Shown: positions 1-64,000 of the stretch, in pieces
Position numbering within the stretch: the stretch's first letter is position 1
How the letters are laid out: every line of letters begins with the position of its first letter
Assembly: GCA_937974645.1 (NCBI GenBank)
Contig: CALJVH010000013.1
Coordinates: 10,897 to 74,896, forward strand
Reading direction: 5' to 3'
Source: an uncultured archaeon
GTDB lineage: Archaea; Thermoproteota; Nitrososphaeria_A; Caldarchaeales; Wolframiiraptoraceae
Length of the DNA: 64,000 bases
Translations under genes and position numbers: made by a program
The notes under the pieces: model-generated
Told to the model about the DNA's origin: nothing
Seen by the model: only the letters and a program-made list of their open reading frames with translations
Database searches by the model: none

Positions 1-128
1 CGCTCTTTAGGAAAAAGATCGGGATTCTGGACTATGAGGTTGGATGGAGCGGGTATAGCGGCTTCCTGATGGTTAAGAGGGCGAGGCTCATCGAGAAGTA
101 GGCTGGCTAAATTTCGAGCGATTAGCGG

Positions 129-524
129 TCAGCCGGCCTTCACATTAACTATCATGTATCTTCCTATGATCTTCCAGTACTCGACCGTGGCACCGGGCTC
201 GAGCTTCTCGCGAAGCTTCTCGTCTTGGGGAATGGGGATCTCGACGATCTCATAGGTCTCGTTATCCATCACGCTGACCATATCTCCCATGGAGACTACT
301 TGGCCGGTTCTCTTCTCGATTATCGGGACCTCGACCTTGTTATCCGCCGGCCCCACAAGCGTCCGCTTAACATTATCGAATATCCCTATCGCCACGACCC
401 TAACCTTCGCCGACCCATGTTTCCCCGGCTTACTCTTCTCAAGCTCCACGATCCTGCAGGGCTCGCCATCGATCACAATATTATGGCCGACCTTGAGGGA
501 GCCGAGCTCGGCAGGCTTACTCAT
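129..524 (-). CDS. eif5a: Translation initiation factor 5A (aIF-5A). ORF runs 129..605 but the likely start is the internal Met at 524 (MSKPAELG...).
   Basis: Hypusine-site loop [11 protein letters not shown]. Product of about 131 aa with the N-terminal SH3-like plus OB fold arrangement typical of aIF5A. Confidence 0.85.
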
Positions 525-640
525 GCTCTCGGAAAACCCGGATAACCCGCATATATAAGGGTGTTCTCCGCGAAAGGCCAATCGCGCGATCTCATCCAAC
601 GCCATTAAAAACCTTTAAGATCCCGCTATTCACCCGTGAC

Positions 641-1876
641 GTGGGCTTGAGCTCTATGATCAGCTTGAGGTTCTCGGATATCAACGGCGTGCTCAAGGAG
701 GTATTGATCTCTGAGCGGGAGTTCGAGAGAGCCGCGTCGAGGGGCGTCTGGTTCGACGGCTCATCGATAGAGGGCTTCGCGAGGAGATTTGAAAGCGATA
801 TGATGCTCGTGGCCGATACGAGCACACATTATACCGTGAATGGGGTGAAGACTTACTTCTGCGACGTCTATAGGAATGGAGTACCATTTGAGGGCGATCC
901 GAGGACGGTGTTAAAGACCCTATTGAAGAAAATCGAGTCTAAGGATGGTTTCACGTTCATCACTGCTGGTGAGCTGGAGTTCTATATTCTCAGAGGACAT
1001 GAGCCTATTGATAGCGGGAGCTACTTCGATGTCTCCCCGAGGGATAAGGCCAATTCCATCAAGATCGAGATAGCTGAAAAGCTCTCTAAGGCCGGCATCG
1101 AGTGGAGCATAAGCCATCATGAAGTGGGGCCTGGCCAGAATGAGGTCGACATACTCCACGATAATGGATTGAGAATAGCAGACAAGACCCTTCTAACAAA
1201 GAATATAATCAAGTTGGTCTGCGAGTCAGTGGATTTGAAGGCATCATTTATGCCTAAGCCATTTTATGGTAAGCCTGGAAACGGCTTCCACATACATATG
1301 AGCCTCTGGTCTGGGGAAGAAAACCTCTTCCATGATGAGCAGAACTCCTATGGCCTCTCGAATATGGCAAGAAACTTCATAGCCGGAATATTCGAGCATG
1401 TTAATGGAATCACTGCTGTTGCGAATCCGACCGTAAACTCCTATAAGAGGCTGGGCGAGTTCGAGGCTCCAAAATATGTTTATTGGGGGATGAAGAATAG
1501 GGATGCTCTGATAAGAATCCCAGAATTTCATGACAAGTTTGGAGCGAGAATAGAGTATAGGGCTCCAGATCCATCATCAAACCCGTATCTGCTATTCACG
1601 GTATTGCTGGTAGCCGGGATTGATGGAATTAAGAGGAACTTGGAGCCGCCTAAGCCGATTGAAAAAGACATCTACGAGTATGGCTTGTATAAGGATCTAC
1701 CAACCCTGCCACAGACTCTGGAGAAGGCTTTAGATTCTTTAGAGGAAGATAGGTTGCTCAGGGAGGCGCTGGGACTGGCTGGTGAGAACTTCGTCAAGCT
1801 GAAGAGGCAGGAATGGGATGAATATGCTACTAGGAGGATAACAGATTGGGAGCATGAGAAATATTTTGATGTATAA
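641..1876 (+). CDS. glnA: Glutamine synthetase. GTG start at 641; an ATG alternative lies at 656.
   Basis: GS catalytic region motifs including GFHIHMSLW and NPYLLF. Length and domain order fit type I GS. Confidence 0.85.
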   Translation: MGLSSMISLRFSDINGVLKEVLISEREFERAASRGVWFDGSSIEGFARRFESDMMLVADTSTHYTVNGVKTYFCDVYRNGVPFEGDPRTVLKTLLKKIESKDGFTFITAGELEFYILRGHEPIDSGSYFDVSPRDKANSIKIEIAEKLSKAGIEWSISHHEVGPGQNEVDILHDNGLRIADKTLLTKNIIKLVCESVDLKASFMPKPFYGKPGNGFHIHMSLWSGEENLFHDEQNSYGLSNMARNFIAGIFEHVNGITAVANPTVNSYKRLGEFEAPKYVYWGMKNRDALIRIPEFHDKFGARIEYRAPDPSSNPYLLFTVLLVAGIDGIKRNLEPPKPIEKDIYEYGLYKDLPTLPQTLEKALDSLEEDRLLREALGLAGENFVKLKRQEWDEYATRRITDWEHEKYFDV

Positions 1877-2045
1877 TTGGTTAAGTAATGATCACTAGCT
1901 AATATCGATGCAGAAGAGCTTGGTCAGAGATATGTTCTCGCGAACCTCCTAGAAACACTAGATTTCTCATAAATCCTCACGATGAACTAGATGAGGCGCT
2001 TTCAGCCGTAGTGACTTTTCATACCGTCTAGCTCTCTAGAGTAGC

Positions 2046-3137
2046 TTAGAGTTCTAGGTTGCTGGCATCTATGTAGGCTAAGGGTGGTCCGCCCTTAGTA
2101 CCGGGCGTGACATAGACTTTGTCGGGAAACTGTATTGCTAAGCTGTTGAATGCGTCATGAATCGTATTTAGATCTGCAATTGAACCGGCCTCAATTAGCG
2201 ATATAATTGTCATGCACTCGAGCTTCAGAAGATCAACATTCTCCCCGAAGTATCTGCTCATGAGACTGTATGTCTCAAGAAGCGCCCTTGATGCCTCATA
2301 TCTGTCGGCAGGCCTATACACCTTCTCAAAGGGCTTCAGGAAGTCTCCGAAGAAGTAGTGCTCGATCTTATCCGATGGCATGGATGCGAGTTTAAGAATT
2401 CTCCCAGGATCGTAGATCGTCTGCTTATTTACTTCATATTTCCCTCTACCACTTCGCTTGAGAATGCCGCAGTCTACGAGCCATTCAAATCTCGGTGGTG
2501 CTATATGCCTGTACTTCGCATACTGGCTACTCTTAATCCACTCAATCTTATCCTTGATCATGAGCCTGCGCTCCCTAAACCTCTCAGCTTCTTGAACCTC
2601 CTTCATCCTGCTTCTCGGCATAACGCGCTTTAGCGCTTGCGGATAGGCTTCCTCCATCGCGTATATCATCGCTTCCTGTCGCCTAAACTTCTCCCTCTTT
2701 ATCGCCCAGCTAGCTATCAGCTGGATGAATGGGTGATCTCTCACGAAGATGTTCCAGAGGAAGAAGAGCTTCTCGGCGTCGTTCAGCATTAGGAGGTCTA
2801 TCAGCCTCAGCGACCTATCTCCCTCGACGAGCCTCCTGAACCTTGAGGCGCTTCTCGAGCACAGGTAGAGCTTCCCGAAGACCCCAAGCCTCTGGCTCCG
2901 CCTCTCTATCAGATCGAGCTCCGCCGCCAAGGTCACGTAGTTTCGAGCATTCACGGGGCTTGTGATGAGGCCGATTGGGCGCCCCGATAGAAAGTCCCTA
3001 TCGCCGACGCCCCTAACGATCTCGTGGAGAACAGATGCGAGGAAGTCGAACGTCTTCGGGGCCTCATCCTCCAGCAGGCACGGTATTATCCTGAGGTACC
3101 CGAGCCTGCAAATGTCTCCATGAGCCTCCAATATCAT
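2046..3137 (-). CDS. Hypothetical protein. Candidate restriction endonuclease partner of the upstream methyltransferase, on position only.
   Basis: Start overlaps the methyltransferase stop by 4 nt (ATGA) on the same strand. No recognisable family motifs; possible D...DAEK (PD-ExK-like) stretch is weak. Confidence 0.3.
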   Translation of the reverse strand: MILEAHGDICRLGYLRIIPCLLEDEAPKTFDFLASVLHEIVRGVGDRDFLSGRPIGLITSPVNARNYVTLAAELDLIERRSQRLGVFGKLYLCSRSASRFRRLVEGDRSLRLIDLLMLNDAEKLFFLWNIFVRDHPFIQLIASWAIKREKFRRQEAMIYAMEEAYPQALKRVMPRSRMKEVQEAERFRERRLMIKDKIEWIKSSQYAKYRHIAPPRFEWLVDCGILKRSGRGKYEVNKQTIYDPGRILKLASMPSDKIEHYFFGDFLKPFEKVYRPADRYEASRALLETYSLMSRYFGENVDLLKLECMTIISLIEAGSIADLNTIHDAFNSLAIQFPDKVYVTPGTKGGPPLAYIDASNLEL

Positions 3138-4339
3138 TCCTCCACCACCTCCCTCACTACGGTCAGCGGTCTCGCATTCTCCCAGTCGATGCGTATTGGG
3201 CTCGGCTTGAAGCCCCCCTTATGAAGCTCCAGTATCACCTCTTTGCTGACACCATCATCCTCTCCCAGATACCAGAGATACTTGTTTGATTTTGGGATAA
3301 AGTCGGAGATTATTCCAGCGACCTTGAATCCTATCTCCTCAGCTATCGGCGCTGTTACCCTAGCCATGTCAATAATCCTTCCCTTTAGCCTAACCCTTCC
3401 AAGTACTATTATCGCGGCTCTATCCCATCTAAGCACCCTGAATATCTCTTTAAGAACCTCCCTCATGAACTGCTTGAACCTATCAACCGATTCCGTGTGA
3501 AATAGCTTCCTCGCGACGTCCTCGTACTCATATCCTAGGAACCAGAGCCTCAGCCAATTATCCCAAGCATAGGTCTGCATATTGAAGTACGGCGGCGATG
3601 TTACGACCAAATCAATGGATTCATCTTCTATTGGAAGTTTTCTAGCATCGTGCATGTATGCCTGGCCTCTTACCGTCGGTATTCCATCCCTGAAAATCCT
3701 CAGCGCCTTCACCCTCAAGCACCTCAAAACATTCCTCCGCGGCTTCGAGAAACCATTCATCCTAGCATACCTCTTGACATACCCCGGAGCCATCGAAAAC
3801 GAGTGCGAGCATTTCAGGCTTAGATGAATCCTCGTAGGGCCATGAAGTATCCCGAGCATAAGAGCCCTCAGAAAGATCGCCAAATCCTCGTCCTCAGTCT
3901 CCTCAATGAGATCCCTAACAGCAAGTATCTGCTTGAGAGTATAATTGCTGAAGAAGGCTTTAACGTCATCACTCACTCCCGATATATCGTAGCCCCCCGG
4001 GTCAAGCCTCCTCTCAGCCCACCCAATCCACTCCAGAACATTCCTGAGAGAGGTGGGCCTAACCTTAGCCCTCGTCAAGACATAAGCCTCGGGCGATAAA
4101 TCATTCCCCACACCCACCCTACCGTTAAGGCACGCCTCGAGCGGGGCCGTACCCTTACCACTAAACGGGTCAAGAACCACATCACCAATCCTAGAATACT
4201 TCACCACGAAGTAGTAGGCGAGGGCTGGGGGGAAGCTACCCGTCCTAGAGCAGATCCTATGAAGAGCAATACCCCAACCATCCCTCGCACACTTCCACGA
4301 ATCCTCAAGTTCATAGCTTAGAAGATATTCCGACTGCAA
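3134..4339 (-). CDS. DNA methyltransferase, N6-adenine or N4-cytosine type
   Basis: AdoMet motif I DVVLDPFSGKGTAPLEA near the N-terminus and catalytic motif IV TSPPY about 190 aa downstream. This alpha-like order is characteristic of exocyclic amino-group DNA MTases. Confidence 0.8.
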   Translation of the reverse strand: MQSEYLLSYELEDSWKCARDGWGIALHRICSRTGSFPPALAYYFVVKYSRIGDVVLDPFSGKGTAPLEACLNGRVGVGNDLSPEAYVLTRAKVRPTSLRNVLEWIGWAERRLDPGGYDISGVSDDVKAFFSNYTLKQILAVRDLIEETEDEDLAIFLRALMLGILHGPTRIHLSLKCSHSFSMAPGYVKRYARMNGFSKPRRNVLRCLRVKALRIFRDGIPTVRGQAYMHDARKLPIEDESIDLVVTSPPYFNMQTYAWDNWLRLWFLGYEYEDVARKLFHTESVDRFKQFMREVLKEIFRVLRWDRAAIIVLGRVRLKGRIIDMARVTAPIAEEIGFKVAGIISDFIPKSNKYLWYLGEDDGVSKEVILELHKGGFKPSPIRIDWENARPLTVVREVVEE

Positions 4340-4643
4340 GGCGGCGGCGCTCTCGAATCAATAGCTTTATTCATTCGTCTCAGAATGGCCAGAAAATAAT
4401 TCATGAAAAACGCCTATGTATGTTACCGGATATTCCATTTGCGGAAAATACTCAGAAAAACATTCCTAACTGCGGATAAGATCCATGTATATTCTCCAGG
4501 ATTACCTGGCGAATGACGGCGGGATAATTCTCTTCACAGAAACATTTTCGTGCATCACCTCAGCTGAATCAGTAATGGTGCCTCCAGATACCCTTCCCAA
4601 TCTATGTTTTAATAGGAGCGTATATGATTATGAGCTCTGGGAA

Positions 4644-4779
4644 AGCCCGGTCGTCTAGCGGCCAAACCCGGCTGGTCAGATCGACAGGGGCCTTGGATTC
4701 CAGGCTCTGGATCCATTTTCATGAGGGGACACCTCGCGCCCAATACCTGGAGACGCCGGTTCGAATCCGGCCCGGGCTA
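4644..4779 (+). tRNA. tRNA-Gln(CUG), about 136 nt, with a canonical 37/38 intron (about 34 nt) and an additional about 30 nt insertion in the D-arm region
   Basis: Acceptor AGCCCGG/CCGGGCU with discriminator A. D-loop AGCGGCCAA is typical of archaeal tRNA-Gln. Anticodon stem CCAGG/CCUGG with loop CUCUGG^A split by an intron. T-arm GCCGG-UUCGAAU-CCGGC. Confidence 0.6.
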
Positions 4780-4859
4780 TAACCTCCCCTCTTTCAATAT
4801 TCCCCCTATCGTATGTGCGAAGTAGATTGGGGAAAGAAAGGTGGGGTTGGGCTGGTTGG

Positions 4860-5600
4860 GCGTCGTTTCTAGTAGTCCGTGTCCTCTGAGATATTCTTCG
4901 AGCTGCCGTTGTTTTCTCTAGATTGTGAATCCCACGAGCTGATAGAACCTCAGCAGATGTGACACCCTGATATAGAGATAGTAGACGTTCCTCTTCCTCA
5001 TGTATGTCTTCCCCCTCTCCTTGTTAAAGATGGAGGTTCCTTTCTTTCCTTGTAGATGTGGGCCCGTCGCCTCCGATCCCCCAGACCATGTAAGAGTTTC
5101 TGGATGTATTTGAGGAGGCGTCTATCCGAGTTGTAGCATATAATGTCTCCATCGCCTCTATCTGCATATTCCTCGCTGTCGAAGAATCCTCTCAGGAAGC
5201 TCCTCGCACAATCCTCGGAATGCTCCACGAACCGTCTTATCCCATCTATATCGATGGGCTTTCTTAATAGGTCGTAGAGGGCTTTCGACCGAACCCGCAC
5301 CACAAACAATTCCCCCCTCACTGCTGGCCTCGGCGGACTCCTGCCGAGAACTTTCCCAAGCATCTCGCGAATTCCTCTATGAGCTCCCTGTCCTTGGCCC
5401 TTGCGTCGATCACATACTGGCCGCTTCTTATGCTGATTTTACAGGCTGACCCATCCCCTGCTACAACGCCTATGATGTAAGCGAGCTCGGGAGACGGCTT
5501 TAAGAGGAATCCCTGGATGAGTTTGAGGAGTCGATTAGGCAGTCCGCGTGACACCCAAGTAAGAGAGCCGCAGATAACCGAGCCGCTGTAGCCTCATAGA
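4860..5600 (-). pseudogene. Decayed paralog of the LAGLIDADG-family gene at 49996..51078. Frameshifted, with an internal stop and a truncated N-terminus.
   Basis: ORFs 5318..5554 and 4998..5363 plus a downstream frame encoding ...LLRFYQLVGFTI* align colinearly with the intact copy (LAYIIGVVAGDGSACK, FLRGFFDSEEY). Conserved 3' flank next to a tRNA. Confidence 0.6.
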
Positions 5601-5791
5601 TAGATACGCCAGCTTCATGAAATAAGCGGCCATAAATCGATTTATGGCCGCCGAGGACTCAGGTTCAAACAAGCAATCTCATCGATGCGATAGGATGTCA
5701 GGCCGTATATGTGCGCCAGCTACTGGCAATATGAGGCAACTGCTTTATGCAAAAACGGTTATATCGGTGGGTCTGCATAAAAATTAGAGAC

Positions 5792-6334
5792 TTGAAGGCA
5801 TATTCCGTCAGCGTCGTCGGCCGAGTATAGTGCGTGGGCTACAGAAGATACGTCCTCGAGGTTGCCCAAGAGTTGGGTGTAGCCGGCTTCGTGAAGAACG
5901 AGGAGGATGGCTCAGTATCCATATTCGCCCAGGGTGAGGATGAGGCTCTAGAAATGTTCCTTGATAGGGTAAAAAATCCGCCGCCACCAGCTGTGATCAG
6001 AGAGGTGAAGATAGCTCCCTCGGCGCCTAAACGTGGATTAAAAGTATTCAAGATAAGATACGGCCGGCTCGCAGATGAGCTACAGGAGAGCCTCGGCACG
6101 ATGCAAATGATATTCGTATCCTACTGGGATGAATTCAGGGACTTCAGGGGTGAATTCAAAGATTTCAGGAATGAGTTCAGAGATTTTAGGGATTTGTCGA
6201 TTAAGCTGTCTCAAGAGACGCTGGAGGAGGTGAGGGAGTTGCGGCGGGACCTTCGAGCACTCCTCGACGAGAGGCTGGCTAGGCTGGAGAGGGATGTGGC
6301 TGAGATAAAGGCAAGGCTAGGGCTATCTCCCTAG
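5792..6334 (+). CDS. Acylphosphatase-like domain fused to a C-terminal charged repeat/coiled-coil region. Interrupted by an in-frame TAG at 5828-5830, so a possible pseudogene, or translation restarts at GTG 5834.
   Basis: Upstream frame TTG-KAYSVSVVGRV-TAG-CVGYRRYVLEVAQELGVAGFVKNEEDGSV matches the acylphosphatase core V.GrVQGVgFR...GWVrN..DGsV with Q replaced by a stop. C-terminal tandem DEFRDFRGEFKDFRNEFRDFRD repeats. Confidence 0.45.
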
Positions 6335-6686
6335 CGGCAATGTCGAGCCGCGCCTTGATAAGAGCCCCAATCTGAATCCTAGTTGGGAAAGATGTCTGGA
6401 TGGAGCTATAGCTAATGCCCATCCGAGACATATGCCTTATTGAATGACCTCACGTATCGACTAGGTCGGCGAGCCTAGAGCTGACGGGGCACGCATTCTT
6501 CACAAAATCCACAATATTGGCTGTACCGGTCCATCCAGAGGGTTCTTCGAATGCCTGTGGGGATTTAGGGTTCCTGGGAGATTTGTGAAGGAAATTGGGG
6601 CGAGGATCCTATCATCCAAATTCTCGCACAAGTGGTTTTGACGTTTCTTATATGGATCACTGATTATGGTCGCTTTTCTTGAGCTC

Positions 6687-7883
6687 TTAAAAGCGTTGAG
6701 ATACCGCAATCCTCGGAATAGTTATGAAGATGATTATTGCCGCAAGCTCGAAGGCCGTGCACATCGCTATTATCGGGGTTATGAGGCCGAGGTCGTAGAG
6801 CACTGCCGGGATTATCGCGCCGGCGAGGCCCCCGAGGCCGATGCCAAATGAGTATATCCCGTAGGCGAGGCTTCTGCTCTCTGGGGGCGCTATATCCGCG
6901 ACCACCGCCCTCATTATCGTCTCTGTGGCGCCCGCTGTTAGGCCCCAGAAGACCGCCGCGATATAGAGGCCTATTCTCCCAAGTATTAAGAATGCGGCCG
7001 GTGGTATAATTATCGCCGCGAGCGGCGCGATGACCTGCGCTCTGAGGCCGATCTTGTCGTAAAGCAACCCTATCGGGACGGCTACCGCGGCGTCCACCGC
7101 CATCGCGACCAGGTATAAGACCGGTATCTCGACATCCGCTATGAGCCCCCTATTCGCGAGGTCCTTAGCGTAGTATCCTATCACCTGCCAATAGATGAGG
7201 CCCATCATCAGCATGATTGAGCCGGCCAGAAATGCCCAGAATCTTCTCCCGAGCGGCCTTCTCGCGCCCTGCTCTCTTGCCACCACGGCCCTCGGCACGG
7301 GGTACATGATGACCGCGGCCGCCAGCATCGCGAGCGACAGGATCAATGGGATCCACATTATCCAGAATGCCATTCTGTATCCCTCCGGGCTTCCGCGCGC
7401 GGCTATCATCGCTGAGGCTAGAGCCGGCCCGGTCACAGCGCCAATCTGATCCACTAGCTCGTGGAGGCCGAAGCCCTTCCCGCGGCCCATCTTCTCCGTC
7501 ACTTCCGCCAATATCACGTCTCTAGGTGGCCCCCTCAGCCCCTTGCCAAGCCTCTCGAGGAAGAATATTGCCAGCGCGAGCTCCCATCTTCCAGCGAGGG
7601 CTAGAAACGGAATGAGCGCATTCATCCCGTACCCAAGAATTATTGGGGACCAGAACATTTTCCCGGATGTGGATCTATGTGCGGCGATTCCTCCGACGAG
7701 CCTCATCACATTACTTAGGAGCTCGCCAACGTAGAGTATCCCCGCGGCTATAGCCGGCGCCGCCAGCACGTTTAGATATGCTCCCCCGATGGATCTAGCT
7801 CCTTCGTAAACGATGTCGGCGAATAGGGAGAGCAATGAGATCGCTATGAATGCGTTGAACAATTGCCTAGAAGAGAGCCCCAA
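6687..7883 (-). CDS. MFS-type membrane transporter
   Basis: About 12 predicted hydrophobic helices with a central charged loop (GRRFWAFL / PLGRRF), typical of major facilitator superfamily. Confidence 0.65.
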   Translation of the reverse strand: MGLSSRQLFNAFIAISLLSLFADIVYEGARSIGGAYLNVLAAPAIAAGILYVGELLSNVMRLVGGIAAHRSTSGKMFWSPIILGYGMNALIPFLALAGRWELALAIFFLERLGKGLRGPPRDVILAEVTEKMGRGKGFGLHELVDQIGAVTGPALASAMIAARGSPEGYRMAFWIMWIPLILSLAMLAAAVIMYPVPRAVVAREQGARRPLGRRFWAFLAGSIMLMMGLIYWQVIGYYAKDLANRGLIADVEIPVLYLVAMAVDAAVAVPIGLLYDKIGLRAQVIAPLAAIIIPPAAFLILGRIGLYIAAVFWGLTAGATETIMRAVVADIAPPESRSLAYGIYSFGIGLGGLAGAIIPAVLYDLGLITPIIAMCTAFELAAIIIFITIPRIAVSQRF

Positions 7884-7890
7884 TCATCAA

Positions 7891-8544
7891 TCACTCTCGG
7901 CAGAATCTCAGGATGTATTGCATTGCGAGATCTTCCGCCTTCTTGAGATCTTCTAGGCTTATTCCGGGCACGCCGCAGGTCATTAGATATATGCTTCTCG
8001 TTTCTAAGGTTACTTTGCTGTAGTCCGCGTCGCGGTACGGGTATATCGCTATCAGCCTTTTCGAGTCGGCGACCACTATCTCCCTCCCCTCGAGCCTTTT
8101 GGGCTTATCCATCCCGATCCCCAAGAACTCCTCGCCGCTCTTTGCAAATCTCATGACAAGCTCGTCTCCCTCAAGCTTGTCGGCGTCGAATGCTGCTAGG
8201 GCGATGCGGGATTCGGCCGAGGCCAAGTTATACGCGTCCACGAGGGTATTTATCGCCGGTAAGCTTTTTCCGCTAAGAATTCTCCTTATCAGCGCCTCGG
8301 AGGCAGGTCTAATCTTGGTCGGATCTATCCCGATTCTCCAGAAGAAGTCTCGGTAAGCTCTCATGATCGGATCCTCCTTGAGGGAGTCTAGGCTGAAGCA
8401 CGACCTAACCCTCTGATACACCTCCACCGTAAACCGTTCAAGCTCCTCCGATCTCTCCCGAACTATTAGGCCATTAACCCTCTTCAGGAGGACATGCAGA
8501 TCGGGGTACTTTGACCTAACTTCATCGCTTATGATTATCCTCAT
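7891..8544 (-). CDS. B3/4 domain protein (PheRS beta-subunit-like tRNA-binding/editing domain)
   Basis: Stretches AINTLVDAYNLAS, IAIYPYRD and LMTCGVPGI resemble the B3/B4 domain. Confidence 0.55.
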   Translation of the reverse strand: MRIIISDEVRSKYPDLHVLLKRVNGLIVRERSEELERFTVEVYQRVRSCFSLDSLKEDPIMRAYRDFFWRIGIDPTKIRPASEALIRRILSGKSLPAINTLVDAYNLASAESRIALAAFDADKLEGDELVMRFAKSGEEFLGIGMDKPKRLEGREIVVADSKRLIAIYPYRDADYSKVTLETRSIYLMTCGVPGISLEDLKKAEDLAMQYILRFCRE

Positions 8545-8672
8545 CTCGAGATGATTCTTTCTGAGCGCCTCATCAACTTTATTCCCCCATAAAGTTGATG
8601 ATAAGACCGGTATTTTCTGATGCTATAGAGGAAAGATTTGATGGGGCCCGACAAGTCTGAAAATCCTCTTCC

Positions 8673-9203
8673 TTAGCTCTTCTGCTTGAAGTACCTTCGG
8701 AGGCTCGGTATCTTAGCCAGCGCCAACACCAGCGCCGAGCCGATAGCTGATTGCGCTATTAGCTCCCCCGGTAATACCCCGACGTATCCGGCCCACACCA
8801 CATCCCACCAAGAGAAGCCCGGGAGAATCAGTATTGGGAGATAGGATCCGACGATCAGGGATATGATCAGCGAGGAGACTACGCTTGAGAAAACCACCCT
8901 AATCTTGCTCAATCTGTTATAGCAGATTCGGTAAACGGTGTATGACGCGATGAGGTTCGCGAGGCTCCCGAACGCGATATCGAGCGGGTTGGGCGGGTAT
9001 CCGACCGGGAAGAAATTCGCGAAGAAACATCCCAAGAAGACGCCATATACGGCTGGAAGACCGAGGACCGCCGAGAGCATTATCAGCGCATCGGATACTC
9101 TCACCTGGAATGGGAGGAAGCTTATTGGAGCGAGCATGAATGTTAGGGTGAAATATAGAGCGGCCAATACCATCATTTCGGCGATCTGCTGAATCTTCCT
9201 CAT
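8673..9203 (-). CDS. Small integral membrane protein, QueT/ECF S-component-like
   Basis: About 176 aa with 5-6 hydrophobic helices; resembles queuosine-precursor/ECF substrate-capture subunits. Assignment tentative. Confidence 0.35.
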   Translation of the reverse strand: MRKIQQIAEMMVLAALYFTLTFMLAPISFLPFQVRVSDALIMLSAVLGLPAVYGVFLGCFFANFFPVGYPPNPLDIAFGSLANLIASYTVYRICYNRLSKIRVVFSSVVSSLIISLIVGSYLPILILPGFSWWDVVWAGYVGVLPGELIAQSAIGSALVLALAKIPSLRRYFKQKS

Positions 9204-9229
9204 GCTCTTTACGCCCGCTTAATGCTCCT

Positions 9230-10102
9230 TCAGCCCCAGGCTTCGGCCAAGAGCTTGTAGTCCCTCTCATCCAGTCTCCATCCAGCGGCTCCCGCATTCT
9301 CCTCTAAATGCTCCCTTCTGGTCGACTTGGGTATCGCGATTACGTGCTCATGCCAGATCACCCAGTTCAGGGCGACCTGTATTGGCGTCTTCGAATATCT
9401 CTCGGCGACCTCGCGCAGAGCTCTCATCCTTTTATCTAATCTCGATGAGAGCTCCCTGTGAATCCTTCCATGGCCGAGGGGGCTGTAGGCTATCACTGTT
9501 ACGCCTGTCTCAGAGCAGTATGGCATCAGATCCCTCTCGATGCTTCTCTCGTAGAGGCTATACTCGACTTGGTTCGCGACGATGTCCGCGTGGGATAGAT
9601 ATGATCTCGCCTCCTCGACGAGGTCCGCGGTGAAATTACTAACGCCGATATACCTTATCTTACCCTCATCATGAAGTCTCTCCAAGGCCCTCATCGTCTC
9701 GCTTAATGGGATTGAGGGGTTTGGCCAATGGATTAGGTACAGGTCGATGTAGCTCGTCCGAAGCCTCCTCAAGCTCCTCTCGCAAGCCTTCAGAACGTCA
9801 TCATATTTCAGGTTTGTATGCCATACCTTGCTCGTTATGAAGACCTCGTCTCTCCTAAACTCTTTAACCGCTTCTCCGACGAGCTCCTCGGCGTGGCCGC
9901 CGCCGTAAATCTCGGCGGTGTCGATGTGGTTCATCCCGAGCCTCACGGCGTATCTAATCGCCTCTATCGCCTGCTTGTCAGCCGAGTAGTCCGGCGTCAT
10001 GTCGCCGCCGATCCTCCACGTCCCCAAGCCTATCGCGGCTATCTTCTCATCGGTCTTCCCGAGCCTGCGGTGCTCCAGCATCCCATGAATTTTGTAACTC
10101 AT
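9230..10102 (-). CDS. Aldo/keto reductase
   Basis: AKR signatures HIDTAEIYGGGHAEELVGEA, IHWP and LGTWRIGG. Confidence 0.85.
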   Translation of the reverse strand: MSYKIHGMLEHRRLGKTDEKIAAIGLGTWRIGGDMTPDYSADKQAIEAIRYAVRLGMNHIDTAEIYGGGHAEELVGEAVKEFRRDEVFITSKVWHTNLKYDDVLKACERSLRRLRTSYIDLYLIHWPNPSIPLSETMRALERLHDEGKIRYIGVSNFTADLVEEARSYLSHADIVANQVEYSLYERSIERDLMPYCSETGVTVIAYSPLGHGRIHRELSSRLDKRMRALREVAERYSKTPIQVALNWVIWHEHVIAIPKSTRREHLEENAGAAGWRLDERDYKLLAEAWG

Positions 10103-10104
10103 GC

Positions 10105-10707
10105 CTAATGAAGTTTTTCCAAGTATTCTCTCACACCCTCGAGGATGAATTGTACTGCTATCGCGGCTAAGAGCATCGCCATTATCTTCGAGACGACGAT
10201 TGCACCAACCTCGCCCAGCGCCTCATGGATTGGGGCCGCGAACCTGAGAACGATCCAAGTTATGAGCGCTGCGAGTATTACCGCCGAGATCGCAACTATG
10301 ATCCCGAAGGTTTTCAATATTATTATCGTCGTAGTTATCGCACCGGGCCCCACGAGAAGCGGGACGCCCAATGGAACCGCACCAGCGTGCTCAGGAACAT
10401 AAGACCTAATCTGAGCCTCCGTCTTGAGGAGGAGCTCAAGCGCTAAGAAGAGCAGGAGGGCTCCTCCAGCGATCCTAAAGCTGTGAAGCTCTATGCCAAA
10501 TATCCCCAGAACCCACTCGCCCAAGGTCGCGAATGCTATGAGCAGGCTGAAACCCGTGAGGACGGCCATGTTGAAAGTTTTCATTCTTGTATTCCTATCG
10601 AGGCCTCTGGTTAATCCAATAAACATCGGTATATTTCCCAGAGGATCCATGACTATCAGAAGCGAGATAAGTGACTTTAGAAGACCCATTATCAGGGTCT
10701 CGATCAT
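10105..10707 (-). CDS. MarC family (UPF0056) integral membrane protein
   Basis: N-terminal LLIVMDPLGNIPMF motif and six hydrophobic segments. Confidence 0.7.
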   Translation of the reverse strand: MIETLIMGLLKSLISLLIVMDPLGNIPMFIGLTRGLDRNTRMKTFNMAVLTGFSLLIAFATLGEWVLGIFGIELHSFRIAGGALLLFLALELLLKTEAQIRSYVPEHAGAVPLGVPLLVGPGAITTTIIILKTFGIIVAISAVILAALITWIVLRFAAPIHEALGEVGAIVVSKIMAMLLAAIAVQFILEGVREYLEKLH

Positions 10708-10775
10708 AAAGAAAACTTGATGAAGCCTCTTTATAGGTTTGGGATGAACTGGCTGTTTTGCTTTAACCTCGGAGC

Positions 10776-11030
10776 TTACTCTACTAGTGATGCTGCTTTA
10801 AGCCTGTTTATGAGGTCTAGCAGTGGCTCCCTAACTTCCTCGATGCTCGTCTCGCTCAGGTTCGAGAACTCGGTTACGACCTCATCAAAGGTTTTCCCTT
10901 CACAAATGCTCCAGACATATGCCACGATTTCATCAACCCTGTAAGCTTCATTCGCTTCATTAACTAGTACAAGATTTCCTTCCTCGTCTTTGAATAGCTC
11001 GCCCCTACGCTTGAGCTTAACCTCCTCCAT
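10776..11030 (-). CDS. PqqD-like small protein (RiPP recognition element fold)
   Basis: 84 aa. Pattern LVNEANEAYRVDEIVAYVWSICEGKTFDEVVTEFS....EEV...LLDLINRLKAASLV matches the PqqD/RRE wHTH consensus (.vW.l.dG.rt..ei...l...y.vd.e....dv..fl..L...glv). Confidence 0.55.
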   Translation of the reverse strand: MEEVKLKRRGELFKDEEGNLVLVNEANEAYRVDEIVAYVWSICEGKTFDEVVTEFSNLSETSIEEVREPLLDLINRLKAASLVE

Positions 11031-11125
11031 GACAGGTTGTATTCAAGCGGGTCCGATATAAGTATTTCAGAAAAGACCGCGTGGATTAAAATCCGGCGCT
11101 ATCATCCTCTAGAATCAAAGAAAAC

Positions 11126-11999
11126 TTATCGCTTGCTCTTCTTTTCCAGAAATTCTTTTGATAATCCGGCCGCCTTGACTCCAGAAATCTTTAGGAGCTG
11201 GTCTAACTTCAATCCTTCCTCACTTAGCTCCTTGATGAGCCCATATTCGAGATATCTTCCAGCGAAGCTTAGACCCGTTACCGGTTGGTATGGCGAGTAG
11301 AATTGGTCAACGAGCCCTTCTTTAGCGCTTTTCAGGTAGCTGGCAGCCAGCTCACTCATCTGCTCATCACATTCTTCAGCCCATCATTTATCTCGGACGC
11401 CGTGCCATGAATCCTCGCCCAAGATCAGCTTTTCCAAGAATTGGGCTAAGCCTTGGCTATAGAGCCCGAAATAGGGGTCCTCTTCAAACTCGGCATACTT
11501 CTCCGCCCCACCCCTCTTAATGGCCTGGCGGAACTGCCCTAGGCCAAAGGCCACGATGCCTCGGACATCTCGCTGGTTTATCCATTTTAGAGATGCGAGA
11601 GCCCCGATATCGAAAAAGAGGGCTGACTCATCAAGTATCGAGGCCGTCCACCTCAACTTCCACCCGGACCAAATATAGATCGCAAAGATGAGCTCTTGTG
11701 AGAAGCTTAGCTTTCTCAACGCCATGGAGTACACGTTCTCCAAGTTCTGTGACATGGTCATCCAAGCCTCGATAACATCATGAATTATATCATCGATCCC
11801 CCTTGAGAACATCCACAATTTTGGATCGAAGCCGATCCAATCCACGCCAGTAAATGACCTCCGAGATTAAGAGTTCCGGATATCTTGAGATGTAGCGTGT
11901 AAGCCATCCATGAAACATCTCCTCCGGAGATTTTCCTGAGTAATCTTTCCAGTAGATTATGAGGCCCCTCACGCTATCTATGAGCTTCACCGAGCTCAT
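11126..11999 (-). pseudogene. Interrupted hypothetical gene of about 310 aa when joined. Has an in-frame TGA at 11384-11386 and a frameshift near 11790-11845.
   Basis: ORFs 11126..11359 and 11384..11845 are in the same frame, separated only by TGA plus 8 codons. ORF 11790..11999 overlaps in another frame. No family recognised. Confidence 0.35.
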
Positions 12000-12047
12000 C
12001 TCCGCCTAAGAGTCTGATTACACGAACTTAATTATGTTCTAGCTCAA

Positions 12048-13157
12048 TTAAAATGGTCTCCAGAGAACTTCTCCCCGCTCAAAAAGTCTCGGGAGTAGAT
12101 TCACTTCTTCTATTATCGCGTCGGCGCCTCTTTTGATGAAGATCTCTAGGGCGTGGGGGTTCGTGAGAACCCCGGTAAAGACCGCGTCTAAACCGTTTCC
12201 CCTAGCATTCTCGACGAGTAACAGATCTTCAAGCGAATTTCCTACGTACATGACCTTCTCAGCGCCCAGCCGTTTAGAGCACTCGATTAATATTCTTGGA
12301 TCCGGCTTCTCATATCTGCTTGGAAGATCCGCTGAGAAGACGCTCGCTTCCAAGGTGAAATATTCCAAGAGAGCGCCAAGAGACTTTTCCGTCTCCCATC
12401 TCCCTCTACCAGTAGCTATTGCAAGTCCCTTTGGGGCACTCTCCCTAACGGCTTCTAGCACATCCCCCTCGATCAGCAACTTCTCTCCATCAAGTAGCCC
12501 CCTCCATGAAATGTATCGCGGCTCCACGCCATACTTCTCTCTAACTCCCTCCTCTCCCAAGAAAACCTCCTCGTAGAGCATTGTCAATAGCCCAGACCTA
12601 TAGCTGGATAGGGGGCCTAGAAGGGATCGCAGATCACGGATCTGAGTTATCCTGCCCAGCCTCTCGGCCTCAGCGTCAACAATTCCTTCAAACTCTTTTA
12701 ATGACATGAAGCCACCATAAGCTTGGGAGACTTTCTCGGAAAGCCATTTCACGCCCACCTTGATGTAATCAGGTGAGCTCTCCTCCACCGAGCACCTTCT
12801 CAGGTAATCTTCAATATTGTTTATCCTAGGAATGCTGTTAGCGATCTTCTCGGGAGGCTTATCCGCTTTCAGGACTATTGCTTGGATGAGGAGGCTCGTC
12901 TTATCCCAGTCATTATTAAATCCGCCAAGGATCTCAAGCCCTGCCAGAAGATCATTTACATCTTCTCCGAGGGAGCCTCTAAGCCCATATAGCATCTCGA
13001 GAATTATGCAGGCCACCATCCTGTCGGCCACATAATAGGATCCCGTAGAGTCCACTAGCGTTCCATCGCAGTCGAAGATTACGGCCTCAACCTCTTGCAG
13101 CTTGTCAAAGCTCTTCCGATAAACAATTACGCCCTCTCCTAGAAGCTTGTAATTCAT
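12048..13157 (-). CDS. HAD-superfamily hydrolase with large cap domain
   Basis: HAD motif I VIFDCDGTLVDS close to the N-terminus; C-terminal GN..DL motif. Confidence 0.6.
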   Translation of the reverse strand: MNYKLLGEGVIVYRKSFDKLQEVEAVIFDCDGTLVDSTGSYYVADRMVACIILEMLYGLRGSLGEDVNDLLAGLEILGGFNNDWDKTSLLIQAIVLKADKPPEKIANSIPRINNIEDYLRRCSVEESSPDYIKVGVKWLSEKVSQAYGGFMSLKEFEGIVDAEAERLGRITQIRDLRSLLGPLSSYRSGLLTMLYEEVFLGEEGVREKYGVEPRYISWRGLLDGEKLLIEGDVLEAVRESAPKGLAIATGRGRWETEKSLGALLEYFTLEASVFSADLPSRYEKPDPRILIECSKRLGAEKVMYVGNSLEDLLLVENARGNGLDAVFTGVLTNPHALEIFIKRGADAIIEEVNLLPRLFERGEVLWRPF

Positions 13158-13174
13158 TTTTCACCCTCCCTTTC

Positions 13175-16100
13175 CTACTTGCTGGCCGCCGGAGCCGTTT
13201 TGATTGTCACGACTTCTTGATAAAGCTCTCCTAGGATCCTCTGGTAATCCGCCTCACCGTTCTCGACCTGATCCATAGCCGCCTCGAGCTTTCTTGTGAG
13301 CTCCTCGGAAACATAATTTCCAAATCTCTCCGTTAGATACTGATATATCATCATGCCCTTCCTAGTCGCTATGAGCCTTCCAGCCCTCTCGATCACATAG
13401 CCGCGCTCAAGAAGTGTCTCGATTATCTTGCTATAGGTACTGGGCCTTCCAATTCCCCGCTCCTTCATCAACGCAACTATATCCCCCTCTGTTAAGAGCC
13501 ATGCCGATGGAACCTTTCTTACCTCCAGGCCGCTCACCTTGTACTCGCCCTCCTCAACCCTATCCACGATCTTAATCGTCGGGTAGAACTCGAGAAACCC
13601 CTTATCCGTGATGCTCACATCTCTGGGCAGCTCGACAACATTACCCAAAATCTCCACGGAGATTCTCTGAGCGATTATCTTTGCTGGCCTACACTGGCTC
13701 GCGACAAATCTTCTGAAGATCAGGTCATACATCCTATAATGGGTCTCGGTGAGCCTCGCCGCCGGCATCGCGATAAGCCCTATCCGGATATAGTATCGAA
13801 GCTTCTCGGCGTCAAGCGGCTTAACGGGTCTAATGCATTCATGAGCTCCTTCAACCCTATAAGCTCTGGCCACGAATAGGCTCGGATCAATCTTGTTTAG
13901 ATACTCCTTGGCTATGTTTATCCCGACCTGCGAGACCGTCGTCGCATCAGTCCTGTGATATGTTATGAGACCTGCTTCAAACAAGTCCTGAGCCACCCTC
14001 ATCGCATTTGCCACAGATAACCTCAGGTACGATGATGCATCCCTTAAGAGCGAGTCCGTGGTGTAGGGCGGCGGTGGGTTGACGTCAACCTCTTCTTCGC
14101 CAATAACCCTAACCATGGCCTTTAATCTCCCGGCCTCCCACTCTCTCAGGATCTCCTCGGCATTTTTCGGCTCGAGTAAATCGATATAGAAGTTCTCGCC
14201 GAGCCTAATTCTGATCAGAGCCTTCTTCCTCCTATATCCATTAGTTCTCTCAACGACCCATCCGAGCACCGGGGTCTGAACTCTTCCTGCTGAGAGCCAC
14301 CTACTTCCGAAGCGTTCCCAGAGCTTTCTGCTAAGCTCAAATCCTATCCACCTGTCCTCAATCCGCCGGAGGAGCTGCGCCTCGACGAGGCTCACATTCA
14401 CGCTCCTCTTGCTCTGAAGGGCTGAGAGAAGGGCTCTCCTCGTAACCTCATGGAACTCAAGCCTATAGACATTAGGGTTAAACGGTTTGATTAGGCACAT
14501 GAGGTCATAAGCTATCTTCTCCCCCTCAGCATCCGGATCCGTCGCCACGTAGACCTCATTATACTGTTGGGAAAGCCTCCTAATGGCCTCAATTATCTCG
14601 ATCTTATCAAACACGTTGTCTGATCCGCATGATGGACATGGTCTCCCATCTGCCCATTGCTCTCCACAGTTATAGCACCGCTTTATGATGCCATATACTG
14701 GAACGAATCTCTCATTTATTCTCTCGACGCCGTGGAGCCCTCTCTCGGAGCCCGTGATTAGATCCGTTATGTGACCCTGGGTGGCCGCTATGCCCACGAT
14801 TACTCCGCCTATTACCGCCTCGTAGACCGTGAGTGGACCAATTCTTCTCCTGAAAGGTCTTCCGAAAAGGTAGGCGATCGTTCTGGCCTTCGTCGGGGAT
14901 TCAACGAGCATCAGAGCGGCTCTAATGAGATCCTTTACTCGGAGCTCGATTTCCCCACGCTGGATCTCGTTGAGAAGCCCGCGCTCCTTATCAACTTGGT
15001 TGAAGATGAGTTCCACCTTCTTCAGATCGTAGGGCTCGAAGTCCAGCTCCTCTATCTGGGCTTTAAGCCTGGATACCAAACCCTTGAAAGCCTTAGCATC
15101 ATCAACGACCACCATGCTCACACCCTTCGTAATCCCATAGGGATAGAGTCTCGAAGTTCGTCCAGAAGCCTGGATATAGCTTGTCGTATCTGGTATGATT
15201 AGCGTGAAACCTTCCTCAGTCTGATTCAATGTTATGTCAAGATCCTTCTCGATCCTCTCAAGGAGCTGTGGAGTTAGAACGCGTTTGACAAAGTCTTTTG
15301 CTGAGGTGATTGCCTCCTGCGCGTAGCCCTCGAATCCGCTGAGCTTCACGCCTTCCTTCGCCGCCTTCTTAATTCTCTCGAGCGCATCTCTGGCTAGAGG
15401 GATAGACTTCCTCAGCTTAGCTATAATGGGCTCAGACTCTCTTCTCGATTTCTCATCCAGTATCGGGATCAGGTTTAGGATGAGTATCAGGAGCTTTGCA
15501 GGATTATACTCCTCCCTCTCAATTTTTATCTCCCTTCTCGGGACTCCAGCGAACACCGCATACCTTATCCTTGATGGAAGGTCTATACCCCGCGTGAAGG
15601 GACTTCTTGACGAGGCTATACCGACCATCGCATCTATTTCGCCGCTCGCGAAGCGCTGGAGAATATCTTGGCTCATCTTCTTGTATAGGTGGACTTTAAG
15701 CCCAGCCCCCTCCATGGCCTCGGCAATCTTCTCGGCATACGATCTTCCCAAGGCATGCGGCGCGAATACCAAGCAACCTCCACCATGCCTTTTCACAAGC
15801 TTAACAACCTCCTCAATAGGGTCTCCGATCACCTCGATGTAAAAATCATCGACGTTTCTCACGAGCTCTTGGAATCTGCCGACCTCGAAGTCTAGGAGCT
15901 CCTCGAAGATCATCATTCGCCTCGTCCGCCTTCCTCTGAGCGTCGCCCCCGCAACCACCAGTATACCTTTCCTCTTCTTCCTCTCCTCTTCAACGACTTT
16001 TAAGAGCCGCTCATATTCTTCGGAAAGCTCCTTCGATGGCGACCTCGCCAACCTGATCCTAGCATCTATCAACTTGAGGACAAGATCCACTGCTTCAGGT

Positions 16101-16804
16101 CTCAGTCCGAGAAGGCCGACGGCCTTATCGATATTCTTCGGAGACTTTAGAAACGAGTCCACATCATCGACGAAGACGTAGTCAAACGGCTCTATGCTCA
16201 TAAGGAGGTCTCCGTGATCGACGAGGAACCTGTCAGTCGTTATCAGGATAGACGCGCCTTCCCCTTCCCTCAGCGTCTCCAGAACCTTCTCCCTCTCGGC
16301 TTTGCTCAGGCCAGCGTGATAGAGCAGAAGCCTCTCGCCAAGCCTAAGCCCAAGCCTCTCGGCGAAGAGGAGGGCCTTATCATACAATTGCTGGGCTAAG
16401 ATGCTGCTGGGAACTATTACGTAACACCGCTTACGCCTCACGACGTGAAGGTACAGCGCCATAATTAGGCCCAGAACGGTCTTGCCGACGCCAGTTGGAG
16501 CGACTATAGCGAAGTTATCTCCCGAGATTATCCTCTTGGCCCAGACCTCTTGAAGAGCCCAAGGCTCGAAGCCTAGAGCTCTCTTAAAGAACTTCCTAAA
16601 CTCTTCATACTCGAGCTGAATCCTTAGGTATTCCTTAAGCATCTGAAGCTTTCCAAACTTCTTTAATGTCTCGGCGGCCTCGATGAGGCCTGCAACCCTC
16701 CCTGGCAGGCACACATCACATACTCCGACTTCGATTAGCCTAGCATCGGTTATCTCTCTGCCGCAATTGCTACACGCGAAGTTGTAGATGCTTCTAATCT
16801 CCAT
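13175..16804 (-). CDS. rgy: Reverse gyrase
   Basis: 1209 aa. N-terminal zinc finger CSNCG...CDVC. SF2 helicase motifs APTGVGKT and DDVD. C-terminal type IA topoisomerase domain with Toprim, active-site Tyr region and a second zinc ribbon CYNCG...CPSCG. Confidence 0.95.
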   Translation of the reverse strand: MEIRSIYNFACSNCGREITDARLIEVGVCDVCLPGRVAGLIEAAETLKKFGKLQMLKEYLRIQLEYEEFRKFFKRALGFEPWALQEVWAKRIISGDNFAIVAPTGVGKTVLGLIMALYLHVVRRKRCYVIVPSSILAQQLYDKALLFAERLGLRLGERLLLYHAGLSKAEREKVLETLREGEGASILITTDRFLVDHGDLLMSIEPFDYVFVDDVDSFLKSPKNIDKAVGLLGLRPEAVDLVLKLIDARIRLARSPSKELSEEYERLLKVVEEERKKRKGILVVAGATLRGRRTRRMMIFEELLDFEVGRFQELVRNVDDFYIEVIGDPIEEVVKLVKRHGGGCLVFAPHALGRSYAEKIAEAMEGAGLKVHLYKKMSQDILQRFASGEIDAMVGIASSRSPFTRGIDLPSRIRYAVFAGVPRREIKIEREEYNPAKLLILILNLIPILDEKSRRESEPIIAKLRKSIPLARDALERIKKAAKEGVKLSGFEGYAQEAITSAKDFVKRVLTPQLLERIEKDLDITLNQTEEGFTLIIPDTTSYIQASGRTSRLYPYGITKGVSMVVVDDAKAFKGLVSRLKAQIEELDFEPYDLKKVELIFNQVDKERGLLNEIQRGEIELRVKDLIRAALMLVESPTKARTIAYLFGRPFRRRIGPLTVYEAVIGGVIVGIAATQGHITDLITGSERGLHGVERINERFVPVYGIIKRCYNCGEQWADGRPCPSCGSDNVFDKIEIIEAIRRLSQQYNEVYVATDPDAEGEKIAYDLMCLIKPFNPNVYRLEFHEVTRRALLSALQSKRSVNVSLVEAQLLRRIEDRWIGFELSRKLWERFGSRWLSAGRVQTPVLGWVVERTNGYRRKKALIRIRLGENFYIDLLEPKNAEEILREWEAGRLKAMVRVIGEEEVDVNPPPPYTTDSLLRDASSYLRLSVANAMRVAQDLFEAGLITYHRTDATTVSQVGINIAKEYLNKIDPSLFVARAYRVEGAHECIRPVKPLDAEKLRYYIRIGLIAMPAARLTETHYRMYDLIFRRFVASQCRPAKIIAQRISVEILGNVVELPRDVSITDKGFLEFYPTIKIVDRVEEGEYKVSGLEVRKVPSAWLLTEGDIVALMKERGIGRPSTYSKIIETLLERGYVIERAGRLIATRKGMMIYQYLTERFGNYVSEELTRKLEAAMDQVENGEADYQRILGELYQEVVTIKTAPAASK

Positions 16805-16952
16805 CCGAGCGAGAGACTCAATGCAACACTAAAAACTATTCTCCCCAGATCCTCCACCGCTAGATTTTTAAACACGTCAATTCTTATTCTATTGAGCCTG
16901 GGTCAGGAGTAAAGCTAAATCCCGATGATGAGAATGACCTGCACGGACTTCG

Positions 16953-17273
16953 ATGAGGAGCATGCGCCTCTCTGAGGGGGTCTCTGGAGACCATTTCAGG
17001 GTGAGAGTCAAGGTTCTTGGGCCGCTTAAAGAGGTCTTAGGAGAGGATATCTTCGTGATCGAGGCATATGAGGGTGAGAGCCTGCTGGATGCCTTGAAGA
17101 AGCTTCCTAAGCCTCTCCAAGAAAGGATATTTGAGTTTGAGGATGAGGGGGTCGCCCCTGACCTACTCGTGCTGGTTGATGGCGTTGAGATCTCCTGCCT
17201 CGGCAGCCCCGATAAGATACGGCTTAATGGGGTTAAGGAGATACACTTGGTACCGGTAATCCATGGGGGATGA
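16953..17273 (+). CDS. MoaD/ThiS-family beta-grasp protein ending in Gly-Gly (SAMP-like small archaeal modifier or sulfur carrier). Probable start is GTG around 17001 (VRVKVLG).
   Basis: Ends ...VPVIHGG*. MoaD-like VKV..FG.L.E and LVLVDG...S patterns. Confidence 0.6.
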   Translation: MRSMRLSEGVSGDHFRVRVKVLGPLKEVLGEDIFVIEAYEGESLLDALKKLPKPLQERIFEFEDEGVAPDLLVLVDGVEISCLGSPDKIRLNGVKEIHLVPVIHGG

Positions 17274-17848
17274 GTCCCGGCTTGAAGCTTGTGAGCTTCG
17301 GGGATAAGTGGGCCGCAGCATCTGTCCTGAAAAGTCCTAGGAGGAGCTTTCTAGCAAGTCCTGTTGAGGTTCTAGAATCTTTAAGGAGCTCGAGCAAAGG
17401 CGCCATAATTCAGGCATTCAACGCAAGATGCGTGGTATCTGTTAGGCAGATTCACGCGGCCGCTGTTGCGGCCTATCTAGCCTTCAAGGCCGGGACAAAT
17501 ATCTCCAAGAAGATGGAGATCGAGATCCTGCTCAGGCTTGCAGCCGATACTCAGATAGAGAGGGCTCTGGATAAGCTTGGCGTGAGGGGGAATACTGAGG
17601 AGGTGGGCTTCTGCATCCTAGCTGATAATAGGGCTTCGGCGACAAAGATGGCCGAGGAGCTCGCCCGCACTATAGGCGGAGTCGAGGTTGATGATGATTA
17701 TCTCAGGAATGATGAAAGATTATCCAGAGCCGTGGAATTTTACGGAATAGAAGAAGCGGAGGTCAAATCCGTTCAAGCAAGAGATAGAGCCGAGGCGGTT
17801 CTCATCCTTATCTTGGAGAGGATCGCCACCTTAGATCTGAAGAGATGA
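17270..17848 (+). CDS. Hypothetical protein, possibly Cgi121-like. Start overlaps the MoaD-like stop by 4 nt.
   Basis: No strong motif. Size and alpha/beta pattern are loosely compatible with the KEOPS subunit Cgi121. Confidence 0.2.
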   Translation: MSPGLKLVSFGDKWAAASVLKSPRRSFLASPVEVLESLRSSSKGAIIQAFNARCVVSVRQIHAAAVAAYLAFKAGTNISKKMEIEILLRLAADTQIERALDKLGVRGNTEEVGFCILADNRASATKMAEELARTIGGVEVDDDYLRNDERLSRAVEFYGIEEAEVKSVQARDRAEAVLILILERIATLDLKR

Positions 17849-18241
17849 CCCGGCAACGAGCTTGGCGAGCCTATCAGCTCCGCGATTCTCTCCCCTCCCG
17901 ACATGCTTTATCGTGAAATTCTTAAAGCATTTGATAAGATCTATGAGCTGTTCATGTAAAGGGGCCAGCCTGTCGCTTTTAACAGCATAGCTCCCCCTAA
18001 CCTGCTTTACGAGAAGCTCGCTATCGGAGAGAAGTTCGACCTCAGAGGCTCCGAGGGCAAGTGCTTCTCTCAACGCCTCAATAGCCGCTAGATACTCAGC
18101 CTCGTTATTGGTTTTCATGCCCACGTATTTCCCCTTCTTAGAGAGAAGGCGACCATTCTCATCAAATATTAAGTATCCTACCCCAGCTGGTCCATGATTT
18201 CCTCTAGAACAACCATCCGAGAATATTTTCAGCTTTTTCAA
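17831..18241 (-). CDS. rnhA: Ribonuclease HI
   Basis: FSDGCSRGNHGPAGVGY, TNNEAEYLAAIEAL, DSELLV and GADRLA match RNase H type 1 catalytic residues (D, E, D, D). Confidence 0.8.
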   Translation of the reverse strand: MKKLKIFSDGCSRGNHGPAGVGYLIFDENGRLLSKKGKYVGMKTNNEAEYLAAIEALREALALGASEVELLSDSELLVKQVRGSYAVKSDRLAPLHEQLIDLIKCFKNFTIKHVGRGENRGADRLAKLVAGSSLQI

Positions 18242-18792
18242 GAGGCTGCCTTCTTCTCCAACTTTTTAATGATGACTTGATAGCTCTTGGGAAGCTTCTT
18301 GGATGCTAGGTCAAGGGCTTCCTTCGCCGCTTCAATTCCATTCTCCTTCACGAGGACCCTGAATATCGAAGAGCCTTTTAATGCCCTTGCAGCCCTCCCG
18401 ACAGGCTTTCCGAAAGCCCTCCTCATACCCTCCTGAAGCCTATCAGCATGAGCGCCGAAGATCAGCTTATTCTCCCTCAACACGTGATGCGGATGCACCT
18501 TAAGCTCCGCGAAAAAGTTCTCACTACCTAATGCTGATGTTAAGTGTTTTGTTAGGGCGATTCTCGCAGACTCAAGCGCGACATCCCTTATCTGCATATC
18601 CTCCTTAGCGACCAGGAGAAGCTCATAATCATAATCATCTGAGCACTTTCCCGCGGTATACTTCGCTATCCTAGACTGGGGCGCGCCGGCAATATAGTCC
18701 GCCCTCGTATACGGCCTCTCAAGAGCCCTCCAGTTCTTTGCCTTCATCTCCCGAGCTAGCCGGTAGAGCCGCCTATTTAGGCTTCCTTCCAA
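18238..18792 (-). CDS. rpl10e: Ribosomal protein L10e (uL16)
   Basis: RLYRLAREM and PYTRADYIAGAP N-terminus; KxxGxAARxxxG region typical of L10e/L16. Confidence 0.85.
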   Translation of the reverse strand: MEGSLNRRLYRLAREMKAKNWRALERPYTRADYIAGAPQSRIAKYTAGKCSDDYDYELLLVAKEDMQIRDVALESARIALTKHLTSALGSENFFAELKVHPHHVLRENKLIFGAHADRLQEGMRRAFGKPVGRAARALKGSSIFRVLVKENGIEAAKEALDLASKKLPKSYQVIIKKLEKKAAS

Positions 18793-19544
18793 GAGCTGAG
18801 AAAGCTACAGAGATCGAGAAGCTCGCCCGGAGAGAGCTGGAAAATTCTCTTTGAAATTAGCTTCTCCGGAAGGCTCTTCACCAGGCTGGTGGGAAGCTCG
18901 CCATCCCTTGACAGGTCCCTCAGCACGTGCCTAAGCACCTGCCTTCTTCTCGTGAAGAACTTTTTCCAGAGGAGCTTCCAAGAATCCTCCAGCCTTGGCA
19001 CTTCACTTCTTCGTCTCATCATGATTATCGCCGAATTGACTTTTGGAGGGGGACTGAATGCTGCTCTCGGCACGATCTCCAGTATCTGAGCCTCATAAAA
19101 GATTCTTGAGATAGCTGATATGTAGATGTATCTCGGCGACCCGGGAGCCGCGATAAGCTTTGACGCAAACTCCCTTTGCAGGGTTAGGATCATTAGTTCT
19201 GGTAACTGGTCAATGAGCCATTCGATGAGCCTCGAGGAGATGCTGTAAGGCGGGTTCGAGACGACCTTATTGAATCCAGTCGGCCTTATTTGCAGAACAT
19301 CACCAAACAGCACTTCCACGTTCGAGTATGTTTTAGAGAGCCTTCGGAGATCCTCGGCAAATGCTTTATCCACTTCGACCGCTATCACCTTCCCAGCCAT
19401 CTCCGCCAGCCTTCGAGTAAGAATACCGTTTCCAGCTCCAACCTCCAAGACCACATCTAACCGGGATAATTTCGCATACTCCACCATCCTGTCGAGAATT
19501 TTGGGATCATTGAGGAAGTGCTGACCGAGAACTCTCCTCCTCAT
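18777..19544 (-). CDS. rsmA: 16S rRNA (adenine1518/1519-N6)-dimethyltransferase KsgA/Dim1
   Basis: LGQHFL N-terminus, AdoMet motif VLEVGAGNGILT, catalytic NPPY-like SNPPYSIS. Confidence 0.9.
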   Translation of the reverse strand: MRRRVLGQHFLNDPKILDRMVEYAKLSRLDVVLEVGAGNGILTRRLAEMAGKVIAVEVDKAFAEDLRRLSKTYSNVEVLFGDVLQIRPTGFNKVVSNPPYSISSRLIEWLIDQLPELMILTLQREFASKLIAAPGSPRYIYISAISRIFYEAQILEIVPRAAFSPPPKVNSAIIMMRRRSEVPRLEDSWKLLWKKFFTRRRQVLRHVLRDLSRDGELPTSLVKSLPEKLISKRIFQLSPGELLDLCSFLSSWKEA

Positions 19545-20137
19545 GCCATGGATTCTCGGAAGATCGGCGGCCTAGCAAATAGCCTATATTTCTCTTCCGG
19601 ATCTCTCAACTCCTCGAGAATCCTTTGCTGGAGAGCCTTTACTGGATCTTGCACGCCTCCACGCTTTTTGAGGTCCTCATAGCTCTCGAAGGGCTTGATT
19701 CCCCTCTCCTCAATGATCTTCATCGCGATCTTCTTTCCAATTCCCGGTATGAGCTCGAGCGAGTGCATTCTCGAGGTTAGCGGCCGGGCAGTATTGAAGA
19801 ATTCGACGAAGCGCTTTTCATTCTCCTCCAATATCTTCAATATCGCCCTCTCAAGATTCATCTTCGCGTTAACGGTTAGGTCATCATAGAGTATTCTCCT
19901 GAGGATTCTCAAGATGCTTCTCGGCACGTCCCTCCCGATATACAGCCTGTTTCCAATTACCGGCTTATTCCCCCTTGGAGTGGCGGCTTCGAGGAGCGTG
20001 AAAAAGTCCTCGCCGAGAAGCTGGATCACATTTTCATCTCTATGGACGACTATATTTTGAGCTTGAGTCTTAAGCTCGGAGGCGGGGAAGACGTCCAGCA
20101 CGTATGCAAAATCCTCGTATTTTTTCTGCTTCACCAA
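19541..20137 (-). CDS. DUF655-family HhH protein, conserved in the archaeal rpo4-ksgA neighbourhood
   Basis: HhH LELIPGIGKKIAMKII. Conserved position between Rpo4 and KsgA. Confidence 0.55.
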   Translation of the reverse strand: MVKQKKYEDFAYVLDVFPASELKTQAQNIVVHRDENVIQLLGEDFFTLLEAATPRGNKPVIGNRLYIGRDVPRSILRILRRILYDDLTVNAKMNLERAILKILEENEKRFVEFFNTARPLTSRMHSLELIPGIGKKIAMKIIEERGIKPFESYEDLKKRGGVQDPVKALQQRILEELRDPEEKYRLFARPPIFRESMA

Positions 20138-20170
20138 TATGTCTCACATCCCGCCTTAAGTAATCTGTCC

Positions 20171-20533
20171 TTACTCCCTCTCTTTTCCTTTCTGAAGATA
20201 GCTTTTAACCAGCTCGACTATCGCTTGGAGCTTCTCCTCGGAGAAGAGAAGGAATGGGACCAGCCTCTTATAGCCGCCTAAGATTGCCCTTAGCTCTTCC
20301 ACATGAGTTGGACAGATATCTGCTATCTGGGCCGCCTCTTCCCTAGTAAGCTCGAATCTCTCCATAAGCTCCTTAATTAACTGCTCAGCACCATCAGCTG
20401 GAAGTTTTGAGAACTTTCTCACGTAATTTAAGACTCTCTGCTGAAGCGTGGTTAGCTCAGCCTCATTACTACTGAGTATTCTCTCAACTTCTGGAAGTGA
20501 GAGTGGGGTGCGGGAGATTATCTTCCTAACCAT
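20171..20533 (-). CDS. rpo4: RNA polymerase subunit Rpo4 (RpoF)
   Basis: About 120 aa; HRDC-like fold pattern; conserved gene order with L21e and DUF655. Confidence 0.55.
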   Translation of the reverse strand: MVRKIISRTPLSLPEVERILSSNEAELTTLQQRVLNYVRKFSKLPADGAEQLIKELMERFELTREEAAQIADICPTHVEELRAILGGYKRLVPFLLFSEEKLQAIVELVKSYLQKGKERE

Positions 20534-20539
20534 ATCCGA

Positions 20540-20833
20540 TCACGCACTCCACCTGATCAAGTGATCTGGAAGAACTATTAGCGTCCTAAAGCTTTCACCA
20601 AGCCTAATCCTGACAAGATATGCTCTTCCTCGCTTTCCCAAGATCTCCCCCACCTTCCCGTGATAACGCTTATGCGGCGCACCCTTATGCACTGTGGGAT
20701 TCAGTTTGATAACGACCTTTTCGCCGGGCTGGAAATCCTGGAGATAAATCTCTGGATTAGGCCCCTGCCTGCCTTTCATGGGCCTTGTAAGCAAGTCCCT
20801 AGACTTGTAGCGGAATCCCTTCGACTTCGGCAT
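20540..20833 (-). CDS. rpl21e: Ribosomal protein L21e
   Basis: MPKSKGFRYKSR...KGAPHKRYHGKVG signature. Confidence 0.85.
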   Translation of the reverse strand: MPKSKGFRYKSRDLLTRPMKGRQGPNPEIYLQDFQPGEKVVIKLNPTVHKGAPHKRYHGKVGEILGKRGRAYLVRIRLGESFRTLIVLPDHLIRWSA

Positions 20834-20875
20834 TTTTCCGGCTCCTCAATCAAATCTCCCAGCTTAAAACTTTTA

Positions 20876-21568
20876 TCAGGGCTGAGTATGAGAGCCCGTC
20901 CTATCCTTGATCTTCCTGAGAAACTTGCTCAACGAGCTCGCGAGCTTATCACTCCAATAACCGAACTCGGCTTCGATGGAAACAGAGAGATCTGGTCCCA
21001 CTCCTCCAACAATATATTTCAGCTCCATAGTCTCAATGCCCCTTAATGTGCTCTCCAAAAGCTTCCTTCTCTGAATCCCAATGGAGACGGGGACAACCAT
21101 TACCTCTCCCTTCAAGTTTATCCTGAAGATCTTGAAATTGAGATCCTGAAGTCTTCTCGTCTTCGCATACTTGACAGGATCTATGACCAAGGCCACCGCC
21201 TTAGGGAACAGCCTTTGATACAGCTTCTGGGTCTCGATGTCTATCGCTGAGAGAAATACCTCGAAGCCCGGATGAGAGTGATACCAGCCAACGATATATA
21301 GCCCGGGCCTATTCCTAAGAACCCACTCCGCCGCCGTGGCGATTGTTTCCTCCTCGAGATAAACGAAGCCCGGCGTGGATTTCTGCTCACCCGTTATAGC
21401 ATCCCAAACCTCAAGTATATCACCTCTTTTCAAGTATTTCCCAACAAGGAGGCCCGCGACCTCCTTGTTCAAATCATCTAAAGCATGTTTTATCATCTTC
21501 CCCAGCGCCAGCGGATAGATTCTAGCTCTCATGCAGGAGAAAATGCTATTCAAGATGGATTTTAACAT
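20876..21568 (-). CDS. JAMM/MPN+ metalloprotease, Rpn11/BRCC36-like deubiquitinase
   Basis: Conserved Glu (LEEE) followed by GWYHSHPGFEVFLSAID, which is the H-x-H-x7-S-x2-D JAMM zinc motif. Divergent from the Ub-E2-E1-RING genes. Confidence 0.85.
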   Translation of the reverse strand: MLKSILNSIFSCMRARIYPLALGKMIKHALDDLNKEVAGLLVGKYLKRGDILEVWDAITGEQKSTPGFVYLEEETIATAAEWVLRNRPGLYIVGWYHSHPGFEVFLSAIDIETQKLYQRLFPKAVALVIDPVKYAKTRRLQDLNFKIFRINLKGEVMVVPVSIGIQRRKLLESTLRGIETMELKYIVGGVGPDLSVSIEAEFGYWSDKLASSLSKFLRKIKDRTGSHTQP

Positions 21569-21682
21569 TTAACATTCTGCAAAGGGGGGTAGCATTCACC
21601 TTTCACACAAAACATCAAACTCTAAACCCTACTGGAAAACTCTTGAAGGATGTTCTCCCGACAGGCTCTTCACACAACATAT

Positions 21683-21690
21683 TTATATAT
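21683..21690 (+). promoter_or_regulatory. Putative TATA box (ttatatat) about 43 bp upstream of the Ubl start. A GGGGGT Shine-Dalgarno-like element lies at 21716-21721.
   Basis: AT-rich octamer within the 164-bp divergent intergenic region between the JAMM and Ubl genes. Confidence 0.3.
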
Positions 21691-21732
21691 CGTGTAGTCG
21701 TTATAATTTCAGACAGGGGGTTTGAATGAGCT

Positions 21733-21969
21733 ATGAAAATTAGAATCGTCCCTGCTGTGGGAGGAGGTAATCCTATAGAGCTTGAAGTTTCACCCTCCAC
21801 GACTATCGGAGCTATCAGGGCCAAGGTGTGTGCCATGAAAAAGCTTCCACCCGATACGACGAGACTCACTTATAGAGGCAGAGCTCTCAAAGATACGGAA
21901 ACACTCGAATCGATTGGGGCGCAGGATGGAGATAAGCTTATACTGATAACTAGGACTGTCGGAGGGTAA
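21733..21969 (+). CDS. Ubiquitin-like protein (eukaryote-type ubiquitin homolog) terminating directly in Gly-Gly
   Basis: 78 aa, MKIRIV..IELEVSPSTTIGAIRAKV...PPDTTRLTYRGRALKDTETLESIGAQDGDKLILITRTVGG*. Colinear with ubiquitin ([58 protein letters not shown]). Confidence 0.9.
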   Translation: MKIRIVPAVGGGNPIELEVSPSTTIGAIRAKVCAMKKLPPDTTRLTYRGRALKDTETLESIGAQDGDKLILITRTVGG

Positions 21970-22038
21970 TTCTCGCCGGAGAATCTGTTAAGGGCGCTCA
22001 AAGTTAATTACCTGCCTCCCAAATATGGGAGTAATAGC

Positions 22039-22518
22039 TTGAAAACACAGCTTCCAGAGACCCTGTGGAGTAGGAGACTGGCGCTAGAGTATAAGTTGAT
22101 GCGGGAGAATGAGCCCACCTTCGACATAGTGGACAATCAGTTAACCCATTATCGGGGCGTAATAATCGGAGAGGGGCTTTATGAGGGCGGATTCTTTAAG
22201 ATCGAGATAATAGTTCCGCGAGCATTCCCGTATATGCCGCCTGACATAATTTGGTGGACGAGGATATGGCATCCGAACTTCACGGATGAAGTTCCTGCGA
22301 GGATCTGTGAGTCCATTTTCAAAAATGATTGGAGCCCCTCGCTTCACCTCTTCTCTGTGGTGGAGGCCTTAAGAAATCTCCTCAATAATCCGAACCCGGA
22401 GGATCCGCTGAATACCTTCGCCGCGGCGGAGATGAAGTACAGGCCGGATATCTTCGAGGCCAGGGTCAAGAGCTATATCGAGTTATATGCTAGGCCGGAG
22501 TATGCTTTCCAAGAGTAG
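22039..22518 (+). CDS. E2 ubiquitin-conjugating enzyme (UBC fold)
   Basis: N-terminal RRLALEYKLM. HPN motif with catalytic Cys: IWHPNFTDEVPARICESIFKNDWSPSL. Confidence 0.85.
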   Translation: MKTQLPETLWSRRLALEYKLMRENEPTFDIVDNQLTHYRGVIIGEGLYEGGFFKIEIIVPRAFPYMPPDIIWWTRIWHPNFTDEVPARICESIFKNDWSPSLHLFSVVEALRNLLNNPNPEDPLNTFAAAEMKYRPDIFEARVKSYIELYARPEYAFQE

Positions 22519-22587
22519 GAAGGTGCCAATTGTCCGAGTCTTAAGGTAATGCTCATATAAGCCATTAAGGCGCTTTCCCTTAGCAGG

Positions 22588-23766
22588 ATGATCGAAGAGG
22601 GGCGTAACCTCGAGCGATATGATCGGCAGCTCAGGATTGAGGGGTGGAATCAGGAGAATCTTACCAAAGCTAGGGTTGTGATCGCGGGCGTCGGAGCAAC
22701 AGGTTGTGAAGTCTCTAAAAACCTCGCATTAATGGGTGTTGGAAAACTAGTCCTAGTTGATAATGATGTTGTCGAGTTGTCAAATCTGAGCAGACAGATG
22801 CTCTTTCTAGAAGATGATATAGGTAGGCCGAAGGCCATAGTTGCAGCGGATAGGCTGAAAAAAATGAATCCACTTATAAACATTGAAGCATATTTCGAGG
22901 ATGTTAGAAATCTTGATGTGACGGTCTTTGAGGAGGCGGATGTGCTGATATCGTGTCTTGACAACTGGCCCGTGAGAAGATGGATGAACTCCCTAGCAAT
23001 TGAGCTTAATAAGCCGCTCGTGGATCTAGCGATGGAGGGCTTCTATGCCAATCTTCAAGTCGTAATCCCGAAAAGGACAGCATGCTTGGAATGCCATGGA
23101 GAAGATCTGATACCGCAAGAGGCTCAGCTTGCCGAATGCACTCTGAGAAGAAGAAGGCCGGAAGACCTCGTTCAAGATCTGAAGAATGCGGGCATCGAAA
23201 TAAGCACGAAAGTTGCTGAGAAGCTCTTCGAGCACGATATTAAGACTATCTATGATCTGAAGTATGCTCAAGAGGGAGTGTTGATAAAGCTTGATAAGAA
23301 GACCCTTAAAGTGGTTAAGGAGATAAGGGAGAGGCTGAGGCCGAAGCTCCCCGCACTTCAAAGCGTTGCCGCAATGATCTCAGGACTAGCCTCTACAGAG
23401 ATCGTTAAGATACTTCATAGAGATGATCTCGGAGAACTCGTTAAAGGGCTTTTTGTATATGATGGCCTTGCAGGCCAGTTCACGGTCGTCGAGCTCGAGA
23501 GAAATCCTGAATGCTTCGTTTGTGGAGATTTTGTCGAGGAGGAGTTGACAATTACCATCAAGCCAAGTGAATCGATACTCGAGTTGAAAAAGAGGGTCGC
23601 GGAGATATTCAGAATCCCAGATCCCGAGATACTTTACCGGGAATGGAGACTCCCAGATGATAAGAAGATTTCAGAAACAGGGATCAGGGAGAATGACACA
23701 ATATATATTACTACCAGCAGGAGGTTTATGCCCCTGCAATTAAGAATTCAGATGATTCAGGGGTGA
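22588..23766 (+). CDS. E1-like ubiquitin-activating enzyme (ThiF/MoeB/UBA fold) with C-terminal beta-grasp-like domain
   Basis: RYDRQ start. Nucleotide-binding GVGATGCEVSKNLALMGVGKLVLVDNDVVELSNLSRQ. Zn motif CLECHG. Candidate catalytic Cys in AECTL. C-terminal LTITIKPSESILELKKRVAEIF... resembles a Ub-fold domain. Confidence 0.85.
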   Translation: MIEEGRNLERYDRQLRIEGWNQENLTKARVVIAGVGATGCEVSKNLALMGVGKLVLVDNDVVELSNLSRQMLFLEDDIGRPKAIVAADRLKKMNPLINIEAYFEDVRNLDVTVFEEADVLISCLDNWPVRRWMNSLAIELNKPLVDLAMEGFYANLQVVIPKRTACLECHGEDLIPQEAQLAECTLRRRRPEDLVQDLKNAGIEISTKVAEKLFEHDIKTIYDLKYAQEGVLIKLDKKTLKVVKEIRERLRPKLPALQSVAAMISGLASTEIVKILHRDDLGELVKGLFVYDGLAGQFTVVELERNPECFVCGDFVEEELTITIKPSESILELKKRVAEIFRIPDPEILYREWRLPDDKKISETGIRENDTIYITTSRRFMPLQLRIQMIQG

Positions 23767-23773
23767 TAGCGAT

Positions 23774-24007
23774 TTGAAAAGAATAACAATAGATGAAGAG
23801 GAAAAAGCGGGCGACTGGAATCTTGAGTTCGAGGAGGAGAAAAAGATAGATATATGCCCCGTTTGCTCCGCGGAGATACATGAGGGAATGCCTATTTTCG
23901 AGTGCCCCTTCTGTGGAAACATTATGCATGCGAAATGCGTCCAGCCATGGATAGATGAGCGGGGAACCTGTCCAATATGCAAAAGATCTTTATCACAGAG
24001 GACCTAA
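23774..24007 (+). CDS. Small RING-like zinc finger protein (C4HC3 spacing), candidate E3. TTG start 8 nt after the E1 stop.
   Basis: C-x2-C-x12-C-x2-C-x4-H-x2-C-x10-C-x2-C (ICPVC...ECPFCGNIMHAKCVQPWIDERGTCPICK) with the conserved Trp after ligand 6. Confidence 0.75.
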   Translation: MKRITIDEEEKAGDWNLEFEEEKKIDICPVCSAEIHEGMPIFECPFCGNIMHAKCVQPWIDERGTCPICKRSLSQRT

Positions 24008-24031
24008 AAGTTTTAGGAGGGGAAGACGAGC

Positions 24032-24385
24032 TTGAACAAAACGAGTGGTGGCGGTATAATCTTAAAGCCTAAATACCTCGAAACTCCCAAGGGCAGGATA
24101 CCGACCTATGATTTTGTAATGGGGCTGGCGAAGGCCATCGATATTCTGGATGAGGTGGTTGCGGAGCTTGAGGATAAGGTGAAGAATTTGGAGCCGGCTG
24201 GCGTACCAGAGCTAAGTGACCTGAAAAATAGGCTGGAAAGCGTCGAAGAAAGCTTGAAAAATTTGGAGAAAAGGTTGGAGCTCGAACTCGAGGATTTCAA
24301 TGATAAGTTGACGACGTTAACGGATGTGATTAATGAGCTCGCAGAAAAAGTTCAGAGGATCGAGGGGAGTATGTCTAGGGGCTGA
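24032..24385 (+). CDS. Hypothetical coiled-coil protein
   Basis: Heptad-rich acidic sequence; no enzymatic motif. Confidence 0.3.
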   Translation: MNKTSGGGIILKPKYLETPKGRIPTYDFVMGLAKAIDILDEVVAELEDKVKNLEPAGVPELSDLKNRLESVEESLKNLEKRLELELEDFNDKLTTLTDVINELAEKVQRIEGSMSRG

Positions 24386-25214
24386 CGACAGCACGCCTCA
24401 TCTCGGCGATCAGTTTCTCAAGATTCACTCGTTTATTCTCGAGTTCTCTTAGCTCGGTTTCAAGTCTTCTCTTCCGCTCTTCTAGCATATTCAGCTCGCT
24501 CCTTAGCTGGAGGACCCGCTTTTCAAGCTCTTCCGCTTCCTCCTCCTTCTCCTTCAGCTTAGATAGCTCCTGCCTTAGCTCGGCTTCCTTCCTGATAAGC
24601 CGCTCCATCCGTATCTCCCTTATCTTGAAATCTCTGAGAAGCCCCTTGAACATATTCTCAAGCCTATTTCCTAGTTCCTCAAGCTCTTTGAAGTAGGTAT
24701 TTTCTAGCTCCGAGATCTTACGCTCCAGCCCGAGCTTTCTTTCCTCAAATTCCCTCAGCTCAGCTTCTCTTAATGCGAGCTCCCTCTCTTTCGCATCGAG
24801 CTCGCTCCCCCATTTCTTTAGTTCCTGCCTGATTACGGAGAGCTCGCTCTTCTCCTTTAACAGTGCCTCAATCTCCTTCTTGATTACCTCGCGCTCCCTG
24901 CTCAGTGTATCAACAATATCTTTTAAGCCTTCTTGAACGGAGAGAAGGGTACTTTCGTAAAACTTGACTTGATTGAGGTCTTCTGAAATCTTTTCAGCCT
25001 TCTCGAGAAATGTCGCCAGCTTGACCCTTGTGCTCTCTGGTTGTGATAATATCGCTCTGAGAAGGGATAGGATCTCCGCAAGCCTAGACTCCATGCTCTT
25101 CAACGCATCATCGAAGGATGCTACCTGCGCGGAGATCTTTTGCTCTAGATTGCTTAACTTTTCATTTATCCTATCCTCCAGCTCCTCGACCTTCTTCCCG
25201 CCAAATGGTGGCAT
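24375..25214 (-). CDS. Long coiled-coil protein (SMC/intermediate-filament-like heptad repeats)
   Basis: 279 aa of nearly continuous E/K/R/L heptads. Confidence 0.4.
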   Translation of the reverse strand: MPPFGGKKVEELEDRINEKLSNLEQKISAQVASFDDALKSMESRLAEILSLLRAILSQPESTRVKLATFLEKAEKISEDLNQVKFYESTLLSVQEGLKDIVDTLSREREVIKKEIEALLKEKSELSVIRQELKKWGSELDAKERELALREAELREFEERKLGLERKISELENTYFKELEELGNRLENMFKGLLRDFKIREIRMERLIRKEAELRQELSKLKEKEEEAEELEKRVLQLRSELNMLEERKRRLETELRELENKRVNLEKLIAEMRRAVVSP

Positions 25215-25315
25215 TTCTAGTCAAGAGGCACGTAAAGTATTATAAAAAGTTGACTTCCAACTTGGCCATAGTTTGAGGGCGCTCAGCTGTTACGAGCTTT
25301 GTTTATAAGGCAGGA

Positions 25316-26062
25316 ATGCTGAGCCCTAATGGGAGCTGTGCGAGGTTGCTCACAACAAGAGAGGAAGTAATGTCCAGGTTGTATAAGATCGGGTCAAGCG
25401 CCGCCGCCATGGGAGCAATTCATATTCTCACGCTTCTCTTAAGCTGGTATGTTCAAGTGATCGATGAGACTGAAAGATCTATTCAGGGCCTTGTAAGCCC
25501 TTACGCGACCATGATATCTCTTGTCGGGGGAATTATGGCGGGCATAGGGGTAATCATAATACACTTCGTCAAGAGGCTTAGGCTTATGAAGAACATTTTA
25601 GGAGCCTCGATTATCATGGGCGGCTTTCTTGCAACGGTCTCGCCAATATACTCTTATTGGTTCTGGCTACTAGATTTATCAAGCTACTCGAGATTTGATC
25701 TCGGATTCTTCGTAGCAACCTTCACAGGAGTAATCCTGCTAGCAATAGGAGCGCTGGCATTACTCACACCGGTGAAAGAAGAGGTAATCCCGATGCCTTT
25801 CGCCACTCCACAACCGACCACCCCAGAATTATTTGAGGCTGGTGTGGCCGCTCCAAGCCCAACTAGGCCCGCGACCACCAAGCTCGTCCCAGCGCCGGAT
25901 GTCGAGGAGGCAATATGTAGTATATGCTTTGACTTTATACCAGAGGGAGAGGCAGTGAGGTGTAGTAACTGTGACGCAATATTCCATAAAGGATGCATTG
26001 ATTCTTGGGTAGGCATTAATGGAACATGCCCAAGTTGTAAAGCTGTTGTTATAGAGGGCTAG
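25316..26062 (+). CDS. Membrane protein with four predicted TM helices, a Pro/Thr-rich linker and a C-terminal C4HC3 RING-like zinc finger. Candidate membrane-anchored E3.
   Basis: C-terminus CSICFDFIPEGEAVRCSNCDAIFHKGCIDSWVGINGTCPSCK shows C-x2-C-x11-C-x2-C-x4-H-x2-C-x10-C-x2-C, same spacing as ORF 23774..24007. Hydrophobic segments at about aa 25-50, 62-85, 95-120 and 130-152. Confidence 0.7.
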   Translation: MLSPNGSCARLLTTREEVMSRLYKIGSSAAAMGAIHILTLLLSWYVQVIDETERSIQGLVSPYATMISLVGGIMAGIGVIIIHFVKRLRLMKNILGASIIMGGFLATVSPIYSYWFWLLDLSSYSRFDLGFFVATFTGVILLAIGALALLTPVKEEVIPMPFATPQPTTPELFEAGVAAPSPTRPATTKLVPAPDVEEAICSICFDFIPEGEAVRCSNCDAIFHKGCIDSWVGINGTCPSCKAVVIEG

Positions 26063-26112
26063 AGCCTAAAAAACTAATATAACGGAAACTTGATCGAATC
26101 TAAGGTCTTATT

Positions 26113-27600
26113 ATGCAACTTAAAGCCGATAAAGGCGTGGGCAGAAGGTTTGAAGAGCTGATAAAGCTCGCTCTCGAGAAGGGATTCTTCGCTTCTTCTT
26201 CAGAGATTTATGGAGATGCTCCTGCGGGTTTCTGGGATTATGGTCCGCTTGGAGCTGCGATGAAGAGGAAGTTCATTGAGCTCTGGAGGAGGGAGCTTGT
26301 GAGAAGGGATGAAATGCTGGAGATTGACGGCGCGCAAATCCTCTCCAAGAGCGTCTTCAAAGCTTCTGGGCACCTGGATAGCTTCGTTGATCCAATAGCG
26401 CGATGCAGTAAATGTGGGGCGATATATCGTGTTGATAAGCTGATAGAGGAGAGGACCGAATTGCATATTCCCGAGAGAATGAGCTTAGATGAGATGAAAA
26501 GGATCGTGGAGAATAATGGGGTTAGGTGTACTCGATGCGGAGGCGAGCTCACCGGCTATTCCTACTTCAACATGATGTTCAGGGTTGGCGTCGGGGTCGC
26601 GGAGGCCGATGCTTATCTTAGGCCGGAAACATGCCAAAACATCTTCGTGGACTTTCTCAGAGTATACAAGACAATGAGGAGAAAACTGCCCTTTGCGATA
26701 GCGCAATATGGGAAGAGCTTTAGGAATGAGATCTCGCCTAGGCAAGGTCTCCTCAGAATGAGAGAATTTTACCAGGCCGAGATAGAAGTCTTCTTTAACC
26801 CAGACAAGGCCGATGACTTCCCGAAGGCTAATGCGATAATGGATTATGAGCTACGGCTTCAGCAAGTCGGCGAGAGCGAGCCTGCCGAAATCACGTGTCA
26901 GGACGCCCTAGGCCAAGGACTTATCTCCAGCAAGCTCGTCGCCTACTATCTCGCCCTGATCCAGCAATTCTATGAAAAGGTGGGGATTCCTAGAGAGAGG
27001 ATTAGATTGAGGCAGCTCGGAGAGGATGAGAAGGCGTTCTATGCCGTCGAGGCATGGGATCTGGAGGTTGAGACCAGCCTCGGGTGGATAGAGCTCGTCG
27101 CCTGCAACAATAGGGGAGACCACGATCTTGGAGGTCATCAGAGGATGAGCGGTCATGAAATAGAGGTAATGGACGATGGGCAAAAAGTCCTACCGCACGT
27201 ATTCGAGCTTTCGATGGGGGTGGATAGAAGCCTATACTGCATACTCGAGAACTTCCTCAGCCTCAAGAATGGAAAGATCATGCTTAGATTGCCTCCCTAC
27301 CTCGCGCCAGTAGATGCAGCTATTTTACCACTGGTCTCAAGAGAGCCGTTGATCAGTAAAGCGTTGGAGGTCTATGATGAGCTGAGAAGAGATTTTGACG
27401 TGGAATATGATGATTCAGGAAGTATTGGAAGAAGATACATGAGATATGATGAGATAGGCGTCCCCATATGCATCACCATTGATCACCAGACGATCGAGGA
27501 TGAAAGCATTACAATCAGATTCAGAGATGCTGCGCATCAGATCAGGATTGATATAAGTGAATTGCCATATCTTCTAAGGGAGTGGTTGGCATATCCCTGA
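26113..27600 (+). CDS. glyS: Glycyl-tRNA synthetase, archaeal/eukaryal alpha2 type
   Basis: Class II motifs FRNEISPRQGLLRMREFYQAEIEVF; Zn ribbon CSKCG...CTRCGG; anticodon-binding C-terminal domain. Confidence 0.9.
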   Translation: MQLKADKGVGRRFEELIKLALEKGFFASSSEIYGDAPAGFWDYGPLGAAMKRKFIELWRRELVRRDEMLEIDGAQILSKSVFKASGHLDSFVDPIARCSKCGAIYRVDKLIEERTELHIPERMSLDEMKRIVENNGVRCTRCGGELTGYSYFNMMFRVGVGVAEADAYLRPETCQNIFVDFLRVYKTMRRKLPFAIAQYGKSFRNEISPRQGLLRMREFYQAEIEVFFNPDKADDFPKANAIMDYELRLQQVGESEPAEITCQDALGQGLISSKLVAYYLALIQQFYEKVGIPRERIRLRQLGEDEKAFYAVEAWDLEVETSLGWIELVACNNRGDHDLGGHQRMSGHEIEVMDDGQKVLPHVFELSMGVDRSLYCILENFLSLKNGKIMLRLPPYLAPVDAAILPLVSREPLISKALEVYDELRRDFDVEYDDSGSIGRRYMRYDEIGVPICITIDHQTIEDESITIRFRDAAHQIRIDISELPYLLREWLAYP

Positions 27601-27652
27601 GAATCGCGAAAGGCTTTATATTAGCAGCACATAATAAACATTATAGGGAAAA

Positions 27653-28318
27653 ATGAGCCTTCCACGCGATAGGGAGGAAGATTTCCGGATAGCTATTCTC
27701 AACCTTATTCAGGATCAAGTTAGAGTTGTTATGGACGGCTATCGGCTTCTCCTAGATATACTGGAGCAGTTTTTGAAGGGCGAGCAGACGAGCGTTATTG
27801 AGGAGATCTATCAGAAAATTCTGAAGAATGATGAAAAGGCTAAGGATACGACCCGCCTAGTCGAGAAGGAGATTTCTAAGGTTGGAGCAATATTAACCTC
27901 TAGGGAAAACTTTGTGAGACTCACACTTGAGGTTGACCGGATAGCAGATGTTACTGAGGGGGCTGCATTCAGAATTGTGAACTTAAGTAGAATGAAGACA
28001 AAGTTGGGAAAAGAGACTTGCAAACTTTTCTTGATGTTAGGGGAGGCTGTTTTAACAACTCTTAACTCCATGCGACAGGCTCTACTAGCAACCACTCTAA
28101 ACTCATCTAGCCTTGGCGAGAAGATCGTGGAGACGGAAGCTAATGAGAAGAAGGCTGACGATATTTACAGACAGCTTGACCTCGAACTCCTTAAGAGTAA
28201 TCTCCAGATAGCTCAGCTACTCCTATGTAGGGAGGTCGCTGAGATGATCGAGGATGTCTCAGATCACGCCGAGAAGATTGCCGACATCCTGCGAACCTTG
28301 ACGGTAGTGCCTATATAG
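27653..28318 (+). CDS. DUF47/PhoU-like protein
   Basis: Two-repeat helical pattern with LE..AD..E.....I...... typical of the TIGR00153/PhoU-like family. Confidence 0.6.
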   Translation: MSLPRDREEDFRIAILNLIQDQVRVVMDGYRLLLDILEQFLKGEQTSVIEEIYQKILKNDEKAKDTTRLVEKEISKVGAILTSRENFVRLTLEVDRIADVTEGAAFRIVNLSRMKTKLGKETCKLFLMLGEAVLTTLNSMRQALLATTLNSSSLGEKIVETEANEKKADDIYRQLDLELLKSNLQIAQLLLCREVAEMIEDVSDHAEKIADILRTLTVVPI

Positions 28319-28329
28319 AGGGCTTAGCC

Positions 28330-28884
28330 ATGACTGGGGAAGTTATTAGGGCTGAGCTTGTTCAGGGAAACATAATAGTGTGGGACGTGGAAAAGGGAAG
28401 AAAGCTGTATAGGCTAGGATTTTATGGAAAGCCTCTTGGAGTCTCCAAACCGAAGTCCGCCGAGTTTGACGCGCCCCTAGTGCTAGATATAATCGAGGCG
28501 GTGTATCTTACCGAGGAAGGGTGGCTGGAAGTATACGAGGATGGAAGGAGACTGAGCCTAGAAGAGTTAATCGAGCATGCTGAGAAAATTCACGAGAACT
28601 TCAGGGAGAAGTATCGAGTGTATAGAGATCTTAGGGAGAGAGGCTTTATCGTAACGCCGGGGATAAAATTTGGAAGCGACTTCGCGGTATACCGGATAGG
28701 CCCTGGCCTTGAACATGCACCCTTCATAGTCCAAGTTAAGCTTCTTAGGGATAGCATCTCAGCTTTAGAAGTCGTTAGATCTGGTAGGCTCGCAACAACC
28801 GTTAGGAAATATTTCACTATCGCCGTGGCGGGCCTACCGAGCGGAAAGCCGGCTTACATACTCTTTGAATGGTGGAGGGCTTAA
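28330..28884 (+). CDS. endA: tRNA-splicing endonuclease catalytic subunit
   Basis: YRDLRERGFIVTPGIKFGSDFAVY....HAPFIVQV matches the EndA catalytic core (Y, H, K). Confidence 0.85.
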   Translation: MTGEVIRAELVQGNIIVWDVEKGRKLYRLGFYGKPLGVSKPKSAEFDAPLVLDIIEAVYLTEEGWLEVYEDGRRLSLEELIEHAEKIHENFREKYRVYRDLRERGFIVTPGIKFGSDFAVYRIGPGLEHAPFIVQVKLLRDSISALEVVRSGRLATTVRKYFTIAVAGLPSGKPAYILFEWWRA

Positions 28885-29693
28885 GCTTTATAGATGGAGC
28901 TATCGAGTTTTTCAGCTATCTCCCTCGCCCGCCTAGTAGCCGCCTCGACGGCCTTCATGACCGCGGTTCTAACTCCGCCCTCCTCCAAGTAGAATATTCC
29001 TTCGATCGTCGTTCCGCCTGGTGTTAGAACCATCTCCTTTATCGTTGATGGGTGCATGCCTGTCTCGAGCATCAGCTTCGCCGTGCCATAGACCGTGTAG
29101 GCTGAGGAGCGGTAGGCTAGGTCCCTTGGAAGACCGACCTTCAGCCCCGCATAAGCCATCGCCTCTATCAGGAGAGCGACGTAGGCCGGCCCGCTCCCGC
29201 TCAACGCCGTAATTGCATCCATCAAATCTTCATCAACCTCAACGTAAGCTCCAAGTTCCCCTAAAATCTCTTGAGCCACTTTGATATCGGAATCGGTTAT
29301 GTTAGGTCCTCTGCAGTAGGCAGTGAATCCAGCCTTTACCATTAGGCCGACATTCGGCATAGCCCTGATGATCTTAGCTTTCGGAGCCAAGGAGCTGAGC
29401 CTTGAAATCGGAATCGCCGCAGCTACAGAGATCAACAGCTTCTCTTCGAGCAGACCTGAGACCTCTCCTAAAATTGACGGCACCTTATTCGGTTTAACAG
29501 CTAAAAATATGACGCTTGATGCGCTTACGACCTTCCTATTGTCCGTCGTAATCTTAACGCCTATCTCCTCAAGACCCTTTATCTTCTCAATGCTCCTTCT
29601 GGAGGCAATCACTTTATACTTACCGGATTCTGCAAGAGCCCTCGCTATAGCCGACCCAATTTGTCCTGCTCCAATAACGCCCACTTTTAACAT
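28881..29693 (-). CDS. proC: Pyrroline-5-carboxylate reductase. ORF extends to 29765 but the start is probably MLKVGVIG at 29693.
   Basis: Rossmann VGVIGAGQIGSAIARAL plus P5CR C-terminal dimerisation region. Confidence 0.85.
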   Translation of the reverse strand: MLKVGVIGAGQIGSAIARALAESGKYKVIASRRSIEKIKGLEEIGVKITTDNRKVVSASSVIFLAVKPNKVPSILGEVSGLLEEKLLISVAAAIPISRLSSLAPKAKIIRAMPNVGLMVKAGFTAYCRGPNITDSDIKVAQEILGELGAYVEVDEDLMDAITALSGSGPAYVALLIEAMAYAGLKVGLPRDLAYRSSAYTVYGTAKLMLETGMHPSTIKEMVLTPGGTTIEGIFYLEEGGVRTAVMKAVEAATRRAREIAEKLDSSIYKA

Positions 29694-29727
29694 CTTGGAA
29701 TGGGGGTGGCCAGCACATATTAAGCGT

Positions 29728-30864
29728 TTATCCCAGGCCGGATGCCTCAAGGATGAGCTTAGCATCTTCCATGCTCGGCCTGAACTTATGAAGTATCGTG
29801 TAACGGTTCGGCCTTATGCTCCATGCTTCCACAATGGCGTACATTATTAGGTCTGCCGATAATCCAGTCTCCTCAAGCCTTGTTGGAAGGCCCACTCTCC
29901 GAAAATACTCTCGAATCATTTTCAGCTGGTATCTCTCATTCATCCACCAATCAGGGTTTTTCAATTCATGATAGGCCGCCATTAAGAGTGTGCCTATAGC
30001 ACATTGTATTCCATGGGGGTTGCGGCGCCCCAGCTTCATGTCTAAGTAATGGCTGAGGAGGTGCTCGCTCCCCGATGCGGGTCTCGAAGATCCCGTGATC
30101 ATCATCGCGGCACCGCAGCTTATTAGAGACCTTACTAAAGTCTCAAGAGAGCCCTCAGACTCCTTCAACTCCATTATTGAGTTAGTGAGGGCTTCTAGGG
30201 AGTCGAGGATCAGCTTTTCGGCTGTTGGGCAGTAGGGCTCGCCCACTTCCCTTCTTCCAAGCTGCCAATCCTTGAGCGAGACGATTTTCGCGAGAACATC
30301 ACCATAACCAGATATTATCAGTTTTCTTGGGGCGGATTTGAGTATTCCGAGATCTATTATTGCTATCTTCGGAGATTTCGTAAGTATGGATTTTCTTCGC
30401 CCTTCTTCGAAGAGCGAGACTATTGGTGAGACTATGCCATCGTGGGATGGTGCTGTTGGGATTGAGACGAAGCTCGCGCCCAGCTTATATGCCGTGTATT
30501 TGGCCGCATCTATTACGGTTCCACCGCCGACACCTATTATTGTTCTCGCGCCCCTCGCTTCGGCCGCCAGCTCCTCTGCATTCGAGAAGGTTGGGGCTTT
30601 GACAAGAAAGCCCCTCGCTCCCAGCTGCTCCTTAATTTTCCTTCCGGCTACTCTATATGTTAGCTCATCGTAGAAGACTGCGTAGGGAGGTTCAAGCCCA
30701 AGATTCCTAAGCTCCGGAAAAACCTCATCTAAAGGGCCTAGAAAGATCAACTCGAGTAATTTTTCATGAGGGTAACCGCAGCCGCACTCCTCTCCGGACT
30801 TTAGGCTATGTTTGAATTCAAGTACTCTCAAGTCATCCCGACCTTCAAAGGCTTGCTTAAGCAC
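29728..30864 (-). CDS. egsA: Glycerol-1-phosphate dehydrogenase [NAD(P)+] (Fe-ADH/DHQS-like fold)
   Basis: GVGGGTVIDAAKY glycine-rich NAD motif; about 350 aa core size typical of archaeal G1PDH. Could alternatively be another DHQS-family enzyme. Confidence 0.55.
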   Translation of the reverse strand: MLKQAFEGRDDLRVLEFKHSLKSGEECGCGYPHEKLLELIFLGPLDEVFPELRNLGLEPPYAVFYDELTYRVAGRKIKEQLGARGFLVKAPTFSNAEELAAEARGARTIIGVGGGTVIDAAKYTAYKLGASFVSIPTAPSHDGIVSPIVSLFEEGRRKSILTKSPKIAIIDLGILKSAPRKLIISGYGDVLAKIVSLKDWQLGRREVGEPYCPTAEKLILDSLEALTNSIMELKESEGSLETLVRSLISCGAAMMITGSSRPASGSEHLLSHYLDMKLGRRNPHGIQCAIGTLLMAAYHELKNPDWWMNERYQLKMIREYFRRVGLPTRLEETGLSADLIMYAIVEAWSIRPNRYTILHKFRPSMEDAKLILEASGLG

Positions 30865-30921
30865 TCTTAAAAGTTAATCGTGTACGGCGGATAAACTTAA
30901 AAGCAATCGATTGTAGAATGT

Positions 30922-31710
30922 GTGGAGATGCCTAAGCGCATTGTAATTAAGGACTCGGATCTTGAGGAAGCTGAGCCGGTTATAGAGCCTGTTGAGGAGG
31001 CAGAGGTTTCAGTCGAGGAGGCCGAGGTAAGCGAGAGAAAAGAAGACGTGATACTCGAGAAGGCTAGCGCGGACGCCGACGCGGCCTATGAGCTCGTCAT
31101 AGGAAAAATCGAGGAAGTAAAGGTTAGGGAGGAAGTTACCCAGAAGAAGTTTTTAGAGGATCCTGGGATGAGCCTCAATATTCTGAAGAAGCTGATCCAG
31201 CGCTGGGACTCGATGAGGGATGAACTAATACGCTATATTGATGACGCCGTGGAGAAATATCGTAAGCTAATAGAACTCTTAGAGGGGAGGTTCTCGGATA
31301 TCGAGGAAGAGCTCTATGTTAACCAAGTTGAGCTAGATTCACTTATGCAGCTGGAATCTCAGGGAAAGCCAATCTCAGTCTCGAAAAAGGAGGAACTGGA
31401 GAGCATTATTCCAAAGCTGAGGGAGGAGCTGGCCCAGCTCGATAAGAAGATTAAGGAGGTTGATGGAAGGATCGAGGAGCTTAGAAGAATGCGTGAGAAT
31501 GTTTATGAAACGACCTCACATAAGGGGCTCGTGGAATCTATTTTCACGCAACTTGTTAATAGTCTCCAAGCAAGATATGAAAGCCCTGAAGAGGCGACAA
31601 TAAAGATCAGATCCCAGATCGAGGTCATAGCTCAGCGTGAAGGAATTCCGAGAGAATACGCGACGCTATATCTCTGGAAGAGGTTGAAGGGCCAGCTTAA
31701 GACCGCCTGA
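30922..31710 (+). CDS. Hypothetical acidic coiled-coil protein
   Basis: Glu-rich N-terminus (EEAE repeats) and heptad repeats. Confidence 0.3.
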   Translation: MEMPKRIVIKDSDLEEAEPVIEPVEEAEVSVEEAEVSERKEDVILEKASADADAAYELVIGKIEEVKVREEVTQKKFLEDPGMSLNILKKLIQRWDSMRDELIRYIDDAVEKYRKLIELLEGRFSDIEEELYVNQVELDSLMQLESQGKPISVSKKEELESIIPKLREELAQLDKKIKEVDGRIEELRRMRENVYETTSHKGLVESIFTQLVNSLQARYESPEEATIKIRSQIEVIAQREGIPREYATLYLWKRLKGQLKTA

Positions 31711-32161
31711 GCGCGGGCCTAAACTTATAGCCATACTCAATTATGCCCTGATCCCCGTTAATCCTCACTCTTCGGAAGACTGCTTCAACCTTAATCTCAT
31801 CCTTTAGCTCGTTCTCCTTGAAGTCGGTGAGCTGGGAGAGGATCCTTGTTCCATCCTCAAGCTCTATGAGACCTATGGCATATGGCGCGAAGAGCTCGAA
31901 TCCCCTTGGAGGCGACCTGACTATCGTGTATGTTATCAGTTTTCCCGAGCTTGGTAGCTCCGCCTGAGCGAATTCTCTAGATCCGCATCTCTTGCAAACC
32001 ACTGGCTTATAATGGTGGAAAGCTCCGCAGTGAACGCATTTCCAGCCCGCAAGCCTATAGAAGAACTGCGTGTTTCTCCAGTATCCTGGAATCCTCATTT
32101 TCCTCCACGCCTCCCTACTACTCTTTATTGAGTAAGATTGCGAATGCTGTTGCGCCCACAC
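31697..32161 (-). CDS. DUF35 Zn-ribbon/OB-fold protein, scaffold of the archaeal thiolase/HMG-CoA synthase complex. Start possibly at internal Met around 32098.
   Basis: CxxCG...CxxCG zinc ribbon (CVHCGAFHHYKPVVCKRCG) followed by an OB fold. Operon context with thiolase and HMGCS. Confidence 0.7.
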   Translation of the reverse strand: MWAQQHSQSYSIKSSREAWRKMRIPGYWRNTQFFYRLAGWKCVHCGAFHHYKPVVCKRCGSREFAQAELPSSGKLITYTIVRSPPRGFELFAPYAIGLIELEDGTRILSQLTDFKENELKDEIKVEAVFRRVRINGDQGIIEYGYKFRPALRRS

Positions 32162-33272
32162 CGCTCAGGGATATCGCAAGCCCAGATCTCGGCGAGTCAA
32201 GCTGATTCTTTCCAGCCAACCCAGCTAACTGGAGGTATATCTCCGCGACTTGATAGATCGCCGTCGCGCCGAATGGATGCCCCCGTGCCTTGAGACCTCC
32301 AAACGTGTTGCATGGAAGGTAACCATTGAGACCGAACTCGCCCTTCATGGCCAATTTACCCGCAGATCCGGGGGGAGAGAACCCGGCAGACTCCAAACAG
32401 AGGGCGGCGAGTATGGATGTAGCGTCGTGAAGCTCAATCATATCCATCTCACTCCTATCACTCTTCCCCTGCTCCAGAACCTTACTCACAGCCAATAGAA
32501 CTGACTGGAGCTTAAGCGGATCCTCTCTCTCGAACGGGTTCACGTAATCTGTCGCGGAGGAGATAAAGATTCTAGCTTTGAAGGAGTCTAGCCTGCGGGC
32601 CAGATCCTCATTTACGAGGATTATTGCCGCGGCGCCATCACCTATCCCGCTTACCTCCAGCATTCTAAGAGGCTCCGCGATGAAGGGTGATTCTATAACA
32701 CGATCTAGGCTTATCTTGAAGGGGTACTGGGCGTGGGGAATCCCCTCAGCATGCTCATGACTTATCACGGGGAAGAATGGTATGCCTTCCTCCCCGTACC
32801 TCTTGGAATAGAGCTTGTAGAGGAGGGCGTTTAGCGCGTAAAAATCTGCTCCTATAAAGCTTTCATGCCAGGTTCTTCCGCTCATCATCATTCCTGAGGA
32901 AACTTCTTCCGTCAAGCCATCGGAGAGCTTCTCCCCGCCAACTATGAGAACCGCCTCAGATCCACCCGATGCCACATCGCAGAACCCCATGTAGAGCGCC
33001 GCGGCTCCGGAGGCTTCAGCCGCCTCCACCCTAAACGCCGGCACGCCAACAAGCCCCGCGCTCTCAGCCATTAATGCGCCCAAGTTTGCCTGGCCCTGGA
33101 GGAACTCATTCAAGGCGCATCCGACATAGATCGCGTTCACCGTAGAGACCCCTGCGTTTTCTAACGCTTTCACGGCCGCCTCCGCCATAAGGCATTCCAG
33201 ATCCTTATCCCAGTGCTCCGCGATCTTCGTGAAGCCTATTCCAGCAATGTATACTCCAGTCATCACATTCAC
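32118..33272 (-). CDS. Thiolase (acetyl-CoA C-acetyltransferase, SCP-x-like archaeal type)
   Basis: VYIAGIGFTKI N-terminus, catalytic Cys region YVGCAL, C-terminal NTFGGLKARGHPFGATA. Confidence 0.85.
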   Translation of the reverse strand: MNVMTGVYIAGIGFTKIAEHWDKDLECLMAEAAVKALENAGVSTVNAIYVGCALNEFLQGQANLGALMAESAGLVGVPAFRVEAAEASGAAALYMGFCDVASGGSEAVLIVGGEKLSDGLTEEVSSGMMMSGRTWHESFIGADFYALNALLYKLYSKRYGEEGIPFFPVISHEHAEGIPHAQYPFKISLDRVIESPFIAEPLRMLEVSGIGDGAAAIILVNEDLARRLDSFKARIFISSATDYVNPFEREDPLKLQSVLLAVSKVLEQGKSDRSEMDMIELHDATSILAALCLESAGFSPPGSAGKLAMKGEFGLNGYLPCNTFGGLKARGHPFGATAIYQVAEIYLQLAGLAGKNQLDSPRSGLAISLSGVGATAFAILLNKE

Positions 33273-34318
33273 CTCATGATAATTTCTTCCCTGAACTTTA
33301 GATACATCGAGTAGTCGATGTAAATCTTGTCCTCGATGAGCTCGGCGAGCCTCGGCGCTAGATCCCTCCTCTCAAAGATGCCGTCAAGAATCCTGATCAG
33401 GAAAGCATCGCTGCCGGCTCCCGAACCATAGGAGGCTAGGAGTATTCTCTGGCCGGGCTGAGCCTGATCCAAGACATTTACCAAGCCTAGCAGCGAGCAT
33501 GCGCTATAGGTATTTCCCACGAGGTTCGCTATAAGGCCCGGGGAGAGCTTCTCCTGATCCACCTTGAGATACTTCGCGACCACCAGCGGAAACTTCACGT
33601 TAGGCTGATGAAAGACGAAATAGTCGATCTCATTAAGCGCGTAGCCGTCGTCCTCAAGGAGCGATTGCACGGCACCGAGTATATGCCTGAAATAGGCGGG
33701 TTCGCCGGTGAACCTCGCGGCATGCATTGGATACTTGTCGGAGGGCCTTCTCCAGAAATCCGGAGTATCGGTTGCATAGGCGCTCCAAGCTTCTATCTCG
33801 GCGATTGCTCTATCATCCAGTCTCCCGAGGATAAAGGCCGCGGCCCCGCTTGCAGCTGTATATTCCAGCGCGTCGCCTGGCCTCCCCTGAGCTGTATCAG
33901 CTCCGATCGCTAGGCCATATTCTATCTGGCCCGAGCGGATCAAGCCCGCTATTATCGCTATCGCCTCGCTGCCAGCCTTACAGGCGAACTCGAGGTCAGC
34001 GGCGAGCTTGGTGGGCGAGGCGCCGATAGCCTCAGCGACAATAGTTCCAGTGGGCTTGACGGCATAGGGTTTTGACTCGCTCCCCACGTAGATCGCGCTA
34101 ATCTTCTTCGGGTCTATCATAGCTCTCCTGAGAGCCATTCTCGCGGCCTCGACGGCCATCGTCGCGGCATCCTCGTCAATTCCTGCGACCGCCTTCTCCA
34201 CGACAGGGGACCCGGACTTATCCTGCCCCCAAACCCTGCCTATCTCCTCAGCCTTGATCCTATATCTCGGGATATAGCCCCCGTAACCGTGAACTGCTAC
34301 ACCACCCAATTTGACCAT
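33269..34318 (-). CDS. Hydroxymethylglutaryl-CoA synthase, archaeal type
   Basis: GGYIPRYRI start, catalytic Cys region, GNTYSAC/ASYGSG motifs of the thiolase-fold HMGCS. Confidence 0.85.
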   Translation of the reverse strand: MVKLGGVAVHGYGGYIPRYRIKAEEIGRVWGQDKSGSPVVEKAVAGIDEDAATMAVEAARMALRRAMIDPKKISAIYVGSESKPYAVKPTGTIVAEAIGASPTKLAADLEFACKAGSEAIAIIAGLIRSGQIEYGLAIGADTAQGRPGDALEYTAASGAAAFILGRLDDRAIAEIEAWSAYATDTPDFWRRPSDKYPMHAARFTGEPAYFRHILGAVQSLLEDDGYALNEIDYFVFHQPNVKFPLVVAKYLKVDQEKLSPGLIANLVGNTYSACSLLGLVNVLDQAQPGQRILLASYGSGAGSDAFLIRILDGIFERRDLAPRLAELIEDKIYIDYSMYLKFREEIIMR

Positions 34319-34426
34319 GATCCTTTGAGCCTTCGGGGCTTCCCCCTTTTAAATATTGTCGAGAATATATTCGTCGATCAACGTAGGAAGAAGCCTTAAA
34401 CGCCAAACCCCTAGCCTGAGAGTTGG

Positions 34427-34897
34427 ATGAGGAAGGCCGGCAAAAAGATGGAGAAGCTTGATGAAAGGGATCTCCTCATTCTGAGGGAACTTGAGCTTGA
34501 CTCTTCTAGGAGCTTGAGGGAGCTTGCTGAAGCCCTCGGCATGCCGAGGACGACGGTCCAAGACAGGATTAACAGGCTTAGGAGGATGGGCGTGATAAAG
34601 GGCTTTACCGTGAAGCTCGATAAGGCGAAGCTCGGTAAGGGCACTCTCGCTTTTGTCCTCGTCTCCTTCATGCCAGGCTCTGAGGTTTCCCAGAAAGCCC
34701 TTGCCCATGAAATTGCCATGCTCGATAACGTCGAGGAGGTGCACTTGATAACTGGAGAATGGGATATATTGCTTAAGGTAAGGGGTTCCTCCATTAAGGA
34801 GATAGGGGATCTGGTCACAGACAAGATTAGGGGGATGCATGGAGTGGCGAGGACCCTCACGTGCGTAGCTCTTCATAGCGCTAAGGAGGACCCGTAG
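34427..34897 (+). CDS. Lrp/AsnC family transcription regulator
   Basis: LDERDLLILRELELDSSRSLRELAEALGMPRTTVQDRINRLRRMGVIKGF plus a RAM domain. Confidence 0.85.
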   Translation: MRKAGKKMEKLDERDLLILRELELDSSRSLRELAEALGMPRTTVQDRINRLRRMGVIKGFTVKLDKAKLGKGTLAFVLVSFMPGSEVSQKALAHEIAMLDNVEEVHLITGEWDILLKVRGSSIKEIGDLVTDKIRGMHGVARTLTCVALHSAKEDP

Positions 34898-34929
34898 AGC
34901 CTCACGTTATCAGCGTATTCCCATGAACT

Positions 34930-36105
34930 ATGGACGCGTATTCCATGATACATGGCTTCAAGCATAGATTTTATGCTCGTGGCTTCCGGGAAGAAGCCGA
35001 GAACATGAAAGAGCTTGAGAAGCTTGCGGCTGAGAGAGCTCGGGCCGCCGTCAAGTATGATAAGATCGGGATGAGGGAGGAGGCCGCAAAGCAATATCGC
35101 GAGGCGATAGCCCTCTTGGAGAAGCTCATCGAGCTCACCGATGACCCAGTCATGAGGAGGATCTACGAGGAGAAACAGGCGCAGTATAGGCGGAGGATGG
35201 AGGCGCTGAGCGAGAAGGTCTCAGTCGGCGGGAGGGTTGAGGAGCAAGCTGAGATCGATGAGAGCTTCATAATCCAGAATCCGCCGCCAATCAAGTGGGA
35301 TGATGTCATAGGCTTGGAGCAGGCGAAGAGGGCGATTCTCGAGAGCATAATCTACCCCATGAAGAGGCCCGACCTCTTTCCGCTCGGATGGCCTCGCGGG
35401 ATCCTACTGTTCGGCCCGCCGGGCTGTGGCAAGACTATGCTCGCCGCTGCCGTCGCGAATGAGATAGACGCCGTTTTCATGCATGTTGATGCGTCTCTAA
35501 TAATGTCCAAGTGGCTTGGCGAATCGGAGAGAAACATCGCGAAGATCTTTAACGCTGCGAGGAAGTATGAGTCCTCGGGCAAGCCGGTAATAATCTTCAT
35601 AGATGAAGTGGACTCTCTGGCCGCGGTGAGGTTAAATGAGGTCGGGGGAGAGGCTAGAGCAAGAAACCAGCTAATAAAGGAGATGGACGGATTACTCGAT
35701 AAGGGGCGGAAGAGCTTAATCTATATTCTGGCCGCGACGAACAAACCCTGGCTCCTCGATGAGCCCTTCATCAGAAGATTCCAGAAGAGAATTTACATAG
35801 GGTTGCCGAACTACGAGGCGCGGCTCAAGCTATTCCGATACTATGCCGGGAAGCTTAATCTCGATAACGTGGGCTTCTCGGAGCTCGCTAGGATTACCGA
35901 GGGATACTCAGCCGCCGACATATACTCAATATGCGTGGAGGTTCAGATTAAGATTGTCAGCGAGTTCTTTGAGCAGGGGGGAGAAGAGCCAAGAAAGATA
36001 ACGATGGAGGACTTCTTGGAAGTTGTTAGGAGCAGGAGGCCAAGCGTTGATCAAAAAAGTATCGAGAGAATGCTGGAGTGGTATGAGAGATTTGGGGCGA
36101 CTTAG
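34930..36105 (+). CDS. cdvC: Vps4-like AAA ATPase (CdvC) with N-terminal MIT domain
   Basis: MIT-like three-helix N-terminus. AAA Walker A GILLFGPPGCGKTML, Walker B IIFIDEVD, SRH region. Confidence 0.85.
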   Translation: MDAYSMIHGFKHRFYARGFREEAENMKELEKLAAERARAAVKYDKIGMREEAAKQYREAIALLEKLIELTDDPVMRRIYEEKQAQYRRRMEALSEKVSVGGRVEEQAEIDESFIIQNPPPIKWDDVIGLEQAKRAILESIIYPMKRPDLFPLGWPRGILLFGPPGCGKTMLAAAVANEIDAVFMHVDASLIMSKWLGESERNIAKIFNAARKYESSGKPVIIFIDEVDSLAAVRLNEVGGEARARNQLIKEMDGLLDKGRKSLIYILAATNKPWLLDEPFIRRFQKRIYIGLPNYEARLKLFRYYAGKLNLDNVGFSELARITEGYSAADIYSICVEVQIKIVSEFFEQGGEEPRKITMEDFLEVVRSRRPSVDQKSIERMLEWYERFGAT

Positions 36106-36956
36106 CCCACGAGCTCGATCAAACCTTTCTCCTCTAGTCTCATTAAAACCTCCTTAACCTGCTTAACATCTATTCCCAGCTCCTTCGCGCACTTCTTTAG
36201 ATCGATCTCGGAGCCAGCCTTCGAGAGGTAGGAGTAGACCAATTGCTCTACCTCGGAGAGCTGCGGAACATCCGGGAAGAATTCCTCAATGCGCTCAGCC
36301 GCGAGCTTTTTAGCCTCCTCTAAGATCTTCTCTGCGTCCTCACTTACCTCCTGCGAGCCTAATTCCATGGCATTGGCCATGTTCGAGCTGGTGAAGTCCT
36401 CGATGTAGCAGGCGAGTTCATGGAGGTTTTTTGCCGCTTCTGGGGCAACGCCCGCCACCTCATCCTCTACCTCAGCGATGAGCGAGAGCAATGGCACCAC
36501 CAAGCCTATGAGGTCGCTCACCTCGATTATCGTCTCAAGCCTAAGCTTCACCTGCTCCAGCATCAGCCGTGATCTTCTAATCATCTGGGTGAGCTTCCTC
36601 AGCTCCGCTATCTCCTCGGCGTATATCGATGCTCTCTCCTCATCCCCAGACTCCATGGCATCCACGACCTGTTCGAAGTATTCCTTACTCCTCGAAGCCA
36701 GCTCCCGGTATTTGGACTCCAGCCTAAGAATCTGAGCATTAAGCTTGTTGAGGGATTGCTCTAGGTTCCGCCTAATCTCCTCTCTAGTCTCCTCCTCGAC
36801 GAATGGGTCTCCCCTAACACCGCTCCCACCGGGCACTTGCATAAGCAGGGGGCCCTCAAGCTTCCGGCTTCTTAAAGTGTTTTGGAAAGTAGGATGAGAC
36901 ATGATGCTCACAGGATTCCTAGAGAAATACCATTCGCATGCTCCGGGTTTGGCCAA
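36102..36956 (-). CDS. cdvB: ESCRT-III (Snf7-like) protein with C-terminal winged helix (CdvB-like). True start probably internal.
   Basis: Long helical hairpin with charged heptads. C-terminal EVEQLVYSYLSKAGSEIDLKKCAKELGIDVKQVKEVLMRLEEKGLIEL resembles the CdvB wH domain. Convergent and abutting cdvC. Confidence 0.6.
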   Translation of the reverse strand: MAKPGACEWYFSRNPVSIMSHPTFQNTLRSRKLEGPLLMQVPGGSGVRGDPFVEEETREEIRRNLEQSLNKLNAQILRLESKYRELASRSKEYFEQVVDAMESGDEERASIYAEEIAELRKLTQMIRRSRLMLEQVKLRLETIIEVSDLIGLVVPLLSLIAEVEDEVAGVAPEAAKNLHELACYIEDFTSSNMANAMELGSQEVSEDAEKILEEAKKLAAERIEEFFPDVPQLSEVEQLVYSYLSKAGSEIDLKKCAKELGIDVKQVKEVLMRLEEKGLIELVG

Positions 36957-36961
36957 GAGGG

Positions 36962-38506
36962 TTACATGTGCCTGCTCTTGAATAGGAGCCTGGTTTCTCC
37001 CATCGTTCTCAGCTCGACCTCCTTCACCTTCACCACTATTGGAAGATCATTTACGACCCTTCCTATTATGAGGCAGTGCCTCGGAGGAAGCATCTTCGCT
37101 ATTCTCTTAACCGTATCCGAGTCTATTCTCGACGCCTTGGAGATATAGTTCAGGTCGGATTCGTTGGCGAAGTTGAAGAGGAAGATGTTGTCGGCCTGCC
37201 TGTAGATTGCTTCCGGAATGCTATCGGGCTGATTTGTCACAAATATGGGGAATATCCCTATATGCCTCATCCGCGTGACCAGGTCATCCCAATATGTCTC
37301 TCTGAGATATAAGTGGGCCTCTTCCGCCACCAAGAAGATAGGATCTATCGCGCCCTCGCGCAGGAGGCTTGAAAGCTTACTCAGCATGTACTCCACAATT
37401 ATCTTCTTCGTTTGATGGATGCTTCTCGAGAGATCTATCACTATTATCCCGCCATTTCTTGAGCTCAATATTTCCTCAATCCTCGTCGGGTTCTCGTCGT
37501 CGAAAAAGCCCGTCTCGCTAAGACTTAGGAGCCTGCTCATTAATGCCTCTCTCACGGATTCGTGCATAGGCATCCTGCCGACAATGTTTATCAGCCCCCT
37601 CAGCGTGACTCTGCCCTCATTCCTCTCAATAAGGTTCCATATCCTGATGAACTCCCTTATCGTGGTCGCGGGAGTTGTGAGTATATACTGGAGGATGTCT
37701 GTCATAGTCTTAAGACCGGCGTCCTCAACTGAAGCCCTGAAGTTCTCTCCCGGGGAGAGCACGAGGTGTCTGTCAGCTATCTTACTCATTGCCCCATTCA
37801 CTGTTTCTGAGAGACCTAAATACTCCCCATTTATGTCGAAGACCACTATCGTGGCACCATATTCAGCTAGCGCCGTTACTAGGAGTTTTGTTAGATACGA
37901 TTTACCTGTCTCCTTCTTACCCGTGATTATTGTCAGCCGGCCATCCAAATCCTCGGCGCCTAACGAGACCGCGCCATTCATGCATTCTCCAATAATTATC
38001 TGCCTCCGGCCGCATGTTCGCATGAGATCAGAAATAAGCTCAGGGGATGCTTTTTCTATTCTCGAGTTGAATCTTGATGGGAGCCAGATTATGTCGTTTC
38101 TTAGCGCTCCATCAACAATTACTCCGCGAAACTTCGCTATTATCCTCCGGGAATCTTTCACATCAAGAAGTATCGAGCCGACGCCGTATGGGTCGAAGTT
38201 TCTCATTGAGAGCTGCTCGGATGCCAGCTCCCTTAGTACATCCTCCAGGATCCCAGGAACATCAGCATACTCTGCATCTATTACTTGAGCTAAGAGAGAT
38301 CTATTGCCATCAGTTATGAGTATATAGTCTCCGCGGATTAATGGCCCCTCATCGGGTGAGGCAAGGAGCTCAATCGTATCTCCATTCTTTGAGAGAACCT
38401 TCACCCTCTTTTCACCTCCCATCAATAGGGTTAAAGAGCATATCTCGTATCGAGCCCTCCCTAAAGAGCTCTGCCCCGAGACTTCTAAGCATAGACTGTA
38501 TTGCAA
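36962..38506 (-). CDS. herA: HerA-like P-loop ATPase (HAS-barrel plus FtsK/HerA-type NTPase). Start probably MGGEKR around 38422.
   Basis: Walker A TGKKETGKSYL, Walker B IFLVAEEAHLYL, N-terminal beta-barrel-like region. Pairs with NurA. Confidence 0.45.
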   Translation of the reverse strand: MQYSLCLEVSGQSSLGRARYEICSLTLLMGGEKRVKVLSKNGDTIELLASPDEGPLIRGDYILITDGNRSLLAQVIDAEYADVPGILEDVLRELASEQLSMRNFDPYGVGSILLDVKDSRRIIAKFRGVIVDGALRNDIIWLPSRFNSRIEKASPELISDLMRTCGRRQIIIGECMNGAVSLGAEDLDGRLTIITGKKETGKSYLTKLLVTALAEYGATIVVFDINGEYLGLSETVNGAMSKIADRHLVLSPGENFRASVEDAGLKTMTDILQYILTTPATTIREFIRIWNLIERNEGRVTLRGLINIVGRMPMHESVREALMSRLLSLSETGFFDDENPTRIEEILSSRNGGIIVIDLSRSIHQTKKIIVEYMLSKLSSLLREGAIDPIFLVAEEAHLYLRETYWDDLVTRMRHIGIFPIFVTNQPDSIPEAIYRQADNIFLFNFANESDLNYISKASRIDSDTVKRIAKMLPPRHCLIIGRVVNDLPIVVKVKEVELRTMGETRLLFKSRHM

Positions 38507-39509
38507 TTACATCACTCTTCGTGAAAGTGCAGTAGTCATGAGCAAGTATCAGGAGTTCGGGATACCCGTAAATCAAAGGATCACTTCTCAGCAGGCTTCC
38601 GAAGACCTCCTCAATCCTTCTGCATGTTGCTGTATCAACCCTGTAGACATTAAATCCAGAACCGAGCCTCGCGAGAAATGTCCTTCCGAGGACGCGGACT
38701 CTCAGCTCAAGCCTCTCGATGAGCCAAGTCATGTCAATGACGTAGGGAGGCTCGACACCTAGCTTATCCTCTGTGAAAACTGATCCCCAAGACTGCAAGA
38801 TGCTAGTCTTCGAGAACGCTAGGATGTCATTGCCCCTGGGCTTAGCCTCCTCTACTATCCTTGAGACGAGCCGTAGCGGATTATCCTGCGGGCCCGCGGA
38901 GAGCGACCCATCCAAGAGTATTATGCTATCCTTGAACCGCTTAACAACATGCTCTTGGAGCTTTTTCTCCAAGAGGCTGGCCAACATCTTCTGAATTGAC
39001 CCATCCAGCTGGTAGCCCGACATGTCCAGCGGCGGTAGATCTCCGAAGATTGAGCCGAGAGTGCTGGAGATATTCTCGGGGGTCAGATATGTAATGAAGG
39101 GGCCGATTCGCTGGATCTCTAAGCCGAGTGCGTTCCTAATGGCTATACTCCCTCTAACCCCCAAGATGACGCCATCCCTCCCGACCGCCACGACAACTGA
39201 TGATGTGTCTATGGCCGCGACCTGCCTCTCCACAGCACCCTCCAAGGGAATGCTGATCACCGAGACCTCCAGCTGCTCAGCCTGTTCAAGAGGCCCAAAA
39301 CCCCATTCATTTTGAACAAAAACCTCCTCATCAAACTCCGTCGAGTAAACCCCATTGACCAGCCCTAGACTTCTCTGCCCCATCTCTAGGAAAGGCTTAA
39401 AGAGGTTCTCGAAGTCGTTTAAGCTGGGTTGAGCGAGTTGACTCATGCCCCTGGTTTCCCCGATTTTATTGACTTTCCTGTGCTTATAAATGTTGCTCAA
39501 GTTGAGCAA
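38412..39509 (-). CDS. nurA: NurA 5'-3' nuclease
   Basis: VAAIDTSS and IILLDGSL acidic motifs of the NurA RNase-H-like core; adjacent to HerA. Confidence 0.55.
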   Translation of the reverse strand: MLNLSNIYKHRKVNKIGETRGMSQLAQPSLNDFENLFKPFLEMGQRSLGLVNGVYSTEFDEEVFVQNEWGFGPLEQAEQLEVSVISIPLEGAVERQVAAIDTSSVVVAVGRDGVILGVRGSIAIRNALGLEIQRIGPFITYLTPENISSTLGSIFGDLPPLDMSGYQLDGSIQKMLASLLEKKLQEHVVKRFKDSIILLDGSLSAGPQDNPLRLVSRIVEEAKPRGNDILAFSKTSILQSWGSVFTEDKLGVEPPYVIDMTWLIERLELRVRVLGRTFLARLGSGFNVYRVDTATCRRIEEVFGSLLRSDPLIYGYPELLILAHDYCTFTKSDVIAIQSMLRSLGAELFREGSIRDMLFNPIDGR

Positions 39510-39517
39510 AATGGGAA

Positions 39518-39946
39518 ATGAGCGAGAAAGACAAAATCAGGGTGGAGATCGTGATTGGCCCCGCCACAGTGAGAGTTGAGGCTCCACCAGACCAGATAGA
39601 GGAAGCGGTGAGAAATGCTGTCACGGCCCTAAGGTCGGCTCTACCTGAGCTTGGGGCCGAAGTCTCAATGAGCGGATCCGCCATGGCCAAGCCCGTGAAG
39701 CTTAGGAGGAGGCCAACGCCCACGTGCTCCGAGCTTATAAGGGGGCTCATCGAAGAGGGCTGGCTTGATCAGCCTAAAACGTTATCCGAAGTTGTTCAAG
39801 AGCTGGCTAAGAGGGGTTACCATTATGATTCGACGGCCGTGGCGCACAGTCTACTCGATCTCGTGAGGGAGAGGGCGCTCGTGAGGGAAGGTATTCCAAG
39901 GCGTTATACTTACCGAAGGCTGTCATCCATCATTCGAGAAGAATAG
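39518..39946 (+). CDS. Small hypothetical protein, member of a 4-paralog family (N-terminal beta-hairpin plus C-terminal putative winged helix)
   Basis: MSEKDKIRVEIVIGPATVRVEA... and C-terminal LSEVVQELAKRGYHYDSTAVAHSLLDLVRERALV. Confidence 0.3.
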   Translation: MSEKDKIRVEIVIGPATVRVEAPPDQIEEAVRNAVTALRSALPELGAEVSMSGSAMAKPVKLRRRPTPTCSELIRGLIEEGWLDQPKTLSEVVQELAKRGYHYDSTAVAHSLLDLVRERALVREGIPRRYTYRRLSSIIREE

Positions 39947-39976
39947 CGGAGCAACAGTGTTCCCAGCAATCATGAT

Positions 39977-40489
39977 TTATTTCGTTCCACTTGCTGATTC
40001 CTTCCTCGAAAGCTTATCAGCCAGATATTTTATCCCAAGCGGCGTTATTGCGTAATCTCCGCGGTCGAGCCTCTTGAGAAGCTCCGACTGGACTAATTTC
40101 GTGAGGTTATTCATTATCGTCTTCTTCTTCGCCGTTAATGCCGCTTCAAGTTCTCCGGGGCTTATGTTTGGAGCCTCGATCCTCCCAAGCTTATGCTCCA
40201 AGCATTTTCTCAGGGCTAAGAGGAGGATCGCGTCCGAGACCGATTTCAGTTGGCTCAGGCTGAGCTTGAAGAAAAGTCCCTCTTGCGCATCATAGGCGAA
40301 TACGTCGCTAAAGGCTTCCAGTAGATCTTTCAAATCCGTGTTGAACGCGATCTTTCTGGCGAGCGAGTACGCTGGAAGAGCTTTCTCCATGAATGCTATG
40401 ATTTGGCGGTAGACAGCTTCTGGAGGCCCCGAAAAGCTCGTCTCGAGATCGCCGTATTTTATAGTTACCCTAAGCTCCTCTGAGCTCAC
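39977..40489 (-). CDS. Small hypothetical protein, paralog family member
   Basis: MSSEELRVTIKYGDLETSFSG...; overlaps the next gene by 4 nt. Confidence 0.3.
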   Translation of the reverse strand: MSSEELRVTIKYGDLETSFSGPPEAVYRQIIAFMEKALPAYSLARKIAFNTDLKDLLEAFSDVFAYDAQEGLFFKLSLSQLKSVSDAILLLALRKCLEHKLGRIEAPNISPGELEAALTAKKKTIMNNLTKLVQSELLKRLDRGDYAITPLGIKYLADKLSRKESASGTK

Positions 40490-40956
40490 GACCCCTCACC
40501 AAAGAGCTCGCCGATAGAGTTTGACGCGAACGAATATAATCCTTCATCAGTCTTGACTACCAGCCCAGACTTTCTGAGCTCGCTTAATCTTGCTCGAGCT
40601 ACCCGCTCATCAAGGCCTGTGTATGCCGCTATCTCCTTGGGCGCGAGATCCTCCTTGTCGAAGAGGCCCAACCTCCTACCGACATAGGCCGCTGCCAAGC
40701 AGAGGAGGATCCTCCGCTTCGCGTCCATCTCTTTCATGATAATGATCCTACCGTCCCTGAACTCGACGAAGTCCTCAAGCTTCCTAGCCAGCTCGGTCAC
40801 GTCTATCGCGCCGGTGAGCTTTCTAACGATCTCCAAGGCTGGATATGTCTCAGAGAAGAATTTGTTAATACTCCTCCAGACCTCTTCGTGGCCTCCCTCG
40901 AACTCGACCACTGTCTCACCGCATCTAATTACCACCTTAACCTTTTCCGAGCTCAT
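40486..40956 (-). CDS. Small hypothetical protein, paralog family member
   Basis: MSSEKVKVVIRCGETVVEFEG... and C-terminal IAAYTGLDERVARARLSELRKSGLVV. Confidence 0.3.
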   Translation of the reverse strand: MSSEKVKVVIRCGETVVEFEGGHEEVWRSINKFFSETYPALEIVRKLTGAIDVTELARKLEDFVEFRDGRIIIMKEMDAKRRILLCLAAAYVGRRLGLFDKEDLAPKEIAAYTGLDERVARARLSELRKSGLVVKTDEGLYSFASNSIGELFGEGS

Positions 40957-41438
40957 TCGCCGCCACCCCCACTGCCCATGAGACTCTCAACATGTTCTAT
41001 CCCCCTCCTCAGTATCCGGAAGACCTTGCGATCATTCTGCTTCCCGGCGTCCTCCATGTAGCCCTCCCGAATCAGGTGGGACATTACATCCCAGATATTC
41101 TTTGGCATAGGCCATCGAGCCTGAGCATAATATTTCTCGACATCCTCGTATGTCAGATCTCTACCCTCTTGTCTATAGAGGTAGTAGGCTATTGTCAAGA
41201 ATTTCTCCCAGTTCTTCTCGGGATTCACATGGCTCGCGAACTCGACGAAGGAGGAGAAATCACCAACTACGGCCTGCTGCTGGAGCGCCTCAACAGCCGT
41301 ATGCTGCTCAAGGTTTCCAAGCTTCTCAAGGAGCTCGTCGATCCAGCTTAGATCGGCGAATCGGGCTTCAAGAAAATCTCGATCGCCCTCTAGCTCAAGC
41401 TCCAGTCCCCCGATCTTTACCCTTAGCCTGTATGTCAT
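40953..41438 (-). CDS. Small hypothetical protein, paralog family member
   Basis: MTYRLRVKIGGLELELEG...; overlaps the next gene by 4 nt. Confidence 0.3.
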   Translation of the reverse strand: MTYRLRVKIGGLELELEGDRDFLEARFADLSWIDELLEKLGNLEQHTAVEALQQQAVVGDFSSFVEFASHVNPEKNWEKFLTIAYYLYRQEGRDLTYEDVEKYYAQARWPMPKNIWDVMSHLIREGYMEDAGKQNDRKVFRILRRGIEHVESLMGSGGGGE

Positions 41439-41567
41439 CCGTGCTCTGGAAAAACTTGTTTCCCTTAGGATATTAAGGCTTCTAGACCTGGGCGAAAATG
41501 ATCTATTTCGGTATGGATCTTGGGCACGGTCAGAGCACCAGTCACTCGGCGGCCTCTAGGGATATGG

Positions 41568-43472
41568 TCAGCTACTTTGGCCATGAACTGCCTGAGAGAC
41601 TAGCTGGTATAGCTTTCCGCCGTCGAATCTCCCGCGATAAGTTTTCATTAGCTCGCCCATGATCACTGAGATTGCTTTCCCGGGATTAGACTTCACAAGA
41701 TCGCGATTTGTCTTTATAAGCTCCGCTATACGGGCCTTGACTTCCTCTAGGCTGACGGCCTTCAATCCCAAGGCGTTGATGGCATCCTTCAGGTTCTTCT
41801 CAGGATTCTCGGCGAGCCATTTCATGATCTCAGGCGCGGCCTCCTTCGCCAGCTCCCCCCTTGCTACATGCCTGAAAAACTCGAGTAGATCTTCCTCTCT
41901 GATCCTCTCGACGTCATGGCCCTCGCGCTTCAAGCTCTTCATGTGCTCCACAAGTACCGAAGCGACAACGCTGGGCTGGACGCCGGTCTCGCCGACTATA
42001 CTCTCGAAGAGCTCAACCCTCTCGGAGTCTATCAGCTCGTCGGCGATCTGCTTGCTCACCCCATATTTCTTCGAGAGCGCTTCTGCAACCTCGTCGAGGC
42101 TCGGTGGAAGGCGACGCTTAATTTCCTCAACATACTCCTTCGACAGCGGGAGTGGTGGAATATCTGTCTCGGGATACATTCTGGCTGCTCCAGGCCTCGG
42201 CCTCAGGTAGATTGTGGTTCCATCGGGCTTGGCCCCCCGGGTTTCTGAGGGCACTCCGTGAAGCGCCTCGATCGCCCTTTCCCTAACCCTCTCAAGCGCG
42301 TCTTCAGCCCTCTCGCGCTCGGCCGCGACGATTATCACTGCGTCAAGCTCGCCCGCGCCAACTTCCATCCTTAGACTTGCAATCTCCTCCTCGGAGATGC
42401 CGTAGCCCGGCAGCTCATCCGTGTGAAATATCCCCTCGACCTCGGACCATGCTCTAGCTCTTCCCGCCAACTCGGCTCCAAGCCTTATTCCCGGGGTAGC
42501 CTCCAAGCCCAATAGCCCGGCGAAGCCTCTAAGCCTTAGTGCGAGGACGGTGCCGCCCGCCTCGATCTTCCTCCGAAGAATCTTGGATGATGTCTCGAGG
42601 AATAAGTGCGTGACATCTCTTATAGACTCCAGCTTAAGATCTTCCTCAGATACTCCTCTCTTCACGAGCTCATCTCTTATCTTGAGGAGGTGGAGTTGCC
42701 TGATCACCTCGAGCTCGACGACCTTGGGCAGAAGGTCTAGCTCTTGGACACCCTTTATCTCCGTGAGCGCTCCGTCCGATATTGAGATGTTAAGATCTTG
42801 CCTGACTGTCCCTATCCCCCTCTTGACCTTTCGCGTGGCCCTGAGTATCCTGCCTATCGCGTATGCAACTCTATACACCTCCTCGGGAGAATTCATCACG
42901 GGCGCTGTAGAGACCTCGATTAAAGGTATTCCGAGCCTCGAGAGATCATAATGCACCTCATGCGGCTTCTGCTCGAGTATCCGAGCGGCATCCTCCTCGA
43001 GCGTTATCGTCTGGAGCGGTACCTTCTTACCGTCAACCTCTATCTCGCCTCCCAGCGCTATAACGCAGGTCCTCTGAAACCCGGTCGTATTCGAGCCGTC
43101 TATGACTATCTTCCTCATCACATGGATCTCATCGACGGGCTTCGCGCTCATCAGGAGCGCGGCCGTGAGCGCCACCTCCACAGCCTCCCTGTTCAGGTTG
43201 TGCGGGGGCTCTTCATCAAGCTCCACTAGGCACGTGTTCTCGGTGTCCGCGTGGTAGACGATCATCCTCCGCTTCCGGGACTCAAAGACCGCGGCAGGAT
43301 CTAGCTCGCCAAGCTCGCTCTGAGCCTCCCTCAGCCACCTGACGAATGTTATCTCCCTGCCGCCCTCCCTCGGCGTCGTCGGGCAGTCACAGAAGAGCTT
43401 ATGCCGCGTGTCAAGCTGCCTATGGATCTCGAGGCCAACCTTCAGTCCAAGCTTCTCGTAGTCGAGCTTCAT
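41568..43472 (-). CDS. gatE: Glu-tRNA(Gln) amidotransferase subunit E. ORF extends to 43586; the likely start is MKLDYEKLG.
   Basis: GLEIHRQLDT..KLFCDCPT N-terminus, GatB/E catalytic core and C-terminal YqeY-like domain. Confidence 0.9.
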   Translation of the reverse strand: MKLDYEKLGLKVGLEIHRQLDTRHKLFCDCPTTPREGGREITFVRWLREAQSELGELDPAAVFESRKRRMIVYHADTENTCLVELDEEPPHNLNREAVEVALTAALLMSAKPVDEIHVMRKIVIDGSNTTGFQRTCVIALGGEIEVDGKKVPLQTITLEEDAARILEQKPHEVHYDLSRLGIPLIEVSTAPVMNSPEEVYRVAYAIGRILRATRKVKRGIGTVRQDLNISISDGALTEIKGVQELDLLPKVVELEVIRQLHLLKIRDELVKRGVSEEDLKLESIRDVTHLFLETSSKILRRKIEAGGTVLALRLRGFAGLLGLEATPGIRLGAELAGRARAWSEVEGIFHTDELPGYGISEEEIASLRMEVGAGELDAVIIVAAERERAEDALERVRERAIEALHGVPSETRGAKPDGTTIYLRPRPGAARMYPETDIPPLPLSKEYVEEIKRRLPPSLDEVAEALSKKYGVSKQIADELIDSERVELFESIVGETGVQPSVVASVLVEHMKSLKREGHDVERIREEDLLEFFRHVARGELAKEAAPEIMKWLAENPEKNLKDAINALGLKAVSLEEVKARIAELIKTNRDLVKSNPGKAISVIMGELMKTYRGRFDGGKLYQLVSQAVHGQSS

Positions 43473-44812
43473 GAGATAATCGCCTCTCGGATGGAGGGCA
43501 TGCTCCTCCCTCTCAGCTCGCCCGCGATCGGCGTTAGCATGAGCTTCTCCACCTCTTCTAGATCCCGGGCTCTGGCCAAGCACCATGAGAGCTTCACGTA
43601 GGCGGTCTCGGGAAGCATGTCATCAAGCGGGACGACCCCAGCCTTAAGTAGGTATCTGCCCGTGTCATACACCCTCATGTTGATTCTGCCGAAGATGCAC
43701 TGAGAGGTCATCCCGACAAAGATTCCCCTCTCCACCACCTCCTTTATCACCGGGATGAGCTTGTTAGCGACGTGACCTAGCCCAGTTCCCTCAAGTATGA
43801 TTCCCCTGCAACCGAGTTCATAGACTGCTTCCAGGACCTCCGGCGGCATTCCCGGATAAAACTTGACGAGAGTAGCATCTTTTGAGAAGCCCGGCTCAAA
43901 CCTATAGCCGCTCGACCCACGTGGATTGAGGTCTTTCCCGTTAATCCTTATCTCGTCTCCGGAGACATATGCTATTGGCTCGGAGTTCACGGACTTGAAC
44001 GCATCTCTGCTGCTCGTATGAAGCTTTCTTACGCGCGTTCCCCTGTGAATCGCTATCACCGTGTCTGAGTGCCAAGCGTGCATCGAGACGCAAACCTCGG
44101 CAAATGGCGCATGGCCGGCCACTCTAACGGCAGCAATCAGGTTCGTGGCAGCATCGCTCGAGGGCCTATCGGAAGATCTCTGAGCGCCTACGAAGACCAC
44201 GGGGACCGGGGGCTTCTGAAGGGCGAAACTTAGAGCAGCCGCAGAATACCCCATCGTATCCGTTCCATGGGCTATCACGATCCCCTCAGCACCCTTCCTG
44301 ATCAGCCTGTCCGCCTCGACCGCCATGGCGTTCCAGTGCTCCGGGGTCATGTCCTCGCTGTATAGCGAGAATAGAATCTTCGTATCGAGGTCGGCGATGT
44401 CCGCGAGCTCCGGGACTATAGAGAGCAGATCCTCCGCTGTTATGGCGGCTCTAACCCCTCCGGTCCTATAATCTATCCTGCTGGCTATAGTGCCGCCGGT
44501 GCTCATCACGACGACCTTCGGCAGACCGGGCTTCTGCGGCGGCCTTGGAGGCGGAATAAACCTCGGCTTAGCGGCGGAGGCCATCTTCCTAATGGATGTG
44601 ATCCTGAAAGAGTTTATCCCAACATTGTATCCATTTGGGAGCTTTATGACCACGTATCCAGGATCTGCGAGCTCATACCTAGCCATTAATATTCCGTAGT
44701 AGCATTCTTCTCCTGCTCGAATTTCCACCTCATCCCCGATATCAACCCCGGCCTTTTCTAAGAGGATCCTAACCCCGCCGGAGTATCCCTGGAGCGTGTC
44801 CTGATCGCTCAC
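43469..44812 (-). CDS. gatD: Glu-tRNA(Gln) amidotransferase subunit D (asparaginase-like)
   Basis: VVVMSTGGTIAS asparaginase motif. N-terminal AP domain. 4-nt overlap with gatE. Confidence 0.9.
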   Translation of the reverse strand: MSDQDTLQGYSGGVRILLEKAGVDIGDEVEIRAGEECYYGILMARYELADPGYVVIKLPNGYNVGINSFRITSIRKMASAAKPRFIPPPRPPQKPGLPKVVVMSTGGTIASRIDYRTGGVRAAITAEDLLSIVPELADIADLDTKILFSLYSEDMTPEHWNAMAVEADRLIRKGAEGIVIAHGTDTMGYSAAALSFALQKPPVPVVFVGAQRSSDRPSSDAATNLIAAVRVAGHAPFAEVCVSMHAWHSDTVIAIHRGTRVRKLHTSSRDAFKSVNSEPIAYVSGDEIRINGKDLNPRGSSGYRFEPGFSKDATLVKFYPGMPPEVLEAVYELGCRGIILEGTGLGHVANKLIPVIKEVVERGIFVGMTSQCIFGRINMRVYDTGRYLLKAGVVPLDDMLPETAYVKLSWCLARARDLEEVEKLMLTPIAGELRGRSMPSIREAIIS

Positions 44813-44926
44813 GAATTACCCATCACAGAGCCGAGGTAATAAGCTTAGACCAGCCTCTCCAGCATTTTTCCTAAGCTATCCGAGGTTAAACTTTTTATGT
44901 GATCAATTTCCGAATGAGTTTCAAAA

Positions 44927-46126
44927 ATGGTGGGGTATACCGTTCCTAGAAGGCTTCATGGTGTGGAGGCTGAAGCTGCTTTCGCGGTCCTGAGCGCGGC
45001 TAAGAAGATTGAGGCGATGGGAAGGAAGGTCGCCCACCTAGAGATAGGTGACGCGGGCTATGATACGCCGGAGCACATCAAGGAGGCGGCGATAAGGGCT
45101 CTGAGAGAGGGGAAGACCCATTACACCCCGACGACCGGGATTCCCGAGCTGAGGCAGGCGGTGGCCGAGAGCGTGAAAAGGGATTATGGAGTCGAGATAG
45201 ACTGGGAGAAGAACGTGGTGGTATCGAACGGATGCAAACAGGCTATCCTTGCATGCATGCTCTCGGTCCTAGATGAGGGGGATGAGGTCCTCTATCCAAA
45301 TCCCGGCTACCCGGAGTACGAGGCGGCGGCCAGACTTGCTGGAGCCAAACCCATCCCATATAAGCTCGTGATCGAGGAAGAGTTTAGGATAAATATCGAG
45401 AGAATCGCAGAGCTGATAACCCCTAGGACGAAGCTCGTCGTGGTCAACACCCCGCATAATCCGTGCGGCTCCATTATGCGAAGGGAGGATGCCGAGGCCC
45501 TAGTGGATCTCTCGGAGGATCATGGATTCTACATACTCTCCGACGAGATCTATAGACCGTTCCTCTACGATGGCGAAAAGCATTGCTCGCCGCTCTCGAT
45601 AAAGAAATCGCTCGACAGGATGATAATAGCTGACGGCTTCTCGAAGAGATACGCTATGACGGGCTGGAGGATCGGATACGCTCTCATCCCCGAGGAATTG
45701 ATAACGCCTGTATTCAAGCTACTGAACGTGATGACCTCGTGTCCGAGCTCAATATCCCAGTGGGCGGCTCTCGCCGCTTTAACAGGTCCCCAAGATACAG
45801 TCTATGAGATGAGAAGAGGCTATGAGCATAGGAGGGATCTCGCCGTTGAGACGCTCTCCGAGATAGGGGGCATCAAGTTCGTTAAGGCGAAGGGGGCATT
45901 TTACATAATGATAGATGTTAGAAGGCTTCTCAATAAGCTGGGAATGAATTCGGAGAAACTCGTTACGATGTTGATAGAGAAGTATGGCGTCGCCTTCCTC
46001 CACGGAACCGCCCTAGGATCATATGGTGAGGGATATGTTAGGATGAGCTTCTCTACCACCGAGGACCACATAACTGAGGGGCTTAAGAGATTCAAGCAAG
46101 CGGTCAACGATATACTCAGTTCTTGA
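44927..46126 (+). CDS. PLP-dependent aminotransferase class I (aspartate aminotransferase-like)
   Basis: Fold-type I pattern with SNGCKQA, NTPHNPCG and DGFSKRYAMTGWRIGY (Lys in SK). Confidence 0.8.
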   Translation: MVGYTVPRRLHGVEAEAAFAVLSAAKKIEAMGRKVAHLEIGDAGYDTPEHIKEAAIRALREGKTHYTPTTGIPELRQAVAESVKRDYGVEIDWEKNVVVSNGCKQAILACMLSVLDEGDEVLYPNPGYPEYEAAARLAGAKPIPYKLVIEEEFRINIERIAELITPRTKLVVVNTPHNPCGSIMRREDAEALVDLSEDHGFYILSDEIYRPFLYDGEKHCSPLSIKKSLDRMIIADGFSKRYAMTGWRIGYALIPEELITPVFKLLNVMTSCPSSISQWAALAALTGPQDTVYEMRRGYEHRRDLAVETLSEIGGIKFVKAKGAFYIMIDVRRLLNKLGMNSEKLVTMLIEKYGVAFLHGTALGSYGEGYVRMSFSTTEDHITEGLKRFKQAVNDILSS

Positions 46127-46802
46127 TCGCCTCGAAGATTAGAAGCCTCCAACAAGGCCTCCCAAAGGAATCATATATGTAATCAGAATCCGGAAGTCTT
46201 GATAGGTGATCCATTAGCTCGATCAGCTTATTCCCGAAAGGGTGGATGAGATAATCCAGAACCCTAACCTTGAAGCCGGACTCCACCATCAACTTATAAG
46301 TCCTTCCGATGCCCACGATGGAGATTATTGGAATTAGGAGCCGGCCGTCGCTCTTTAGATGAGCCGGCGCCCCACGAATGACCTCATCCAAGATCGCTCG
46401 CCCATCGAACCCTCCCCAAGTATAGCGTGGGAGAGGCTTCCTAGAGGGCGTCATGGGGGGGTTGGAGATTATGAGGTCGAACTGCTCACTCTCGACAGGC
46501 CCGTAGAGTGAGCCGAGCTTGAAGTCTATATTATTCACGGAGTTTAATATCGCGTTTAGCTTGGCGGCTTTAATCGCTCTCGCCGAGATATCTGTGGCAA
46601 CGACCTCGCCGGCGCCTAGCTTCGAGGACAGAATTGCTAGGAAGCCGGAGCCGGTTCCGAGATCCAGAACCCTGGTCCCCTTCGCAACCTTCAAGTTTCT
46701 GGCAAGACATAGCGTTGCGGTCGACGGCATATACACCTTCCGATCAACTCTAATCTTGATGCGTAGAGAGCCGATACTATACTCTACTATCCGGCCATTC
46801 AT
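46116..46802 (-). CDS. Class I SAM-dependent methyltransferase, HemK/Mtq2-like
   Basis: VLDLGTGSGFLAI motif I and IISNPPM (NPPY-like) motif IV. Confidence 0.55.
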   Translation of the reverse strand: MNGRIVEYSIGSLRIKIRVDRKVYMPSTATLCLARNLKVAKGTRVLDLGTGSGFLAILSSKLGAGEVVATDISARAIKAAKLNAILNSVNNIDFKLGSLYGPVESEQFDLIISNPPMTPSRKPLPRYTWGGFDGRAILDEVIRGAPAHLKSDGRLLIPIISIVGIGRTYKLMVESGFKVRVLDYLIHPFGNKLIELMDHLSRLPDSDYIYDSFGRPCWRLLIFEAIKN

Positions 46803-48484
46803 CTCTTTATCAGCGCGCGCACCTTCTCCCTAAACTCTAGCGGGTTCCTAGGCAGTATAAGCGGGGCTAGAACCCTAGCATACCTCGCATCCATCGCTTC
46901 CTCGATAACTTTCACATCACCAATTCTAGCATAACCATCAATGATCCCGGAGATGAACGTTTCCTCTTGCTCGGGCTTCAAGTACCTAGCCGAGTAATAT
47001 ATGAACTCCGCTAAATCCCACGCATATGAAGTATCATAGGAGCATTGCTCGAGATCAACAACATAAAGCTTGCCATCCGATGAGAAGAGGAAGCTAGAGG
47101 GATTGCAGTCCCCAAGGCATATTCTATTCCCATGAATCCTCGCAAGAAGCTCTCCAACTTCCTGAGCATGTCTCCCAAGATCCATATCTGATGAATTTCT
47201 CAAGGCCTTCATCATGTCGAAGCCTTCTACGAATCTTTGGAATAATGTTCTTCCAGACCAGTTTACATGAAGTATTTCCGCGGTATTAAAGCCGGACTCC
47301 ATCAACTTGTTTACGAAGTATATTTCATTGCTCATTCTGACTGAGGCGAGGAAGGAGAAGTTCTTTACACCGATCGCCCAGAGCCAGGCCGCAACCCACT
47401 TGAAATCCGTCCAGTTAAGATACTTCTTCGCGAAGATCTTTACCCGAGAATCATCTAGAGGGAACTCCACGACGTATGCCGAGTTCAGGACGCTCGCCGC
47501 CTTCCTAATCCTAATCTTGCCCGGCTCAACGCCATAAACTCTCTCGATGAACTCTCTGAATCCAAGCTCCACATGCAGCTGCTGAGGGCCTAAAGCAGTT
47601 TCCCTCGCAATGTACTTCAATGGATCTGGAAGCTTTACGGGTTTTAGGATTATGGGGTCAAAAGCCAGCTCCACAAGCGACTCTATTGGTGATGATAAAC
47701 TAGCACTAAGATATAGCTTAAATGAGTGCTCAAGCTCTCTTGAAAGCTTTAGGATTGAGAGAGACCTGGATAAAGTTGAGATCACGTATTCCTCGCTAGG
47801 CATGTAGAATCCAGCCCTCTTGAAGAGAATGCCCCGAGAAACGAGAGCATCTAATGCTCGCTCACACCCGGGAAGGACGGAATTAAGAGACTCAGCAAGA
47901 TGATTATGAAAGCATGATCTAACAAGCCTCCTAATCGGCAGATAAATCGTGGAAAGCTTCCTAAGCTTGTCAAATAGGAAATACTCGGCTCTTATCAGAA
48001 GATGGCTCGATGCAAGCCTATAATCGAGGATCAGGTTCTGAAGAGACTCCAGAATCACGTGCTTCTTGTACTCTACCTCCAACTCGGCCACGGGCAGGCT
48101 CTTCAACGTCAGCTTATACGGGAAAAGTAGGAGCGATGCTATGGCCCCGCCAAAACTCTCCTCCTTACAATCCATCATGAAATTATCTTCACCAACTATA
48201 ATCACGAGATCCATGCTCCTATATTCTTTGAACTTCTGAAACCTTGGTGGAGAATCATCTCCTAAAATGATCAGCATCTGGTAAGGTTCATCCTCATAAC
48301 CGAGGGCTATTGCTCCATGCACACTTATAGACCTTACACTCTTCACATCCAGCTTCAAACAGCCTAGCACTTGTTCAACAACCTCGTTCAAATGCTTCTC
48401 AGACAATTTTCTCTTCAGAATATCAGTTGGCGCTTGAATTAATTTTCTTCGCGCAATCTTTATTTCTTCAACCTCCCGTATCAT
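46799..48484 (-). CDS. Large hypothetical protein with C-terminal atypical kinase-like domain (Bud32/RIO/APH-like)
   Basis: C-terminal IHGNRICLGDCNPSSFLFSSDGKLYVVDLEQ resembles the HGDxxxxNxx...DFE catalytic/metal-binding loops. Confidence 0.35.
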   Translation of the reverse strand: MIREVEEIKIARRKLIQAPTDILKRKLSEKHLNEVVEQVLGCLKLDVKSVRSISVHGAIALGYEDEPYQMLIILGDDSPPRFQKFKEYRSMDLVIIVGEDNFMMDCKEESFGGAIASLLLFPYKLTLKSLPVAELEVEYKKHVILESLQNLILDYRLASSHLLIRAEYFLFDKLRKLSTIYLPIRRLVRSCFHNHLAESLNSVLPGCERALDALVSRGILFKRAGFYMPSEEYVISTLSRSLSILKLSRELEHSFKLYLSASLSSPIESLVELAFDPIILKPVKLPDPLKYIARETALGPQQLHVELGFREFIERVYGVEPGKIRIRKAASVLNSAYVVEFPLDDSRVKIFAKKYLNWTDFKWVAAWLWAIGVKNFSFLASVRMSNEIYFVNKLMESGFNTAEILHVNWSGRTLFQRFVEGFDMMKALRNSSDMDLGRHAQEVGELLARIHGNRICLGDCNPSSFLFSSDGKLYVVDLEQCSYDTSYAWDLAEFIYYSARYLKPEQEETFISGIIDGYARIGDVKVIEEAMDARYARVLAPLILPRNPLEFREKVRALIKR

Positions 48485-49821
48485 TGACCAGCTTGGAGCC
48501 GGAGAAGATTTGTAAGTACATCATCTCGGAGGCCATTAAGCGAGGCGCGACTGATGCCGTTGCTGAGGTTTATGCTGGGCTGGAGCGCATGATCAAGTTC
48601 GCTAACAACGAGGTAGTCATCACCGAAAACCGGGTCATGAGCACTATCGACATATTCGTCATTGTAGGGGGGAGAAGAGCGGCTGCCTCAATTGAGGGAT
48701 TCCATCTTCAAAAGGTGAAGGAAGCCGTGGAACAGGCCATTAAGCTCGCGAAACTCGCAGCTCCAGCCGAGATATATGTACCACTTCCTAAAGGCCCTTT
48801 CAGGTACGATGAGAGACTATTGAGAGAGCCGATGATCAGAGGTGATCCCGACTTGCTCATAGATGCGGTTAACGCGGCGATGAATGCGGCTCTGTCTCAA
48901 GGCGCTGAGAAGACTGCGGGGAGCCTCGTTTACTCACGTGGGAAAACTTGGCTTATGACGAGTGGAGACGCTTATGGAAGCTATGAGGGGTCTGCGATAG
49001 AGCTCTCGATTCGAGCACTTGCATCCGATGGATCATCGGGCCAATTCGTCTCTGTAGCCGCTAGAAGAGAAGACTTCGACCCCGAGGAAGCCGGTAGGAT
49101 TGCTGGCGAGCATGCGGTTCTCGCGAAAAATCCGACCGAAATTGATGCGGGAAGATATGAATGCCTCTTAGGACCGATGACGCTTGCAAATTTAATCGAG
49201 GAGGTTGGTGACTCGGCCTCAGCATTTCATGTAGACTCGGGTCTATCTTTCCTAGCCGGAAAGCTAGGGGAGCGAGTCTCATCAAGTATCCTCACGCTGA
49301 TTGACGATCCGACAATCCCGGGAACCTACGGCGCCTGCCCCTTCGATAATGAAGGAGTCCCAACTAGAAGAAAAACGATAATCCATCAAGGCATTCTCAT
49401 GACGTATCTCCATAACTCAATGACCGCGAAGAAGTTTAACGCCGAGACCACGGCGAATGCGGGCTTAATAGTACCTCATCCATTCAATCTAATCGTAGAG
49501 GGGGGCGGCGAGAGTCTAGAGAAGCTCATATCAGACATCGATGACGGGATTTATATCACCAACGATTGGTATCTCAGATACCAGAATCGGCAAACAGGGG
49601 ATTTCTCAACAATTCCGAGAGACGCAATCCTCAGGATAAGGAAGGGCGGAATAGATGGGGCTGTAAAAAACATCCGAATAAGCGACAACATGCTCAGAAT
49701 CCTGCAGAACATCCGTAAACTTGGAGGGAAAAAATATTGGATAACTTGGTGGGAGGTCGAAACACCTGTCTATGCCTGCCATGCGCTCATAAACGAGGTG
49801 AACTTCACAAGACCGCTTTAA
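48427..49821 (+). CDS. TldD/PmbA-family metallopeptidase (U62). Annotated start probably too far upstream.
   Basis: PmbA/TldD core blocks (GDSASAFHVDSG, DDPTIPGTYGACPFDNEG). Confidence 0.7.
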   Translation: MALELIFFAQSLFLQPPVSLTSLEPEKICKYIISEAIKRGATDAVAEVYAGLERMIKFANNEVVITENRVMSTIDIFVIVGGRRAAASIEGFHLQKVKEAVEQAIKLAKLAAPAEIYVPLPKGPFRYDERLLREPMIRGDPDLLIDAVNAAMNAALSQGAEKTAGSLVYSRGKTWLMTSGDAYGSYEGSAIELSIRALASDGSSGQFVSVAARREDFDPEEAGRIAGEHAVLAKNPTEIDAGRYECLLGPMTLANLIEEVGDSASAFHVDSGLSFLAGKLGERVSSSILTLIDDPTIPGTYGACPFDNEGVPTRRKTIIHQGILMTYLHNSMTAKKFNAETTANAGLIVPHPFNLIVEGGGESLEKLISDIDDGIYITNDWYLRYQNRQTGDFSTIPRDAILRIRKGGIDGAVKNIRISDNMLRILQNIRKLGGKKYWITWWEVETPVYACHALINEVNFTRPL

Positions 49822-49875
49822 CTCCATTTGTGAGCCGGAAAAAATAAAAATCCCTAAGATGAGATTTAGGTGCAA

Positions 49876-49976
49876 GCCCCGGTAGCTCAGGCTGGTTAGA
49901 GCGCCGGCTTGGTAACCTTCACAAGAAAGGGCCTAGAGAGCCGGAATGGTCGTGGGTTCAAATCCCACCCGGGGCT
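49876..49976 (+). tRNA. tRNA-Thr(GGU) with 24-nt canonical 37/38 intron
   Basis: GCCCCGG-UA-GCUC-AGGCUGGUUA-GAGC-G-CCGGC-UUGGUA^A-GCCGG, var AAUGGUC, T-arm GUGGG-UUCAAAU-CCCAC, acceptor CCGGGGC, discriminator U. Confidence 0.7.
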
Positions 49977-49995
49977 AAATTGCCCTTCAGCCGCC

Positions 49996-51078
49996 TCATG
50001 TTGCAGGCGTGAAGCAAAAGGAAGGGGGAGAGGGTTTGTTGGGCGGCGCTTCGCCATCTTCCACTAGTCCGCGTTTTTTGAGGCGTTCTTCGAGCCGTTG
50101 CTGTTTTCTTCGTATTGTGAACCCTATTAGTTGGTAGAACTTTAGCCTGCTTCGCGCTCTAACATAAAGAATGTAGACGTCCCCCTTCCTTACATACGTC
50201 CTCCCCATGTCCCTGTTGTAAAGGGGCGTCCCCTTCTCTTTCCGTACGTATGCTGTTGTTTCGACCCCCAGACCATGTAAGAGCCTCTGAACGTATTCGA
50301 TGAGCCGGATATCTGTATTGGCGCATTGAAGAATTTCCCCACCTCTGCTCACAGATCCCTCGCTGTCGAAGAATCCCCTCAGGAAGCTTCGTATGCACTC
50401 CTCTGAATGCTCAACGAATGGCTTTATCCTTTCTACGTCTATGGGCTTCCTGAGCATGTCGTAGAGTGCCCTCGAATAAACCCTTACCATAAACGACCCA
50501 TCCTTTCTTGGCATCGGCCTCGGCGGATCCCTGCCGAGAACCTTCCCCAAGCATCTCGCAAACTCCTCCACGAACTCCACATCCTTGGCCTTCACGCTGA
50601 TCACGTACTGGCCGCTTTTCCTGCTATTCTTACATGCCGTCCCGTCTCCGGCAACGACGCCTATGACATATGAGAGCTCGGGTGACGGCTTCAAGAATTT
50701 AATGGACGGAATCCTGCATCCATTAAGTGGATTGTGGATTCCCCTACACCAGTGGCAGATCGTGGCGGGGTTCAACCTAATCCCGTAGATCTCCTCGACC
50801 ATCCTCCCTATCCTCCTGTGTCCGAGGCCCTGCCCCCTCAGCTCCAGAACCCTATGATATATCTCGATCCTCAGATCTCGCGGGAGATATTCTCCACGCC
50901 TCTTCACCCTATCAGGGAAGAGCTTATAATACCAGTACTCGACGGCTTTCCTCGAAACATCCACCCCATCTTCCCGCAGCATCCTCCAAGCCATCGTATA
51001 CCCATATCCTCGCTGAACAGCTACCCTCAAGGCCTTCAAAACCCTCCACCTCACATCAGGCGGCATTCCTCGAGGCAT
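49996..51078 (-). CDS. Double-motif LAGLIDADG-family protein (endonuclease fold) with a 140-aa N-terminal basic, possibly DNA-binding, extension
   Basis: Motif 1 LSYVIGVVAGDGTA and motif 2 FLRGFFDSEGSVS, each followed by the expected helix. Intact 360-aa ORF immediately 3' of tRNA-Thr. Confidence 0.75.
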   Translation of the reverse strand: MPRGMPPDVRWRVLKALRVAVQRGYGYTMAWRMLREDGVDVSRKAVEYWYYKLFPDRVKRRGEYLPRDLRIEIYHRVLELRGQGLGHRRIGRMVEEIYGIRLNPATICHWCRGIHNPLNGCRIPSIKFLKPSPELSYVIGVVAGDGTACKNSRKSGQYVISVKAKDVEFVEEFARCLGKVLGRDPPRPMPRKDGSFMVRVYSRALYDMLRKPIDVERIKPFVEHSEECIRSFLRGFFDSEGSVSRGGEILQCANTDIRLIEYVQRLLHGLGVETTAYVRKEKGTPLYNRDMGRTYVRKGDVYILYVRARSRLKFYQLIGFTIRRKQQRLEERLKKRGLVEDGEAPPNKPSPPSFCFTPAT

Positions 51079-51250
51079 CCTCCCACATCACCTCCACGAT
51101 GGAGATATGCGATGGACTCATCCAGAAACATCTGATATATGTAGAGGTCTAGGGATGCTTGGAGGGGTGTGGCGCGGAGCCTGATGGGCAAAGCCGCATC
51201 CACCAACAAAAACAATGCAATTAGGAGGAATATAAGCGGGGAGGGGTCGG

Positions 51251-51287
51251 GTGAAAATGGATGTCGCGGGTTCAAGGCCCGCCCGGG
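51251..51287 (+). repeat. Imperfect direct repeat of the tRNA-Thr 3' half (T-arm plus acceptor) with compensatory T-stem substitutions. Putative att-like duplication bounding a 1.3-kb insertion.
   Basis: aatggatgtcgcgggttcaaggcccgcccggggct versus tRNA aatggtcgtgggttcaaatcccacccggggct (GUGGG/CCCAC changed to GCGGG/CCCGC). Confidence 0.5.
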
Positions 51288-52217
51288 GCTCATTATATGA
51301 ATTCCGTGAATGAAATTAAGGAAAAAAGTAAAGGAAGGTTAAGTAGCATTTCAGCATCCATTATTCATAGTGACGCAGATATTGGATGAGTTGGATAAGT
51401 TCATGAGCACCCAAATGGGCCAGAGCATCTTCGCGCTTCAAGTCGAAGATGCAGATCTGGAGAGGCTGAGGAAGACATGAAAGCTATGTTGCTTATTCTG
51501 CTCGATACCTGTTGAAAGGCTATTACATCTACAAGGGGCACGCGCTCAAGATGCAGAGTCCAGTGATAACGTTGGTCGAGAGGCTGGGAGATGTTGCAAA
51601 CGTCGAAAAAGATCTGCTCATCCGCCTCTCAAACCTCTTCGTAATGCACGAAAAAATTCTAGGCCTAGAAAGCTTAATTATGCTCGCACGCTTCCCAAGG
51701 TGGGGCCTTGACCTGCCGGCGCGCGTTCCAGGGGGTAAAATTCGAATGGAAGTTGAAAGATTTAGAGGGCGACGTGGAGTATTGAGTGGTTGGGAAGAGG
51801 GATGAGAAATCCGGCTATTTTACAGTTTTATTCGATGTAAGGATGGATAAGAGGAGAGGTGTCAGTACGATAGACTTCGAGGTCTTCGGATTTTCTAGGC
51901 ATGTGGTTGAAGGCATGGGATGGAAGACCTTAGAGGACGCGATAATGGCCCTGAAAGAGTAGATAGTGGAGATGAAGATATCGGCTCTAGGATGTCATGT
52001 TAAGTGAAATCCACGGATAAGAAAGAGGTAAAGGAGAAGCTCTTGGAGCTTATGAGAGCTTTCGGCTAGTCCCTCGATTAAGGAGCGGCGGTAATAGCAA
52101 CAGTCCTGCTTTTCAGAAAGGCCTCTTAGGAGGAGAAAGATGGATTACTAGAGAGTGCGATGCCGTTAAAAGCGAGAAGCTTGATTTTTATTATCGCCAT
52201 ATGTTCTTTTTGGTGGC

Positions 52218-52958
52218 TTGAAGGGCGCTGTTATCGTTATTCCGACTTATAATGAGGCTGAGAATGTTCGATGGCTTGTCCCAGCGATTCTGGATTCTCT
52301 TGAGGGTGCTGGCTGGAGGGCTGTGGTCTTGGTTGTAGACGACTCAAGCCCTGATGGTACGGCTGATGTTGTTCGCGGGATTGCTACTCTTCGCCCGGGG
52401 ATAGACTTGCTTCAGAGGCCTGGGAAGCTGGGCATAGGATCAGCGTACATTGATGGTTTTAGGAGGGCTTTGGAAGAGTATGGTTGGGCGGAGTATGTTT
52501 GCGAGATGGATGCTGATGGAAGCCATCCGCCAGAGACCCTGCTCGAGATGCTCGAGCATGCTGAGCACTCCGGAGCTGATGTCGTGATCGGTTCTAGGTA
52601 TGTTCCGGGCGGTGGGTGGGTTGAGGGCCCTATACATCGTGTCTTGGTAAGTCGTGGTGCTAACCTACTGGCGAGAATTTCAACCGGTGTCGAGGTTAGA
52701 GATGCCACATCCGGCTTCAGGGTTATCAGGACCTCTGCCCTCCGGAGGGTGATAGATCGGTTGAATGCCCTCTGGTCTGGATACATTTTCCAAGTTCAGC
52801 TACTCTACCTGCTCCATGAGGCTGGGTGCAGGATTGAGGAGCATCCTCTCAGGTTTCTTCCACGTAGAGCTGGGAAATCTAAGCTCGGGACGTGCGAGAT
52901 CGCGCGCTATGCATCCTGGTGCTTGAGAATAATCCTTGGGAGGATTATGAAGGGATGA
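52218..52958 (+). CDS. GT2 glycosyltransferase, dolichyl-phosphate mannose/glucose synthase-like. TTG start.
   Basis: VIVIPTYNEAENV, VVDDSSPDGT and DADGSH (DxD) motifs. Confidence 0.8.
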   Translation: MKGAVIVIPTYNEAENVRWLVPAILDSLEGAGWRAVVLVVDDSSPDGTADVVRGIATLRPGIDLLQRPGKLGIGSAYIDGFRRALEEYGWAEYVCEMDADGSHPPETLLEMLEHAEHSGADVVIGSRYVPGGGWVEGPIHRVLVSRGANLLARISTGVEVRDATSGFRVIRTSALRRVIDRLNALWSGYIFQVQLLYLLHEAGCRIEEHPLRFLPRRAGKSKLGTCEIARYASWCLRIILGRIMKG

Positions 52959-53935
52959 GGAGGCTTAGGGATCTCGGTGAAAGGGAGCTCGTGGACTGGA
53001 TAAGCAGGAGGCTCGATGAGTGCGAGGGAGCATCACTTCCGCCTGGCGATGATGCGGCTGACATGCTATTCGAGGGAAGGCTCATCGTGTCATGCGATAT
53101 GCTCGCGGAGTCAACGGATGTGCCCGAGGGGATGAGCCTCAAAGATGTCGGGTTTAAGGCCATAACCGCCGCGACGAGCGATGTGGCGGCGAAGGGCGGC
53201 TCTCCGATAGCATATCTCATCTCGCTGATGCTTCCCGAAGACATGTTCGTGGAGGAGTTTCAGGAACTTTGGGCGGGGTTAGAGGAGGCGGCACACTTCT
53301 ATGGCGGGAGAATCATAGGGGGAGACCTGAACTCCGGCGGGGAAATAATCATAGATGTCATGTGTATGGGGAGGGCTACTCAAACGATCTCAAGGGTTGG
53401 GGCTAGGCCGGGAGACATATTGGCTGTAACCGGTGAGTTCGGCTCGCAGGCGGCAGGTCTTCACGCGCTACTCAGCGGTAGGAGAGGCGACCCGCTCTCT
53501 GAGAAGGTGATCAGGAGCTTTTCAAAACCCGTTGCGAGGGTCAGGGAGGGTGTGGAGCTCGCGAGAACAGGGGCCGCATCTTCGGCAATAGATTCGAGTG
53601 ATGGATTAGCGAAATCCCTATATGAGCTATGGAGGTTCAATAATGTGGGCTTTATAGTCGATGAGCCGCCGGTAAGTCGTGAAGCCGAAGAGTATGCCGA
53701 AAGATATGATGTGAACCTCTTCGACCTCGTATTTTACGGTGGTGAGGAATATGAGCTCGTTCTAACAATAAAGCCAGCCCTATTAGACGTGGCGCGTGAG
53801 TCGGTCGAGAAGATCGGGGGAAGGCTGATAATCATAGGTAGGGCGTCAGAAGATAAGGTGATAAGGGTCAAGTGGGGGGATGAGTGGAGGATACTCGAGG
53901 ATAGAGGCTACCAGCATTTCACCACGAAGTTATAG
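52955..53935 (+). CDS. thiL: Thiamine-monophosphate kinase (PurM-like fold). ORF begins at 52892; the probable start is MRRLRDL at 52955.
   Basis: GDDAA motif, AITAATSDVAAKGGSPIAYLISL, GGDLNSGGEIIID. Confidence 0.65.
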   Translation: MRRLRDLGERELVDWISRRLDECEGASLPPGDDAADMLFEGRLIVSCDMLAESTDVPEGMSLKDVGFKAITAATSDVAAKGGSPIAYLISLMLPEDMFVEEFQELWAGLEEAAHFYGGRIIGGDLNSGGEIIIDVMCMGRATQTISRVGARPGDILAVTGEFGSQAAGLHALLSGRRGDPLSEKVIRSFSKPVARVREGVELARTGAASSAIDSSDGLAKSLYELWRFNNVGFIVDEPPVSREAEEYAERYDVNLFDLVFYGGEEYELVLTIKPALLDVARESVEKIGGRLIIIGRASEDKVIRVKWGDEWRILEDRGYQHFTTKL

Positions 53936-54444
53936 TAGTAGAGGATCGCGGCTATCGTCTTCGCATCCTTTATCTCGCCCCTCCTAATGGATTCTAAAGC
54001 CTCCTCCAACCCCAGCTCCACGACCGACAGGTCCTCATCCATCTCGAGGCTCTGCGCGCCCCTTCTTAAGCCCCTCGCCAAGTAAACGTAAAGCCTCTCG
54101 CTACTGTATCCCGGGCATGGATATATCGTGAGCAGATGGAGGAGCTCATCGGCGACATACCCCGTCTCCTCCTCTAGCTCCCTTCTCGCGCAGACCTCTG
54201 GATCCTCGCCGGGCCTAAGAGTTCCAGCCGGAATCTCGAAAATATACTCGCTGATGGGATGTCTATACTGCCTGACGAAAATGACCTTTCCCTTGGAAGT
54301 AATCGGGATTATGGCCGAAGCTCCTGAGTGAACCACTATTTCCCGGGTAAACCTCTTACCCGATGGAAGCTCGATAAGCTCCTTCCTCAGAGACACGGCC
54401 TTACCCTCATAAACTTGCTCACTCGAAACAACTTTCACCTGCAT
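53908..54444 (-). CDS. NUDIX hydrolase (ADP-ribose pyrophosphatase-like)
   Basis: Nudix box GEDPEVCARRELEEETGY. Confidence 0.8.
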   Translation of the reverse strand: MQVKVVSSEQVYEGKAVSLRKELIELPSGKRFTREIVVHSGASAIIPITSKGKVIFVRQYRHPISEYIFEIPAGTLRPGEDPEVCARRELEEETGYVADELLHLLTIYPCPGYSSERLYVYLARGLRRGAQSLEMDEDLSVVELGLEEALESIRRGEIKDAKTIAAILYYYNFVVKCW

Positions 54445-55038
54445 CTCCCCGAAGCACTACTTAAAATAACCCCTGATTTAAACCAACTCTCTTAATGAGA
54501 GTTAGGTAAATATGATGTAAGATTTCAAGGTATGCATTCATTTAAGCTTCACGATTCAAAGATTATTCAAATAATATTTTAGACTTAATATTTGGACTCT
54601 TTAGTCTGAAGATTTTTCAGAAAGGCACTATTATACCTTAAAAAATATCTTAACTAATATGCCACCAATTGTCTTCTAGGGTATCACAACAATTTAGTCG
54701 ATATATGAGAAAAATGAGGCAAAACTTTTTTTCTTTACGCAGGCTCTTAAGCATAGTACTAGTGGTACTAATTTGCGCTTGGTCGAGTGCCTCAATCCTC
54801 CTTATCGCAACGAGCGATTGGCCCAATATGCAGAACCCCCAGAAGCCATCCACAAGCGCTAGGGAGTAATTTACACTTGCGTAGAGTGAGCCCAGCCAAC
54901 GACCCTGCATCAAGTTGATCTTTGTTAAGCTCGTTTATGCCGGCTAAGAGAATCATAAAAGGCAGAAAAGTACTAAGTAATAAGCCTGCGAACCAGAATA
55001 GCCTGATCATAATATACCAACTTAGATATGCCGCTCAA

Positions 55039-55692
55039 TCACTTATCGAGTGAAGACTGAAAGTCCTTCAGCCCACTCCTCCCGTCGTTCAGAAACCTCT
55101 CAGCGAAGTGTATGCTTTGGCTGTAGAAGCTTCTCTCGACGTTCCTAGCCTCTTCAACCCGCCTCATATACCACTCGGTGATAAAGAGAAGCGGAAGGAT
55201 CAGGAAGATAGTAATGAGCCCAGTTAGTAAATTGAGCTGCATCATGGCCGCGAGCGAGGCTAACATCATTAAGAAATTCGGTAGAATTATGGTAAGGCTC
55301 GTCGAGTTGTTCCAGATCGCAAAGTCGACATCGCTCACAACCCTCCCTACAATGTCTCTAGAGTCAAGTACTATAGGGCTTATGCGGTTTATGATGTTCT
55401 TCTTAATCTTTACAATTCCTTCGGCCATATATTGCCAAAAGGGCTTTAGAAGTCATTCGCTAGTTAAGGCGGCAACTGCCACTATTCCGAGTGACAGTAG
55501 CCCGTGGTTAAGTAATTTCTCGTTAATTGGTGAAGAGCTTAAGGCCATCACCACATCTCTTAAGATTAATGGAAGCATCGTACCGAGAGCGATGGACCTG
55601 ATGAGATATGCCGCCGAGATGGGGACGAGCCCTTTAAGGGCATTCCCTCGTCCGATACCTTTAAACATGAATCTTGTAGTAATCACAAACAT
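55039..55692 (-). pseudogene. Fragments of an ABC exporter transmembrane domain (two short ORFs) in a low-GC stretch
   Basis: ORFs 55453..55692 and 55039..55428 resemble the N-terminal TM helices and coupling region of type I ABC exporters. No ATPase domain follows. Confidence 0.35.
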
Positions 55693-56033
55693 ATCAGCAA
55701 TCTTCAGAGTTATCTATGAAGATGTAACCTAAAATCAACTATTTTAGGATAGCTAAGTCAAGGTTGGAAGAAATAAAATTCGCCTAGCAAGCCTCTTGCG
55801 CCGCGAGGCTAGAACTTTTGAGTCGAAGATGGCAAAGACCGCTATTAATGTGAGTAGAGATGATGTATGGCGCTCACTAAGCAGGTCATAAGTTACACGT
55901 TAGCAAAACAGTATCGGAGCCTGCGAAATCGTTCATCGAGACATAGATTCATAAAAATGGGCTTCTGATATAGACGTTGTTATTGAGATTGGCAGAGACT
56001 CTTGAAGGAGGCAAAGAAGTTAGTGATTTTTGG

Positions 56034-57893
56034 CTATTTCGCGCTTATCCCTTCTTCGAGGGCTTCCCTATACGCTTTGTATAGGCGATCTAATAGCCTG
56101 TAGACCAGACAGATTATGATTATCGCTGTGATTGGTGCAAGGGATTTGATGGTATATGAACCCACTATTGGAAGTGTTCTGAGGCTCCAAGAGTAGGTCC
56201 AGAGAACTAGTGCGAAGAGAAGGTACGTTGTATCATTGATTGACTCTCTAATTATTGTTGATGTTAATCGCAACCTGTGTACGAGCTTCGAAGAAATATG
56301 TTCCACTAATATCCCGCTCGAGGCTATTATTTTTGAGCCGAAATAGATTATTATTGCCATCTCTACTAGCAGTAGAAGCGACGCAACTTCAAGTGTTATG
56401 GGTGCTTCCAGCACCACTATGTCGGCAAAGGGCGACAGTAAGAGCCTAGTTACTAGTAATCCGATGATTAGGCGGAAGGTATTAGCTATTAGTGTATTAA
56501 TGGCGCCTTTGGTTGTCAGTTCAACGGCGAGGTGGGGCCAAGCTTCATATCTACCCCTCCTTTGCACGAGCCACGTCCAAGTTAAGGATCCCTTAAAGAG
56601 GAGTATCAATCCCGCAGCGACGAAGATGATAGATGTGGAGGCGATATAGTATATCGAATAAAGCGGATATCCGGCTACTGCGCACACGAAAACGACGAAG
56701 AGCCTCGCGTCCCGCGTCGCCGGAATATTTCTCAAACTCTCTACTCCAATGTTTAGCCTTGAAAGCATATGTGTGGTTTGACTGACTGACACGGTTCCTG
56801 CAGCAGCAATTATGGACAGGATCATATCCAGTATAGATAAAGGCCAACACGCTACAACTATACCAGCTATAATCACGATGTCTGCAATCCTGTCCAATAT
56901 ATTGTCAAAAACCTCTCCTCGAACACTCGTAGCTTTGAAGAGGCGTGCGACTTCTCCATCAATTCCGTCGATGATTGATGCGATCTGGATCAGAAGCCCG
57001 CCGATCAGATAAAACCCCGTTGGAATAACAGCCGCGCCAATAACCGCAACGATGAAGGAGGTGAGGGATATGATATTTGGATGAATGAAAAGTCCACTTT
57101 TGTAGAGGTAGAGGGAGATCCTCGTGGAGAAATTTCTGTTTAGGAACTTGCTAACCAAGCCATCAGAAGGCTTTACAAGGTCCCTCCTCAATACTTCATA
57201 ATAGATTTCTCTAGCAGCCTCTAGGTCGCTGGGGGTGTCGATATCTCTCCATAGAAGACCGGTCACATCAACGAAGTCCACATCACTGTTCACCGCGGCT
57301 ATATTAATTGCCTCTTTGAGGGAAGCTTCCCTGCCATATTTTTTGACCGCTTCCTCCATATACTGTAGGCTGCGCGATCCACAAAAAATCACGCCCGTAT
57401 CGACCCCATGTATGGGTATCAGCTCCTTTCCCGTCATTGCTATACGCTCCTCATGTAATGAGAGTTTAAGCCCCTCTTCGGCAGTCTTCAGTGACGGCTT
57501 TCTATCGAGGCATAGTATGAAAGCCTTCTGGCTATCTTTGGCGCGTTCAATAATTCTCCTAAGCATTCGCCCTTCCATTATGTGATCTGACATCAGGAGA
57601 AGGAGAGGCGGGCTAATCTCTTTGCAACCTATGTATGCGCTGTAAAGATTTCCGAAGGGGCGATCATCCTGAATCTGGATTACGCGGAGGTCTGGATTTA
57701 TCTCCCTGAAGATGCCTGCAAAATCTGGTATGGTAACTATCGCTATATCCGATACCCCGCTGCTTCTCAGTTTATCGATTATGAACGAGAGTATTGAGAC
57801 GCCATGCTCAAGCTCCATTAGAGATTTGGGCATGTGATGTAAGTAAGGTTGGAAACGAGTGGCCCTGCCAGCCGCTAAAATAACTGCTCGCAC
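56034..57893 (-). CDS. Bifunctional CTP:inositol-1-phosphate cytidylyltransferase / CDP-alcohol phosphatidyltransferase (IPCT/DIPPS-like) with extended membrane domain
   Basis: N-terminal NTP-transferase MRAVILAAGRATRF. Membrane CDP-OH transferase signature DGIDGEVAR...G...D...D. 619 aa with about 8 TM helices. Confidence 0.65.
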   Translation of the reverse strand: MRAVILAAGRATRFQPYLHHMPKSLMELEHGVSILSFIIDKLRSSGVSDIAIVTIPDFAGIFREINPDLRVIQIQDDRPFGNLYSAYIGCKEISPPLLLLMSDHIMEGRMLRRIIERAKDSQKAFILCLDRKPSLKTAEEGLKLSLHEERIAMTGKELIPIHGVDTGVIFCGSRSLQYMEEAVKKYGREASLKEAINIAAVNSDVDFVDVTGLLWRDIDTPSDLEAAREIYYEVLRRDLVKPSDGLVSKFLNRNFSTRISLYLYKSGLFIHPNIISLTSFIVAVIGAAVIPTGFYLIGGLLIQIASIIDGIDGEVARLFKATSVRGEVFDNILDRIADIVIIAGIVVACWPLSILDMILSIIAAAGTVSVSQTTHMLSRLNIGVESLRNIPATRDARLFVVFVCAVAGYPLYSIYYIASTSIIFVAAGLILLFKGSLTWTWLVQRRGRYEAWPHLAVELTTKGAINTLIANTFRLIIGLLVTRLLLSPFADIVVLEAPITLEVASLLLLVEMAIIIYFGSKIIASSGILVEHISSKLVHRLRLTSTIIRESINDTTYLLFALVLWTYSWSLRTLPIVGSYTIKSLAPITAIIIICLVYRLLDRLYKAYREALEEGISAK

Positions 57894-58411
57894 GACCTAA
57901 ATGTTGATCTTGCTCCTCTGATATAACTCTTCACAGGCAATAGTTTTAACAATGCTAATATGTCACTTGCTAATCATGCTCGGTGCAGTCTTATAGTAAG
58001 CGTGAAAGCTTGTATTATCACGCTTCATGAACCTGGGGGGTCGTTAAGCGAATAATAATCACAGTTTAGTTTTTGGCTATCTCGTCCCCGCATTCATCGA
58101 AAACGCACCTCTCATTTAGAGAACCGAATCAGCTTTTTCTCCTCCCCGCCAGCTGATACGAAAAGAATATTAAATTTCTACATTTGAGAAAATAAGAAAA
58201 GTGATTTATGAATGAATTAAGATCGGCTATGCCGGGATAATAGTCTACAGTTTAATGGTGTTCTTTAGATCGCAGGAATACCAACTTACAAATAACAGTT
58301 GTTAATTTTATTTGAGTCTATCAAAGGCAATTAGATATTCACCGTTAGTGGTGTCTATAGATATGATTTTCAAGGCTTCAAGAGAATTTAATTGTGTTAA
58401 AGCGAGAGTTG

Positions 58412-58446
58412 AAGCCCGGCGCTCAACTTAGCTGAGCTACGGATCT
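58412..58446 (-). repeat. Partial copy of the tRNA-Lys 5' half (D-arm plus anticodon-stem 5' strand), pseudo-tRNA fragment
   Basis: rc ccgtagctcagctaagttgagcgccgggct versus tRNA ccgtagctcagccaggttgagcgccgggct. No complete cloverleaf can be drawn. Confidence 0.4.
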
Positions 58447-58500
58447 TATTCATGGACCCGAACCTCATCTCAAAACTAATGTTGCATATTTATGAAAATC

Positions 58501-58574
58501 CGGGCCCGGGGGGATTTGAACCCCCGACCCCCGGGTTAAGAGCCCGGCGCTCAACCTGGCTGAGCTACGGGCCC
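58501..58574 (-). tRNA. tRNA-Lys(CUU), intron-less
   Basis: GGGCCCG-UA-GCUC-AGCCAGGUU-GAGC-G-CCGGG-CUCUUAA-CCCGG-GGGUC-GGGGG-UUCAAAU-CCCCC-CGGGCCC-G. Confidence 0.8.
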
Positions 58575-58633
58575 CATTTTATGGGTTTTCCACAGATTTA
58601 TTTATGCTTTAGTTTTCGCGATTCTCTCTGAGC

Positions 58634-59203
58634 TTGAGCGTTATTGGCATTGATTTAGCCGGCTCTCCAAAGAGGGTTACGGGGCTCTGTTATCTTAGTC
58701 ATGATCTAGTGGTCGAGGTTTCGCGAGCTCGTTTCGATGATGAGATAATTTCATTCATTAATGAACGTAACGTTGAGGTGGTGGCTGTGGATGCTCCGCT
58801 GAGCTTTCCGAGATCTGGTAGCTTGAGGAAATGTGATGAGGAGCTTAGGAGAATTAGAATCCGTGTTCTTCCACCGGTTCTGGGAGGTATGAGGAGTCTT
58901 ACCGAGAGGGCGATCAAGCTCAGCGAGATTCTGAGATCTCGGGGGTATGAGGTTATAGAAGTATTCCCGACGGGCGCTCGTATGGTATTAGGTCTTCCAT
59001 CGAAGAGTGAGGGGGTTGATGCTCTCCGCGAAGCTCTGGCTGTTCATGGCGTAAGAGGGTTACCGGATGACGTGGATCAACATGTCCTCGATGCCGTGAT
59101 ATGCGCGCTTGTCGGCCTGTATTACCTCGAGGGAGATTACGTCGAGTTCGGGGATAGCTGTGAGGGCGTGATAATAATGCCGCGGCCGAGATCACCTGAA
59201 TGA
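58634..59203 (+). CDS. DUF429-like predicted RNase-H-fold protein
   Basis: N-terminal VIGIDLAGSPKRVTG pattern and conserved acidic residues. Assignment tentative. Confidence 0.3.
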   Translation: MSVIGIDLAGSPKRVTGLCYLSHDLVVEVSRARFDDEIISFINERNVEVVAVDAPLSFPRSGSLRKCDEELRRIRIRVLPPVLGGMRSLTERAIKLSEILRSRGYEVIEVFPTGARMVLGLPSKSEGVDALREALAVHGVRGLPDDVDQHVLDAVICALVGLYYLEGDYVEFGDSCEGVIIMPRPRSPE

Positions 59204-61051
59204 TGGCCTCTTTGAGAGGAGCTTTGGGAGCGGGAGTCTCTTGAACGGCTTGCCGCCGACCTTCTCCCTTATCTCCCTGATTAGATCCTCGAGCGTGAGC
59301 TTCTCGACGCCACCCGCGGCCCTCTTCCTCACACTTAGTAGTCCGCTCTCCTTCTCCCTCTCGCCATAGACCACAATGTAGTGTATCCACTCGATCTCGG
59401 CATCCCTTATCTTCTTATCCACGGACTCGTCCCGATCATCTATGTCTGCTCTTATCTGGACCTTCTCGAGACTATCGAGTATCTTTAGGCAGTCTTCGAG
59501 GTACTCGGGCTTTACAGGAATTAGTCTAACCTGCGTTGGTGTTAGCCATAAGGGGAGCGATGGCTTCTCGCCGCGCATCATTGCGAGATAAGCCTTCTCG
59601 AGGAGGGCGTAGATGACGCGCTCTATTGCGCCGCTGGGAGAGCAATGGAGGATTATCGGGTACTTCTTCTCGCCGCGTTCATTCACGTAGGTTATTCCGT
59701 AGGATATTGCGTTCTCCACATCTATCTGGTCGGTTGAGAGAGCCGCCGCTTTACGTTGACAATCCACGAAGTTGAACTCCCATTTCAGCACGAAGTAGAA
59801 GTAGCGCTCGCTCCACATCTCAGCCAGCACGGGCTTCCCGAACATTCTCACGAGCTCGAGGATGAAGTTCTTGTTCTCCTCATAGAAATCCTTGGTGAAC
59901 CTTATCGCCATCTCCAGGTCATCCCTCGCGAGCCCTACGCCCTCCATGACCTCGAGACTGAGGCTCAGCCTTCTCTTCATCTCCTCTTTCGCCTGCTTGA
60001 GGTCCCTACATATCGCGTGGACATCGGGCATCGTGAACGCCCTCAGCCTCTTCAAGCCAACAAGTTCTCCGCTTTTCTCTCTCCTGAAGCTGTATCTCGT
60101 GAGCTCATAGACCCTTAGAGGAAGATTCTTGTAAGAGAGATTCATGTCCTTCGCGATGAGGAATTGGCCGAAGCATGCGGCGAACCTGAGGAAGTACCTC
60201 TTGTCTTCGGTCTCAACAACATATTGCCTCGCCGGGAACTTGTGCAAATACTTTCTGAGGCTCGGGTGATTCATGTCATACATTATGGGCGTCTCGACCT
60301 CTACCCCGCCGTACTCTATCACTTTTTCCGTGACGTATTGCTCGAGGAGGCTCTTGATCAGCCTCCCCTTAGCATACCACCTTAGGTTGCCCGGGTCGCT
60401 CGCCGGCTCATGATCCGCGATCTCGAGCCTTTTCATGAGGGAGACGTGCGGCGGCTCCTCGAGAATGGCTCTAGACTTCTGGATCTCATAGCGCGCGAAT
60501 GCCTCGAGATTTTCATGGCCCCTGAAGTCGTATTCCTTCACCGGGATCATCTCGCCCTCCGGGGTGATGATGTACCAATAGGACTCAAGTTTCTCCTCGA
60601 GCAGTAGTGCTTGCGGGATCTCCTCGGTCCCTTCTCTCTCAACCTTCTCGTAGCTTCTGAGTTGCTCGGCCAGCGGATGCCCCTTGACGGCGATCACGAG
60701 CCTCTTATTCCACCCGAATGGAGCGGAGTGTACCTCGAGGTTTAGGGCGCGGGCTTCGTTCCGCATGGCCCTGAGCATTGAGAGGGCTTCGCCGGGAGGA
60801 GCAAGATCGGGGCTCAAGTGGGCGTAGGGGTATATCACGACCCTCGAGGTTCCGAGTTTTTCCGCCTGTTCCGCGAGCTCCCTAATCGCCTTCTTCGCGA
60901 GCACGGCGTCATCACCCTTCTCTATGCAGGTTAGGAGGAGGAGCGCGTCTTCAACCCTGTAGGCTTTTCTCTCGGCCTCCTCGTAGATCGAGCTTTCAGG
61001 CTTTATTGGCTCATACTCCACGTAATCCACATGAAGCTGTAGAACCTTCAT
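59192..61051 (-). CDS. thrS: Threonyl-tRNA synthetase, archaeal type with N-terminal editing domain. ORF extends to 61069.
   Basis: Class II motifs (FRREKSGELVGLKRLRAFTMPDVH), Zn-binding catalytic core, C-terminal anticodon-binding domain. Confidence 0.85.
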   Translation of the reverse strand: MKVLQLHVDYVEYEPIKPESSIYEEAERKAYRVEDALLLLTCIEKGDDAVLAKKAIRELAEQAEKLGTSRVVIYPYAHLSPDLAPPGEALSMLRAMRNEARALNLEVHSAPFGWNKRLVIAVKGHPLAEQLRSYEKVEREGTEEIPQALLLEEKLESYWYIITPEGEMIPVKEYDFRGHENLEAFARYEIQKSRAILEEPPHVSLMKRLEIADHEPASDPGNLRWYAKGRLIKSLLEQYVTEKVIEYGGVEVETPIMYDMNHPSLRKYLHKFPARQYVVETEDKRYFLRFAACFGQFLIAKDMNLSYKNLPLRVYELTRYSFRREKSGELVGLKRLRAFTMPDVHAICRDLKQAKEEMKRRLSLSLEVMEGVGLARDDLEMAIRFTKDFYEENKNFILELVRMFGKPVLAEMWSERYFYFVLKWEFNFVDCQRKAAALSTDQIDVENAISYGITYVNERGEKKYPIILHCSPSGAIERVIYALLEKAYLAMMRGEKPSLPLWLTPTQVRLIPVKPEYLEDCLKILDSLEKVQIRADIDDRDESVDKKIRDAEIEWIHYIVVYGEREKESGLLSVRKRAAGGVEKLTLEDLIREIREKVGGKPFKRLPLPKLLSKRPSFR

Positions 61052-61278
61052 AATATCACCTTCGACCACGGGCCCGCCATATGTCGCATCTTCTCAAGCT
61101 TCTGTTGCTCTCTAGTTAGCTTCTTAAATTGTTTCCAGTGAGCCTCGCAGAGATAGGCTCTTCTACTAGATCCCTTGATATTCATGCTTGAGGGGATCCG
61201 CTGCGTGGAGATTGATTTGACGGCCTTTTCCTCGCACCCCGCAACGGAGCACTTAATACCCTTCGAAATTTTTCCCAT
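61048..61278 (-). CDS. Small zinc-ribbon protein (hypothetical)
   Basis: CSVAGC...CEAHW Cys/His pattern; 76 aa. Confidence 0.25.
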   Translation of the reverse strand: MGKISKGIKCSVAGCEEKAVKSISTQRIPSSMNIKGSSRRAYLCEAHWKQFKKLTREQQKLEKMRHMAGPWSKVIL

Positions 61279-61311
61279 ATCCTGACCACCTCTTAGAAGT
61301 TTATAGGAGGA

Positions 61312-62073
61312 TTAAAGATTACTCAGCATACTGCTATCCATATGTTCTGTGAGAGGCTCTAATATGACTACGCCCTCACCTGGCCTAATGTCAAATGTAT
61401 AGATGGCTGAGTCCACCTTACTCCACCTCATCTTCCTTACGTAAATAGTCTTCAGCAACTTTCCATAGAACCTTGTCACGCCTAGGACGATTACGCCGGA
61501 TGAGAGGAACTCCTCGAACCCGAATCTGCTGAGTCTGTTAGATCCCGTCGGGATGTCGCAGGTGAGCACGGTGGTGGCCCCGAACTTCTCCTCCACCATG
61601 TTCACTATCTCCCTAAGGTATTCCCTGATCACCAGCTCCTCCCTCGCGCCGGCCGCAAGCGCCGAGATCGGGTCCAAGACTATCCTGCTAACAGGTTTGC
61701 CGGCCGCGATCCTCGCCAGCACGTCAACGAATGCCTTACTCTCCTTCCCAAATCTCTTAAGATCCTCGGCGTAGAGCCTCAGCTCGAATGGGTGGAAGAT
61801 GCCCTGCTCTATGTAGTCCCAGAGGTTCCACCCGAGGGAGAGGGCGCCCCTCAGCACGCCCTCAATCCTCTCGTCGAGCGAAATGTAGATGCAGTTCTCG
61901 TCATTCCTCAGCCCCTCCAGGAGAAACTGGAGGCTCAAGATCGTCTTGCCGACTCCCGTCTCGCCCGTGACGAGATAAGTCCTACCCCTGAGCAGGCCTC
62001 CGCCAAGCATCTCATCCAATTTGCGTATGCCCGTCGAGACCCTCTCGAAGGGCTCCATGAGTCCAGCCTTCAC
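61312..62073 (-). CDS. KaiC/RadB-like RecA-superfamily ATPase
   Basis: STGIRKLDEMLGGGLLRGRTYLVTGETGVGKT Walker A within a KaiC-like domain. Confidence 0.7.
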   Translation of the reverse strand: MKAGLMEPFERVSTGIRKLDEMLGGGLLRGRTYLVTGETGVGKTILSLQFLLEGLRNDENCIYISLDERIEGVLRGALSLGWNLWDYIEQGIFHPFELRLYAEDLKRFGKESKAFVDVLARIAAGKPVSRIVLDPISALAAGAREELVIREYLREIVNMVEEKFGATTVLTCDIPTGSNRLSRFGFEEFLSSGVIVLGVTRFYGKLLKTIYVRKMRWSKVDSAIYTFDIRPGEGVVILEPLTEHMDSSMLSNL

Positions 62074-62106
62074 GGCTAATTAGCAGGTAAAGCACCTAAT
62101 GAATGA

Positions 62107-63207
62107 TTAGGCTAGGAATTTGCCGTTCTCGTAGATCAGGTCGTTATCCCCGTAGACTTTACCTCGCCGCAGGTCGAGGATTAGGTCCCAGTGTATCGAT
62201 GACTTGTTCATTCCGCCGGTCTCGGGGTAAGCTGCTCCCAAGGCCATGTGCATTGTCCCGCCTATCTTCTCATCCAGCAGTATCTGCTTCGTGGGCCTCG
62301 TGATGCCGTAGTTTAGGCCGAAAGCCACTTCGCCGAGCCTCCTCGAGCCCCCGTCTGTCTCGATTATCTTCTTCAGCTTATCTGCTCCCTTCTCGGCCGA
62401 TGCGTCCACAACCATGCCACTCCTGAACTCAAGCCTTACCCCCTCGACCTCGAATCCACCCCATATTGCCGGGAAGCTGAAAGCTATATGGCCCTCGACG
62501 CCATCCTCTACGGGCGCCGTGAACACCTCGCCAGCCGGCATGTTATGATGACCGTCATCATTTATCCACCTTCTCCCACCAACTTTGATTAGGATGTCTG
62601 TTCCCTCCGAGACTACCCTCAGCTCATCGATCCTGCTTAGCAGGCCAGCTATATGCTCCTGCTCCTTCGCCTTCCTCCTCCACTCCTCGATCGGGTTCTC
62701 CCTATCAACCATACATGCGCCGAATATGAATTCCTCATACTCGAGGAGCCCCATACCCGCCTCCTGCGCGAGCGCGTTCGTCGGGTAGATCGTGACGTTC
62801 CAGCGGAGCTCGCCCGCTGCCTGCCTCCGCATGAAGATCTCAGTCAGCTCGGCCCTCGCAGCCCTCCTAACCCTGATCCTCTCCGGATCAATGCCTATCA
62901 AAGGCTTCGTATGGCTACTAGATATTAACGAAATGGAGACATCAATCTTTTCCTGGAAGAATTTCTCTATCGGCGATAGATGCCTCAGCACGAAGTCGCT
63001 AGCATACCTGTAGAAAATCTCATCAATCTGGCTATCGCCCAGCATGATGTGAGGATATCCTCCACTAGAAACTACTATTCTCACGAGTTCCCTGACGAGC
63101 GGCAGAGCCTCAACGTCAGCCCTGATTAAAATCTCATCACCTGATTTAACGGAGACGCTATACCCCGTTATCAGCTCAGCGAGCCTGGATACGCGGGGGT
63201 CGATCAT
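62107..63207 (-). CDS. Aminopeptidase, M29 (AmpS/PepS) family
   Basis: Domain order and conserved acidic/His clusters typical of thermophilic aminopeptidase T. Confidence 0.7.
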   Translation of the reverse strand: MIDPRVSRLAELITGYSVSVKSGDEILIRADVEALPLVRELVRIVVSSGGYPHIMLGDSQIDEIFYRYASDFVLRHLSPIEKFFQEKIDVSISLISSSHTKPLIGIDPERIRVRRAARAELTEIFMRRQAAGELRWNVTIYPTNALAQEAGMGLLEYEEFIFGACMVDRENPIEEWRRKAKEQEHIAGLLSRIDELRVVSEGTDILIKVGGRRWINDDGHHNMPAGEVFTAPVEDGVEGHIAFSFPAIWGGFEVEGVRLEFRSGMVVDASAEKGADKLKKIIETDGGSRRLGEVAFGLNYGITRPTKQILLDEKIGGTMHMALGAAYPETGGMNKSSIHWDLILDLRRGKVYGDNDLIYENGKFLA

Positions 63208-63264
63208 ACAGGAATCCTCCGCGGGCTGCGCCTTTAAGGTTTGCGAGGGGATTATGATTGTGTT

Positions 63265-63948
63265 TCAAGCCCTAAAGCTCTTTACCGCCCGGATGATCTC
63301 CCTACAGCGCTGAAAGCTTTCTTCAGCGATCGTCCCGGTCACAATTATATCCGCCCCAGCTTTAAGGGATGTGATCGCGTCCTCGGGCCTCCTAATCCCG
63401 CCGCCGACGATAATTGGTATATCAATGGCCTTCCTGACAGCTCTAATTGTCTGCGGTGGTACCGGCTTCTCCGCGCCCGAGCCAGCCTCCAAGTAAACGA
63501 ATCTCATGCCAAGATACTGTGCTGCGAGGGCATAGCATGCCGCCACCTCCCCCCGGTTCATTGGCAGTGGAAGGGCTCTCCCCATCGCTGCCACAGCAGT
63601 ATCACCCCCGAAGATCAGGTAACCCATCGGTATAGCCTCAATGCCATACTGGCTGACAAGCACTGCTCCCTGCGACTGCGCCCCTATGATGAAGTAGTGA
63701 TCTACACTATTGAGGAGGCTCATGAACCATATCGCATCCGCATACCTGCTTATGCTCGTGATATTATTCGGGAATATTATCACAGGAATTGAGATTGCCG
63801 ACTTAATGGACTTAACAAGATCATCCATCTGCGATTGGGAGAAGAATGTGGATCCGCCAACCATTATCCCATCTGATCCAACCTCCTCAGCCCTAGACGC
63901 TATCAATGAAGCTTCTTGAGATGTCGACTCCTCCGGGTCTATTAGCAA
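63265..63948 (-). CDS. Geranylgeranylglyceryl phosphate synthase (PcrB-like TIM barrel)
   Basis: GGSTFFSQ, phosphate-binding IIVGGGIRRPEDA near the C-terminus; 227 aa. Confidence 0.75.
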   Translation of the reverse strand: MLIDPEESTSQEASLIASRAEEVGSDGIMVGGSTFFSQSQMDDLVKSIKSAISIPVIIFPNNITSISRYADAIWFMSLLNSVDHYFIIGAQSQGAVLVSQYGIEAIPMGYLIFGGDTAVAAMGRALPLPMNRGEVAACYALAAQYLGMRFVYLEAGSGAEKPVPPQTIRAVRKAIDIPIIVGGGIRRPEDAITSLKAGADIIVTGTIAEESFQRCREIIRAVKSFRA

Positions 63949-64000
63949 AAGATGGATCTTCTCACCAGATTCCAGCTTATTGAGCAGGTATTCCTCAACC

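Follow-up and report, generated by a model that had tools for sequence, protein, structure and literature searches.

The window considered here, a 64,000-nt stretch of DNA from an uncultured archaeon of the Wolframiiraptoraceae, holds a broken LAGLIDADG gene (copy A) beside tRNA-Gln and an intact relative (copy B) beside tRNA-Thr. This raises the question of how two members of one gene family came to face the 3′ ends of two different tRNA genes, and whether the arrangement reflects repeated insertion at tRNAs followed by decay, as had been proposed in an earlier, sequence-only reading. Taken alone, copy A is an ordinary pseudogene; its worth lies in the pattern that it exposes jointly with copy B.

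Two gene copies facing tRNA genes

The features at the tRNA-Gln locus are as follows.

4644–4779, plus strand: tRNA-Gln(CUG) gene with two introns, its 3′ end toward the pseudogene (Rfam RF00005)
4780–4832, no strand: spacer of ~53–54 nt from the tRNA-Gln 3′ end to the first base homologous with copy B (alignment limits)
4833–5505, minus strand: copy A, pseudogene of an HTH-LAGLIDADG homing endonuclease (blastn, tblastn and base-by-base alignment against copy B)
5506–5351, minus strand: tblastn match to residues 128–179 of the copy B product
5360–5034, minus strand: tblastn match to residues 177–285
5079–4843, minus strand: tblastn match to residues 271–351
5358–5359, minus strand: first frameshift, a 1-nt deletion relative to copy B position 50548 (−1), seen in the indel list and as the frame change between the first two tblastn matches
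5074–5077, minus strand: second frameshift, two 1-nt insertions relative to copy B (net +2), seen in the indel list and as the frame change between the last two matches
4918–4920, minus strand: in-frame TAG where copy B has CGA (Arg) within I-R-R-K (alignment read against the sequence)

Alignment of the two loci by blastn pairs 4867–5505 with 50059–50696 (71.6 % identity, 651 columns, E 5e-86), bearing out the proposal of a second, decayed gene copy beside tRNA-Gln, and a gapped local alignment pairs 4833–5505 with 50017–50696 (70.3 % over 697 columns). Copy A corresponds to codons 128–354 of copy B, with the first 127 codons, and thus the N-terminal HTH domain, gone; the 5′ limit of homology, at 5497–5507, recurs against 15 relatives, falling at 5519 in the case of L026. 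When the 360-aa product of copy B is used as a tblastn query, copy A is matched in three reading frames. The sequence-only reading had described the lesions as a frameshift and a TAG, of which the TAG stands; there are, however, two net frameshifts rather than one, in addition to the 5′ truncation. Several further, mutually compensating indels are present, as is a 9-nt deletion near the C-terminus, and the LAGLIDADG motifs can still be read as IIGVVAGDG and FLRGFFDSEE. The similarity previously noted between 4865–4960 and 50060–50150 is likewise real, but is not that of a conserved gene-proximal flank, as both segments are C-terminal coding sequence (the copy B ORF ends at 49996) and are conserved no better than the rest of the two copies.

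Divergence between copies A and B amounts to 20, 18 and 38 % at first, second and third codon positions, respectively. The twofold excess at third positions indicates that these are old, separately maintained lineages rather than the products of a recent duplication, in keeping with the view of them as two independent copies, and the same pattern argues for purifying selection on copy A through most of its separation from copy B. This measure replaced a dN/dS estimate for copy B, which is unusable because its closest homologues are only 57–61 % identical and synonymous sites are saturated.

The tRNA-Gln(CUG) gene is matched by Rfam RF00005 across the full model, 1–71, at 38.1 bits (cutoff 29; E 4e-6), with two insertions that represent introns, one of ~33 nt within the D-loop region and the other of ~37 nt within the anticodon loop, which reads CU-CUG-G. 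ARAGORN missed this gene in its default run and miscalled it as Ala when introns were allowed. Copy A converges on tRNA-Gln(CUG) just as copy B does on tRNA-Thr(GGU), so that the shared architecture suggested earlier holds at both loci; the spacer between tRNA-Gln and copy A displays no similarity to the corresponding spacer at copy B. A search beyond copy A for a displaced tRNA-Gln fragment gave none, the best score of 15 being reached by 314 of 1000 shuffles. A match resembling a C/D-box snoRNA at 4858–4933 (21.5 bits against a gathering score of 42) was taken as chance.

The corresponding features at the tRNA-Thr locus are the following.

49875–49976, plus strand: tRNA-Thr(GGU) gene with one intron (Rfam, 53.1 bits; ARAGORN with introns allowed)
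49996–51078, minus strand: copy B, intact 360-aa gene for a predicted HTH-LAGLIDADG homing endonuclease (ORF, Pfam, sequence matches, AF2 and Foldseek)
51259–51290, plus strand: displaced original 3′ end of tRNA-Thr, comprising variable loop, T arm, 3′ acceptor strand and discriminator (repeat search, local alignment, empty-site match)

The stop codon of copy B lies 19 nt from the tRNA-Thr 3′ end. Its product begins with a bipartite, transposase-like HTH of ~125 aa, followed by an I-DmoI-like double-LAGLIDADG nuclease, in which Pfam LAGLIDADG_3 is matched over two stretches (2.3e-20) and the motifs VIGVVAGDG and FLRGFFDSEG both occur within one polypeptide. Sequence searches with this protein recover PI-PfuI and I-DmoI, and the AF2 model (pLDDT 84) leads in Foldseek to I-DmoI (TMt 0.73, relative to the target; E 8e-10), with two α-β-β-α-β-β-α half-domains. 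The catalytic acids D145 and E240, one of which ends each motif helix, are invariant among 26 homologues of 42–61 % identity, as are G144-D145-G146 and D238/E240/G241. HTH_21 is weak on copy B itself, and both HTH_21 and HTH_32 are matched on homologues; amongst the Pfam and NCBIfam matches of the copy B protein there is neither an integrase family nor a catalytic transposase domain, the transposase-like matches being to HTH modules only. The gene is free-standing, with its own ATG and stop and a ribosome-binding-like sequence (GGAGGTGAT) upstream. It is intergenic, lying between the tRNA and the next gene and outside any intron or intein, the tRNA introns being short and located elsewhere. 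Sequence matches and model together suggest that copy B encodes a monomeric, double-motif LAGLIDADG homing endonuclease, which is likely active.

The tRNA-Thr 3′ third and its displaced original

At copy B the association with the tRNA gene goes further than the adjacency that had been described, and that is present at both copies, as here the 3′ third of the tRNA appears to have been replaced. From the variable loop onward, the tRNA-Thr gene departs from the ancestral state, as given by alignment with four tRNA-Thr genes at empty sites: its T stem is GTGGG/CCCAC, its T loop is TTCAAAT and its variable loop is 2 nt longer. Across copy B, 49949–49976 is repeated directly within 51259–51290 (28 nt, 86 %), with 24 of 28 positions identical and the four differences including a compensatory T-stem pair, so that an identical att core is absent from the repeats. 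In local alignment the fragment scores 36, a value reached by none of 1000 shuffles. Over its 32 nt it agrees at 30 positions with the tRNA-Thr 3′ end of two empty sites (L087 and L088), and it keeps their T stem, GCGGG/CCCGC, whilst the working tRNA-Thr carries a different T arm. As the fragment matches the 3′ ends at empty sites and the working tRNA does not, the insertion of copy B appears to have replaced the 3′ third of tRNA-Thr, with the original third pushed to the far side of the element. The working gene is altered relative to both the fragment and the empty sites, with a similar situation at a tRNA-Val locus (L003), and the new third may derive from a foreign donor. Within the 1.29 kb between the repeats the LAGLIDADG gene is the only ORF with family support, and a repeat search found no terminal inverted repeats at copy B.

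The empty sites are four metagenomic loci (L087–L090) that possess an upstream PmbA/TldD-like orthologue and an intron-bearing tRNA-Thr(GGU), without the endonuclease gene. The locus is therefore polymorphic, with the gene present in the window and missing from these four; they are empty sites on the tRNA side only, as synteny with the window is lost beyond the tRNA and the far junction is not confirmable from the flank. A Pyrococcus/Thermococcus empty site was also sought by way of a neighbouring Fe-S assembly gene, but synteny breaks there and the comparison was uninformative.

Analogous displaced fragments, again starting at the variable loop, occur at L003 (Val) and at L063/L079 (Arg), and at L003, as at copy B, the dead fragment is closer than the functional tRNA to the ancestral state. 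A second copy of the tRNA 3′ end beyond the gene is not a general feature, as judged from 37 loci by local alignment, a T-arm motif scan and an acceptor 8-mer scan with controls, the last displaying no enrichment (0.59 per kb versus 0.57 in controls). Convincing fragments are thus confined to copy B, L003 and L063/L079, with most loci, including copy A, being without one. Several other candidates were set aside. A match at L080 belongs to a repeated upstream module that is also found in L028, L042 and L057; a tandem tRNA-Val in L003, considered as a tRNA carried by the element, is a scaffolding artefact in the form of a run of N with duplicated ends; and the tRNA-Leu that ARAGORN called in L041, with an intron of 892 nt, is spurious, as the gene next to the element there is an intron-bearing tRNA-Arg(CCG). 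L041 also holds a tRNA-like 5′ fragment, separate from this gene and 0.9 kb distant.

Distribution of the family amongst tRNA genes

With regard to the wider family, multiple copies are found in Aigarchaeota/Nitrososphaerota, Bathyarchaeota and Thermococcales. A convergent tRNA gene, on the opposite strand and within −30 to +150 nt of the gene 3′ end, is present at 40 of the 72 related loci that have enough downstream DNA to be counted, against 0.2–0.34 expected, an enrichment of more than 100-fold; the tRNAs concerned cover 29 anticodons and 18 amino-acid identities. L021 and L022 are two additional tRNA-adjacent loci, partial copies at L025 and L048 adjoin further tRNAs, and the copies of Pyrococcus sp. 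ST04 and Thermococcus sp. MAR1 abut initiator tRNA-Met. The tRNA is co-directional instead of convergent at L010, L018, L038, L068 and L073, and at about one-third of loci an adjacent tRNA is missing by the methods used. We found no description of this tRNA-association habit for the enzyme family in the literature.

Genomes may hold up to 14 or more copies, and within one genome the closest relatives occupy different tRNAs, with tRNA partners also varying from genome to genome. The metagenome-assembled genome PSS.bin.6 has ten copies at ten different tRNAs, in which the shared sequence starts 0–2 nt past the discriminator base; on the far side there is no sharp common boundary, the alternative upstream modules being of at least two kinds and ending at no one position. 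A shared T arm amongst occupied tRNAs, considered as a sign of co-conversion between tRNA species, was rejected, as the T arms within one genome are diverse. Decay is frequent, with 27 of 80 copies frameshifted or truncated. Together with the tRNA-adjacent loci and the four empty sites, this supports the idea of repeated tRNA-targeted insertion followed by decay.

Proposed movement of the element and its known counterparts

The explanation that we regard as probable is a free-standing homing endonuclease element aimed at tRNA genes, of which copy A represents the decay phase. The element itself would probably be a selfish unit of ~1.3 kb that faces the tRNA 3′ end, its sole gene encoding an HTH and a monomeric I-DmoI-like double-LAGLIDADG nuclease. 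The nuclease may cut element-free tRNA genes in their 3′ third, close to where the anticodon stem meets the variable loop, a position chosen because the displaced fragments (three or four) begin there. Repair of the break by copying an element-bearing donor would then bring in the variable loop, T arm and acceptor strand of the donor and, behind them, the endonuclease gene; this donor-derived 3′ third would plausibly resist cleavage. The far flank, having no homology to the donor, would be closed by illegitimate end joining, leaving the 3′ third of the recipient to survive as a fragment. Once the element is fixed and its targets are exhausted, selection on the nuclease would lapse and the gene would decay, which may be the state of copy A. 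Both the cleavage site and the spread between tRNA species are parts of this scheme that we infer, and intragenomic spread could be mimicked by concerted evolution among copies. The many loci with no displaced fragment, those with no adjacent tRNA or with a co-directional one, and the non-syntenic far flanks of the empty sites weigh against the scheme. Nor does such a repair route account for the arrival of the element at tRNAs of differing identity, each of which stays functional; occupied T arms differ within a genome, and the boundary lies exactly at the tRNA end in PSS.bin.6.

This last feature, a boundary placed exactly at the tRNA end for ten tRNAs in one genome, is more easily obtained by insertion than by copying of a donor tRNA, and so favours a transposon-like move, in which a staggered break of ~30 nt (tRNA positions ~44 to 73) is filled in to duplicate the 3′ third as a target site, the HTH guides the enzyme to tRNA genes, and the working tRNA later mutates to escape re-cutting. 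The N-terminal HTH_21 (weak on copy B) and the HTH_21/HTH_32 of homologues, which are typical of transposases, fit such a route as well. We nevertheless consider it unlikely: copy B has no terminal inverted repeats, most copies have no duplication, and the functional tRNAs at copy B and L003 are further from the ancestral state than the dead fragments, a difference that suits a foreign segment better than a duplication. LAGLIDADG nucleases, moreover, leave 4-nt 3′ overhangs rather than 30-nt staggers. Equally, a reconstituted tRNA with its displaced fragment as a direct repeat, as seen at copy B, is the classic signature of integration by an integrase, such that the gene could be a passenger left from a larger virus or plasmid, integrated by a since-lost tyrosine integrase of SSV or pNOB8 type, with the tRNA repeats as attL and attR; the same proposal was made by Sugahara et al. 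2012 for a tRNA-Thr(GGU) insertion in Caldiarchaeum subterraneum (PMC3293823). In the present case this appears improbable, given that the endonuclease gene stands alone between the repeats with no match to an integrase family, that the single-gene unit recurs at 29 anticodons and up to 14 or more times per genome, and that the repeats differ at four of 28 positions, including a compensatory stem pair, with no identical core.

Two further possibilities dispense with mobility by cutting. WhiA, a transcription factor with LAGLIDADG and HTH domains, is amongst the structural matches, and the tRNA-adjacent position is conserved across phyla, as might be expected of a domesticated, non-cutting WhiA-like factor tied to tRNA gene expression, with copy A as a lost redundant paralogue. 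In WhiA the catalytic acidic residues are lost. Here both acids are invariant, genomes vary from no copy (at empty tRNA-Thr sites) to 14 or more, pseudogenes make up a third of the copies, the gene is missing at orthologous sites and tRNA partners change between genomes, all of which makes this account very improbable. Ordinary segmental duplication, with the tRNA neighbourhood as coincidence, would suit a window with only two copies, but hardly deserves credence when the two loci have unrelated tRNAs and unrelated flanks throughout, the copies are ~30 % diverged with a coding-type substitution pattern, and tRNA adjacency exceeds expectation more than 100-fold over 72 loci.

A homing endonuclease element of this kind has only partial counterparts. 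Introns and inteins are the main setting in which homing endonucleases are known, each enzyme having one target; the I-DmoI gene lies within an rRNA intron and PI-PfuI is part of an intein. The nuclease domain of copy B resembles these two in fold (I-DmoI), in sequence matches and in its two LAGLIDADG helices, each ending in a conserved acid; the family differs from them in being free-standing, in its extra bipartite HTH of ~125 aa and in its association with tRNA genes of many identities. The I-Ssp6803I endonuclease of a cyanobacterial tRNA-fMet group I intron has a PD-(D/E)xK fold and concerns one tRNA, with insertion in the anticodon loop. It is alike, by description, in being a homing endonuclease aimed at a tRNA gene, but is intron-encoded, whereas the present gene is a free-standing LAGLIDADG gene at the 3′ ends of many tRNAs. 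Generic targeting of tRNA genes irrespective of anticodon is shared with the eukaryotic retrotransposons Ty3 of yeast and TRE and DGLT-A of Dictyostelium. Those elements depend on reverse transcriptase, are led to their sites by Pol III transcription factors and insert at a distance from the gene, in contrast to a DNA nuclease element joined directly to, or lying within, the tRNA gene 3′ end. In the 'intronless homing' of T-even phage seg and mob genes, inheritance involves co-conversion of neighbouring sequence. The likeness here is that of a stand-alone nuclease gene beside a conserved target gene, where the tRNA 3′ third may have been co-converted in the present case, and SegB, mentioned together with tRNA genes in PMC13096335, sits in the T4 tRNA gene cluster. 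The seg and mob genes are, however, of GIY-YIG or HNH type, in phage genomes and at one locus each, unlike a LAGLIDADG family at many tRNA loci per archaeal chromosome.

Integration of SSV1/pNOB8 type gives the outcome seen at copy B, a reconstituted tRNA plus a displaced partial copy as direct repeat, as described for integrases in PMC3293823, but the present case differs in having no integrase, an insert of ~1.3 kb, non-identical repeats and targets with at least 29 anticodons in place of a single att site. The same study reports that the C. subterraneum tRNA-Thr(GGU) carries a 1,868-bp insertion, a small multi-copy unit with one 813-bp ORF and a leftover tRNA fragment (PMC3293823). Similarities comprise the phylum-level lineage, the tRNA species and the small, multi-copy, one-ORF character of the unit, and within the present family the Caldarchaeum proteins measure 271 aa, or 813 nt, the same length as that ORF. 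In that study, however, the ORF was considered a putative recombinase and is described as running in the same direction as the tRNA, what remained of the tRNA is a 5′ fragment, and tRNA-Thr was regarded as the specific target; here, comparing by description, the gene is convergent, a 3′ fragment is left and many tRNA species are involved. No C. subterraneum names occur among the matches of the present family, of which ORF 'b' (PMC3293823) is at most a candidate member.

A free-standing LAGLIDADG family at tRNA genes of at least 29 anticodons, spread over several archaeal phyla, would amount to a new mode of targeting; being short, essential and universally conserved, tRNA genes are ideal as targets that last. 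A built-in 'rescue' of the gene that is cut is suggested by the way in which the tRNA 3′ third seems to have been replaced. We advance only tentatively, at somewhat less than an even chance, the broader idea that such units form an unrecognised class of archaeal mobile element, in which single-gene HTH-LAGLIDADG units of ~1.3 kb colonise essentially any tRNA 3′ end, cutting the 3′ third and bringing a cleavage-resistant replacement. Were this so, they would be the counterpart in nature of a 'cleave-and-rescue' gene drive on essential genes. Should the feature that the nuclease recognises be one that all tRNA genes share, the HTH-plus-LAGLIDADG architecture would be of interest to enzyme engineers. 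For Aigarchaeota, the element offers a concrete way in which tRNA fragments could be left over and tRNA genes become heterogeneous, both of which were earlier ascribed to unidentified integrases (PMC3293823). If the broader idea is true, tRNA fragments would be scattered and segments swapped, one possible origin of the fragmented, multi-intron and split tRNA genes that typify these archaea.

The degraded gene beside tRNA-Gln(CUG)

Copy A, the endonuclease pseudogene at window 4833-5505 (-), is clearly homologous to copy B, the intact HTH-LAGLIDADG gene adjoining tRNA-Thr(GGU). Within the window, blastn aligns 4867-5505 with 50059-50696 at 71.6% identity (651 columns, E 5e-86), a match that gapped local alignment extends to 4833-5505 against 50017-50696 (70.3% over 697 columns). 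By tblastn, the product of copy B matches this locus in three different frames.

Features of locus A, its tRNA and copy B
4644-4779 (+), tRNA-Gln(CUG) with two introns (Rfam, 38.1 bits)
5506-5351, locus A, tblastn match to copy B residues 128-179
5360-5034, locus A, tblastn match to copy B residues 177-285
5079-4843, locus A, tblastn match to copy B residues 271-351
~5358, 1-nt deletion in copy A (base-by-base alignment and indel list against copy B)
5077 and 5074, two 1-nt insertions in copy A (base-by-base alignment and indel list against copy B)
4920-4918, in-frame TAG in copy A (base-by-base alignment with copy B)
near the C-terminus, 9-nt deletion in copy A (base-by-base alignment with copy B)
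49996-51078 (-), copy B, 360-aa ORF (ORF listing)

Several compensating indels accompany these lesions, and codons 1-127 are missing, since homology to copy B and to 15 relatives from other genomes ends at 5497-5507 (5519 against one relative, L026). The significant alignment of the two loci, the three tblastn frames and the mapped lesions thus bear out the decayed second copy that the sequence-only reading had placed beside tRNA-Gln. Its TAG is present at 4920-4918, and its lone frameshift gives way to two net frameshifts (~5358; 5077/5074) together with the loss of codons 1-127. The "conserved flank" that it described (4865-4960 and 50060-50150) lies inside the copy B ORF and is C-terminal coding region.

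Mismatches between the two copies amount to 20%, 18% and 38% at first, second and third codon positions, respectively (~30% divergence overall), and therefore most of the divergence arose under purifying selection on both copies. This pattern leads us to reject copy A as a recent duplicate of B; judged from its codons, it stems from a lineage of its own, whose inactivation came later.

The neighbouring tRNA-Gln carries one intron in the D-loop region and another in the anticodon loop; it was missed by default ARAGORN and by the whole-window Rfam scan, and was called Ala by ARAGORN with introns allowed, so that further multi-intron tRNAs in the window may have escaped detection. Upstream of it, the translation of a 401-aa ORF at 3134-4339 (-) contains an SPPY motif of the kind usual in N4/N6 DNA methyltransferases. 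Copy A, at its truncated 5′ end, is separated by 330 nt from the following gene (5834-6334), and this gap holds a perfect palindrome with 12-bp arms, GCGGCCATAAAT CG ATTTATGGCCGC (5622-5652), which could be a terminator or mark a deletion junction. On the opposite strand, overlapping the pseudogene 3′ end, a C/D-box snoRNA-like match (snoR117, 4858-4933 (+)) scores 21.5 bits against a gathering score of 42 (E 0.13), and is probably due to chance.

The encoded protein and its relatives at tRNA genes

The copy B product matches Pfam LAGLIDADG_3 (2.3e-20) in two stretches and, weakly, HTH_21 at its N-terminus, whilst the solved structures matched by its sequence include the PI-PfuI nuclease domain and I-DmoI. 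Its AlphaFold model (pLDDT 84) displays three-helix units at residues 7-53 and 67-112, followed at 133-335 by a double alpha/beta LAGLIDADG core that Foldseek matches to I-DmoI (E 8e-10, TM 0.73 relative to target), with WhiA lower down the same list. G144-D145-G146 and D238/E240/G241 are invariant in 26 homologues (42-61% identity) and both catalytic acids are retained, making a catalytically active nuclease plausible on sequence grounds. The gene lies outside any intron or intein, with its own stop and its own start, the latter preceded by GGAGGTGAT.

On the tRNA strand, a G-rich block (consensus about GGGAGGGTTGGYTGGG) occurs at window 4835-4860 and 50030-50057. It recurs just past the endonuclease stop in Aigarchaeota-type copies, 30-90 nt after the tRNA end, is read as PPNQPSP where the ORF runs through, and is similar, if more degenerate, in copies with an earlier stop; this recurrence hints at a role at the DNA or RNA level.

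With regard to the spread of the family, 132 database relatives occur in Nitrososphaerota/Aigarchaeota MAGs, Nezhaarchaeales, Jordarchaeales and Thermococcales, and a one-genome-per-species scan adds Caldarchaeales, Geocrenenecus, Wolframiiraptor, Bathyarchaeota and Nitrososphaerales, giving 80 loci in total. Copies number at least 14 in MAG PSS.bin.6, at least eight in three other MAGs and six on a complete 1.55-Mb contig; 27/80 are frameshifted or truncated. Partial second copies (3′ portions) within 2 kb of full ones abut Gly-TCC and Ser-TGA tRNAs (L025 1881-2279 and L048 721-1217, respectively), and hence decayed remnants at tRNA ends are common.

In most loci an opposite-strand tRNA lies just past the 3′ end of the gene (ARAGORN, introns allowed). 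Of the 72 loci whose downstream sequence runs to 200 nt or more, 40 have a convergent tRNA at -30 to +150 nt; widening the interval to 400 nt raises the count to 44. Against the 40 observed, tRNA density predicts 0.2-0.34. The adjoining tRNAs represent 29 anticodons and 18 amino-acid identities, and two further loci, L021 and L022, were recognised through Rfam and inspection. Several endonuclease ORFs extend into the opposite-strand tRNA, which explains the odd C-terminal tails (e.g. GGIRT) of some database proteins. In a minority of loci no tRNA was found, or the tRNA is co-directional (L010, L018, L038, L068, L073). Two remote homologues, in Pyrococcus sp. ST04 and Thermococcus sp. MAR1, converge on initiator tRNA-Met at a distance of 0-40 nt; each is a single family member abutting this tRNA (L083 2365-2442 and L084 2359-2433). 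In P. abyssi and T. chitonophagus, both tRNA and endonuclease are absent from the orthologous neighbourhood, marking the region as a rearrangement breakpoint.

Element boundaries, empty sites and displaced tRNA ends

Ten copies in PSS.bin.6, at ten different tRNAs, share a common sequence (ATATTAGTTATTATTTTGAG...) that starts 0-2 nt past the discriminator base, and the sequence shared by L019 and L041, from another MAG, likewise begins at the tRNA end. On this side the element thus ends sharply, at the tRNA 3′ terminus. No such uniformity is seen on the other side, where at least two alternative modules and other short repeats lie upstream of the gene. One such module (L028, L042, L057, L080; ~60-120 nt upstream) contains CACC(A/G)ACCGGCCCC, resembling a tRNA-Pro/Val 3′ end, and its sequence suggests that a tRNA fragment displaced long ago may have been incorporated into the element and travel with it. 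In a neighbour-joining tree built on the nuclease core, the closest within-genome relatives sit at different tRNAs (Pro/Ser/Val in SKYB24, Pro/Ser in PSS.bin.6, Val/Arg in BF2), which implies movement between tRNA species or else concerted evolution of resident copies; T arms differ amongst the occupied tRNAs.

A metagenome scan using the upstream PmbA/TldD-like protein as query returned four loci (L087-L090; 65-70% identity), in which an intron-bearing tRNA-Thr(GGU) follows that gene by ~55-70 nt, as in the window, and no trace of an endonuclease gene was found in any of the four. DNA beyond the tRNA is not syntenic with the window, limiting comparison of the junction to the tRNA side. On the far side of copy B lies the following feature.

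51259-51290 (+), orphan tRNA-Thr 3′ end, 32 nt, comprising variable loop, T arm and acceptor strand (repeat search, alignment)

The repeat search pairs it with the 3′ end of the working tRNA-Thr (49949-49976) as a direct repeat, 28 nt at 86%, with an alignment score of 36 reached by 0/1000 shuffles. The orphan is closer to the tRNA 3′ ends of L087 and L088 (30/32) than the window's working tRNA-Thr is, and shares with them the T stem GCGGG/CCCGC; in the working tRNA this stem is GTGGG/CCCAC, the T loop is a different one and the variable loop is longer by 2 nt. The simplest reading of these sequences is that insertion of copy B replaced tRNA-Thr from the variable loop on, and that the sequence formerly there was shifted to the far side of the gene. 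Displaced fragments starting at the variable loop also occur in L003 (tRNA-Val; T stem GCCGG/CCGGC retained, as in other Val tRNAs) and L063/L079 (tRNA-Arg); they are not general across the surveyed loci, and copy A has none.

Two tool calls at these loci were discarded. A tRNA-Leu with an 892-nt intron (ARAGORN, L041) is a false fusion of an orphan tRNA-like 5′ half with an intron-bearing tRNA-Arg(CCG), 0.9 kb away, that abuts an endonuclease copy (4885-4925 and 3936-4055); the orphan half, too, may have arisen through the activity of an element. An apparent tandem tRNA-Val duplication (L003 4200-4300) is a scaffolding artefact, an N run flanked by identical 130-nt ends.

A probable homing-like mechanism and its alternatives

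What is established is that these genes are strongly associated with tRNA 3′ ends across a broad phylogenetic range, exist in multiple and often decayed copies, and vary in presence or absence at tRNA-Thr. Repeated tRNA-targeted insertion followed by decay, proposed from the window alone, is supported, with corrections, by the tRNA adjacency (40/72), the decayed copies (27/80) and the empty sites L087-L090. The enzyme would cut a tRNA gene not yet occupied, about where the anticodon stem meets the variable loop, and repair would copy the 3′ third of the donor tRNA together with the nuclease gene; a far flank with no homology would be joined illegitimately, leaving the old fragment behind, and after fixation the gene would decay, as copy A may have done. 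This route does not by itself account for spread to tRNAs of differing identity with each left undamaged, given their dissimilar T arms and a shared sequence that begins right at the tRNA end. Free-standing phage homing endonucleases follow the same logic.

The main alternative to such homing is transposition-like insertion via a wide staggered cut; no terminal inverted repeats were found at copy B. An origin as integrase-borne cargo and domestication as a regulator are both much less likely, as there is no integrase, identical att core or terminal inverted repeat and the catalytic residues are kept: the former reading lacks its integrase and att core, and the latter is at odds with the retained residues. 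The nearest precedent comes from Caldiarchaeum subterraneum, whose tRNA-Thr(GGU) carries a multi-copy insertion of 1,868 bp with a repeated 545-bp segment, an 813-bp ORF called a putative recombinase and a leftover tRNA fragment, which was ascribed to pNOB8-type integration and thought tRNA-Thr-specific (Sugahara et al. 2012, PMC3293823). At 271 aa, or 813 nt, the Caldarchaeum proteins of the family studied here equal that ORF in length; the published geometry differs, with the ORF running in the same direction as its tRNA and a 5′ fragment as the leftover.

In full-text literature searches, no paper turned up that connects LAGLIDADG genes with tRNA genes of archaea, and the family appears not to have been recognised before as such. 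Alone, copy A is a pseudogene of the ordinary sort; set beside copy B and the comparative data, it supports the existence of a family of free-standing HTH-LAGLIDADG homing endonuclease elements that target tRNA genes.

Follow-up and report, generated by a model that had tools for sequence, protein, structure and literature searches.

The closest described counterpart of the locus studied here is the gene cluster of Caldiarchaeum subterraneum (Cs), i.e. CSUB_C1473 (Rpn11l), C1474 (Ub), C1475 (E2l), C1476 (E1l) and C1477 (srfp) (Nunoura 2011, PMC3082918). The system was reconstituted in vitro (Hennell James 2017, PMC5654768) and has been partly solved structurally; the entry 2MQJ is the NMR structure of CsUb (Fuchs 2018, PMC6043591). 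Charging of E1 and E2, RING-dependent substrate ubiquitylation and cleavage by Rpn11 were all shown with the Cs proteins (PMC5654768, PMC6043591), the substrate in the assays being a heterologous Rad50 (PMC5654768). CsRpn11 acts alone, outside any proteasome lid (PMC6043591). The system was reported in 6/6 Aigarchaeota bins examined (PMC6053391).

The window, i.e. the whole stretch of 64,000 nt analysed here, comes from a Wolframiiraptor-like, heat-loving archaeon of the same order as C. subterraneum (Caldarchaeales, syn. Aigarchaeota). The interval very probably encodes a eukaryote-type ubiquitylation system of the Caldarchaeales that is gene-for-gene orthologous to CSUB_C1473-C1477. The cluster is complete, with ubiquitin, E1, E2, a RING E3 and an Rpn11-like remover. 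We note that it is not a discovery. A preliminary description had implied novelty, but the window belongs to the lineage in which the operon was discovered, its gene order is that of CSUB_C1473-1477 (PMC3082918), and that counterpart has been rebuilt biochemically (PMC5654768). Three points go beyond the first reading: the ubiquitin gene that stops directly after GG is a lineage trait, the conserved block is larger, and only the Wolframiiraptor group has the ribosomal/RNA polymerase neighbourhood.

Gene content of the locus

Pfam assignments were judged by the curated gathering score, and motifs were checked with regular expressions. The features are the following:

20876..21532, minus strand (start as revised below): Rpn11-like JAMM/MPN+ metalloprotease (deubiquitylase); JAB PF01398, 64.3 bits, 1.1e-17
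21682..21689, plus strand: archaeal TATA-box-like element TTTATATA; pattern scan of intergenic regions
21733..21969, plus strand: ubiquitin, 78 aa, mature form; PF00240, 51.8 bits, 6.7e-14
22039..22518, plus strand: UBC-fold E2, 159 aa; UQ_con PF00179, 100.2 bits, 1e-28
22588..23766, plus strand: single-chain E1, 392 aa; ThiF PF00899, 207.3 bits, 2.4e-61
23774..24007, plus strand: small RING finger protein (srfp), 77 aa, soluble E3; zf-RING_2 PF13639, 38.6 bits
24032..24385, plus strand: coiled-coil protein cc117, 117 aa; 24 nt after srfp, GGAGG SD-like element
24375..25214, minus strand: coiled-coil protein cc279, 279 aa; synteny, SMC/Rad50-type coiled-coil similarity
25316..26062, plus strand: membrane-anchored RING protein (TM-RING); zf-RING_2, 8.6e-10 (Pfam)

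The preliminary description had proposed that five adjacent genes cover all catalytic roles of a ubiquitylation cycle. The ORFs lie where it had placed them, and the profile-HMM search it had suggested returned JAB, ubiquitin, UQ_con, ThiF and zf-RING_2, all above the gathering score; the functional assignments of all five genes were upheld by the tests. Since five adjacent co-oriented or divergent genes each independently exceed a curated threshold, a chance pattern is impossible. NCBI independently annotates close relatives under the names 'ubiquitin family protein' and 'ubiquitin-conjugating enzyme E2'.

The same five genes are found in C. subterraneum in identical order and orientation, the divergent JAMM gene included. 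Identity to the locus of a C. subterraneum MAG is 81% for Ub, 69% for E2, 59% for JAMM, 49% for E1 and 37% for srfp; in other words, the Cs proteins with shown activity are 49-81% identical to those of the window, with srfp at 37%. The residues found important by mutagenesis of the Cs proteins are conserved or conservatively replaced. By analogy, the same chemistry would operate in the window organism.

Ubiquitin and the JAMM metalloprotease

The Ub ORF ends in ...TRTVGG, followed by TAA at 21967-21969. Its product aligns without gaps to residues 10-76 of eukaryotic ubiquitin (27/67 identical, 40%) and shares the terminal GG, which agrees with the colinearity proposed earlier. In the PDB it has hits with E of about 1e-40 to four chains entitled 'Ubiquitin-like protein' (6FJ7, 2MQJ, 6FNN, 5ZEW). 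In the alignment T46, K53 and K68 are conserved, and K4 and K48 of Cs are Arg in the window; K4 is one of the three chain sites mapped in CsUb. The window protein has 78 aa and stops at GG, whereas C. subterraneum makes an 87-aa precursor with the propeptide CGEPIRRAA. The earlier remark that the ubiquitin is encoded already mature is thus correct, but the feature is common: GG-stop ubiquitin is a lineage trait that occurs in 39/78 loci compared.

The JAMM gene is divergent from the Ub operon. Its product carries the motif H97-S-H99, x7, S107, xx, D110, and matches the CsRpn11 structures 6FJU and 6FJV (2.6e-64 and 5.2e-55; 220 bits) and eukaryotic Rpn11 (about 2e-17). The earlier assignment of ORF 20876-21568 is sound with respect to the HxHx7Sx2D motif and the orientation, but not to the start. 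The ORF is open to 21568; however, orthologues, crystallised CsRpn11 included, begin at the equivalent of Met13 (MRxRIYPL), and a 230-aa form was not found in the public collection. The more likely extent of the gene is thus 20876-21532, with the start at Met13 (21532) and a probable over-extension of the ORF by 12 codons. A JAMM gene adjoining a GG-stop Ub gene is kept in 11/12 Wolframiiraptor-type and 9/17 Calditenuis-type loci. As it is retained beside a mature Ub, the enzyme is probably only a deubiquitylase here.

E2 and E1

The E2 gene starts with TTG and has GGGAG upstream. The protein contains H78-P-N (78-80) and a single Cys, the catalytic C90; HPN, C90, W98 and P100 are invariant in the alignment, and the loop-4 PY and loop-7 PS, both mutated in the Cs work (PMC5654768), are conserved. 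Its matches are UBC-fold E2 enzymes, with UBE2K, UBE2T and UBE2N spanning 5e-23 to 1e-18 (UBE2K, 5e-23), so ORF 22039-22518 falls within the fold and has the HPN...C signature ascribed to it. The exact sequence was found in the public collection.

The E1 was described as having an adenylation motif, a CxxC zinc site and a C-terminal beta-grasp-like domain. All three are present: G34-V-G-A-T-G, C166xxC169 with C309xxC312, and a domain of the ubiquitin family spanning residues 318-377 (27.4 bits, 2.9e-6 in Pfam), i.e. a C-terminal ubiquitin fold behind the ThiF domain. Cys184, in the crossover insertion, aligns with the catalytic Cys of Uba1 (AECTLRR vs IPICTLKN; 1.6e-35), and the alignment to UBA3 spans residues 26-328.

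The general scheme of a GG-ended beta-grasp modifier, a ThiF-family E1 and removal by a JAMM protease is shared with the archaeal SAMP/UbaA/JAMM1 and Urm1 systems. The locus could accordingly be read as a SAMP/Urm1/MoaD-ThiS sulfur-carrier system, with a MoeB/ThiF/UbaA-type E1 and any conjugation proceeding without E2 or E3. Such systems are common among archaea, the E1 adenylation core scores 1e-39 to 6e-31 on the NCBIfam ThiF, MoeB and SAMP-E1 models, and a distinct GG-terminal Urm1/SAMP-like ORF exists 4.4 kb upstream. This reading is nevertheless highly improbable. Every NCBIfam ThiF, MoeB and SAMP-E1 (UbaA) equivalog model falls far below its cut-off (e.g. 135.7 vs 275, 107.8 vs 450), and ThiF and MoeB (about 5e-27 to 8e-26) rank behind the best solved relatives Uba1, UBA7, UBA3 and UBA6 (1.6e-35 to about 1e-29), i.e. 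the E1 does not group with MoeB/ThiF only. It has the Uba1-aligned Cys and the ubiquitin-fold domain and lacks a rhodanese domain. The modifier falls in PF00240 (ubiquitin) and gave no ThiS or MoaD match in the Pfam search, whereas that of SAMP/Urm1 systems is of the MoaD/ThiS family. Those systems also lack E2 and RING components, whereas here a genuine UBC E2 is accompanied by two RING proteins, so that the distinction drawn earlier from SAMP/TtuB-type E1-only systems is justified. Finally, the Ub/Rpn11 and SAMP/JAMM pairs of C. subterraneum do not cross-react (PMC6043591).

RING proteins

The zinc ligands of srfp are C28-x2-C31-x12-C44-x2-C47-x4-H52-x2-C55-x10-C66-x2-C69, i.e. C4HC3 as described initially and as in the Cs protein, and its model matches the RING domains of the E3s RNF165, RNF4 and RNF126. 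Compared with Cs, the first loop is x12 instead of x11, the E2-contact I30 is Val and the linchpin R69 is Lys; from the sequences, these differences appear conservative.

The second RING protein, publicly annotated only as 'hypothetical protein' (annotated form 238 aa), comprises four TM helices, a linker rich in Pro, and a C4HC3 RING on the cytoplasmic side. The charge distribution around the four hydrophobic segments is positive-inside, and the AF2 model shows four helices and a RING domain (pLDDT 80-92), with RING domains of RNF165, RNF12 and RNF38 as best Foldseek matches. The RING is paralogous to that of srfp, all 8 zinc ligands and the Trp being invariant between the two; TM-RING is a candidate second E3. 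The helix bundle gave weak claudin/TARP-like Foldseek matches (E >= 0.04), and no sequence or fold relationship of the membrane part to PA-TM-RING RNF13 or Hrd1/synoviolin was detected; the resemblance to eukaryotic membrane-anchored RING-H2 E3s is one of architecture, not of demonstrated homology. The extension of the conserved cluster downstream to this protein was absent from the first reading.

Probable operon layout and proposed mechanism

The plus-strand spacers are 69 nt (Ub-E2), 69 nt (E2-E1), 7 nt (E1-srfp) and 24 nt (srfp-cc117); the gaps of 70, 70 and 8 bp given earlier were coordinate differences. The element TTTATATA sits 44 nt 5' of the Ub ATG, in a divergent spacer of 200 nt and 39% GC, and is the probable operon promoter. 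In the intergenic pattern scan the Ub>E2 and E2>E1 spacers lacked a consensus TATA, and a weak CATATAAG was noted 5' of the E1 gene; internal promoters could lie in the 69-nt spacers. The Ub ATG has an SD-like GGGGG 12 nt 5' of it, and SD-like elements precede the internal genes as well. We infer operon transcription from these spacings and motifs; cc117 is probably the fifth gene of the operon.

In the mechanism that we propose, a single promoter 5' of Ub would drive Ub-E2-E1-srfp and probably the following coiled-coil gene. The 78-aa Ub would be synthesised with a free GG terminus and thus need no maturation. The single-chain E1 would adenylate Gly78, form a thioester on Cys184 and recruit E2 through its C-terminal ubiquitin-fold domain, whereupon Cys90 of E2 would receive Ub. 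The soluble srfp would bind E2 via the loop-4 'PY' and loop-7 surfaces and activate E2~Ub so that Ub passes to lysines of the substrate; its four-helix membrane paralogue, encoded 1.3 kb downstream, would probably do likewise at the membrane. K53 and K68 of Ub would be available for chains. The divergent Rpn11-like JAMM would strip Ub from conjugates, its sole expected role because the Ub here lacks a propeptide. What the membrane RING and the coiled-coil proteins would do is likewise conjectural.

Conserved block and neighbourhood

Orthologous clusters recur in about 67 E2-bearing species-representative loci of the Caldarchaeales, and the conserved block exceeds the five genes: two coiled-coil genes and the four-helix membrane RING are syntenic to Caldarchaeum. 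Thus cc279 and TM-RING are each found in 14/16 Wolframiiraptor-type and 17/17 Caldarchaeum-type loci with enough DNA, and cc117 is syntenic in 14/16 and detectable in 6/17, respectively. The C. subterraneum MAG shares the downstream cc279, TM-RING and GlyRS genes; the shared TM-RING fits the 'second E3' to which Fuchs 2018 (PMC6043591) refers. The gene of cc279 overlaps cc117 by 11 nt in convergent orientation and is divergent from TM-RING; its product and the Caldarchaeum orthologue are 33% identical and share the motif …ITEMRRA at the C-terminus. Pfam and other similarity searches gave only generic coiled-coil matches for cc117, and for cc279 SMC/Rad50-type coiled-coil similarity alone, far below cut-offs.

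The cluster adjoins GlyRS at a fixed position across Wolframiiraptor-, Terraquivivens- and Caldarchaeum-type loci. In the window its neighbours are the archaeal genes of L21e, Rpo4, DUF655 and KsgA; the window encodes a reverse gyrase as well. The ribosomal/RNA polymerase neighbourhood described as conserved is real here, but its conservation is limited to the Wolframiiraptor/Geocrenenecus group; these upstream neighbours were not seen in Caldarchaeum loci.

This fixed site bears on a second reading, defence against viruses by a module akin to bacterial Bil or type II CBASS (Cap2 E1-E2 / Cap3 JAB), which we consider just as improbable as a sulfur carrier. Such modules likewise join Ubl, E1, E2 and JAB functions, PADLOC 'E1-E2' and 'JAB' match E1 (3e-22) and JAMM (3.5e-9), and NCBIfam lists a weak cap2_3 match. 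However, the E1 match is limited to the adenylation core (residues 16-143, 77 bits vs 207 bits for ThiF), the JAB match reaches 34 bits vs 220 bits to CsRpn11, and PADLOC has no hit for Ub, E2 or either RING protein. The site by GlyRS is chromosomal, here among r-protein/RNAP genes, with no visible cyclase, effector, integrase or flanking tRNA.

A ubiquitylation cascade of the Caldarchaeales thus remains the preferred reading, and its likeness to the eukaryotic one is broad: ubiquitin fold and GG, HPN-Cys E2, E1 with catalytic Cys and ubiquitin-fold domain, RING fold (RNF165, RNF4, RNF126), and a JAMM closest to Rpn11 and CSN5. In contrast to eukaryotes the genes form an operon cluster, the 392-aa E1 is a single adenylation unit without the pseudo-dimeric second half or large FCCH/SCCH, and Ub is neither fused to a ribosomal protein nor poly-Ub. 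Eukaryotic contamination of the assembly or recent transfer from a eukaryote is the least probable explanation. Outside the archaea, Ub, E2, E1 and JAMM do find their best matches in eukaryotes, but these compact genes lack introns, are arranged as in an operon and show TTG starts and SD-like elements. They also lie among the archaeal genes named above at a GC of 0.47 (window range 0.45-0.57), and orthologous clusters occur in the roughly 67 Caldarchaeales loci already mentioned.

Homologous Ub, E2, E1 and RING genes are also present in Asgard clusters (Jord-, Frey-, Hel- and Sif-archaeal loci L068-L080), where identity to the window is 44-49% for E2 and 36-44% for Ub, and some Ub are also GG-stop. 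The genes are arranged differently (srfp-Ub-E2-E1, or inverted E1), only one locus (L077) was found to have a JAMM gene alongside, and cc117/cc279 genes and GlyRS linkage are missing. The separate Urm1/SAMP-like ORF that the window seems to carry, a candidate of that type, spans 16953-17273.

Gene content and domain assignments

The cluster consists of a gene for a JAMM metalloprotease on the minus strand and, divergent from it, genes for a ubiquitin (Ub), an E2, an E1 and a small RING finger protein (srfp). The genes discussed here are as follows.

Genes of the ubiquitin cluster and its surroundings (window coordinates, strand, description)
13175-16804, minus: reverse gyrase with helicase and topoisomerase IA domains and the reverse-gyrase zinc finger, 4 kb upstream of the cluster
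20876-21532, minus: JAMM metalloprotease, read from Met13
21733-21969, plus: Ub
22039-22518, plus: E2
22588-23766, plus: E1
23774-24007, plus: srfp
24032-24385, plus: cc117, a coiled-coil protein of 117 aa, starting 24 nt past srfp, with GGAGG 11 nt upstream
24375-25214, minus: cc279, a coiled-coil protein of 279 aa, convergent with cc117 and overlapping it by 11 nt
25316-26062, plus: TM-RING, a membrane RING protein of 248 aa, 1.3 kb downstream of srfp and divergent from cc279

All five ORFs that the preliminary description had assigned to a ubiquitylation cycle are in the window ORF list where it had placed them, and all five products exceed the curated Pfam gathering scores: JAB for the JAMM protein (64.3 bits), PF00240 for Ub (51.8 bits, cut-off 25.4), UQ_con PF00179 for the E2 (100.2 bits), ThiF for the E1 (207.3 bits) and zf-RING_2 for srfp (38.6 bits). 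The motifs it had named were also found, i.e. HxHx7Sx2D in the JAMM protein, HPN and the sole Cys, C90, in the E2, a GxGxxG motif plus two CxxC pairs in the E1, and the C4HC3 ligand series in the RING protein. Two details needed correction. The plus-strand spacers, given as 70, 70 and 8 bp, are in fact 69, 69 and 7 nt. The ORF 20876-21568 is indeed a divergent JAMM gene with the expected motif, but its 5' end is probably 12 codons too long, since in the crystallised Caldiarchaeum subterraneum protein and in the other orthologues the start lies where Met13 does. Read from the longer start, the protein has 230 aa, and this form is missing among the public proteins, which do include the other four.

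The Ub is colinear with eukaryotic ubiquitin, as had been claimed: it aligns without gaps to residues 10-76 with 27 of 67 positions identical and the same Gly-Gly end, and the ORF closes with …TRTVGG, immediately followed by TAA. In the PDB its matches are four chains named 'Ubiquitin-like protein' (6FJ7, 2MQJ, 6FNN and 5ZEW, E about 1e-40), and 2MQJ is C. subterraneum Ub solved by NMR (Fuchs 2018, PMC6043591). The JAMM protein likewise matches a solved Rpn11-like protein (6FJU, 2.6e-64; 6FJV, 5.2e-55). The E2 lies inside the UBC fold, its best solved relatives being eukaryotic UBC enzymes (UBE2K, 5.4e-23); H78-P-N, C90 and the neighbouring Trp and Pro residues do not vary across 18 homologues. 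The srfp gene directly follows that of the E1 and its product shows the published pattern C-x2-C-x11-C-x2-C-x4-H-x2-C-x10-C-x2-C, with x12 in place of x11 in the first loop. When weighed against a PHD finger it proved to be a RING-type cross-brace E3 domain with an E2-binding surface, i.e. a hydrophobic residue in the first CxxC, a Trp in the central helix and a basic linchpin after the last Cys. As the homologue search returned only six srfp sequences, the alignment for the structural model was padded with the paralogous TM-RING proteins.

A ubiquitin-like protein next to a ThiF-domain E1 could also be read as a sulfur-carrier system of the SAMP/Urm1 or MoaD type, and this reading is contradicted by both proteins. 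The Ub falls into the ubiquitin family and has no ThiS or MoaD match in Pfam. In the PDB search the E1 finds Uba1, UBA7, UBA3 and UBA6 first (1.6e-35 to about 1e-29), with ThiF and MoeB behind them (about 5e-27 to 8e-26), so it is not confined to the MoeB/ThiF group. The alignment with UBA3 covers residues 26-328, whereas those with ThiF and MoeB end near residue 173. Besides the adenylation domain the E1 has a cysteine, Cys184, that aligns with the catalytic cysteine of Uba1, and a C-terminal ubiquitin-family domain (residues 318-377, 27.4 bits in Pfam). The NCBIfam equivalog models of ThiF, MoeB and SAMP-type E1 all score far below their cut-offs, and UbaA is below its cut-off as well. Finally, the presence of an E2 and of RING proteins sets the system apart from the E1-only SAMP type, as the preliminary description had held.

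Genomic neighbourhood and expression signals

Upstream of the cluster the window carries genes for L21e, Rpo4, DUF655, KsgA, L10e and an RNase H. The ribosomal/RNA polymerase neighbourhood noted earlier is thus real in the window, but this linkage is seen only in the group of Wolframiiraptor, Geocrenenecus and Benthortus; the linkage that reaches Caldarchaeum is the downstream one, to glycyl-tRNA synthetase. It also holds that the cluster does not sit in an island, as its GC composition has no island signature and neither a tRNA nor an integrase is found at its flanks. The reverse gyrase gene fits a hyperthermophilic host.

This fixed, conserved housekeeping context also argues against the possibility that the cluster is a defence module of the Bil or type II CBASS Cap2-Cap3 kind. 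The E1 does resemble the Cap2 models, but the resemblance is limited to its adenylation core (77 bits), and JAB matches weakly, at 34 bits; Ub, E2 and both RING proteins are without any PADLOC match, and the defence reading is contradicted. Eukaryotic contamination is excluded by the operon structure, the archaeal flanks and the conservation across an archaeal order.

The spacer between the JAMM gene (from Met13) and Ub is 200 nt long with 39% GC, and contains a consensus archaeal TATA box, TTTATATA, 44 nt 5' of the Ub ATG. A pattern scan found no consensus TATA match in the two 69-nt spacers, and SD-like elements precede the starts of Ub, E2 and cc117. These signals fit a single predicted transcript from Ub to srfp or cc117.

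Comparison with the Caldiarchaeum subterraneum system

The cluster of C. subterraneum was discovered in 2011 (PMC3082918), rebuilt in the form of a functional E1/E2/RING cascade in which processing and deconjugation depend on Rpn11 (PMC5654768) and characterised structurally (PMC6043591). It consists of CSUB_C1473 (Rpn11-like, on the opposite strand) and C1474 (Ub), C1475 (E2), C1476 (E1) and C1477 (srfp). The window has the identical gene order Ub-E2-E1-srfp and the same opposite-strand Rpn11-like JAMM gene. The identities to a C. subterraneum MAG are 81% for Ub, 69% for E2, 59% for JAMM, 49% for E1 and 37% for srfp (BLAST). The residues shown by mutagenesis to matter in the C. subterraneum cascade are kept or conservatively replaced: PY of loop 4, PS of loop 7 and the catalytic Cys of the E2, as well as T46 of Ub, are retained, and in the RING protein I30, W58 and R69 correspond to V30, W59 and K70 in the window. 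Of the Ub lysines ubiquitylated in vitro in C. subterraneum (K4, K53 and K68), the window Ub keeps K53 and K68 and has Arg in place of K4. ATP-dependent, RING-stimulated isopeptide conjugation from E1 through E2 and JAMM-dependent deconjugation have been demonstrated for the C. subterraneum proteins only (PMC5654768, PMC6043591).

Closer relatives are already public. The exact Ub, E2, E1 and RING proteins of the window occur together on one 90,934-bp contig, and the 90%-identity clusters of Ub and E2 include proteins of Candidatus Wolframiiraptor gerlachensis and W. allenii, which NCBI labels 'ubiquitin family protein' and 'ubiquitin-conjugating enzyme E2'. The identities to W. gerlachensis are 99% (Ub), 94% (E2), 81% (E1), 81% (srfp) and 78% (JAMM). 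The 91- and 99-aa members of the Ub cluster are set apart only by where their N-terminal start was called. Wolframiiraptor is placed in the order Caldarchaeales, also called Aigarchaeota (PMC9246946), so the window and the first-described system share one order, and a published survey had already reported this system for each of the six Aigarchaeota bins that it covered (PMC6053391). We conclude that the window cluster is orthologous to a system that is already known and characterised by experiment, in a lineage where this system is general. Moderately diverged (37-81% identity), it is a second copy of the E1/E2/RING/Rpn11 system, the only one in archaea to have been reconstituted. One member of the Wolframiiraptor lineage was brought into culture, in a paper that does not mention ubiquitin (PMC9246946); the cultured species could open in vivo questions such as natural substrates and diGly proteomics, which are impossible in the uncultured C. 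subterraneum.

Variability of the locus and of the Ub tail

An E2 profile search of species-representative genomes gave 80 loci, about 67 of them in Caldarchaeales (Wolframiiraptor, Geocrenenecus, Benthortus, Terraquivivens, Caldarchaeum, Pelearchaeum and Calditenuis) and the remainder in Asgard lineages. Gene order and identities were taken from BLAST of the window proteins against all ORFs of these loci; a separate tally of E1 following E2 was set aside as unreliable, because stop-to-stop ORF coordinates overlap. The arrangement of a minus-strand JAMM gene facing Ub-E2-E1-srfp is found throughout the Wolframiiraptor- and Caldarchaeum-type loci.

The Ub of C. subterraneum is an 87-aa precursor from which Rpn11 removes a nine-residue propeptide, whereas that of the window is encoded mature, with the stop codon directly after Gly-Gly. 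The preliminary description was right on this point, but the trait is no rarity: 39 of the 78 loci with a Ub ORF share it, including most of the Wolframiiraptor-type and all of the Calditenuis-type, and tails of 2-20 residues occur in Caldarchaeum, Terraquivivens and Geocrenenecus. Precursor processing is therefore a variable trait rather than a defining one, and half of the sampled lineages can do without the propeptide while keeping JAMM. As the JAMM gene adjoins a mature-encoded Ub in 11 of 12 Wolframiiraptor-type and 9 of 17 Calditenuis-type loci, it is kept for a reason other than maturation; by analogy with what was shown for the C. subterraneum Rpn11, this would most simply be deconjugation.

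Several loci depart from the common pattern. The Ub ORF of locus L004, 99% identical to that of the window, has no stop after Gly-Gly and carries a 13-residue tail, ILKNSTAFPLSSR, in a lineage otherwise without tails, which suggests that the tail state flips easily. In three loci of Candidatus Geocrenenecus huangii, G. arthurdayi and a relative (L013 5087-7511, L014 and L016) the cluster is broken after E2, and HypC/HypE-like and heterodisulfide-reductase-like genes stand in place of E1-srfp; G. dongiae (L067) keeps the complete cluster. This points to one of two things, relocation of the E1 and RING genes or decay of the system. The Calditenuis-type loci (L048-L065) have Ub-E2-E1, often with an adjoining JAMM gene; a RING ORF, the coiled-coil genes and glycyl-tRNA synthetase were not found within 8 kb of E2, and these loci may represent a variant that lacks the E3 or encodes it elsewhere. 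A JGI contig of 3,575 bp encodes a 247-aa protein (P0045) that matches both PF00240 and PF00179 and shares 62% identity with the window E2; it stems either from a natural fusion of Ub and E2 or from the loss of a stop codon.

Coiled-coil and membrane RING genes downstream of the cluster

The conserved block runs on for another 2 kb beyond the cluster as previously delimited. Judged by its position and upstream GGAGG, cc117 is probably a fifth gene of the operon. Searches of cc117 and cc279 against Pfam, NCBIfam and PADLOC gave no family beyond a generic SMC/Rad50-like coiled coil.

The TM-RING protein has four hydrophobic segments, with loop charges that are predicted to place both termini in the cytoplasm, then a linker rich in Pro and, at the C-terminus, a RING domain (zf-RING_2, 8.6e-10 in Pfam) whose C4HC3 ligand spacing is exactly that published for the C. 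subterraneum srfp. All eight zinc ligands and the Trp are invariant between srfp and TM-RING, which are therefore paralogues. In the AlphaFold2 model four long helices are followed by a disordered linker and by a RING domain predicted with confidence (pLDDT 80-92). The Foldseek matches of this model in the PDB are weak (best E 0.011), the RING part resembling RNF165, RNF12 and RNF38, which are E2-binding RING-H2 proteins. The claudin/TARP-like Foldseek matches of the membrane part were not significant.

According to a motif scan, one small RING ORF and one RING ORF with roughly four transmembrane segments lie at fixed distances from E2. Almost all Wolframiiraptor- and Caldarchaeum-type loci for which enough DNA is available show this paired layout, except for the broken Geocrenenecus loci, and TM-RING is syntenic across Wolframiiraptor-, Terraquivivens- and Caldarchaeum-type loci. 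The accessory genes were found in 14 of 16 Wolframiiraptor-type, 17 of 17 Caldarchaeum-type (cc117 in only 6 of 17) and 0 of 16 Calditenuis-type loci.

In public records TM-RING is a 'hypothetical protein'. 'A second E3 protein' beside the operon is mentioned without further description by Fuchs 2018 (PMC6043591); the words 'membrane' and 'coiled' are not applied to neighbouring genes in either of the two C. subterraneum experimental papers (PMC5654768, PMC6043591), and a literature search of limited coverage found no paper on archaeal membrane RING ligases. TM-RING may thus be the one part of the cluster that goes beyond published descriptions, its function being predicted from sequence. It is conceivable, though we would not call it probable, that the ubiquitylation module of the Wolframiiraptor-, Terraquivivens- and Caldarchaeum-type loci is larger than the published five genes and includes TM-RING and the two coiled-coil proteins, with JAMM as a dedicated deubiquitylase in the lineages with mature-encoded Ub. 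If so, one E1 and one E2 would supply two E3 arms, one soluble and one tethered to the membrane; the latter would give membrane-embedded RING ligases a precedent among prokaryotes, and the coiled-coil proteins would be adaptors or substrates. The comparative points, i.e. the dispensable propeptide, the membrane RING paralogue with the coiled-coil partners and the Calditenuis-type clusters without a RING gene near E2, refine work on the origin of ubiquitin signalling and leave the established picture unchanged.

Other features of the window

A 106-aa ORF at 16953-17273 (plus) ends in …VPVIHGG directly before its stop codon, which overlaps the start of the gene for the KEOPS subunit Cgi121 (17270-17848, plus). 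It matches Urm1-like (3e-7), SAMP1 and archaeal MoaD models weakly but along the full length, in no case reaching the cut-off, and is a candidate for a second, prokaryote-type ubiquitin-like protein.

An Rfam tRNA at 49876-49976 (plus) is 101 nt long for a model of 71 positions and was not reported by ARAGORN; it may therefore contain an intron. A tRNA-splicing endonuclease gene is located at 28330-28884 (plus).

Four adjoining small ORFs (142, 170, 156 and 161 aa) at 39518-41438 gave no significant Pfam match. Their N-termini are similar (…KVKVVIRCGE…, …LRVTIKYGD…, …LRVKIGGLELE…), and they look like a local family of paralogues.

Follow-up and report, generated by a model that had tools for sequence, protein, structure and literature searches.

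Two predicted RING-type E3 fingers with a C4HC3 ligand order at the ubiquitin operon locus of a Ca. Wolframiiraptor relative

The ubiquitin operon and its neighboring genes

The archaeal DNA analyzed here, a stretch of 64 kb that is referred to in its entirety as the window, encodes the predicted components of a ubiquitin system, two proteins with RING-type fingers, two coiled-coil proteins, and an aminoacyl-tRNA synthetase. The features concerned are listed below with their coordinates in the window and their strands.

20876..21568, minus strand: Rpn11-like JAB/MPN deubiquitinase (Pfam JAB PF01398, 64.3 bits against a cutoff of 22.5)
21733..21969, plus strand: ubiquitin-like modifier of 78 aa (Pfam ubiquitin PF00240, 51.8 bits)
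22039..22518, plus strand: E2 ubiquitin-conjugating enzyme (Pfam UQ_con PF00179, 100.2 bits)
22588..23766, plus strand: E1-like activating enzyme of the ThiF fold (Pfam ThiF, 207.3 bits)
23774..24007, plus strand: small soluble RING finger protein of 77 aa with a TTG start, orthologue of srfp (CSUB_C1477)
23855..23980, plus strand: RING domain of the small form (residues 28-69)
24032..24385, plus strand: conserved coiled-coil protein of 117 aa (only sub-threshold Pfam matches, of coiled-coil type)
24375..25214, minus strand: conserved coiled-coil protein of 279 aa (only sub-threshold Pfam matches, of coiled-coil type)
25316..26062, plus strand: predicted tetraspan membrane RING protein, longest ORF 248 aa
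25916..26038, plus strand: C-terminal RING domain of the membrane form (residues 201-241)
26113..27600, plus strand: class II aminoacyl-tRNA synthetase, syntenic in related loci with 61-90% identity

The JAB gene is divergent from the operon and has the same position in related loci. The ubiquitin-like modifier ends in TVGG, directly followed by the stop codon and therefore without a pro-peptide, and its identity to the counterparts in related loci is 91-99% in L001-L008 and L011, 83% in L009 and L010, and 74% in L012. The E1-like enzyme ends in a ubiquitin-like domain, for which the Pfam ubiquitin family matches residues 318-377 (27.4 bits, cutoff 25.4), and a scan of a genome collection with the E1 sequence showed it to be 80-82% identical to those of Ca. 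Wolframiiraptor spp. The predicted JAB, ubiquitin, E2, E1, and small RING genes form a Caldiarchaeum-type ubiquitin operon, the known eukaryote-like operon of Aigarchaeota-type archaea (Caldarchaeales), and the carrier in this case is a Ca. Wolframiiraptor relative.

Related loci (12 loci, L001-L012) show the small RING gene directly after E1 wherever they extend far enough. The two RING genes and the two coiled-coil genes lying between them follow one and the same order in each of these loci that is long enough, and the pair of RING genes is kept in one block down to an E1 identity of 55%. The 117-aa coiled-coil gene always follows the small RING gene directly; it is syntenic in L001-L011, and an ORF of 103 aa takes its place in L012. 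The 279-aa coiled-coil gene is syntenic in L001-L009, L011, and L012, with identities of 35-77%, while the contig of L010 ends before the position of this gene. The synthetase gene, whose product we take to be GlyRS-like from a reading of its sequence and whose orthologue in L012 carries tRNA-synt_2b and HGTP_anticodon, marks where the conserved block ends downstream and probably does not belong to the system.

Ligand pattern and conservation of the two fingers

The eight ligands of the small form, C28, C31, C44, C47, H52, C55, C66, and C69, follow the pattern C-x2-C-x12-C-x2-C-x4-H-x2-C-x10-C-x2-C, in which the fourth ligand is Cys and the fifth is His. The original prediction had pointed out an additional His between ligands 2 and 3, within SAEIHEG, and this residue is indeed present as H36. 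Its column in the alignment of homologues is occupied by H, Y, D, E, I, L, or G, and H36 was ruled out as an alternative ligand because the position is not conserved. The residues corresponding to E2-contact positions are V30, W59, and P67, and that corresponding to the linchpin is K70. Outside the finger, the small form has a conserved N-terminal K-x-G-x-W-D/N motif, including G13 and W15. A protein identical over its 77 aa (P0001) exists in a public protein collection; a word-indexed search with the 77-aa protein yielded six relatives, and a query with the domain alignment yielded about 20 more. In the AlphaFold model of the small form, the RING part has a pLDDT of 82-90.

The second finger, which lies outside the interval of 23774-24007 for which the original prediction was made, is found at the C terminus of the 248-aa ORF. 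That prediction of a soluble and a membrane form is confirmed by the features of the ORF, which contains four hydrophobic segments and for which four helices are predicted with pLDDT > 90 (TM1-TM4: residues 15-39, 62-82, 88-118, and 129-150). The N terminus and the loop between helices 2 and 3 are rich in K/R, and a Pro-rich, disordered linker at about residues 155-185 leads to the RING domain, which is modeled with a pLDDT of 90-96 and matches RNF165. Its ligands, C201, C204, C216, C219, H224, C227, C238, and C241, follow the pattern C-x2-C-x11-C-x2-C-x4-H-x2-C-x10-C-x2-C, and the domain also has I203, W231, P239, and K242. In public gene calls, the protein is given a length of 238 aa, with which its start would fall near nt 25346. 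No published description of membrane-anchored archaeal RING proteins was found in the literature searched.

Both ORFs thus read Cys at ligand 4 and His at ligand 5, and both fingers differ from canonical C3HC4 RING domains in this C4HC3 order, as had been predicted. The accompanying claim that their spacing is identical holds everywhere except in loop 1: the spacing is not strictly identical because this loop consists of 12 residues in the small form and 11 in the membrane form. The ligand pattern is not a chance match, because a general RING pattern finds only these two fingers when all six frames of the 64-kb window are translated, because the eight ligands, together with W59 and P67, are invariant among 17 aligned members of both families, and because the two domains are 41% identical to each other in an alignment of 44 residues (E = 1e-10). 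As a feature of the sequences, the C4HC3 ligand order is real and conserved in both fingers.

For the small form, this motif is not new. The small form agrees with srfp (CSUB_C1477) of C. subterraneum in its place in the operon directly after E1, in the divergent Rpn11/JAB gene, and in size class (about 75-90 aa), and the operon arrangement of C. subterraneum has been described (PMC3082918 and PMC5654768). Nunoura et al. 2010/2011 (PMC3082918) printed the srfp motif as C-X2-C-X11-C-X2-C-X4-H-X2-C-X10-C-X2-C, with which the small form agrees except for its X12 loop 1, while the membrane form has X11 as in C. subterraneum. The displaced C3/H4 and the extra Cys of srfp, termed "C3B," were pointed out in 2017 (PMC5654768). 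The C4HC3 motif of the small form has, therefore, already been published for the srfp family. The same paper, Hennell James et al. 2017 (PMC5654768), reported E3 activity of C. subterraneum srfp in vitro, the requirement of the orthologue for ubiquitylation, and the effects of the mutants I30Q, W58A, and R69A. At the positions equivalent to I30, W58, and R69, the small form has V30, W59, and K70 and the membrane form has I203, W231, and K242, and these residues are conserved.

Relationship of the fingers to RING-H2 and to other zinc fingers

Profile searches place both fingers nearest to RING-H2. The Pfam model zf-RING_2 (PF13639, RING-H2) matches the small form with 38.6 bits and the membrane form with 39.2 bits, where the cutoff is 27.3, and it is the only Pfam model whose threshold both proteins pass. 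It also finds each of the 31 family members tested (best E = 7.9e-12). When the domains were used for a profile search of the PDB, solved RING-H2 E3s were found with E = 1e-12 to 1e-9 and identities of 26-39%, including EL5 (2.6e-12), RLIM (5e-12), Arkadia (1.5e-11), and RNF38 (7e-11), while PHD domains and the RING-CH protein K3 appeared only at 1e-4 to 1e-3. A Foldseek search with the AlphaFold model of the small form gave RNF126, RNF165, EL5, RNF13, RNF12, and RNF38 as the best matches, with the first PHD at rank 30, and the predicted model was superposed on RING-H2 domains with an rmsd of 1.4-2.0 Å over 46-51 columns.

The C3H2C3 ligand set with C-x-H-x2-H-x2-C, which defines RING-H2 and occurs in 112 of the 149 best representatives from a search of 1.84 billion proteins, is nevertheless found in neither finger. 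Eukaryotic RING-H2 domains (EL5/ATL, RLIM/RNF12, Arkadia, RNF38, RNF13, and RNF165) have the same Trp, the same C-P-x-C-[KR], and the same hydrophobic E2-contact residues, but their ligand set is C3H2C3, whereas that of the archaeal fingers is C4HC3 and lacks the His at ligand 4. In the alignments from the PDB search, the archaeal C47 falls on ligand 3 and the His-4 column holds a non-ligand residue, which is Asn49 in the small form and Ala221 in the membrane form. The same correspondence is seen in a MAFFT alignment with the RING-H2-type proteins P0061-P0066. The C4HC3 order would arise, therefore, because His-4 of RING-H2 is replaced by Asn or Ala and an invariant Cys located three residues before ligand 3 substitutes for it. 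Judged by the alignments and the predicted model, the finger is a one-ligand variation on RING-H2 and is neither RING-CH nor PHD. We consider that both ORFs encode RING-type E3 domains of the Caldarchaeales Ub/E1/E2/RING/Rpn11 system, and the probability of this explanation as a whole can be put at roughly 85%.

The original prediction had assigned the fingers to the RING-CH/PHD arrangement. Its observation of the C4HC3 order stands, and the central spacing is indeed PHD-like, but membership in either family is not supported, because profiles and fold favor RING-H2. The RING-CH (RINGv, MARCH/K3-type) reading has some appeal, given that the ligand order is C4HC3 and that one protein of the pair, as in the MARCH ligases, passes through the membrane several times. 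The consensus spacing of RING-CH is, however, C-x-C-x(5-7)-H, and the fingers have C-x2-C-x4-H in its place; the RING-CH pattern occurs in only 2 of the 149 nearest representatives. RINGv (PF12906) is neither among the 22 Pfam families that make up the complete list of matches to the membrane form (E <= 1) nor among the 25 families most often matched across the 31 members. K3 (1vyx) scores 21.7 bits (E = 1.4e-3), compared with 49.6 bits for EL5. We rejected RING-CH membership on the spacing and the lack of a profile match and regard it as extremely improbable, even though one survey places C4HC3 fingers under "RINGv" on ligand order alone (PMC3166285).

The alternative that the fingers are PHD-type readers of peptides or histone tails, not E3 modules, comes from the central spacing C-x2-C-x4-H-x2-C, which equals the PHD consensus (PF00628: C4HC3 with C-x2-C-x(4-5)-H-x2-C). 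The PHD finger likewise belongs to the cross-brace binuclear fold class, and weak PHD matches were obtained for 26 of the 31 members at E <= 0.01. The Pfam scores of 21.7 bits for the small form and 17.1 bits for the membrane form are, however, below the threshold of 24 and cover only model positions 1-35 and 1-29 of 47. In a similar way, the PHDs of KMT2D, KMT2C, and PHF21A were matched at 1e-4 to 1e-3, mostly over the first 30 positions (query 3-30), and the PHD at Foldseek rank 30 is MLL3 PHD6. The C-terminal half of the fingers, with Trp four residues after ligand 6 and with C-P-x-C-[KR], aligns with RING-H2 instead, and loop 2 consists of 10 residues. In addition, the genes lie within an E1/E2/Ub operon, and the srfp orthologue is needed for ubiquitylation in vitro (PMC5654768). 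On the sub-threshold, partial matches and the operon context, PHD membership was rejected, and we think it very improbable.

A third alternative takes the fingers as single-zinc modules of the treble-clef or zinc-ribbon type, not as binuclear cross-brace domains, and a closer relation to such ribbons was the counter-case that the original prediction had named. Scattered sub-threshold Pfam matches (Zn_ribbon_6, RUBY_RBDX, and DZR) would agree with it, but ribbon- or rubredoxin-like knuckle matches are expected for any pairs of C-x2-C. Alignment and fold favor RING: there are eight invariant ligands with RING spacing, the matches to RING models and solved RING domains are full-length, and the predicted fold is a beta-beta-alpha RING with the above-mentioned rmsd to RING-H2. 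The single-zinc ribbon was rejected on ligand invariance and predicted fold, and its likelihood appears close to negligible.

More weight must be given to the possibility that the fingers are prokaryotic RING domains of the Prok-RING_1 type (Burroughs, Iyer and Aravind 2011), in which case C4HC3 would be an inherited prokaryotic condition instead of a modified RING-H2 and the likeness to RING-H2 would reflect common ancestry. The Prok-RING_1 model (PF14446) matches the small form with 30.2 bits against a cutoff of 29.1 and finds 24 of the 31 members at E <= 0.01 (best 5.4e-9), and the family is linked with Ub-like/JAB gene neighborhoods. The C-P-x-C-G...H knuckle, which Prok-RING_1 shares with the archaeal fingers, recurs in profile matches that are not RING-H2, including C4H2C2 and C4HDC2 variants, whereas the C-terminal half of the archaeal fingers is RING-H2-like instead. 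The match of the small form is limited to model positions 5-36 of 54, that is, the first two-thirds of the domain, and the membrane form scores 15.4 bits, which is below the threshold. Moreover, zf-RING_2 outscores Prok-RING_1 in every member, and the nearest neighbors among 1.84 billion proteins are mostly canonical RING-H2. A review ascribes a C4HC3 configuration to prokaryotic RING domains (PMC11354881). We consider this origin rather unlikely, but because the small form marginally passes the Prok-RING_1 threshold, the lineage may stand no farther from prokaryotic RING families than from eukaryotic RING-H2.

The two fingers were originally proposed to be paralogs, in preference to independent acquisition. 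The uncommon geometry C-x2-C-x4-H-x2-C is common to both and occurs in 14 of the 149 nearest representatives, several of which come from these two families, and the co-location of the gene pair described above also argues for paralogy. The other possibility is that the fingers were separately derived from the wider RING pool and are merely neighbors, with no duplication within the lineage. In an NJ tree of 68 domains with 100 bootstrap replicates, the membrane family was monophyletic in 88 of 100 replicates, but an exclusive clade of the small and membrane families appeared in 0 of 100, and the mean distance of the membrane family is 0.625 to the small family versus 0.621 to RING-H2. Reciprocal HMM tests spoke for paralogy in just one of the two directions: an HMM of the small family scored no membrane domain higher than 38.6 bits but the best RING-H2 at 45.1, while an HMM of the membrane family placed the small-family proteins P0047 (56.5 bits) and P0052 (48.9 bits) above every RING-H2 (best 45.5). 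The comparison set consists of the best 150 of 76,378 matches, the extreme top of the matches, and is therefore biased against seeing paralogy, and about 45 alignable columns are too few to decide a sister relationship. With so short a domain and so biased a comparison set, the NJ and HMM tests give no decision. Paralogy is plausible, and separate derivation keeps an appreciable, if lesser, chance of being true.

Predicted zinc sites, E3 function, and evolutionary meaning

Alignment and model predict a cross-brace finger that holds two zinc ions and is a homologue of the eukaryotic RING-H2 domain, and the eight invariant ligands are consistent with two zinc sites per domain. From the alignment to solved RING-H2 domains and the predicted model, we infer the composition of these sites in the small and membrane forms, respectively, as follows. 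Putative site 1 would be formed by C28/C201 and C31/C204 with H52/H224 and C55/C227, and putative site 2 by C44/C216 and C47/C219 with C66/C238 and C69/C241. In this arrangement C47 would be the homologue of RING-H2 ligand 3, and C44/C216 would supply the missing ligand, so that the RING-H2 core C-x-H-x2-H-x2-C is shifted to C-x2-C-x4-H-x2-C.

The E2-binding surface is kept: ligands 1 and 2 enclose a hydrophobic residue, a Trp stands four positions beyond ligand 6, and ligand 7 is followed by Pro. The basic linchpin after ligand 8 (K70/K242) is kept as well. Because these elements are kept, both fingers should bind the E2~Ub of the operon and activate ubiquitin transfer. For the activity of both proteins, the membrane topology, and the targets, we infer the following scheme. 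Both proteins would bind the E2~Ub thioester and activate the direct transfer of ubiquitin to substrate lysines. The 77-aa protein would act as a soluble E3, whose conserved N-terminal G-x-W-D motif may be a handle for substrates or partners. The 248-aa protein would present the same catalytic module at the cytoplasmic face of the membrane, where its four-helix anchor and Pro-rich tether of roughly 30 residues would presumably direct it to membrane-proximal targets. This layout, a transmembrane anchor followed by a linker and a C-terminal RING, is common to the ATL, RNF13/RMR, and Hrd1-type ligases, but the eukaryotic membrane E3s have transmembrane domains to which that of the archaeal protein is not related.

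A bolder scenario can also be considered. The C4HC3 finger might represent the ancestral archaeal state, a living intermediate between the PHD-like or prokaryotic RING geometry and RING-H2, from which RING-H2 arose by the migration of one zinc ligand. At the same time, the conserved tetraspan (claudin-like) RING protein encoded four genes downstream of E1 might be an undescribed second E3 that predates the eukaryotic membrane RING E3s and works like them, possibly with the two coiled-coil proteins as adaptors or substrates. Taken jointly, these proposals are speculative, and we regard them as distinctly unlikely to hold all together.

For the prokaryotic system that preceded eukaryotic ubiquitylation, the best model is the archaeal Ub/E1/E2/RING operon. 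In this context, the loss of His-4 and its substitution by an upstream Cys, as the alignments suggest, bear on the interconversion of the ligand sets of RING, PHD, and prokaryotic RING domains. If the membrane RING protein is active, the ancestral archaeal system would already have possessed at least two E3s and an arm directed to the membrane, which would be relevant to the origin of membrane-protein ubiquitylation.

The ubiquitin gene block and its relatives

The window carries a ubiquitin operon of the eukaryote type that was first reported from Candidatus Caldiarchaeum subterraneum (PMC3082918). Two of its genes encode RING fingers, and when all six reading frames of the 64-kb window were translated, a general RING pattern matched only these two.

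Genes of the block (window positions, strand, product, basis of assignment)
20876-21568, -, JAB/MPN protease (Pfam, 64 bits)
21733-21969, +, ubiquitin-family protein, 78 aa, ending GG-stop (Pfam, 52 bits)
22039-22518, +, E2 (Pfam UQ_con, 100 bits)
22588-23766, +, E1 carrying a ubiquitin-like domain at its C-terminus (Pfam ThiF, 207 bits)
23774-24007, +, small RING (Pfam zf-RING_2, 38.6 bits)
24032-24385, +, coiled-coil protein, 117 aa (sub-threshold Pfam matches only)
24375-25214, -, coiled-coil protein, 279 aa (sub-threshold Pfam matches only)
25316-26062, +, membrane RING (Pfam zf-RING_2, 39.2 bits)
26113-27600, +, class II aminoacyl-tRNA synthetase (homology to a gene of the related locus L012)

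A scan with the E1 protein, using one genome per species, recovered 11 loci, all from Caldarchaeales/Nitrososphaeria MAGs, which ranged from those of Ca. Wolframiiraptor sinensis, allenii and gerlachensis, whose E1 is 80-82% identical, to those of Ca. Pelearchaeum (57%). The gene order listed, including the opposite strand of the 279-aa coiled-coil gene, is kept in L002, L004, L006, L007, L008 and L011, which are the scan loci with enough downstream DNA, the other contigs stopping before the position of the membrane RING. It is kept also in the more distant L012, with identities of 55% for E1 and 32% for the membrane RING. The C4HC3 pattern recurs in every RING copy of these related loci. In L012, an AIM24-family gene (4509-5180, -) is inserted on the opposite strand between E2 and E1, while the operon is otherwise colinear. 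The genes of the block evolve at very different rates: identity to the window across L001-L008 and L011 is 91-99% for ubiquitin, 71-94% for E2, 63-82% for E1, 49-83% for the membrane RING and 33-83% for the small RING. Of all the components, the small E3 changes fastest. In L009, L010 and L012, which are more distant, every identity is lower.

The ubiquitin gene ends in ...TVGG with the stop codon directly after, and Rpn11-dependent C-terminal processing is therefore unnecessary, whereas C. subterraneum was described with a pro-ubiquitin that is cleaved by Rpn11 (PMC5654768). The ubiquitin gene called in L012 encodes 93 aa.

Ligand order and affiliation of the fingers

The small RING protein (77 aa) starts with TTG 8 bases past the stop of the upstream gene, and an identical 77-aa protein, P0001, exists in the public collection. 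It is an orthologue of a published, biochemically characterised E3, srfp of C. subterraneum. Its Cys/His set comprises C28, C31, H36, C44, C47, H52, C55, C66 and C69, giving the pattern C-x2-C-x12-C-x2-C-x4-H-x2-C-x10-C-x2-C, and the membrane RING protein has ligands C201, C204, C216, C219, H224, C227, C238 and C241 in the pattern C-x2-C-x11-C-x2-C-x4-H-x2-C-x10-C-x2-C. These positions bear out the original prediction that both fingers have Cys as the fourth and His as the fifth ligand; the identical spacing that it also claimed holds for every interval outside loop 1, but loop 1 differs by one residue. The eight ligands, W59 and P67 are invariant in an alignment of 17 members from both families. 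H36 was ruled out as a zinc ligand because the position is variable among homologues (H/Y/D/E/I/L/G).

Nunoura et al. printed the full finger motif (PMC3082918), and since the departure of the small form from C3H2C3 has been noted as well, the central point of the prediction was already known. A survey going by ligand order alone would class such a finger as "C4HC3 (RINGv)" (PMC3166285), and a review citing Burroughs et al. 2011 describes prokaryotic RING domains as C4HC3 (PMC11354881).

The proposed RING-CH/PHD affiliation, on the other hand, was not supported by the profile, PDB and fold comparisons. Both proteins exceed the curated threshold of zf-RING_2, the RING-H2 family (38.6 and 39.2 vs 27.3 bits), while the PHD model stays below its threshold (21.7 for the small and 17.1 for the membrane form vs 24 bits) and RINGv is absent from the Pfam families that the membrane form matches at E <= 1. 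Prok-RING_1 is just exceeded by the small form alone (30.2 vs 29.1 bits, model positions 5-36 of 54). Across family members, zf-RING_2 was matched by 31/31, Prok-RING_1 by 24/31 and PHD, weakly, by 26/31. When a RING-domain-only profile (A2) was searched against PDB sequences, EL5 (2.6e-12), RLIM (5e-12), Arkadia (1.5e-11) and RNF38 (7e-11) came first, followed by RNF13, RNF165, RNF126 and RNF4, whereas PHD fingers (KMT2D, KMT2C, PHF21A) and the RING-CH protein K3 appeared only at 1e-4 to 1e-3. The AlphaFold2 model of the small form, built from a 26-sequence alignment (mean pLDDT 77.5; RING part 82-90), shows the beta-beta-alpha arrangement of a RING, and Foldseek matched it best to RNF126, RNF165, EL5, RNF13, RNF12 and RNF38 in the PDB (rmsd 1.4-2.0 A over 46-51 columns), with no PHD before rank 30. 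The RING of the membrane-form model (pLDDT 90-96) matches RNF165. When HMMER was run with the combined profile of the families against 1.84 billion representatives, 76,378 matched at E <= 1e-3; among the 149 best new representatives, 112 have the canonical C-x-H-x2-H-x2-C, 14 have C-x2-C-x4-H-x2-C, several of which belong to these two archaeal families, and two fit the RING-CH pattern.

The HMMER alignments with EL5, RLIM, Arkadia and RNF38 and a MAFFT alignment with the RING-H2-type proteins P0061-P0066 concur on the ligand correspondence, in which H52 aligns with ligand 5 and C55 with ligand 6. C47 aligns with RING-H2 ligand 3. The His column of ligand 4 is occupied by Asn49 in the small form, for which relatives have Ala, Ser or Thr, and by Ala221 in its membrane counterpart, and C44/C216, three residues ahead of ligand 3, is the one invariant residue that could supply the missing ligand. 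The finger would therefore be best regarded as a RING-H2-like domain whose second zinc site has had one ligand shifted, C-x-H having become C-x2-C. This putative zinc-site geometry rests on alignment, and much the same account of a displaced ligand was given for srfp by Hennell James et al. (PMC5654768).

The profile matches also include a related finger set, C-x2-C-x12-C-P-x-C-G-x3-H-x2-[H/D]-L-x-E-W...C-P-x-C, in which ligand 6 is His or Asp, not Cys (C4H2C2/C4HDC2). Its hosts (P0060, P0074, P0078, P0083, P0084, P0094, P0101, P0187, P0199 and P0200) are 200-450-aa proteins in some cases and roughly 80-aa proteins in others.

Origin of the two fingers

The two RING domains are 41% identical over 44 residues (E = 1e-10). 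The fingers had been proposed to be paralogs, and their homology, their location in one conserved block and their shared uncommon ligand geometry appear to favour a common origin. The membrane-family HMM agrees: small-family members score 56.5 and 48.9 bits, and no RING-H2 domain more than 45.5. With the small-family HMM, by contrast, the top RING-H2 domain (45.1 bits) outscores the membrane domains, which reach at most 38.6. In a neighbor-joining tree of 68 domains, the membrane family was recovered in 88/100 bootstrap replicates and an exclusive clade of small and membrane forms in 0/100. These HMM and tree comparisons are weak either way because their set is the extreme top of the 76,378 matches and the domain offers about 45 alignable columns. 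The duplication, if it occurred, predates the divergence of all sampled lineages.

Possible action and partners of the RING proteins

The I30Q mutation abolishes the activity of srfp and W58A and R69A impair it; these positions are E2 contacts in eukaryotic RINGs (PMC5654768). The small form keeps their equivalents as V30, W59 and K70, and the membrane form as I203, W231 and K242. K242 is invariant, as the ligands are, in the 33-member membrane family, and Pro directly follows ligand 7 in both forms. From the conservation of the E2-contact positions we infer that both proteins would bind the E2~Ub of the operon and promote direct ubiquitin transfer to lysines.

Residues 1-27 of the small form (nt 23774-23854) contain a conserved K-x-G-x-W-D/N motif upstream of the RING, in which G13 is nearly invariant and W15 invariant within the small family, and the region is modelled with low confidence (pLDDT 65-71). 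The motif occurs also in some remoter matches, e.g. P0060 and P0063. By analogy with an Asgard RING E3 whose N-loop binds its substrate (bioRxiv 10.1101/2023.07.25.550441), it might, speculatively, be a handle for binding a substrate or partner.

The two coiled-coil genes converge at their 3' ends with an 11-base overlap, and Pfam gives neither protein a family assignment. In L001-L009 and L011, whose contigs reach far enough, the pair sits between the two RING genes; the contig of L010 ends inside the first of them, and L012 has the 279-aa gene, its first position being taken by a 103-aa ORF without a match. Lysines in the Rad50 coiled coil were ubiquitylated by the C. subterraneum cascade in vitro, and the two coiled-coil proteins could be native substrates or adaptors.

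The membrane RING protein (248 aa; 238 aa in public gene calls) has four TM helices, as expected of the membrane form that had been predicted, and carries its RING at the C-terminus. K/R-rich sequence at the N-terminus and in loop 2-3, together with an acidic loop 1-2, would probably place the RING and its Pro-rich linker in the cytoplasm, on the same side as E1 and E2. No description of either this conserved tetraspan RING or the two coiled-coil genes was found in the searchable literature, whose incomplete coverage makes this no proof of novelty. Residues 15-150 are predicted to form a four-helix domain in which extracellular loop 1 forms a beta-hairpin and loop 3 contains one strand, and its best PDB fold matches by Foldseek are claudins, TARP gamma subunits and a Cav gamma subunit, all weak (E = 5e-4 to 1e-2, target TM-score about 0.5, rmsd 5-6 A, 12-15% identity). 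A claudin/PMP22-like tetraspan joined to a RING would be unusual for an archaeon.
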